64,000 bases of DNA from Magallana gigas (taxonomy: Eukaryota): contig NC_088855.1 in assembly GCF_963853765.1 (NCBI RefSeq), positions 40,300,001-40,364,000 on the forward strand. Reading direction: 5' to 3'. This document shows, in pieces, positions 1 through 64,000 of the stretch; positions within the stretch are counted from its first letter, which is position 1, and each line of letters begins with the position of its first letter. The notes under the pieces are model-generated. The model was not told the origin of the DNA and ran no database searches. It saw only the letters and a list, made by a program, of their open reading frames with translations. The translations under genes were made by a program, and so were the position numbers.

Positions 1-13677: not shown

Positions 13678-15282
13678 CAATTGAAAACAAAGATCATTTA
13701 CAAAATATTTCAATATAAATATGCAGAAAAACATTATAAGCACAACATGGCTGTTTATTTGGGGCAATGGTGACATTGTTAATCAAGCTCGCTGAATATA
13801 TATCTACAATGTGCATGTATGAGTGTATAAAGCTCGTTTCTTTATTAAGCCACAAGGTTGTTATTTTTTCCTGGGTTTTTTTTCTGTAATAAACCATTTC
13901 ATGCTCAACTTTGTTCGTTTTATGATTCTCAATTTAATAAATGAATATAATTAGCATTCAAAGAATATTTGATACAACTGTCCTATAACTTCTGGTATGA
14001 TTTATCTCAAAAAAAAAATAAATTACATGTATACAACATGACCATTTACGACACAATACTACTCCTTTTTTAATGTATAGTCTATGAAAGGTACGAATCA
14101 ATGGATATGGAATTAGTAGTTCAGTAGAAGCATGGGATGAAGATGCATGCTTTCAATATATGCTGACCCTATCACAAATATTTCAAAATTAACCTATTAA
14201 AATTTAGAGGTTTAGTTTGTATAGGCTTCGGTCTGTTCATCTGATGTGTGTTATCTATTTTGAACTTATTTATTTATTGTCATTTTTATATCAAATTCCA
14301 TTTCAACATAATTTTGTAGGGTTTTTAACATTTATTAAGACACAACGTAAAGCTTCCAATTAATTATTATGACAAAGTAAAAACTATTCTTATATGAAAC
14401 AATATATTATTGTATCTTTAGGAAATATTCATGTGATCTTTAAAAGAGATAATTCGGGTTAACCAAATCAGCTCTAGATCTGGTTATATCGAAATTGCTT
14501 ATTAAACGGCTTATCGATATGGTATCACATATTTTTATTTGTACGACATGTTATTTACCAGATAACAAACACTTGAAAAATTACCTACATCAAATGATTC
14601 ACTTTTTTCATCTTCAATGATGAGAATATGATGTAACGACATTAAAGAAAAAGGAATTGCAGTTTTACATTTTATTTTAATTTAGCATTAAAGAGAAAAT
14701 GTACGATTGTTTTTTAAAAAATTTTGTTGTGTTTGGTTTTAGAATGTTACAATAATGCTGTTTAAAACAAATCATGACAAAACACTTCAAATCACTAAAA
14801 TCCTCGATTTAATTGCGAAACAATCACAATTTTTTAAAGTAAAATCTGATAGACCATACAAAACACCTTTAAATGTGTTGTTATAATCTTATAAGGTTTT
14901 CTGGATAATGAACTACTTTGTTTAAATGTGACAAAACCTTTTATGTCGTTCAATTATTGCCTTTTAGTACTTGTAAACTCCACAGATTGGATATATTATC
15001 CCTGCATTATTTTATTTTTTGGCAGATTTAAGTGAGGCCGGAATTTGACCCGGATTGATTTAGTATTATTAAATGGTTAATCCGTATGTATTGAAGAAAA
15101 AATCAGGTTTGTCCTACTAAGGCCAAGTAATTATAATTCTCTCTAATCGTCTAATCCTATATTACAGCAAGATTTAAGCCAGTAATATACAAAGTTTGGT
15201 CGAGGCCCTGTGCTTCCAGACTAGCAATGTGAAGGACAAACCCTAAAACAAACGGATACTTGTATAAACTACATCCGTCAAA

Positions 15283-16720
15283 ATGGCGGACAAGTTGGTG
15301 TTCGTTGTTAGCTTATGTCTTCTCCTAGCCCCATGGCTGGAAGCAAATCCGACAGGATGTGTTGCAAAGCCCGGAAACTACGATTCTACTATTCCAACAC
15401 AGTGTACATACGGGTCATTCTCGACGCCTTTAGCTCAGACGTCTTTTACGACTCTGTCCACGCAGAGAATGGAGTTTGTGGAGTATCAGACGTCATTCAC
15501 GTCCGCTCAGTTCTCAGCGTTTTCAAGCACAACTGGATTCAGCACCAAGCATCCAAACTCAATCACGATAGCCTGTAAGTCAGGGATCTCCTCCTTTGCC
15601 TTTGGTTCCAATGCGTTTTCAGATTTCCCTAACGTGGTAGAAGTCACCATTATTAACTGCCCTAGTACTACTTTCCCAGCTTCTGTATTCAATGGACTGA
15701 CTTTGAGTAAACTGACTATCAAGGGCGGAAGCATCGCATCAATAGACGCGGGAACATTCACGGGACTAACCATCACCAACATGAATATTACGTCCGAGGA
15801 GAGCGGACTTATCTTCAAAGACTGTCCGATCACAGGGACGCTACCGGAGGCCTTGTTCTCAACGCTAACCACCATGGAATACCTTATACTAGAGGGACTG
15901 AACCTCGACCAACTAGAAACGACCACTTTTACTAATTTGACCAGTCTTCGTTATCTGAGCTTTTCCAATAACAAACTCACGAACATTACTGAGGGTATCT
16001 TCGGCGAACTACGAGCCCTCACTGAGATCAATATGGACGAAAACCCGTGGTTGTGCGACTGCGATTCCCTGTGGTTCTTGGACTACAGCCTTTACCACGG
16101 CATCAAGCTCAGTGGAGGACCACTATGTTCAACACCTGTAGAATACAACTGTAAGGGAAACCGTCAGTTCTTTCTTTTAGTCCTTCAATTTCATAAGTTC
16201 CTTTGACAATAGTATGTGTTTATGATTTATTTTGAACAAAAAGTATCTTTATACTTATTCAGATAAACGTGCAACGAAATACTGGGACGAGGTATGTCCA
16301 AAGCTTAACGCATGTGGACACAATGTAGGTATGTAATGAGGGATAAAAAGAAATGAGCACAAATAACGCTGAGGCCATTAAAACAAAAATTAATGGGGAT
16401 GATATTTTGATGGGTCTGGCATGAAAGGAAACTTGATTTCAATGACTGTCTTTTCAGGGGTTGCTATAGCTCCAGCGACGTGCATTCTGTTGGCTGATTT
16501 TATCAGTTACATCCTCGTAGTCATTGTTGTCATCATTTCGAGTATAGCACTTGGAATCATCTGCAAGGTGCGCCGAGATCTGAAAGCCGTACAGGACCGT
16601 CTGAAAAACAAGAGAGCTACGTCATGGGGCCGCGTGCAGGAGATGATGAAGAAGAAAGAGGCCAGCAGTGGGGTATCACAGAAGCCACCGTTCCCGACCA
16701 AAACGGGATGGGGAAATTGA
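15283..16720 (+). CDS. LRR single-pass membrane protein, paralog 4 (398 aa)
   Basis: Exons 15283-16150, 16263-16328, 16458-16720. Canonical LRRCT NPWLCDCDSLWFL; TM FISYILVVIVVIISSIALGIIC; tail KRATSWGRV...KTGWGN*. Confidence 0.9.
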
Positions 16721-18117
16721 CATTTCAGAATTTATGTGTTTATGTTATTTTCTAATGCATGCAAGTTGTTTGTTTGAAACAAATCAACTGATTTATGTTC
16801 TTTTTTTACTACAGTGTCGACAATATATTCCTCTTTGTACTTGTTTTGAATGTTTGACTTGTTTTAAAAGATGATCGATTGTATTACTGATACCGGTATG
16901 TTGATTGTGAAAGATTGGCATTGGTTTTCTAAGCAAACCGTACGAACCTAGGAAATTGCCAGCAACATATATAATATCAAAGTCCAATTGCATCTTCGAC
17001 AAGAAAACTATTTATAGACAAAAAAACAAATGCTTGTTAAAAAGCACAGCAATAAGAAACATTTTTGTGCTTTTATGTTGTAGATAGAAAGCATTTACTT
17101 TGGACAGTTTGTTATGATGCACTCTGAATAAGCATTACAATACTATTGTGTTCTTTATGTCAGTCGAGTTCATTGTGTATCATTGCATTGCGTCAATGCC
17201 TAATAAACAAGAGTGTAATACATGTATCTAATAAATCTTCATTGTATTTCATAAAGTCTTTATCTTAATTGTTAGAAAATACCGGTATTTGCTAAATGTT
17301 AATTTGACCAGCATGCCATGACAATCTATACCACTGTGCATGTACATTGTAATTTCTGCTTCATTTCCGAAGAAAAATTTACAATGTTTAAACAATGTTT
17401 AAACAACTTCTGATAAAACCGATTCTCATTTTCAAAAACCCTTTTTAGTTGTTTATCCGCAAATGATTGTACACATCCATTAACTTTTAAAAATTGTTTT
17501 AATCCTGATGAATTTTGCAGTATTTGTTGCATTTATTTGTATCCGACAATGTTAAAAGATGGAATGGCGTCATATCTTTAAAATCATTATTTTAGATTCA
17601 CTGTGCGTGTATTATTTTGTGTTCGATATAGCTTAGAATGCACGGACTTCATACTACCAAAAATTATAAAAATGTCCATTTATGAAAATATTGGCTTTTT
17701 TAAAATTCAAGGCACTAAACAACAAAAACAACAATGAAACCTACTTTGACTCACTTTAAACGAACAATCAAAGATTGGTGTAAAATTGCAAAGTAAAATG
17801 CTTTATTTCAAGGGGTCAAGAAAAACAACTGCCTCGGGAGGAGGCGGTTTATTCTGCAATTTTAGCTACCTTCTTAATGCATAAACCGCCTTAAAAAAAA
17901 TTGTTTATATCTCGACATGAATCGGTCGTTTATCTAAATAAAATAAATAAATAAATAAAAATCTTTGCAAAGTCGGTATGTCTTGTGCATTTCGGACGGC
18001 TTCTTTCGGCTTTTCGACAACTAAACCGTTGCAAAGTATAAATAAAATGCTTATTAGACGATCTATCGTTTGCCCGATGCAGAATGTGCTGCATATAAAG
18101 CTGAGATATTTTTTAAA

Positions 18118-18397
18118 GGTTGTATGGGCCACCTCCATATTGTGTCGTACTTCCTATCGAAATAAGAAATAAAATCATATGTATAATCTCATAATTATTT
18201 TCTTTCTCAAAATTTGTAACAGTATAGCGAAGTGGACTTCGAACTCATACGATTATGCGAGTCACGAGTTCGAATTACGATTCCAAGGGCTTTTATAATT
18301 TGTATCCTTAAAAACAAGCAGCTTTTGGTCAAATTGGTGAAAGTATTTTGATTATAGTCTATTTTTATCCACATTAATATCGACAGGTGTCCCATAC
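18118..18397 (+). mobile_element. Old non-autonomous TIR element containing a decayed tRNA-like segment
   Basis: 5' GGTTGTATGGGCCACC and 3' GGTGTCCCATAC form an imperfect TIR. Internal GTCACGAGTTCGAATT (B-box-like). Aligns by eye to 21310-21540. Confidence 0.55.
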
Positions 18398-19361
18398 TGG
18401 TCCCCTTTGTTGATGCATACATAGTGCATCTCGCTTTATCTACATATTGTAGTAAAAAGGAAGATAATCTACATGTATGTATATTAGTAATTAACACAAG
18501 AATGAACCCCAAGCATTAACCTACCATTAGACGATGAAATGAATTTGTTCTCTTTATCTAAACCTTTATACTTTGAGTCATTTCTCGTTCATTTAAATGG
18601 CATATATTTTTTCTCAACAAATAATATGGTCCCAGATTAACTTTATTTTTAATATCTAAGGTCATTAAGCGATATGAAAGCTCTAAAGTAGGTCAACTAA
18701 ATGGGGCGACGTTTGCTTATATTTTGTTTATTTGCATGGATACTTATCCCAAAAGAATGTACATTGTAAATGACCACTTACATATACGACACGTAAAGTT
18801 CGTGTTTAGTAATCCACTTCAGATTTTTAAAGGACGAATGGTTAAAAAAAAATAACCACCATCGTAGAAATCGTATTAACAGAATAAGTATTTTTGTGAA
18901 ATCTGTTTTCAAAAACTTTAAGATTTTTGTTAAATTAAAATACTTTTTGAAAGAAATCTTGAAACGCAATTTGAAGAAAAAACGTATAGCAAGGACATTT
19001 CATTTTAAACGAAGCTTCATATTTTTCTTCTACACGTGTATTCAACTAAAGATAAAAAAAAATTAACATTCATCAGTGTGTCGGCTCATAATCATCGAAC
19101 AAAGAGGACGAAACGTCATTATATTTTCAATCCGCTTACATTTATCCGCACAAATCGTGTTCCATTTTTAAGAAATTAAATCAATAAGAGTTTCAAACTT
19201 TTAAACGTGTTTTACCGTCGCATTATTTAAGGTTTTTACGGATCATTGAGCGCCCGAACATTACAGGACTACATAGGTAGTTCGACCGTTATTTGGAGGA
19301 GATAAAAGTATCTCCAAATGAAAACTTTTTTTTAGAAAAACAGTGACATCAGATTGAAAAA

Positions 19362-20817
19362 ATGTCTCTACGATTTTTGGTCGTAGTTTTGGCTATGTGT
19401 TACAGCGTGTATGGAAATCCTCAGGGTTGTTCTTACGATTCCACGGAACTCCTCCACACGTGTAATGCTCGAGCCTGGTCCTTACCGCTGGCCTTTGGAA
19501 CCTTCTCTCCTCAGCCACAAAGAATTCTACTACGTGAAGTGGATGGAGAACTCCCAAACGGCTCACCAAGCGGTCCAACCTTTTCTGGATTCTCCTCCAT
19601 CAACACGGGAACGTTTGATTCCAACTATGCCCCAGAACTGATCATTAGGTGTACCTCTAATGGCCAGTTAATCATCACCCAGGCCGCTTTCACTGACATG
19701 GGATGGGTAGAGGAGTTGACGATAGAAGACTGCGACATTCTCTCTCTTCCTGTTCAAGTCTTTCAAAATTTCGGAAACATTAACCGTTTTGCCATCATTG
19801 GCGGGTCCATTGATGCGATGGTAGGAGATAGCTTTACTGGGATGAATGTCGAAAAAATGACCACGGTGCCTGATCCTAGAGGGGAGTTTATTATCCGGAA
19901 CAGCCGACTTGTATCAGGAGGTTTTGCTTTTGGCGCCCTTTTCTCGCAGGCAAACGCAACCCGCGTCATCATCGAAAATGCCAATCTGAAATCCATCCAG
20001 ACCGATATGTTCTATGCCCTACAGAAGATGACCTATCTGTCTCTGAGTAACAATCCCTATACTTACCTACCCACAGATCTGTTCAAGGGAATCAACTCGT
20101 TGACCACGGTGGACTTATACGGCATTTCCTGGGCGTGCACTTGTACAAACATCTGGCCACCTACGTGGTTGGGAAGCAACAACATCACCATGAACGGAGA
20201 TGCTGTATGCGGCAGCCCAACAGCGTATGAAAGTAAGTTCAGGTTTTCTACTGAAAGCGTGAAATGGTTCAAAATGTTATTTATTCTTATATAAATATAT
20301 GTATAAAAACAACGCCATCTTTTCTTCAGATGTAAAAATGTCCTATTATGAAAAAGAACAGTGTCCTCAACAAGATGTTTGCGCAAAAGCCGGACAAACA
20401 GGTAATAAACTATACAAAATCATCTTCAAATTTTTTTATTTTCTAAATTCCTGATAAACATGCTCACAGCAAAAAGAATACAGACATCGGGGACGATAAA
20501 ACCCTCTTTGTCTATAGACCAATACTAGTAAGCATCAGATGTCCCTTTTACAGTAAATGACATTGTCCTCTGTCTATCATCCAGGTTTCGTCGTGGGAAG
20601 CGTGTGTGTGACCATTCTGGACGTGGTCAACTACGCCCTACTGTTCACTACCTTCGTCCTCTCCCTCGTGGCCCTTGGGCTGGTCATCCACACCAAGAGA
20701 CAAGTAGGTAGCGCCAAGGACTCCAAACAGAAAGGCAAACCCGCCGCCAAAGGTTCCGCGATCCGGCGCTCCAGTGCCAGCTGGAACAAAGTCACCGACG
20801 CCCAAAGCCAGGGCTAG
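19362..20817 (+). CDS. LRR single-pass membrane protein, paralog 5 (391 aa)
   Basis: Exons 19362-20232, 20330-20401 (72 nt), 20585-20817. Signal peptide; LRRs; LRRCT WACTCTNIWP; TM YALLFTTFVLSLVALGLVI; tail RRSSASWNKV. Confidence 0.9.
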
Positions 20818-21309
20818 TCACGAAAGACGAAAAATTGACAATATATTTGAATTTTTACCATTATATCGTTATCATTAATGTCGCTGGTTTGTTATACTGT
20901 TTGGCGTCTTTGGTCCAATGTAGAATGTGACTTCCTCTTCCTCCAGTGCGTGGCGACGATTAACAACTTTGTGTAGTCTGCATTTTAATTTAAACTCACA
21001 GTAATGATATTTTTTTTTACATGAAAGCACTTTTTTAAAAATTTTGATTGATATTTAAAATGTATCAAAAGAACACATTCCTCTGGTGCCAAACAAGCAA
21101 ATAGAGCTGTATAATCGTGTACAAAGTCTCTAAGTGTACATAAAAAAGATTTAATTTATCTTCATGTCGCATTTTATAAAGAAATACCCCATGTTTCATC
21201 TCAATTTCTGGTAGTATGGGGTTCGTTGAGAGTAATAAAACCTATATTGTATGGGTATTTAAATGTAATATTGGAGCCTTCTTTTTGTGATGCACTTCCT
21301 ATTGAAATA

Positions 21310-21540
21310 AACAATAAAATCAAGTATAATTTTATAATTTTTTTCTTTCCCAAAACTGAGCGCAATAGGTTAGAGCGTTGACTACAAATCTGAAAGTCAT
21401 GAGTTCGATTCCCGCTGGTGCTTTCACAATTTTTATCTTTCCAAATGCTTTAAAACATGTTCGTATGTTGAAGTAAAATTACTTAAACTTAGTTTGATTT
21501 AGTTTAAATTACGAAAATAGTAAAATGTTTTGGTATATTA
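21310..21540 (+). mobile_element. Repeat fragment with tRNA-derived head (same family as 18118-18397)
   Basis: A-box-like GCGCAATAGGTTAGAGCG and B-box GAGTTCGATTCCC (21401-21413), without a complete cloverleaf. Confidence 0.6.
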
Positions 21541-22724
21541 CCTCGAGGACGCTGTATATAAGACCGACGGTCGTTATGCTTGAGACTGGTACATACAGTC
21601 ACATCCCGGAAAATCCCGAGCTCTCTGGCTCAATTGTACATCGGATACCTTAAGAGCCAAATTGAATATAGAATACGATATAAAAAATAAAAATACTATG
21701 TCTTTATTTTATATTATATACTTATAAAAATTAAAAACATAATTATCCAAACATTTTGTACATGTTGTGTATGCTAAGAAATAAAAGAAAAAAAATAAAG
21801 AAAAAGACGTTATGTCCGTCATGTGTCCGTCAAATATCTGTTGCTGTTGCCATAGAAATATAGACAGCAATCACGTTGCGTCGTTGTAGTTCGAGGCAAA
21901 ACAAAGCCTGTGAATTTACGAGAAGACAAATTGTGCTATGTCATGTGAATATCCACACAGAGAAATTTGTAGTTTCGGAATCGATACAATTTACGAATCT
22001 TGTGATTAATTTTGTGACATTACTGTTCTCTGTTCCAAGTCATGTGCATAATGAATACAGCGCTGCAGAGGAAATTGTTAACGTTTTCAAATTATCAGAT
22101 ATACACTGACTTTGATTTTTTAAAGTTTAAACGAAAACTCAAATCCATCACTTGTTTTTAGGTTGACCTTCTTCTTCAAGAAACCAACCAGGTCCTAGAG
22201 ACGCCATTGTTCCAGATTTTAGGAGGCTGAATATATTGCCATACATGTATTTTATATGTATATAGGATGAAACTACGCCAAAACTTGCCTTCACGTGAAA
22301 GGGAAACAACCCCACTAGTTTGTGGATACATACTACGCTTTGTACGAGTATTATTTGCATATACGTGTTTCGTACTAACTGTAAGATTAATAAATTACCA
22401 GTTTTGACTTACATTGTACATGCTATGTATATCTGTTAAATAAAAAAATAAAAATATGTGCCCATGCATTATATTTTGACAAATATGAATATATATCAAA
22501 TTGATAATGCTGGGAATCTTGTTCTCTTGCCATCGATAGTACTTTCTCCCACAACCCTTATATATTTGATTTGATCAAAATAAAAAACCAAGTACATGCT
22601 TTTGATTTAATTCTGCTACAGGAAATAGAGATGTTATTTTAATAAAAGTACATTTTGTTGGTGGTGGCTTGTAGTTGTGTTGGAGGGTTATATTATATAT
22701 ACACGACGATAACTAAGAATACGG

Positions 22725-23018
22725 CAGGCACGTAGCATCGTTTTTGAAATTATAGGAGGGCCAAACTCACCCAAAAAATCTTGACAAGCGAATAAAAAAG
22801 AAAACTTCTAAAATCCATGATAATATTAATCCATGGGGGGGTGGGTGTACCTATAACGTCTTATAACATCAATTTCACTGTTAATTGCCCCCCTTTCAAT
22901 TCCATCTTAAATTGGGGGGGGGGGGGGGGGACTCTATGTTAATTTACTTTTTTTAAATGTAAAAACATTGTTTGCTGCGAGAAAAGCCCCCCCCCCCCCC
23001 CCCGATGCTACGTGCCTG
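22725..23018. mobile_element. MITE with perfect 16-bp TIR CAGGCACGTAGCATCG
   Basis: TIRs at 22725-22740 and 23003-23018. Flanks ATACGG / ATACGC (near-TSD). Internal poly-G and poly-C tracts. Confidence 0.85.
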
Positions 23019-23748
23019 ATACGCTAACCGCTTTAAAAAAGAGTTAGTAAAATTGATGAATTTAGACACTCGACCTAAATGTAGTACCCTTTACCCTCTT
23101 TACCGTCTATTTTGGAAGAACCGTCTCAGTCGATTTATATCATTCTTGATGCTCTTTACTTTTATTTGTATGAATTTAAAAGTTATTGCTAATTGCGAAT
23201 TATCAATTAATGTCTATTTTCATGTTGTTACCTTTTTTGTTATATATTTTTTGGTGTTGTAGAAAAACAATATCAAGCTTATTAAATTATTTCAAACTCC
23301 ACTTTATTTTCATTTTGTTCAGCCCAAAAATTTACGAATAGCGATATTTTTAAAAAATTGATTTCAAGATCACGCATAATCTTAAACTTGATATACATCT
23401 ATGTACAGTTTTTCGTTGTGATTAAACACTTCTTAGTTCGAATTCCTGTTATTGTATGACCCCTTACTGATAGCATCGTTGCAAACCACGGTTTTGAGTC
23501 TACAAGTTTCCTCAAACTGGTGATGGAGAGAATCGATGTGAATCACACGTGGGTCACCGACGATGTACTGATAGGAGGGGAACGAGTTCAACATAAAATT
23601 GTACAGGAAAAATCTCGAAACATTTTCAGTTCATATCATGGAGTTCTTGATTTGATTTGAACATATTGTATTTCAAGAAATACAAAACGTTCAGACACAA
23701 GTTCTGACAACTTACGGATTATGTGAAAGAGGGTTGAAAATATTCATT

Positions 23749-24360
23749 TAAGGAGGCCGATTTGGGTTTTTTTGCGGAAAAACTACAATAGCGTAACTCT
23801 TTATTTTTTAACCATATGTAATTTAAACCAACTCTAGTTTATTTGCGAAGGTTCATGAAAATCGACCGTCTGGTTCTTTTTAGGGACCATCTCAAAATAG
23901 AGGTACATTTACTATAGGAATATATAGGAAACTGTCATTTTCCACACATCAAAGCAAAGCAAAGTTTTTAAAAAATACTACAATAGCTTTTTTTCTCAAA
24001 TTGTTAAATATGATTAATAATATCATTTCCTACCTTAAAAAACACAAAATTCTACCGTCTGGTTTTTAGTGGGGGCCATCTCAAAATATTAAAATGCACC
24101 AAATTTTGCTATATATTTGTTTCATCACGAATGATGATTGGTATAATGGATTCATTCCAAAAACGAGGAAAAAGTCCTCGAGGATAGCATCATTCTGTAT
24201 ATAAAATTTCAACAGCGTACAATATTTACCTTTTCTTTTATGTTATTTCGTTTAACGTACTCCTACAAAGCTTCATTTTATCATAACGTCATAAAAGCGC
24301 AGTGGCAATGCTCCCCTACCGCACAACGTAAAAATCGTGTTAAAAATCAAATTTTCCTTT
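23749..24360. mobile_element. Candidate TTAA-GG DNA element with internal ~190-bp duplication
   Basis: Starts TTAAGGAGGCC. The motif (A)CTACAATAGC...ACCGTCTGGTT...CCATCTCAAAATA occurs at ~23780-23900 and ~23975-24090. Right end uncertain. Confidence 0.35.
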
Positions 24361-24544
24361 AAAAATCTAACAGTCACTTGATATTTTATATATTACTTAA
24401 AGACAATGTCTTACGTCTTTCCATAGACATATAGCGTTATATGTGTATGGTCTTTCTCATAAAATATTATCAAATCCCTCTATCACTATTTATGTCCCCC
24501 AGTGGAAAAACCTTATGTAGACCCCCCTTTTTGTTTTATCATCG

Positions 24545-24960
24545 CGAAGACCGGGGGTTATCTTATTTGTTAGAATCAGTATGGGGATAGAGGTCTCCTA
24601 ATATTTTCTTTCAATTCATACCTAAGGTTACTTTATGGGTTAAATTTTACCAATTCATGGACAGCGGGTCGTCATTATATTTTATCAATCCAAGGACCGG
24701 AGGTTACCTTATATGGTATATCAATACGGGGATTGTGGGGCATTTATGTGTACTATCAATACAAGGTCATTTACTGTATTCCATCGATGCGGAAACCGGA
24801 TGACATCTAATGTATTCTATCAAAGTCACAGACCGGAAATCGCCTTATACAATCTTTAAAAAGTGGAACGGAGGTACTATAGCCATAGACGGACCGGAGG
24901 TCATGCAAACAAGGGTCAATTTACGTGTTCTCTGAATACGGGGACCGGATGTCACTTTAT
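24545..24960. repeat. Degenerate ~35-50 bp repeat with ACCGGA(G/T/A)(G/A)TC core
   Basis: Cores near 24549, 24696, 24796, 24832, 24867, 24893 and 24944, often preceded by TATCAATAC(GG)-like text. Confidence 0.55.
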
Positions 24961-25009
24961 TTGTTATGGCTATTTGAATTTTAATTCAGTTAGGTAAACA
25001 GTGCATTTA

Positions 25010-25270
25010 CAGGCACGTAGCATCGTTTTTTTTTTACGGGGGGGGGGGGGGCAACCTCATTCAAAAAATTCTGACAAGCCAAAAATTAAAAAAATTAGAA
25101 ATTCAAAAATTAAAAAAATTAAAAAAACCCCAACAACTATAACATCAATTTTCAATTTCCCTCATAATTTCATTTTTTTTAATCATTTTCATTATATTTT
25201 TTACATACTCCCAAATGAGTGGGAGAACCAACTCCATGATTATTCAATTTTTTTTATATGTAAATTTAAA
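25010..25270 (+). mobile_element. Second copy (left part) of the CAGGCACGTAGCATCG MITE, cut by a gap
   Basis: Same TIR at 25010, followed by the same ...CTCA..CAAAAAAT.CTGACAAG internal sequence. Confidence 0.8.
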
Positions 25271-25432
25271 NNNNNNNNNNNNNNNNNNNNNNNNNNNNNN
25301 NNNNNNNNNNNNNNNNNNNNNNNNNNNNNNNNNNNNNNNNNNNNNNNNNNNNNNNNNNNNNNNNNNNNNNNNNNNNNNNNNNNNNNNNNNNNNNNNNNNN
25401 NNNNNNNNNNNNNNNNNNNNNNNNNNNNNNNN
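25271..25432. other. Assembly gap (N)
   Basis: Run of n. Confidence 1.
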
Positions 25433-26498
25433 CTGTAAAGTTTTTTAAATGTCGCAAACAGTACAAGGAGAAATACTACTTACATAAAAAACGAAAATGG
25501 ATAACCTCTTTAACTTTAAATATAATAATATGCCTAAAGTTAAGAATGCTTTTAAATTGAAATATCATTCACTTCGAAAAGTGTATTAGCCATCGTTAAA
25601 AGATATCCCTTTAGATATTTTGTTTTAAGAAATATTACTTTTACATTTAAGAGACATTATTTTTTTCTTTTCTTACAAGATATGTCACTTGGAAAAAAGA
25701 TACAGTGTACACTTATTCTTTTTTTAAAGTGTTTTAAAGCATCTCTAACGTTTGCATAAAAAAATATATTCAAATTTTATTTAATACTATTTATTGAAAC
25801 TAGTCAAAATGATTCGACACAAGTTCTACAACAACAAAGTTCTCTTGTCCGCTCTTTCTTACATACATGTACAATATCTTTATTTAATTACATAGTGTCT
25901 CTTTATCGCATAGATATACCTACTACAATCAAATAGATTTTTCTTAAAATAAAACTCATTTCTTTTCAAAAGAAATAATTTTCCAAGTTGATAGATAAAT
26001 CTTCGTTGGAGAAACGTCTTCTTCATTAAGAGATGTGTCAGAAATGACGAGAGATTTTTTTAAAAATAAATATTGAAATGGCATGCAGTGCATTCTTTAC
26101 TTGTATTTTAAAGCAGGAAATTGCTACATGTACCAGTGTTTCTGCATCGTTTTGCTTGCCAATATGTGATATGCCAACGAATGTGATAAACATGTATACT
26201 TTAATGTGACGGATGACTGTTTCAAAGATTTTACCGAGTTATCTATTACCCAGAAAAAACTACACCCTACTGTTATTTTGTATAAATCATACAAACGTAC
26301 AATGGGATATAGTTTTGTTTGGGTAGTGGCTATTAATCAGCTAATTATTATGGATAGTGGATAACTGTAAATGCATTTTTTATTTAAAATTACGTACACA
26401 TTTTGCATTCATATACCCACACAGGCAATTAACAAAAATACGACGTGATATATCTTATATGTATTTACTATGAAATACTTTTGACCAATAACCCCCTC

Positions 26499-26529
<31 letters not shown>

Positions 26530-27864
26530 ACATACACACAAAGACAGAGTTTTTTTTATGAGACATAAAATAACATAGAAGTACTTTCAATAGACGACAG
26601 TAATGTACACTGAACCTTACTTGGCCAGATTTCCCGGACTGGAATAACACATACATTGTACTCCGTGAAATGGACCGATACACAGATAAACAGTCGAATG
26701 AAAAAAACAAACGCAGCATTCATCTAGACTAAACATTCGTATTTAGTCTACACTATAGTCACATTCACACCTATATAGATTCAGACTGTGATCGAATAAT
26801 AAAATTTTAATTTAAATATTGTATTAAAAAACTCATTAAATATGCAATTCATGGAGGACAGGTTTCCATGATTTATAGAATTTTATCCACACAATCGACA
26901 AATGAATCTATCATCTTGTTTGAGGGATTAATCCAGATGCTTGGAGGGATATACAAATTTATGGTCAGCATAAAGTTCATGGATCGCCTAAAGATACTTG
27001 TGTGCAGGAGACTTATCTGAATTTATGCAGGTACATGTATATATCATTATTTTAGTTTCCGTCCACTCTATAATTTCCTTGAAGTAAATAAATTCTGATA
27101 TGTACAAAATACAATATACATATTATAAATCATTATACGTCTCCTTGTTTTTAGATCAAGCAATGCTCTATAGTATACGGCGGTCGCGTTGATATAGTCT
27201 GGTACGTTAGGTCGAATGTTGCACAGGATGGATATCCTCAAAGGTCAGGCAGGAAGTTATTTCTGAAATATTTTGAGATCCCCCTCCCTAAATCTTCAAT
27301 CATAGAATAAAAGTACGGGGATTGAGGGTAAAATGTAAATGTATCTGTAATTATTTGCTGAATTCATATATAAATATACCTTGGTTTACAGATTTCATTT
27401 ACGCTAACATAGAGTTAATGATGCAGAAATCTATGTGATATCTATCATCCGTATCGTACAATTTTCTTTCTCATAAAACAAATGTTAAAGGTCGGTCAAA
27501 TATACACGACAAGTGGACTTGATTTTTTTCTTTAAGTAATTGGTTGGTTTGAACATATCTTATAAAATCGAAATTTATCAAATCGATCGGTAGCAAGTTC
27601 TAACAACTTAAAGTTCATGAAATTGTGAACCAACCGAGGTCTGGATCTGATGATTGAGGAACGCGCTTAAGATATATATGTATTTTTTCACAATAAAAAA
27701 ATCAAATAATAACCACGTACTACATGTACTGTATGCATTTTATCACAACAAGATATTTTCTCGTAATGATGAGATAATTAACTCGTAATAACGAGATCTT
27801 TTCTCGTTATCTTGAGATTAAATATATTTTTTTTAATGTGGCCCTATTCGTATCGGAAAAATAA

Positions 27865-27994
27865 NNNNNNNNNNNNNNNNNNNNNNNNNNNNNNNNNNNN
27901 NNNNNNNNNNNNNNNNNNNNNNNNNNNNNNNNNNNNNNNNNNNNNNNNNNNNNNNNNNNNNNNNNNNNNNNNNNNNNNNNNNNNNNNNNNNNNN
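27865..27994. other. Assembly gap (N)
   Basis: Run of n. Confidence 1.
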
Positions 27995-28149
27995 CATTGA
28001 TATTAATCAAAACTAAAAATGGACCTATTCCATTTTAAACAGGTCCGGATTTTGTTCGTGATAAATAAATAAATTCAGGGGCAATGAAAAAATCTACTGG
28101 ATCCGCCCATTCCGACAATCGGATTATCTATGGTTCTAAATCCACGGTG

Positions 28150-28508
28150 AGGCTGGGTGAAATGAATTATTTCATCCCTGTCTAAACCTCGATCGATTTC
28201 CATCTCTGATACATCCGTCGCGAGCTTATCGATTGATCTGCACTGGCGTAAATATTCAGGTAGGGCTCTTTAATACATTTTGTTGTACTTTGAGGGGTAC
28301 ATGTGACACCCGAATGGATTGACATTCGGAATCTTCTTCAAGCAGACGTCGTTCGAGAAATAGAGTCCTTCGCATCGTGAGCCTACGTGTAAACCTTTAA
28401 ATTCTTTGTTATGCTTGGACATTGTGTGGGTAACAATAATGAAAACACGGTAAATTATCTTTAAAAAGCTTACAAAAGTTACTTTGGGGACTCAATGAGC
28501 ATGAAAAG
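28150..28508 (+). promoter_or_regulatory. Probable CpG-rich promoter / non-coding first exon of the anoctamin gene
   Basis: CpG-rich patch ending in a strong donor AAAAG|GTAAGA (28508/28509). The CpG-poor gene body begins soon after. The next acceptor in the model is at 31661. Confidence 0.5.
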
Positions 28509-28979
28509 GTAAGAGCATTTTTCAAAATTTACTAACATACTATATCCATTTCGACATTATTTCACTGTTACTATGTTTGGGTTCATGGAGTTTATTGATA
28601 GATATATATGCTCTTGATCGATAGAATATGCGATTACTGAGTAATCTGGCCATTTGCATATGAAATATTTTGAATAATTAAAATGCTATGCGTTTCCCTG
28701 GCCCATCAGGTACAGTAGGATTCTGCATTGCGCAAGCAGCTTTACACATCATAACCTGACTGAACTGTATACCATGTGTACTGTATTACAAACAATGATA
28801 GCAGTATATAGTATGTCAAGACAATGAACAAACATTATATTTCTTTTCAATTTAAGGGATTTTGATATCGTTAGGTTGTTAACAAGTGCTTGTTCATTCT
28901 ACTTGTACTGTGTTCTAAGCTTTGGTCCTGCAGACTTGTTTCATTTCCTCTAAGATTTAGTCTGTAGATTTGGACAATA

Positions 28980-29341
28980 CTGGCGTGCGACCAGTTCTTG
29001 CCAAGTACCATTTCTCGCCAGTGCATTGTTACGTCATTTTTCGTATATTATTTTATGTGTTGATAAAATGACATAACCATGCACTGGCGAGAAATGGTAC
29101 TCAGCGAGAACTGCATGGTTTCATGCCATTAGTATTTACCTAGCTGTTTTAAGCATACTGGTAATTAATGTCACTACTGGTTTAAGAATAATTCTTGCCA
29201 AGCACCATTTTTCACCAGTGCATTGTTATCCATACATCATTTTTAGTTTAGATCTTTATAGTTTATGCATTGATAAAATGATGTAACAATGCACTGGCGA
29301 GAAATTGTATGACTTGCGAGCGAGGACTGGTCTTAGGCCAG
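28980..29341. mobile_element. Two adjacent palindromic (fold-back) MITEs of one family
   Basis: Copies at ~28980-29132 and ~29177-29341. Each has the arm TTGCCAAG.ACCATTT.TC.CCAGTGCAT paired with ATGCACTGGCGAGAAAT.GTA. TA flanks. Confidence 0.7.
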
Positions 29342-31684
29342 TATAGTTCTTTTAAGGTCAATAAAAGACTTTTGTAGTGAGTTACACGCCATGGGTCAAA
29401 CACCAGTTAAATTACAATAAAGTGGTTGTAAACTAGGTATTTCACCCTCCATGTATGATTAATCACAAAGTAAGAATTGATAACAGTATGCCTCAAACAG
29501 TGGTTTGATGAAAGCCCAGTTTTTTGGTGCCAGTGGTCATTTTATCTTTTCTGAACAATATATTGCTGACTGAACTGCCAATTCAGATGCAACAACGTGA
29601 TGCATACAGTGCATGAAAATGTTAAGAGAACGTTGGACAATGCAGACTGCATGATACAATAGCATTTTGCTGATTATGAAATACTTTGCATACAGGTATA
29701 TACCACTCTTGCCAAATGTACGGTATATGCAATATATCCAATACATGCATGTTCTCATGTCATCATGTAACAATAACCTATACACTTGTGGGGAAATTCT
29801 TGATCTTAGTCAAAATAGTGTTGACTTTGCACCCAGTGGGCCAGTAATGTTATACTAAATGTAGCTGTGTAAGGACCAAAACAGAAACCAAATATCAGTC
29901 TTTTAAGCTAAACTAGTTGGTTAAACATGATACAGTACATTCTCTTATTACTGGGATCATGAGAACTTACATAGCCTAGCTACATAAAGACTTAGATGGT
30001 ATCATTTCAGTTTAAGCCCATGCACATATATAACAAGTATGCAATATAGGGGAAGTTAACAATGAAGACCCCCATACAAATTTAAAAAACCAAATCTTAA
30101 CCCACTGACCTGAAGTGTCTCTACTTACTTTACATTAATTGAGCATATAAGCATCTTATCTGTTATCACTTGCACTTTTCAGGTATTTAATAGGTCTTTG
30201 TCATATGAACTACAGGTATATTTTAAACTATTCGACAAGTTGTACTCTAAATACTATATTTATTAACTTCAAGTGGTGCCGAAAGTAAGATTTAAGGTAC
30301 TGAGTTCAAAGTTAATGTAATGGATGGTCTGAGGATTGATGAGTACATTGGTTAGTTGGATATTGATTAAGCTATTCTTGCATACAAAAAAAAAAATTCA
30401 GCAATAAATCCAAGGGTTGTTAGCATTATAGTCACAATTTCTTAGGTCTTAAAATCCACTCCAAATAAAAGAATTGTCTGAACAATCCATATGATATTGA
30501 TACTTGTTATCTTTGCAGTACATTATTGTTTAAGATTATCAATATTTAACCCATTCTAAACTTCAACGTTCCCTGATTAGCAGGTGTCAGATGGAGAGGT
30601 AGACATATTGAAAGCAGAATAATCAATATAGTTTCTTTAAAATTGTTGCTATAAATGTACTAAATTGTTGATCACTATATTGTGGTTCATTTTTAAATTT
30701 TAGGTTATTACTACTTTTATTATAGCACATATAAATATATATTAACTAGTATTTAAAGTCTGTTGATAAGTGAACGTTCAAATGTATGATATGATAAGAT
30801 AAAAGATAACTAAAGTTGCTACATGTAGTAATAAAGATTAATTACTAAATCAGGGATCAAGTGGGAATACCATTACAGTTAATTACATAATTTAAGTAAC
30901 AAATATAAAATACAGTGGAGGAATTGACACCAGTATCAATGGTATATACCATACCGGTATTATATACATATATATACTGTTAGAAGCAGTGGTTTCACTA
31001 AACAGCCAAACCAGCAAAATTTCAACTGTATGTCCAGGAAATGTTTATATCCAGGAGTCTTTTCATACTGTTGTTTGCAAAATACATGTAACATATATAT
31101 TTTATATTATATACACGAAGCTCCAAAGGCAACAGGTATAGATTGTGTTTTATTGAGATGAAAATAAGAAGCACATATGTATTGTAGTTTGTTAATTGCA
31201 TGACCCCAATATATTACACTTGAAAGGATCATGATGTATTTTACATGTCATTGTGTTATATGTCACTGTGAAATTGATCTTGATGTGTCCTACATGTAGC
31301 TAGAGATTGAAATGGTTTGAAAAGTAAATAAAATGTATTGACTGTTTAGCCCAGGAATGTATGCATGACAAAGAAGTTAATTGTATTCAGTTTATCAATA
31401 TCATTCAGCCTTTACATGATTATTTCAAGCAACTACTATATAACACACATGGAAACAATAGTAATTCATCTCATCTGCAAATGTCATATGTTCATGAGTT
31501 AAGCAGAAGGACCAGACCATTCGAAATTAAATGGTTCATTTGCACAAATGAGAAAGGATGTGAACATTTCAAGACTGCAGCGTGTGATTGCCAGCCCATT
31601 GTTTTTCTGTGTGAATCCTCTTTTCTGTATTAGCCACACATTGATTTCTTTCAATTGTAGGATGATTCTTAGACCTGATGCAGC

Positions 31685-34600
31685 ATGAGTGAGAGGAAAG
31701 GACTGAACGGAGCTGTGAAGGCTTTTGATGGCTACGGAAGTGTTAATCGAAATGCCGAGGATAAAATTCGTATTTTGCAGGAGGAGGATGAGGAGGTGAG
31801 AGAGAAATTAGTGGACACTTAATGAGTTCTTCTTAATTCAGGAATATCCCTTACATAAATGTGTCAATTAAGGTGTCTGGAAGCAAGTAGAGAATTGTAT
31901 ATTAACTGTTCTTAGTTCAGGAAATCACTTGTAACACTTGTTCTCAAGCCACTGAAGGCAGTCAGCTTTGCTTCGATCATTATACTGAATATTCATCTGA
32001 TATATGATTACATTTACCAGTATATGATTTGAAGTAAATTACATATGTACCATGTATGAATGCAATCGTACCTGCGCCAGAAAGTCTTTGTCAGGACTAT
32101 GAAAGATGGTTTTGACATTAGAGAACTACAATGCTATGAAAACTCCAGCTTATCCGATGGCAATCAATCAGGCAGAGCTTAATGCAAGCAGACAGTTCAG
32201 ATGACACAAACAGTATGGAAAGACACTATGCCTTCAATCAATGCAGAGTGCTAGTGTATGGAAGTTTTTCTGAATCTGAAATAGAGTTACATTTTTGGCC
32301 AGTAACCAGACGGAGTTCCTTTCAATATTTTATCAAAAAATAGATATTTTATCCATTACAGGTTTTTTTCCCCGTAAATTTCTGAAATAAATCTGTTTCA
32401 TTTTTTTTTCTCTATTCTCCTGCAATTTATGTTTCAGCAATGTAACATTTACTCAACATGTGATAATTACTAATTTTCATTACTTCATTATTAAAACTGA
32501 TTTTGATTTTTTCTTGAAATGTTTCATATTCACATTAAGATGTATCCTTATGATGAGGACAAATTTTCTGAATGATTGAAGATTCTGACTTTAGTCCGAG
32601 GAGTCTGTCCTAATCAATGTAGCTTTGATCAGGCAAAAGATATATAACCGTAGTCATCAGTTTCTTAAAAAAATAAGACAGAATTTAAAAATGTAAGTGT
32701 TATTTATCATAGGTGTAACTGTATGAACCATCAATATCTTTTTATGAATAGAATGAATATATTTATACATGGACAAATTGATTTAATTAATTAACTGGTT
32801 AGATCATCAGTTATAAGTTTTATCAGTGGCTATATATATGAACACATTCAGATTTCTTTAGAAATAAGGAATAAGATATTCGGTAAATAATGTAAATATG
32901 CATGTTTTACAAAATGATGTATTAAAAGTTTGCCCTGTGAATGCTACATTCACAGCATTGTTACTTTTTCAAAGCTTAATAGATCAATTTAATGTTCACA
33001 GAATACATGTACACAGAATACTTTATGTTAGTTTTTTAAGTATGTTTTCTTTTTATGTGCATGATGCCCTGCTATAAATTTCCTGTTCTCCCAGTAATAG
33101 CAGGAACTTCATACTTGAGTGATACAATGAAGTTAATTATTACGATTCAAAATTGAACAAGAACGCTGTTTTCAATTTTATGTGGTTGCAAATTATTAAG
33201 AAACTGTCAATACTTCAATAACATTCAATAGAAAGTGTCTTTAAATGGCTTTGTCGTAGTCTAAACTTTGTTAGATATTTTTGCTGTGGAGTTTGTATAT
33301 GGCATCGGTATGTTAGTTTACTTGTTAAATCATTATTTATGAGTTTTATGGTAAAGAAAAGTACTCTTATGTATGTACATTTGTATGTGGTTTTTATGAT
33401 ATTGCCCTTTATGTTGAAGCAAGTTGAAACTGATATATTTTAATTTTTCTATTGAAGATTAACTTTTAATTCATGAACCAAGTATAAAATGCCAGATGTT
33501 GATTTTTTTTTTTAGAACTCTGATAGAGGCATCCATTTAAAAGGATTAGATGGAGATAGGGGTGACCAGTACAACTTCTCATGTTTCTTCAGTGATGGCA
33601 AAAGACAAACAGGTATACTTAAAATTGTAATAAAATATAGCATTTTCTATAAATATAACTCTAGAATAAGTATCAGTTATTTTTAAAAGTTTTTCTTTCA
33701 GATTTTTCTTTACAGCTTACTTAAGTCAGAGGTTAATCTGAAATGATTTCATTATTATAAATATCCCAATCTTTCTGGGTAGAAAAACATATCTCAGTTT
33801 GACATTGCATTATTGAAATTGTTATATAGCCCATGAACATATCATAAAAACATATATACCGGTAAGTACAATAAGTACGTCAGCTTAGTTAAGAAACCAT
33901 ATATATGATAAGCATTTTAGTACATGATAAAAAGAACTTGGATGCTAGCTAGGGTTTGCTGGACTAATTTGTTTTTCAAGAAAAAAAATTCACAAGGAAA
34001 CAAGTATCAAGTGCGTACTCCAAACCAATTAATTCCATTTATCATTTGAAGATCTATCTATATACCGGTCCCACGGTATATATATTGTTGTGTAAGGCAT
34101 TTCATGTTCTTAGTATTGAACCATTAATATTTGAGTTGTTTAAATAAGTATTCAAAATTTACAATTTTTGCATGCAGTTTGCAATTATAAGTAATTTTTG
34201 TATTGAAAGCATTTTGTTATCTTGAACTTTCATAATACTTTTATAACAATTTTTAAATTTCTAATAGACTAGTATATTTGCTGCAAATTGTAGTCATAAT
34301 ACCCATATCATTGGTAAATTTTCTAAATGTCAGAACTAAATCCCTTATATAATCCCACACAAACTACCAAAATGAAATTGTTTGCAGCTTGCAGATACAT
34401 ATATTTTTGTTTGATTGATACAATTGTAGTTTTTTATATTACAGTGTATTTAAGAATATATATTATAATTATATATATATCACCTCATATCAATACTCTC
34501 CATATATTTTATCTACTTCCATGAGAAATACTGAAGAGTCCTTAGTTTATGCAAGTACTTAATTCAGCGTTTCTGCTGCTATGAATCAAATTAATTGTAC

Positions 34601-34788
34601 TCAAGTTTAATTACAACTTCATGTAAATGTATATCAGAAATATAAAGGCAAGATTTTAGCTCCCATCAGCCAAAGGCTCAGCTGCTGAGCTTTTCTGATC
34701 AAAATTAGTCCATTGGCTGTCATTGTCCCCATTGTTGTTGTCTTCATAAACTTTTGATATTTTCATCTTCTTCTCCAGAACCAATGGA

Positions 34789-34822
<34 letters not shown>

Positions 34823-37800
34823 GAGGAAAGGGGTATCAAGTTTGTTCAAATGAAGGGCCAATTTCTTTTCAAATGGAAGATAATTAAGAAAAAATGATCA
34901 TAGAGTTGGGTATTTAAAAAATCTTCCTCTCTAAAACCACTGGGCTAATTTCAGCCAAATTTGGGGAAAGGGCTTTCAAATTTGTTCAAATAAAGGTCTA
35001 GTTCAGCTTTTAAGAGAAGTTAACTATTAAAGAGGGAAAGTATGGTTTGATGTTTTAAAAATTTTCTTCCTTCAACTAAATTTAAGAGAAAGCATCCTAG
35101 GGAGAAGAGCTTTCGAGTTTGTTCAAATGAAGGACCATTAGTTGTTGATGGCTTGTAATCAGCTGAAAAAAATAGACTGACACTGTGCACTGAGATTCCA
35201 TTGTTTGTATTAGACTTCGATTTTAGCTAGCTGATTAGTAGTGATGTTCCAATCATTGATTGTAATCGAAAATCGATCGATTGTTATCGCATTCTAAGCG
35301 CTCGATCATAAAAGGTTTCATTACGATTAATCAGTTAAGGTTTTTTCCCTTTCAACGAGCACATATCATAAACAGAATATTCTAGATGTGAACTATCTAA
35401 ACCCTAAAAAGGCGCGTGGTCTGAAAATGGCTGACATGTCAGACAAGCTCGATATTCTTACTCCGGAAATATAGCACATTCTAGAATTTGGCCGCATTTT
35501 GGTTTCAAGAAAATTAATGTTGGACTGCCTACAGAGGAAAATCTTTTGAATATAGTTTTTTTATTGCTAGAAATACTAAGTAAATCAAATTACGAAAGCC
35601 TAGTAATGAGTCTGTTCATTGTAACTTGTTTATTTACATTTATTTAGCACTACACTATAAAATATAAAAATTTCCGATTATAATAGATAATTAGTTAGTT
35701 GCGGGAAACTGATTATCGATTATGAAAATCTCACCGATTCCCATCACTACTGATTAGAGTTATGACCAATGTTATTCAGGCGAGTGATGTGGTCCCTGGG
35801 CCTCTTGTTTAATCTGTAAGGGATGCTTCTCATGATTTTACGTGGATAGTTAATTCCTTGCATTTACAATAAGATATTTACAGTAAACACAGTATATGCA
35901 TGTCTACTGGCTACTCCACAGATTTTGTGCTAGTCTATGAAGAGGAATTGGATAATGCCAAGAAAAAATCCCCAGCGGAGTCATCCATCTATGATAAATG
36001 GAGGGCAAAGTTTATGGTCAATTTAAGGAAAAATGGCTTGGAGTTGGAAGAGGTAAGGTGTATATATATTCACATTACCCCAAAAGTAATTATTTTTCCT
36101 ATCAGTGATGAGGAAAGTGTTTTATTAGTATACCCGGTAGTTGATTTCATCCTCTACGTTTTGCACTTTACTGATAGTTAATATGGTAATACTTTCGCGC
36201 TGTGTTTGACTCTCCATGAATGTAATAGACTGGTATTTGTGGTCATTGTCTAACAGTCTTAAGCATGCCATATATACCAGCTAGGTAATTTAATGGTCCA
36301 GGAGAATTTGTTTTTCTTCAAAGACATTTTAAGTAAACTCATGTTCCAAGCATATTAATTGGTGTCAATCGGTGTCTTAATATTTTTCGTAATTTGAGTT
36401 GATGTTAAAATACTATTTTCAACTTACTGTATGTTAACGATTGTAATCATGGTAAAATTAAAAAAATTCCTTGGTATATAGGTTATCATTTGAGGGTGAT
36501 GTAGATGTACCAGAAAGTTATGGATATATACATGTTTTAGACATGGTACCATATATACATTGTTTTCTCAATTATTACAGTGCTGTCTCCTACATGTAGA
36601 TTCTACCATAACTGAACACTTTGTATAATTTCTTGTACTAATTAAACTAAAACTAGAGTATCTTACTTCTATATGTTGTGTAAATTTTCCTGCAATATAT
36701 TTGTAATTACTGAAATAATACATCAAGTGAAAATCAAACCTTTTATGTAGATTGACTTTTTATCTTTTATACATGTAATTTGATTCCCATACTACATAAT
36801 GTTACACAAGGTTCTTTGTATTTGACCTTTACATCAAAAAGAAATATAGTGGTATTTTGAGGAAGAAACATTTCACAGAAAAATTTCTCTTATATCCAGC
36901 AGTTATCAGGAAGTTCTAGCTGTATCGTTAAGTGCATACTTTTGTTTTATTGATTAAATTTGTAAAGGCTCTTAAAATGTCCTCACTTTCAGGATCACAT
37001 TTTGTTATTCAATCATTTCATCTTTAAAAAAGTGAAAATGCAATGCGAAAATGTTGATAGATGTTTTAAGAAAAAAAATTACATCAATATTTATTTTCAT
37101 AACTACTATAAAGTACAAGCTCTGTGGGTGCCTTATAGTGATCAGTCAGTCTGTCCATCTGTCTGTCCTTTCATCCATCTGTCCATCTGAGATCACTTGT
37201 CCAGAGCATTTCTTATCTCCCCTTGACCCAATCTGGCTCATACTTCACCCAAAGAGTGTCTTTGACAAAAAGGTGTGCAGTGACCTTGAACCATGTTTTT
37301 AGGTCTAAGGTTTAGGTCATTGCAGAATTAGATATAAAATCCTTGTGAAGGACATATGTTTCTCCCCTTGAAGGTCATATCAAACCATGCAAAAATTCCT
37401 TTTTTTCATAGCATATATACTTTACATAAACAGGGCTTTTGAATAAGGAATATGTTGTGACCTTGAACCCATTTTCAAGGTCACATCACATGTAAAGGTC
37501 ATAGCCGAGCAGAATTATATGAAAATTCCTTGTCTGTAGCATATCTTCTCTCCATTTGCTCCAATCTGGCTCTTACTTGACCTACATGGTGCCTTTGATC
37601 AAAGGGTATGCAGTGACCTTGAATAATGTTTGTAGGTCAAGTTTCAAGGTCATACAGGATCACACAAAAATCCTTACAATTAAAAGATCTTTCCTTTGAT
37701 TTGGACTAGCTGATATACATGAACTCTATATTTTACTTTTCTTGTGATGACTTCATTCTGCCAGTGATGAAAGCTGGTTTGTGGCAACTGATATTTGCTG

Positions 37801-40800
37801 CTAAACCATAAAAGGAAGACAATCAAATTCTAGAAACTTAAATTAAGCACTCATTCCATTGAGACATATATTTGTGACAACTGTGCAACTCTGTGTGAAA
37901 ATTTCTCACAAACTTCTCAGAATTTTCTTGCACAAGAATTAAAGTTGCCTTACAGTGTTCTAGTATCCTCTTAATATACAAATACCAATTTTACAGATTC
38001 AGCATGTTAAATATCATATGCAGTCTGTATATAACCAGGTTACGGTAAACATATCTCACACCTGGTTGAGCATGATGAAGATTTGTCCAGTGGCTCCAAC
38101 ACAATCAATGAATTCAGCAACCAGCCAAGCAGTCAATAGAACTCCATCACAGCTTGTTACCCTGCATTATAAATACAGTCCCTTTGGGTCTGCTTAACAT
38201 TTCAATAGGTTGTCATCTGGAGGATTTTTTTTTTTACTTGGCTCTGTTTTATATTTTTATATACTACTACCAAAGGATGATTCAGGTTACAATTTATCCC
38301 AATTAATGCCATAGTGATAGTTCAGAACTCCTCGATCAATCCCCATTGTGTTGTTCAGGGCTCAAACAGGGTTTTATATATTCTTTTTAACAAATTGTTG
38401 CCTTGAGAGAATTGTAGGGCATACAGTGTACCAAAATACATGTATTATTATCAGTGGTGACTAGCAGAAGTCTAGTTGCTATATATGGCAAAGTCATTCT
38501 CCACAATTGATTCTAAGAGCATAGCTTGCATGCAGGTTAATGTTTTAGAGACTTAATTGCTTTATTTGCATTTGTTGGTTAGTGGAATTGATCAAATTGG
38601 TATGAATAGTAATTGTCTCCATGGAATAGTCTTTCTATAGTTAGGGTTAACATCAGGATTTTATGGATTGTGCTTTTGCATATGAATCAATTGTTACATT
38701 AGAAAATGCAACCCATGAAATTATATTTACATATGATGTTTAGTACATGCCAGGTGAAAAATCAGTTAGGTTTAGAATGGTCACAAGTGCTTGACAACTG
38801 ATGTAGGAGTATAATCATGTATGCATGTCCACTCCTTATCAATTTAACCTGTCTGAATAAGGCCCCATCTGTCACAGCTGTTTTCAGTGAAAAAAAAATG
38901 TTTGTTGTTCTGACATACTGCATTGGAATACTTTAAAATTATTTAATCTTAAATCAGAAATTATAAGATGTACCAGCTGTAGAATGTTAGCAATTGGTAC
39001 TGGTGTCAATGAGATGCGCTTTGAAAGAACAAAATGGAAGTGAAAGGCAAATAAATAATTTGTAGTTTCTTTCTATATCTATCCACTGTCTTTGCGGCCC
39101 ACACCCTTTCAATTTTAAATAGAGCTATAGAAGCCCAATCTGAACTGTCCATACTGTAATTTTCATTCTTTACTTTAATAGGAACGCATACAGAGTCAGA
39201 AGAAGATCACCTTCTTTATCAAAATCCACGCACCATGGGATGTGCTATGCTTCTATGCTGAAGACCTATGCTTCAGGGCTCCACTTCAGGTAGGGACCAG
39301 TTCATTCTGAAGGGCTTTATTGAAGCTTTTCCTATATATTGGAGGAGGTGTCATTTATCTAAGTATCAAAAGCCAAAAAGGAGAATGATCCTCTATGGCA
39401 TAAAATATTAATTGTACACAAATCTGATATACATCATTGTGACATCAATTGAACAATGTAACAATATACTGAATATAGTTATTTTAATTTTAGCATATAA
39501 AAGACAAAGTTATCTGTTTGTGTATCAATTTATTTCTAGAAAATACATGATGGGAAGTGTTTTATATGCATTTTTGATGACATGAACATTAAAGAAACTT
39601 ACTGAGTCAGTGAACATATTTAAAAACAGAGATAAAGGGCTTGGTGTGTGTATGTGAGGATCAAAAATAAATAACACAGCCAAAGACTAAAACAGATCGG
39701 TACTGTTCAATGCTCATCATTTATTCATGTTAGAAAATTAAAGATGGAGTTATAGGGTAGCTATTTTAAGAAGAAAACTAAAGATGACGTTAGGATAGCT
39801 TAGAAGAAGAATTAACGGTATTTTGTACTTCACTCAAATAAGCAAGTCAATGGTGTAATTAAATCAATTCAATTTCCAGCTATAATTAGGGAATCTTCTT
39901 TGACACAGTTAGATTACTCAATTTGCACACTTGGTGTTTATGTTATAGCACTTTTATTATGAGAGAAATGCATTATCACTTCTATTAATGTACGTAATCT
40001 GTTTCAATACATGTACATGTATTAGTTTGTTACAAATAAAGTTATTCACATGAAGCATGAATTTCAAATTATTTTTTTTTCTTTTCTTTGGTATTATTAA
40101 TTTTTTTCTAGGAAATCACACACAGTAAGGTTGGTTTATTTTTTGTTTTATGTTTGCCTGATGCAATTTTTCCCCATCTGTGAATCAGTAAAATATATTT
40201 TCTAATGCATGTCTCAATTTTCAGAAAAAGCGAATAGTTACGCATACATGTATTATGAAATTGTGTCTATTTGTAATGTCTTGCCATGGAGAGGTTGCTA
40301 AATCTGTACATGTCAACTACACAGGGGCAATATATGCTAATGTCTGTAAGAGTAATTATCAGTAATACTATGTATGTGTACCAACTAATCTTTAGACTGG
40401 GGCATTATTTCAAAGCATTCCATATTGAATGACAGATTTTGATGAATGTGATTGGACTGTTTACCCTCTAATTATAATAAATTGAAAAATGTCCATAATT
40501 TTCTTTAAGATAGATCAAATTTAAAGTCTTTTTTTTTGTTCAGTTTTGTACCCTAATACATTAAGTATTCATAGGTGAAAAAAATAATTGGATAACTCTG
40601 TAAAGAATGTTCTTAGTCTGGTGATAATAATTACTAGTAGTTACCTGAAGGAGGGATATTGTTAACACTGACTATGATCCATTTATATTCCATATTGACT
40701 CATAAAGTGGTCCTGACGAACCAGAACTAGGCAATATTAATTGAATTATTTCAAAAAAATCAAATAACTTTGCTACAGTATTAGGGATTTTTGTGTCTTT

Positions 40801-43800
40801 ATTGCTTAGGAAGCTAAATTGTATGTGGATCAAAGAAAGCATTGACAATTAAGTACATTGTAAGCTACGTAAAGAGGAATAATATCAGTCTAGATTTATC
40901 AAGAAAGGGAAATATTTTGGGATTACTAAATATCATTTCAGTATAGAAATACACCTATCTATAGATGCATTAAGCAGTTAGGTTTCTATTTTATAAAGTA
41001 ATAACTTTAAATCCAAAGTGCATCTTATATATAAAAGTTTTAGTGTACATGTATTAAATTTGTATGATGTGTTATTGATAAGCTCACCTGAGCCAAAGGT
41101 TCTAATCAAAATTCGTCCATTGTCTGTCACACGTGTCGGTGACGCTGTTGTTGCTGTCATAAACTTTTCACATTTTTATCTTCTCCAAAACCACTGGCCA
41201 ATTTCATCCAAACTTGGCACAAAGAATAATGGGATGAAGGGGATACAAGTTTGTTTAAGTGAAGGGTCATGTCTCTTTTTATAGGGTATAGTTGGTATTT
41301 CTTTTAAATCGTCCTCCAAAAAATCTTTTGTGCAGAAAAGCCAAAACTTGTGTTGAAGCATCCTCAGGTAGATTCAAATTTGTGAACATTATGATCTACT
41401 GAGGTAGGGATGGGGGCTACAATGGGTGATGATGGAATTTTTACTTTAGAATGAAAGAAGAAAAACTTCTAGAAATCTTATTCTAAAAAATTGAAGCATC
41501 AAAAGGAGATCAATGCTTATAAACTAAAGAATATGTGGAGAAAAAATTTAAGAATTTTTATAAAAAAAAGATGTACTCTACTAAGTTGGCTAGGTATTTT
41601 GTATTTGATACTCCAAAGACTATCGAAAGATTTTCTTTTCAGTTATGACTACTGTTGCTCAGGTGAGCGATATAGCCCACGGACCTCTTCCCATGTTTTG
41701 CATATAAAATAAGCTTTTTTATGTTGCTGCAAAATTGCGGTTTGATTTTACATTTATCTTGAGTAGAGCAATATTTCCATAACATGCTTAAACTTTCCTT
41801 ATATGGTAGAAATAAGGTTGGGTGCATGAAATTGTAATAGTTGGGTTTATTTTTTTTCAAGGGAAAGTCCTTTGATTGTGCATTGCAAGGAGGGAGGATT
41901 AATTTGTCTATCCGGGTGTGAAAAAAATTGTTTGCTCAGAAAAAAGAATTTGAGGAAATTGCTCAGCTATTTACTGTTACTATTATAATTAACTTAAAAA
42001 AATAATTCTAATTCCAAAAATAATTTCACAAAAAATTTCATGATAATGTCTATTGGATGCTATCATGCTAGTTAGAATTCAAATTCTCAATATCACCAGA
42101 AAGGAGGAATACATCAATTTATCTACAGTGACAATCTGGTTATACTGTTTCTCAAATTATCAGAAGAAATGATGGCATTGCATGCTAAGAGCTGCCCATA
42201 TTCTGTGGATGGAAGGACAATAAAACAGGCTTTCTGCCATTTATTTTACCTCTGCGCAGTAATTATACACTGTTGTCTTGATGCCTTGACTTCTGTGATA
42301 TGATCGTTACTTGTTGCTGAATGTAACAACAGAGATTTCCCGTGGAATCTGTTATATTGAAGACTAGGGTTACACTTCAAACTCTGTGAGGGCTAGGGAC
42401 TTAATCAGGTTGTAATTCTAGAAAATCTCATAATTCTCTTAGATTTGTTCTGTCAAATATCCTTATAACATTGAAATCGCAATATGACATTTATGAGGAT
42501 CAAATGGAAAGGAAACGGACTGAATGTTAGGATATATATTCCACAAGAAAAAACATTTGTATAACATTATTGCATCTGCACGAATGCATGTTACAGCTAG
42601 TACATGTGCATAAGTGCATGAGGACTATAGTGGAAACAAAACAAAACAATTGATTTTTCAAACATTATACTCTCAGTACATGCTCATTTTAATGTTTTTA
42701 TTTTGCAATCCTGTGGTATATCAAATCAGGGTCTTTTATATTTGTTTTTCATTTGTATTTTTAATATGTACATGTATATAATTATGTATTTGTTTAGGCA
42801 CATCCAAATCCAGCAGACAACTGGTCAGAAAATGTGCTCAAATTCCTCCACATCCCTAACTTGATGTCTGATGATGTCCCCCGACAGCCAATGGACTTCT
42901 ATACCTGCCAGTTCAAAACCTCCAAACTAGAAAGGTTAATCATAAGTGCATTCATTACAAGCAGTTTCAAAGGAATCAGTCAACTTAAAAATGTCAGAGC
43001 TAGCATACTTTTTTTTGTAATTATACTGACAACTTCTAGAATTTCTAGACTGTGTTATATTGGTACACTGCCTTCCACTTAATTGTTCCATAGATTCTGG
43101 TGTAATTCTGGTATATAACTCCCTTGTGGGAGCGTTTTTTTTTTTACAGTGTCTTATCGATCAATAAGTGATAGCATGAATTGATCTTATTAAAGATCTT
43201 ATTGAAGATCTTATTTCAACAAAAGCTGTAAATTAAAAAATTACTGTATATCGAGTTGCAATGATCTATTAATATTTTTGCCTTTTTTTGCAATCTTTTT
43301 CAATGTGCAAAAATACAATATGCAGAAGTCGTATCTGGTATTGTTTGCTATTAGAAACTTTTAAAACAACACAAATATGAAAAAGTAGCACATTTTCATC
43401 ATTTATGCAAATTTTGTGACACACAAAAATTTAAAAAGAAAAAAATATGAAGGTACTATAATTTAAATACATGTACATAGCCTAACATAGCAGTCCAAAA
43501 AGGTTTTGTTCTTCAAATCTCTGTAGGTTTTTGGGAAGTGATAATAAGGACACGTACTTTACCAACACCCAGAGACATCGAGTTGTGTGGGAAATCTTAT
43601 CCACCACGGGTTATGGCAAAAAGAAGAGAGCAGAAATAGGAATAGAAAGGCTCTTGGAGGAGGATGTATTCAAAGCAGCATTTCCACTTCATGATGTAAG
43701 TTATTTTATCCCTATTACTTTAACTTAAACCAGGGATTTTTCTCTCTCTCTCCAAATTATCAAAACTGATTCATATGATTATTAGGTCTCTACTCTGCTG

Positions 43801-46800
43801 GTGCCATCATTGTATCCCTCTATCCTTCTATCCATCCTTCTGTTCACTATATATCATTTATGACAGAAGCATATTTTTTCTTCCCGGGGCCCAATCTGGC
43901 CCAATAATTCATCTAGAAAGAGCCTTTGGGTAAAGGATGTGCATATACATATAAGAAACAAGTTCTAGGTCCGATATGTTCAAAGTCAGTGGAGATCTTC
44001 TTGACTGTCAAGTCCTGCATTTTTTTTTCCATTTGAATTCTGATGTAGGGTCAATATGAGAAGCCAGTTCATGGCATTAGTCCTGAAGACATGAACCTCC
44101 GTCAGATTTTGTATGAGTACTGGGCTAGATGGGGGAAGTGGTACAAGTATCAGCCTCTGGATCATATACGAGAATACTTCGGAGAGAAAATTGGCATCTA
44201 TTTTGCCTGGCTGGGTAAGTGAAGTTATTTGAAAGATATCTAAAATGGATAAAAGCAACAGCAATTGTTAAATTTAGTTTATACAGTGATTTTAGATAGT
44301 TATTCATTGTAATAATTTGATAATTATTTATATATAAAGTAAATAAACTGAACCAGTTAAAATCACTAAGACTTCCAGCACAGAATTAAATGTTAGAATG
44401 GTGTAATGTGGTCCTGAAGTAAGAGTACATGTGTGGTTGTGTTGTTTAACAGGGTTCTACACAGCCTGGCTGTTACCGGCGGCAGTTGTTGGGATCATTG
44501 TGTTTGTGTATGGAATTGTCTCTATGGTTAACAATGTAGCAGTGTAAGTAAACCATATTCAAATACAAATTAGAACTCTTTCTGTTCAAAACCGATTGAT
44601 TTAGAAAAATTGTTTTTAAATTGAATTAAGTCTGTCGTATCTGTTAAAAATATAATGAGTACAGCCAAACTTCGTTATCTCGAACTATAGATGGGACTGT
44701 TTAAAAACTTTAAGATATCAGAGTATTCGAGATATCGAGGGGTTGGGACTCACAGATCACTTCAACATATTCAAGTGTTCAAGATATCAAAGTTCAACTG
44801 TTTTCCATTAATACATTTAATGGCATATATGAATAGTAGATTTCTGTAATCCCCAGTTTGCACTGATTTTAAATGAGCATCCTTCATCTTTTATTGGTTT
44901 TAATTAATACCTTATTGCAGTAATGATGTATGCTCAAGTGATAAGGACTACAAGATGTGCCCGCTGTGTGATGAGAAGATTGGTTGTGCCTACTGGTACC
45001 TGTCTGATGTCTGTACCTACGTCAAAATCGCCTATCTGTTCGATCACCCAGCCACAGTCGCCTATGCCGTATTTGTCTCTTTTTGGGGTATTGTAAAATT
45101 TATGACAGCAAAGTTCAATTTGCATTTTATTTTGATACATGGACATTAAAAAATCATAATTATTGATTTTAAAATCAATAAAGTTTGATTTATTGTCATT
45201 CTCATTATTGTTACATAAAAGCTGTGACGTTTTTGGAGTATTGGAAAAGAAAGAATGCCAGTCTCGCTCATCACTGGGATGTCTTGGACTTTGAAGATGA
45301 AGAGGTCTCTTGTTTTTTATGCCCTTATTTCCTACTTGCAGAGATAACCATCTAAAAAAGTTATTCAACGACTTCATCTTGCATATTGAACAAAGTTATA
45401 TAAGAGTGTGCACATGAAAAGAATTTCTGTGTAATTTTTTTATTATTCATTTATTTTGCAATTGTTAATTGATAAAGATAATGTGATTGCTATATAAAAT
45501 GTGTATGCTTTATTTGGTGAGAGTTTAATAGGAATAATTATTACAAAGGTTTTTAGTAGTGAAAGTGAAATTTTAATGACTCTTATGTCCTATGCTTATC
45601 TCGATATCCATATTAGGAGAGACCTAGGCCTGAGTATGCCGCCAAGGCTCCAACCTATGAGAAGAATCCCATCACAGGAGTCAAAGAGCCACACTTTCCT
45701 CCCAGAGATAGGATACCCAGGATTTTGTCTGGATTTGCAGTCATCATTATTATGGTAACATGTGCGAGAGTTAACAAAAGTAGATGCTCTGTGCATCCCG
45801 TGTACGACATGATTCTAATGAAATATAAATCAAACAAGTATGCTGGATTAGATATCTTGATTTTAAAACCATATTCATATACATGTAACAATTTTTTGAT
45901 TATAGGTGTGCCTATGAACAATTGTTCATGAAATATTTTATATAAAAACCTGTCATTTCTGCACACTGCTCAATTGTGTACAAGAACAAGACAATTTCAG
46001 AACAGCTAACTGATATGTAACTCAAACAAAAGATACAGAATTTTAATTTACTCCTCTAACTGGCCTACCAGAAAAACATTTATCTGAATTCAAGATGTAC
46101 TTTCTTTCACAGGAAACCAATATCTTCCGAGGAAAAATAATATTCTCACAGTTGATTTAAGCAAATTATCTGTTGTCCTAAAATACCAGAAAAAAGCTGA
46201 TGTTTTCAAGAAGCTTATTGATTGAAAGCCCAGTAATCTTTGGATATGAAGCAAGTCAATCTCCACAATAATTTGTGGGTGACGGGCTTATAATTGAAGG
46301 CAGCAAAAGCTCCTACAAAGTTGATAGAAAGGAGAGAGAAAATTATGGCCAAGTCTTGTCATTAACTGGGTGTTTTACAATATACACTGTGTTTTATTTG
46401 GGGATAAAGGATGTGATAGTGCACAATTAAAGACAGTTCATTGTTCTGTTGTTGTTAATATAAATGTGTTAGGTTGTGATTAGTTGTAAGCATTGCAAAA
46501 TCCATGCAAAGGAAAATATTGAAATTAAGTTTATTATATGCACAGTTTTAATTTTCACTTGATCTATACATGATACACGATTTTTTTTTTTATTAGTGTT
46601 AATGCAGTTGACAAAGTTAATTTGCATCTTTTTTTGTGAAGCGGCACACAGTGTTGAAATCTTGAATCATTAAATAATGATTTGAACAAAAAATTTGTGC
46701 TACAAGTGTTGATTTCACTGTTTAACACTTAATAGACACATGATTACAAACATGTAATTGTTTTTGATTGAATGTTTCACATTTTCAGATGTCACTGGTC

Positions 46801-49800
46801 CTCATTTTCATCGTTGCTGTGATCATGTACAGAATTTTAGTTAGTATTCCTTTGTTTCAAAACAAAACGTTACGAGGCCAGGCCAACCTTATTGCCAGCA
46901 CCAGCTCAGCCGTAGTCAACTTAATACTGATTATGGCACTTGGAAAAGTTTATGAAAAGCTAGCACTAAAACTCACACAGTGGGGTATGTTCCATCAAAC
47001 CATTATGATACTGTAGATTCCTAATTTAATTCGAGGAATCAGTATCTGTGTAAAATCGCAAGAAGCACATCTTGTGGATTTTAAAATCTCGCTTTTATTT
47101 TTCGAAGAGATGTAACCTAAATGTAACTACCATATGATGAAAATATTGCATTCGCGATTTTATATTCTTGCGATTTGATGCAAAATGGTTCAATCGCAGA
47201 ATTGAATGCTCGCTGAAATAAGGAATCTACAGTATACCGAATTAACATTGACAAAATTTGGAAAACTATATTGATCATCATTTAAAGCAGCAATATTAGA
47301 AATGGTTTTTAGATAAATTGAAAACTTTTCTTTGAGAAATCAATTTATTAAGTGACAACTATTCTGCTTCTCAGAAGATTTGAAAAAAAATGTATAAATA
47401 TGAACTAATGAAAAGTATAGAAACCAATAATTGATTTTTTATTTTCAGAGATGCATCGAACCCAAACAGAATTTGAAGATCAGTTGACTTTTAAAGTGTT
47501 CATTTTCCAGTTTGTCAACTTCTACTCTTCAATTATATATGTTGCATTTTTCAAGGGAAAGTAAGTCTTTTGAGAACCAAGATTTTTTAAATGCATTTTT
47601 AAACAAGTCATATTATCACACTGCTGATTCAGTACACATTGCTATTGATTTTTCACATGAATTGCTGTTAATTTTTCAGGTTCAATGGATACCCTGGTCA
47701 TTACACAAAATTATTTGGATTGAGAAATGAAGAGGTAAAATTTTTTGCTACTAGTATATGCATCTACATAATGTAATTTATCATTATGAAACTTGATTGT
47801 TAATAAAAAAAGTATAAAGCATTAAGATGGTTATATTCAGTAGCATGAGTAATGTAGAAATTAAGCAAAAAAGATAATATGAAATGTTTAACAGTTATGA
47901 AAATGACCATAGGATATTTAAAAGAAATGTACGCATATGTAGATACAATATTTCAGTGTAATAATGGAGGCTGCCTCATTGAGTTGACACAGCAGCTAGC
48001 TGTCATCATGATAGGGAAACAGATGATAAACAACGCGCAAGAGATCCTGATCCCGTAAGTTTAGATAATGAACTCTGGCACAGTCATGAGTGAAGAAACC
48101 ATCATAAAATTACAGTTTCAATGTGTATTCTGATTGCATGTTAAATTATGACTGTTGTAATTGTATTAAAGGGTTGATTTATTTTTACTTGCCAAAATTT
48201 AGCTAACAGATACTCATACTAGCTAAAATTAAGGCCATTTCTGAATATTGAGTATAAATAAACTGTTCTTTTTCTAACAGAAAGGTGAAAGCCTTCATGC
48301 ATAGGTGTAAGGTGAGCCTAGATAAGAATGCAGTGAGAAGTAGGTGGGAGGAGGACTACCAGCTGATAGAGAACGAGGGTCTATTCGAGGAGTATTTAGA
48401 GATGGGTAAGTAATTAATTGGAGCAACTAAAGATATTTGGGTAAGTTTAGTAAGTGAAAAGAAGAATACAGCTGATAGAGATATAGATAGGCAAGTGGGA
48501 GGGGGGGGGGGGTTCCAGCTGATAGAGATGAGAGCCTCTTTTAGTAGTATTTCAAGATGGGTTAGTTAAATGGGGACTAAAGTGGAAAGAGGACTACTGG
48601 CTGGTAGCAAATGGGGGCCTGTTAGAGGAATATTAAGTAATTGGTAAATGGGAGGAAGTCTACCATCTGCTAGAAAATGATCTTTTTATTGAGTGTAAGC
48701 CTGGGGACAGGGGAGACAACCAATGCTTTTAAAAAAGTAAATGTCTTCCTGTTGCATCATTTTTTGTTATACTTTGGTTTGATGGTATATTTCAATGAAA
48801 AATGCTTTTTAATCTATATTGATGAAGTGAAACAATATCATATAAATCAGCATATAATATAAATGTTATTGATACTTACACTATGAACATAGGCATCTTG
48901 GCCACAAATGCTGCTCATATGAAGCGCTTTTCTTATCAGAATGATATTGAAATCGCATGTACTGTAGATTCCTTATTTTATGTGAGTACTTAATTCCACG
49001 ATTCAACCGTTTTCCATCAAATCGCGAAAACATGAAATTGCAAATGCCGAATTTTTAATCATACTTGCATGTTCTTTACATATGTCTGAAAAATAAAGGC
49101 GAGATTTCAAAATTCATGAGATGTTCATCTCGCAATTTATGCGGATATTAATTCCTCACTTTTAATGAGGAATTTACAGTCATAAATTAAGATTATTTTG
49201 ATATGCAATTTATAGCTACATGTATAAAGATAAAATTACGGTAGTTTTTTGTTCCTTCATTTAAAGTTACTGAATTTGCTTGCAGTGCTACAGTTTGGTT
49301 TTATCACAATATTTGTGGCCGCCTTTCCACTAGCCCCTCTGTTTGCTCTGCTGAACAACTGGGTTGAAATTCGACTGGATGCCCACAAGTTTGTGTGTGA
49401 GACTCGGCGCCCTGTGGCAGAGAGGGCCCAGGATATAGGAGTCTGGTTCAAAATCCTAGATGCACTTGCACAACTGGCTGTCATAAGCAATGTAATGTTT
49501 TCCATCTTAGTGTAAACAAAGTTTTCGAATTTTAACAGGAATGCTTTGTATTTATTTTCTGAATAAAGTGTCTTTCATTGTACATGTATTGACATGTTAA
49601 ACAAGAAATTTGTCAATGATGCAGGTCACAATACTTTGATGTGGTTTAACAATCTATGAATTTTTTATCATTAATATAATAATTTGATGTCAACATTATA
49701 TATTTTCAGGCTTTCCTGATAGCATTCACATCAGAGTTTTTGCCCCGATTACTTTATCAATACCAGTATGACTGGGACCTTCAAGGATACATCAATTTTA

Positions 49801-49846
49801 CTTTAGCTGTATCTCCATCAGGCACATTAAACCAAACCTGCAGGTT

Positions 49847-49908
<62 letters not shown>

Positions 49909-60889: not shown

Positions 60890-61120
60890 TCAAATACATG
60901 ACCTGCTCTCACTGCAGTGTATTTTTCCTGATCCACAACAACATTCGTGCTCAGAGTCCACACAAAAGCACTCGTTTTCAAACCACATATGCCCATTCTC
61001 GTCCGTACATATCGCGGAACGCTTCTGAATGGAGTGACCTCTCCTGGTATTGTAGGCTTCTCCAATCACCGCCAAAACCAGTACAAGAAAAACTAATCGA
61101 ACACTCGTACCGCTATGCAT
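60890..61120 (-). CDS. Secreted 8-Cys peptide precursor B (76 aa)
   Basis: MHSGTSVRLVFLVLVLAVIGEA|YNTRRGHSIQKR|SAICTDENGHMWFENECFCVDSEHECCCGSGKIHCSESRSCI*. 83-nt 5'UTR intron 61138-61220 (GTAAGT...TTTGCAG). Confidence 0.88.
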   Translation of the reverse strand: MHSGTSVRLVFLVLVLAVIGEAYNTRRGHSIQKRSAICTDENGHMWFENECFCVDSEHECCCGSGKIHCSESRSCI

Positions 61121-61273
61121 GATTGTCAAAATAAAGTCTGCAAATAAGAGAATACCCAAACAATTTAGAAACAATTCATCGTTACGTGATTCACTAAAAT
61201 ATACAAACTTTACTACTTACTTGTTGAGTTGTGGTGTCCCAGGGTTTGATAATTCCCCTGGATGCTTGTCTCC

Positions 61274-61280
61274 ATTTATA
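61274..61280 (-). promoter_or_regulatory. TATA box of peptide gene B
   Basis: TATAAAT on -, about 55 nt upstream of the UTR-exon donor; conserved in copy C. Confidence 0.7.
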
Positions 61281-63369
61281 TCAAATGCCTGAAAAAGACG
61301 TCGCAGTTAACGTGGTTACGTAAAACTTGCCACAATCTGTTCCTTCCGGATGTCCATAAATATGTATGTGCTCCGGTAACACTTAAGACTATAGCATGCC
61401 GTTCAGGTATTTTGTGTGTACCGTATCACTTCTACGCAACAGGGTTTTTTTGTTATTACGTTGTAACCTTGACATAATGGCAAATTCTAGAATTTAATGT
61501 CCAACAATGTTTAAACACATACTAGTAATCAAACAAACTTGGGAAAAAAATCCCACATCAAAATTCTCCTTCCAGCATATGTACAAGTGTAGATATTTGT
61601 AATTCATTATCGAAAAACAAATGGTGACAGAAATTAGCAAGATTTGTTTTTATTCAACAATTTAAAATCAATCGTGGCGAATGACATTTTATTAACTTGA
61701 GATTTATGACAAATCTATGTCAGGTTTCAAAAACCATTTCTAACATTTACACTTTTTATGAACAGATACCCTAGCGACACTATAAAACATTCATGGCATT
61801 AAAAGCATAAGTTTTCGACATCTTATTTAATCAGAGATATCCATTTACGTGCTAATTCCACTTGACTACAGGGTACTGTTCTTAAGCCAGAGTATTTTCT
61901 TTAAATATTTTATGCATGTCCATATAAATATAATATAGAAAGCATACTCTAAAGAAAACATAAGCTGCATTTATAATTTATAAGCAAAGTATTGATGTTC
62001 TTTAACATATTGTTAACGCAATTATACATCTCTATTTTCAAAACTAATGAAGTGTATTTTCAAAAAAACAGAGAGACTATGGCAGTTGACTGTTCAATAA
62101 TTAATAAAAATGCTAATAGTCACTGAAATCTGCCATAAATTTGATTAAGTAACCACGTCTATACACCTGTTGCTCTCCCCCCGAAACCTACTCCGTCTGT
62201 CCCTGCCCTCATCCTGGCCTTCAACTCACTCCAGTACCTAGTTTTGTCGGTCAACAATGCTCAATTTAACGTGCAACAAGAAGCATCCATTTAACTACAA
62301 AAAAAAAAACCCAAAACAAATGAGGACAAGTAATTTCATAATATATAAATTGCTAGAAAATTCTTCTATGTAATTATTATGCTATTGATTTACAGTTATA
62401 TATATTTACAGAGGTTTATTATCTTTTCCATGACTTGACCGCTAAAGCAAAGACATCTTGACCAGATCATCGTAGCTAAAACAAGTGACTAAAGCTATAT
62501 ACGTTTACAGGACCGATACTTCTGAAAAATCTTGATAGTCTAACAGTATCTAACTTATTTGAAGAGTACTTGCAATATGATAGGAAACACATTGAAACTC
62601 AGGTGAGTGTTTGGTAGGCAACTTGAAAACCATTAAACGCATGGTCATAATTAAATTCCAAAATTATTTGAAAATATATCTTGTCATTTAAGGTAACATA
62701 TTATTACACAGTGGAAGAAAAACAAAATTCAACTTTTATTGTAAATTTTCAATCAATACATCAATGACCAATAAATGATATTAATTCATTCATGATTGAC
62801 AATTTTTGTGTACCTTTGTACACAAAGGTACCTTTTTTAAGGAAAAACAATTTTGAGACTTATTTCGTTGTTTTGGAAAAAATACACAGTAAAGAGATAT
62901 TTGACCAAAACAAGATGCTCTAATTGGCTGTAGGCATTAGTCTTATTTATCATTTTTATAAAGTTACATGCATAGTCATCACAGTTCTCAAAAAAAAAAA
63001 ATTCAGCGCATATTGTTTTAACGAAAAAGCTGGAACATTCTACTATAGAAATATGTAGAAAAAAGTGGAAAAATCTAAATAATACAAAGGGGGGGGGGAT
63101 GTAGGCAACTTTACTAACAATGAAGGGCATTCGGACTAGCATAATAGATCAAAATTACTACACTTGCTAGAAATTCATAAAGATGTGAGTAATAGTTTTG
63201 TCGACACTATGTATTTTAAAGTTTTAAGTCGACAGATAATCGTTGATTATTTCTAGGTCAATGATGTATTGTACAATGCTGACAGATATATTTCTTTGGA
63301 AACTTGTTTATTTGACTCAAAGGCTAGTTTCACTGTCTAGTCTAATTTGAATGTCTCAGTGGTGCCGTC

Positions 63370-63600
63370 TCAATCACATGACCTGCTCTCAATGCAGTGT
63401 ATTTCTCCTGATCCACAACAACACTTGTGCTCAAAGTCCACACAATAGCACTCGTTTTCAAACCACAGATACCCATTCTCGTCCGTACATACCGGGGAAC
63501 GCTTCTGAATGGAGTGACCTCTTCTGGTATTGTAGGCTTCACCAATCACCGCCAAAATCAGTACAAGAAAAACCAATCGAACACTCGTACCGCTATGCAT
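63370..63600 (-). CDS. Secreted 8-Cys peptide precursor C (76 aa)
   Basis: MHSGTSVRLVFLVLILAVIGEA|YNTRRGHSIQKR|SPVCTDENGYLWFENECYCVDFEHKCCCGSGEIHCIESRSCD*. 5'UTR intron 63618-63700. Confidence 0.88.
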   Translation of the reverse strand: MHSGTSVRLVFLVLILAVIGEAYNTRRGHSIQKRSPVCTDENGYLWFENECYCVDFEHKCCCGSGEIHCIESRSCD

Positions 63601-63753
63601 GATTGTCAAAATAAAGTCTGCAAATTAGAGAACACCCAAACAATTTAGAAACAACTCATCGTTACGTGATTCACAAAAATATACAAACTTTACTACTTAC
63701 TTGTTGAGTTGTGGTGTCCCAGGGTTTGATAATTCCCCTGGATGCTTGTCTCC

Positions 63754-63760
63754 ATTTATA
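63754..63760 (-). promoter_or_regulatory. TATA box of peptide gene C
   Basis: TATAAAT on -, same position as in gene B. Confidence 0.7.
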
Positions 63761-64000
63761 TCAAATGTCTGAAAGAGACGTCGCAGTTAACGTGGTTACG
63801 TAAAACTTGCCACAATCTGTTCCTTCCGGATGTCCATATATATGATTGTGCTCCGGTAACACTGAAGACTACAGCATGCCATTCAGGTATTTTGTGTGTA
63901 CCGTATCACTTCTACGCAACAGGCGGTTTTTGTTATTACGTTGTAACCTTGACATAATAGCAAATTCTAGAATTTAATGTCCAACAATGTTTAAACACAT

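Follow-up and report, generated by a model that had tools for sequence, protein, structure and literature searches.

Possible episodic adaptive divergence of a recently duplicated exon cassette encoding a predicted secreted eight-cysteine peptide in the oyster Magallana gigas

Small cysteine-rich secreted peptides are known from several systems. Superfamilies of the conotoxin type combine a conserved signal and propeptide region with a hypervariable mature toxin, and bivalves possess cationic cysteine-rich antimicrobial peptides, namely, the defensins, big defensins, mytilins and myticins. The VWC domain shows a ten-cysteine pattern with CxxCxC and CCxxC motifs. The closest described system is the pair of peptide precursors Cragi-CCCGS1/2 from Crassostrea gigas (Realis-Doyelle et al. 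2021, Mar Drugs 19:452, PMC8398477), which were described as alternative transcripts of one gene; no relative in other species was reported, and an antimicrobial role was left possible by the authors.

The sequence analysed here, hereafter the window, is a stretch of 64,000 nucleotides of the Magallana (Crassostrea) gigas genome (contig NC_088855.1, positions 40,300,001 to 40,364,000), and it contains two closely similar genes on the minus strand, B and C. A cluster look-up revealed that the C protein is identical over the shared part to XP_034299235.1 of LOC105346269 and that the B protein is A0A8W8KDV4, which is close to K1QT16; B and C are therefore both part of LOC105346269, the gene published in 2021 as Cragi-CCCGS. 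In agreement with the published peptides, the mature part has 42 residues, eight cysteines and the CCCGS motif. Where the paper describes alternative transcripts of one gene, both "isoforms" prove to come from duplicated exon cassettes 2.48 kb apart; a third paralog (A) is present on the other strand, and relatives are present in other oysters. The analysis of evolutionary rates between B and C is also new here, as is a possible half-VWC fold of the mature peptide.

A whole-genome search of the 564-Mb assembly revealed that the family consists of three copies only, A, B and C. Paralog A was identified from the list of open reading frames, the whole-genome search and the alignment; it lies tail-to-tail with B on the plus strand, where its coding sequence of 74 codons and a stop occupies 59928..60152 and its 42-residue mature peptide 60024-60149. 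The mature part is highly conserved among the alleles of A and its ortholog from another species. Outside M. gigas, relatives were recovered from M. angulata as well as from two other oyster-like sources. The read coverage of runs X5 and X6 has holes over 59.8-61.2 kb and is uninformative on copy number in other oysters. Two sets of candidate relatives were rejected. The long proteins P0028-P0031, retrieved by the profile search, are bacterial-type Reg_prop propeller or other repeat proteins with a short D-x-x-G-x-x-W match. A sequence that resembled a distant-species B-type pseudogene with two stops (P0027/L010) was excluded from all tests because it comes from a bisulfite-converted contig, in which 360 of 361 aligned C positions read T.

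The repeat search gave a spacing of 2480 nt, and self-BLAST of the window together with contig L004 matched 60802-62708 to 63282-65179 at 93.7% and 62778-63286 to 65169-65684 at 94.8%, showing that B and C are 2.48-kb tandem cassettes. The first unit, with the B cassette, covers 60802..63281 (2480 bp, minus strand), and the second, with the C cassette, covers 63282..64000 on the same strand and continues past the end of the window to ~65684. Both cassettes have the same layout, in which a 69-nt exon and an 83-nt intron precede the coding exon.

In the B cassette, the internal exon of 69 nt (61221..61289) was located by a match to an RNA contig, which aligns to 61221-61292 with no mismatches; the junction was refined to 61289 using the sequence of exon 1, and another species keeps the reading frame. 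This exon contains an in-frame upstream ATG (61275-61273) in the context AAAATGG. The following intron (61138..61220, 83 nt, GT..AG) was assigned from the sequence and from removal of the homologous intron in an RNA contig of run X15, and the acceptor, set by comparison with the homologous C joint at 63617, for which there is RNA support, makes 61121..61137 the 5' end of the B coding exon. These 17 positions are in frame with the upstream ATG of the RefSeq models, which begin 24 codons further upstream at an in-frame ATG conserved in another species. The coding sequence from the proximal ATG (60890-61120, 76 codons and a stop) has a start that both paralog A and the distant ortholog P0026 share. 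Its first 34 codons (61019..61120) encode a predicted signal peptide followed by a short KR-terminated propeptide, and the remainder (60890..61018) comprises the 42-residue mature peptide with its eight cysteines (60893-61018) and the stop (60890-60892). A pattern scan placed an AATAAA signal at 60827..60832, which is 58 nt 3' of the stop and within the duplicated 88-nt 3' flank. The corresponding features of the C cassette, likewise on the minus strand, are the 69-nt internal exon (63701..63769), the 83-nt intron (63618..63700), the 5' end of the coding exon (63601..63617) and the coding sequence of 76 codons and a stop (63370-63600), which is divided into signal peptide and propeptide (34 codons, 63499..63600) and mature peptide with stop (63370..63498; mature peptide, 42 residues with eight cysteines, 63373-63498). 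The AATAAA counterpart, found by the same scan, lies at 63307-63312.

Transcription of the C cassette was evident from an 867-nt RNA contig of run X15, in which the C coding exon is spliced at 63617 to the 69-nt exon, without the 83-nt intron, and this in turn to a distal exon. The 25 letters of this contig that were unaligned within the window had a unique genome match at 40380239-40380263, adjoining a GT donor, and this first exon lies ~16 kb upstream of both cassettes (window-equivalent ~80239). The contig proves that the C cassette is expressed from the distal exon. A spliced B transcript was found neither in the RNA contigs of the runs examined nor by exact look-ups of the 100-residue B proteins. 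B and C may be under one shared promoter.

In the precursor sequence, a hydrophobic core and the KR site can be recognised; the signal peptide and the cleavage sites are putative. The eight cysteines occupy mature positions 4, 17, 19, 26, 27, 28, 35 and 41, which gives the framework C-x12-C-x-C-x6-CCC-x6-C-x5-C, and the CCCGS motif is present in A, B and C. The net charge of the mature peptide is -6 in B, -7 in C and -3 in A. Such strong acidity sets them apart from typical antimicrobial peptides. The oyster peptides resemble the cationic antimicrobial peptides of bivalves in being small, presumably secreted, cysteine-rich, lineage-restricted and encoded at duplicated loci, but they differ in their acidity and cysteine framework and have no sequence match to them.

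Pfam gave no family match, with VWC (PF00093) unmatched even at E<=10, and the PDB sequence search gave no meaningful match; features of the ESM Atlas reached scores of at most 0.81 and pointed only to generic small cysteine-rich families. The predicted all-beta fold could be superposed on VWC subdomain 1 of CCN3, collagen IIA, peroxidasin, CRIM1 and thrombospondin, as well as on fibronectin type I modules, with TM scores by query of 0.7-0.8, an rmsd of 1-2 Å over 35-40 residues, a Z-score of ~5 and weak E-values of 0.03-0.2. One of the five structure predictions was confident (pLDDT 82), while the other four had pLDDT values of 52-60. These models weakly suggest a fold like the N-terminal half of a VWC or fibronectin type I module. 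The peptide nonetheless differs from a VWC domain in having eight rather than ten cysteines, in its CxC and CCC motifs, where VWC has CxxCxC and CCxxC, and in being half as long.

We compared B and C codon by codon. Ten of the 42 mature codons (35-76) differ, at 12 nt, and all ten changes are replacements (B/C: A/P, I/V, H/Y, M/L, F/Y, S/F, E/K, K/E, S/I and I/D), with all eight cysteines the same in both peptides, while the 34 prepro codons (1-34) differ at 4 nt, comprising three silent changes and V15I. These values reproduced exactly those of the preliminary description. Nei-Gojobori counting gave nd=11 and sd=1 for the mature part, the latter being one silent step within GAA/AAG, and nd=1 and sd=3 for the prepro part; the Fisher test of these counts between mature and prepro parts was significant (p=0.027). 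The mature pN/pS of 2.3 alone was not significant (p=0.69), and another pair of alleles (B_L012 vs C_L008) gave pN/pS values of 1.0 for the mature and 0.64 for the prepro part. The flanking non-coding DNA had been described as near-identical, a description that needs a caveat: the non-coding sequence of the two units differs at 78 of 2145 positions (3.6%) and by a further 136 gap columns, and in the 88 nt immediately 3' of the B stop (60802-60889) 8 of 88 positions differ (9.1%, as high as the 9.5% of the mature coding sequence). The mature coding sequence is the most diverged 126-nt segment of the duplicated unit; all 2020 non-coding windows have fewer than its 12 differences (binomial p of 0.002 against the 3.6% background).

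Assembly errors, or collapsed or mixed haplotypes, could in principle produce such differences, but the probability of an artefact is negligible. All B-specific states recur in five independent Logan contigs (L011, L012, L013, L018 and L019), the C states recur in L008 and L014 and in contigs of runs X5, X6 and X15, and sequences of both types are found in RefSeq and UniProt entries from other assemblies. Six haplotypes from independent runs carry B intact, with all eight cysteines. Polymorphism within B affects two of the ten replacement sites, namely, S/F at codon 56 and S/I at codon 70.

When polarised with contigs of another oyster species (L015-L017), the mature-part changes on the B stem comprise seven replacements and nothing silent, and those in the prepro part a single silent change and no replacement; the C stem has two of each in the mature part. 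The fixed B-derived replacements are P36A, V37I, Y44H, L45M, K59E, E66K and N76I, and two further B replacements are still polymorphic. K59E alters a residue that is invariant in every other family member, and together with E66K it constitutes a reciprocal charge swap by which the net charge of B is kept. A GY94 branch model was fitted to the mature part using our own code, which reproduces the omega and kappa of IQ-TREE. The omega of the B stem was ~10 against a background of 0.30 (likelihood ratio test vs background, p=0.0005). Compared with an omega of 1, the B stem gave p=0.018 when branch lengths were shared with the prepro part and p=0.052 for the mature part alone; the B branch was picked after the data had been seen, and correction for three stems gives p ~0.05. 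Set against the non-coding sequence, the seven replacements in 104 nonsynonymous sites exceed the six to nine B-derived changes in 488 nt (Fisher p=0.003-0.012).

The B/C contrast had initially been taken as a sign of diversifying selection on a peptide that binds a rapidly evolving target, as in conotoxins and immune peptides engaged in an arms race. Ongoing diversification of such a toxin or immune peptide would account for the Fisher result for B vs C and for codons 56 and 76, which each show five different residues across the family, and it would suit the antimicrobial role left possible for Cragi-CCCGS, but we consider it very improbable because the signal is confined to one lineage, the family has only three copies, the peptides are anionic and the contrast is reversed among orthologs. 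In comparisons between species, it is the mature part that is better conserved: C and its ortholog differ by 3 N and 5 S changes in the mature part (pN/pS 0.13) and by 7.5 N and 4.5 S in the prepro part (0.53), and the corresponding pN/pS values for A and its ortholog are 0.17 and 0.28. The family-wide omega is 0.37 for the mature and 0.36 for the prepro part, the site models contained no class with omega>1 (for M2a vs M1a, 2dl was 0.0 across the family and 0.1 within the B/C clade), and none of the McDonald-Kreitman tables was significant (p=0.22 to 1.0). The locus thus resembles conotoxin-type families in its small prepropeptide with a dibasic site, in its fixed cysteines amid changing mature residues and in the contrast between B and C. 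It differs from them in that the mature part evolves faster than the prepro part in B vs C only and not across paralogs and orthologs, in the three copies instead of a large multigene family and in the lack of a class with pervasive omega>1, and nothing at the locus points to venom or a target. The reading as diversifying selection on the mature peptide is partly supported, by the B/C contrast and a signal on one branch, and any such selection is neither pervasive nor ongoing; with more sequences, the site models give no dN/dS above 1, a result that the post hoc test of the B branch narrowly escapes. The contrast between two sequences had overstated the case for selection.

We favour episodic adaptive divergence (neofunctionalisation) of the young B copy against a background of family-wide purifying selection, with a probability of roughly 0.47; the pattern is real, the evidence is modest and the statistics are borderline. 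On this reading, C keeps the ancestral peptide, and B, after the duplication, fixed its seven mature replacements with no silent change; the prepro part, intron and small exon stayed unchanged or were homogenised by exchange between B and C. Alternatively, a redundant young B might simply have drifted under relaxed constraint at an omega of ~1, the all-replacement pattern having arisen by chance. Seven replacements without a silent change fit neutrality when taken alone (P=0.18-0.27, i.e., expected 18-27% of the time), and the nonsignificant McDonald-Kreitman tables, the replacement polymorphisms at codons 56 and 70, the loss of the otherwise invariant residue at K59E and the lack of a B transcript among the RNA runs examined are all compatible with drift. 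We nevertheless regard it as rather unlikely, as the B-stem replacement rate is ~4 times the B-derived non-coding rate, an omega of 1 is disfavoured by the likelihood ratio test with shared branch lengths, the reading frame, all cysteines and other conserved positions are intact in the six haplotypes, and the K59E/E66K swap preserves the net charge. A different account places the duplication further back and supposes that gene conversion homogenised the 5' half, from the prepro part through the intron and small exon to the proximal upstream sequence, while sparing the mature part and the 3' flank, so that the contrast between mature and prepro parts would mark a conversion boundary and not selection. 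We judge this unlikely, although B and C have no fixed difference across 61095-61358 (264 nt), the intron differs by ~7% between species and its differences in the window are polymorphic within C, and the 3' flank and the mature part both stand out from the overall 3.6%. Taking the 3' flank as a local neutral yardstick, the excess of B replacements vanishes (Fisher p=0.18-0.55); however, four of the eight flank differences are packed into 7 nt (60812-60818) that adjoin the duplication junction and the likely poly(A) site, and the remaining 4/68 are not significantly above the background. Low silent divergence within the mature part (1-2 of about 22 sites) also speaks against great age, and age alone leaves the asymmetry of seven replacements in B vs two in C unexplained. 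Relaxed constraint combined with conversion of the 5' half is a live rival to adaptive divergence. Conversion from A into B was also considered as a source of the replacements, and it was rejected because only two of the seven B changes match the A residue and the adjacent silent sites are not A-like.

The oyster is a bivalve known for presence/absence variation. A more detailed scenario, which we regard as doubtful, is that B and C serve as mutually exclusive 3' cassettes of one distal promoter ~16-19 kb upstream, tandem duplication of an exon pair having given one gene two alternative secreted half-VWC-like peptides; the newer B may be limited to M. gigas and variable in copy number, and positive selection may have altered it following the split from an M. 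angulata-type haplotype. Whatever its cause, the change in B affected a sixth of the mature residues in a short time. If, as the episodic adaptive reading proposes, this burst was adaptive, the locus would exemplify how peptides can diversify in a bivalve through the duplication of exon cassettes, and the comparison of B with C would provide a compact natural experiment for finding the partner of the peptide, since the disulfide scaffold is fixed and only seven residues on it differ.

Comparison of the tandem cassettes B and C, which encode a small secreted peptide with eight cysteines, confirmed codon by codon the differences reported in the preliminary description. In the mature part (codons 35-76), 10 codons differed by 12 nt, all 10 were replacements and the eight cysteines were unchanged, while the four nucleotide differences in the 34 prepro codons (signal peptide plus propeptide) comprised three silent changes and V15I. 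Nei-Gojobori counting gave 11 replacement and 1 silent changes for the mature codons, against 1 and 3 for the prepro codons (Fisher test of mature versus prepro, p=0.027), and the mature pN/pS of 2.3 was not significant on its own. The differences are real, as they recurred across independent public runs, in six haplotypes of B and three of C, and were also carried by contigs of runs X5, X6 and X15. The flanks, described as near-identical, showed 3.6% non-coding substitutions (78/2145) plus indels over the unit, but the 88 nt 3' of the stop differed by 9.1%. Another allele pair (B of contig L012, C of contig L008) gave a pN/pS of 1.0 for the mature and 0.64 for the prepro part; the C allele of the window has two private silent variants, which account for part of the original contrast between the two parts.

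Genome-wide protein and profile searches revealed only three family copies in the 564-Mb assembly, all within the window: A (59928-60152, forward strand), B (60890-61120, reverse strand) and C (63370-63600, reverse strand). B and C occupy the two units of a direct tandem repeat of 2480 bp (60802-63281 and 63282 to approximately 65684, respectively). The C protein was identical to XP_034299235.1 of LOC105346269, and the B protein was identical to UniProt A0A8W8KDV4 and one residue away from K1QT16; the names of the identical entries assign the window to the Pacific oyster, Magallana (Crassostrea) gigas. The family is already published as Cragi-CCCGS, candidate regulatory peptides from a 2021 visceral-ganglia transcriptome, whose function was not known to the authors; expression in ganglia was very low, that of CCCGS2 was higher in female gonad, digestive gland, mantle, D larvae and juveniles, and no relatives were found in other species (PMC8398477). 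The last statement no longer holds, because relatives are present as M. angulata XP_052717039.1, which matches the C-type Logan contigs L008 and L014, and in contigs L015-L017 and L009. L015-L017, from a source with a non-coding divergence of approximately 13-15%, carry an A ortholog with an adjoining C-like gene, and the syntenic flank in L009 contains a more distant A-like gene.

Using L015-L017 as the outgroup, we found that the branch leading to B had accumulated seven fixed mature replacements (P36A, V37I, Y44H, L45M, K59E, E66K and N76I) and no silent mature change; its prepro part had gained a single silent change. The branch leading to C carried two mature replacements (F52Y and N76D), two silent mature changes and V15I in the prepro part; codons 56 (S/F) and 70 (S/I) were polymorphic within B. 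The ancestral peptide is found in C and also in both the outgroup and the M. angulata-type allele, and B is thus the derived copy.

Selection was analyzed with our own GY94 likelihood program, which agreed with IQ-TREE (omega 0.360 versus 0.360 and 0.535 versus 0.513, with matching kappa). Family-wide omega was 0.37 for the mature and 0.36 for the prepro part; within the B/C clade the values were 0.59 and 0.46, neither different from the other nor above 1. Site models revealed no positively selected class (M2a versus M1a, 2dl of 0.0 and 0.10), and McDonald-Kreitman tables were not significant (mature, p=1.0; whole CDS, p=0.22). In the branch model of the mature part, B-stem omega was approximately 10 against a background of 0.30, with p=0.0005 versus background and p=0.018 versus omega=1 when branch lengths were shared with the prepro part, and p=0.011 and p=0.052, respectively, for the mature part alone; these p-values are optimistic, since the B branch was chosen post hoc, after the data had been seen. 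Whereas the mature part is variable in the conotoxin picture, here it is the part conserved between species: mature codons of C and its ortholog differed by 3 replacement and 5 silent changes, compared with 7.5 and 4.5 for the prepro codons, and those of A and its ortholog by 2 and 3. The proposed diversifying selection on the mature peptide is partly supported: replacements did accelerate in the young B copy, in that lineage specifically, and the pervasive, arms-race form of selection was unsupported.

This acceleration is most likely adaptive, at a probability we put slightly below one half (about 0.47). Relaxed constraint may also explain the replacements. Per site, B-stem replacements (7/104) exceeded B-derived non-coding changes (6-9/488; Fisher p=0.003-0.012), but not when set against the changes of the 88-nt 3' flank by itself (p=0.18-0.55). 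The contrast could also reflect a conversion mosaic, in which the 5' half was exchanged between the copies and the 3' flank and mature part are simply older. Such an exchange is indicated by the stretch from 61095 to 61358, in which B and C have no fixed difference although the intron is approximately 7% diverged between species, and by the polymorphism within C of the window's intron differences. However, half of the differences in the 3' flank are concentrated at 60812-60818, near both the duplication junction and the likely poly(A) site; the remainder (4/68) are not above background, and silent divergence of the mature part is low. Conversion and selection are compatible and can coexist.

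Compared with 60293-60801 and 63282-64289, contigs L008 and L014 have a C-type cassette that directly adjoins the A-side flank, the place of B in the window; its mature peptide is that of M. angulata XP_052717039.1. These short contigs suggest haplotypes that lack B or have another cassette order, and cassette number or order may differ between haplotypes or species. For the segment 59800-61209, the fraction of sampled words present was only 0.70-0.71 in ten DNA runs of five other studies, compared with 0.81-0.82 in the best study, which could reflect presence/absence or a very divergent haplotype; run X5 had no contig placed on the A-B segment, although such holes prove nothing. Long (GA)n/(CT)n microsatellites were present at 1345-1380, 49850-49912, 57905-58000 and 58689-58790, and L008 also ends in one of this type. 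Three N runs (6538-6684, 25271-25432 and 27865-27994) total 439 bases.

In a spliced 867-nt RNA contig of run X15, 25 nt from a distal exon were followed by a small internal exon, and this in turn by the coding exon of C, with the joint at 63617. The 25 nt had a single genome match, at window-equivalent position ~80239 with an adjacent GT donor, which places the first exon approximately 16 kb upstream of C, to whose cassette the RNA joins it, and approximately 19 kb upstream of B. It lies outside the duplicated units in the orientation of B and C. Both cassettes retain the acceptor and the GT-AG intron of 83 nt, and each has an AATAAA at 58 nt past its stop. The contig passes the proximal AATAAA of C (63307-63312) and runs on to 62850, 520 nt beyond the stop (62850-63369). 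It thereby enters the B unit at its upstream end, a course that would fit read-through in the direction of the B cassette.

RefSeq models place the start 24 codons further upstream, at an ATG (context AAAATGG) that lies in frame within the small exon. The proximal start used initially has support from paralog A and from P0026, a distant ortholog. The choice does not affect the codon counts, as B and C share the additional codons unchanged. The 69-nt exon (61221-61289 and 63701-63769) and its frame were unusually conserved in another species (1 change/72 nt, versus 6/83 in the adjacent intron and 5/17 in the 17 nt preceding the proximal ATG), and it may encode a conserved N-terminal extension or act as a regulatory 5' leader. 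The Logan gene calls P0001, P0007 and P0008 (L008:690-1043, L012:355-768 and L014:191-598) read a TGA stop as W, adding approximately 40 residues, which is the gene caller's genetic code and not biological read-through.

The mature peptides were strongly acidic, with net charges of -6 (B), -7 (C) and -3 (A). A Pfam search yielded no family and a PDB sequence search no relative. Of five AlphaFold2 models built from a seven-sequence alignment, one was confident (all-beta, pLDDT 82), whereas the rest scored 52-60. The closest structural matches of the confident model were consistently the VWC N-terminal subdomain (CCN3, collagen IIA, peroxidasin, CRIM1 and thrombospondin) and fibronectin type I modules. 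These matches scored weakly (Foldseek E 0.03-0.2, Z ~5), and this predicted resemblance is a lead rather than family membership. Elsewhere, a weak tblastn match at 19347-19433 (forward strand) covered a signal-peptide-like stretch with a hydrophobic core followed by Cys, which may be another small secreted-peptide exon.

Contig L010 (Logan, SRR11244946), aligned to 60226-62710, had T at 360 of 361 aligned C positions and is bisulfite-converted. Its ORF P0027, a separate 50% cluster representative in protein collections, resembles a pseudogene with two stops in appearance only, owing to this conversion. CpG sites in L010 were converted too, and the B cassette therefore appears unmethylated in the SRR11244946 sample.
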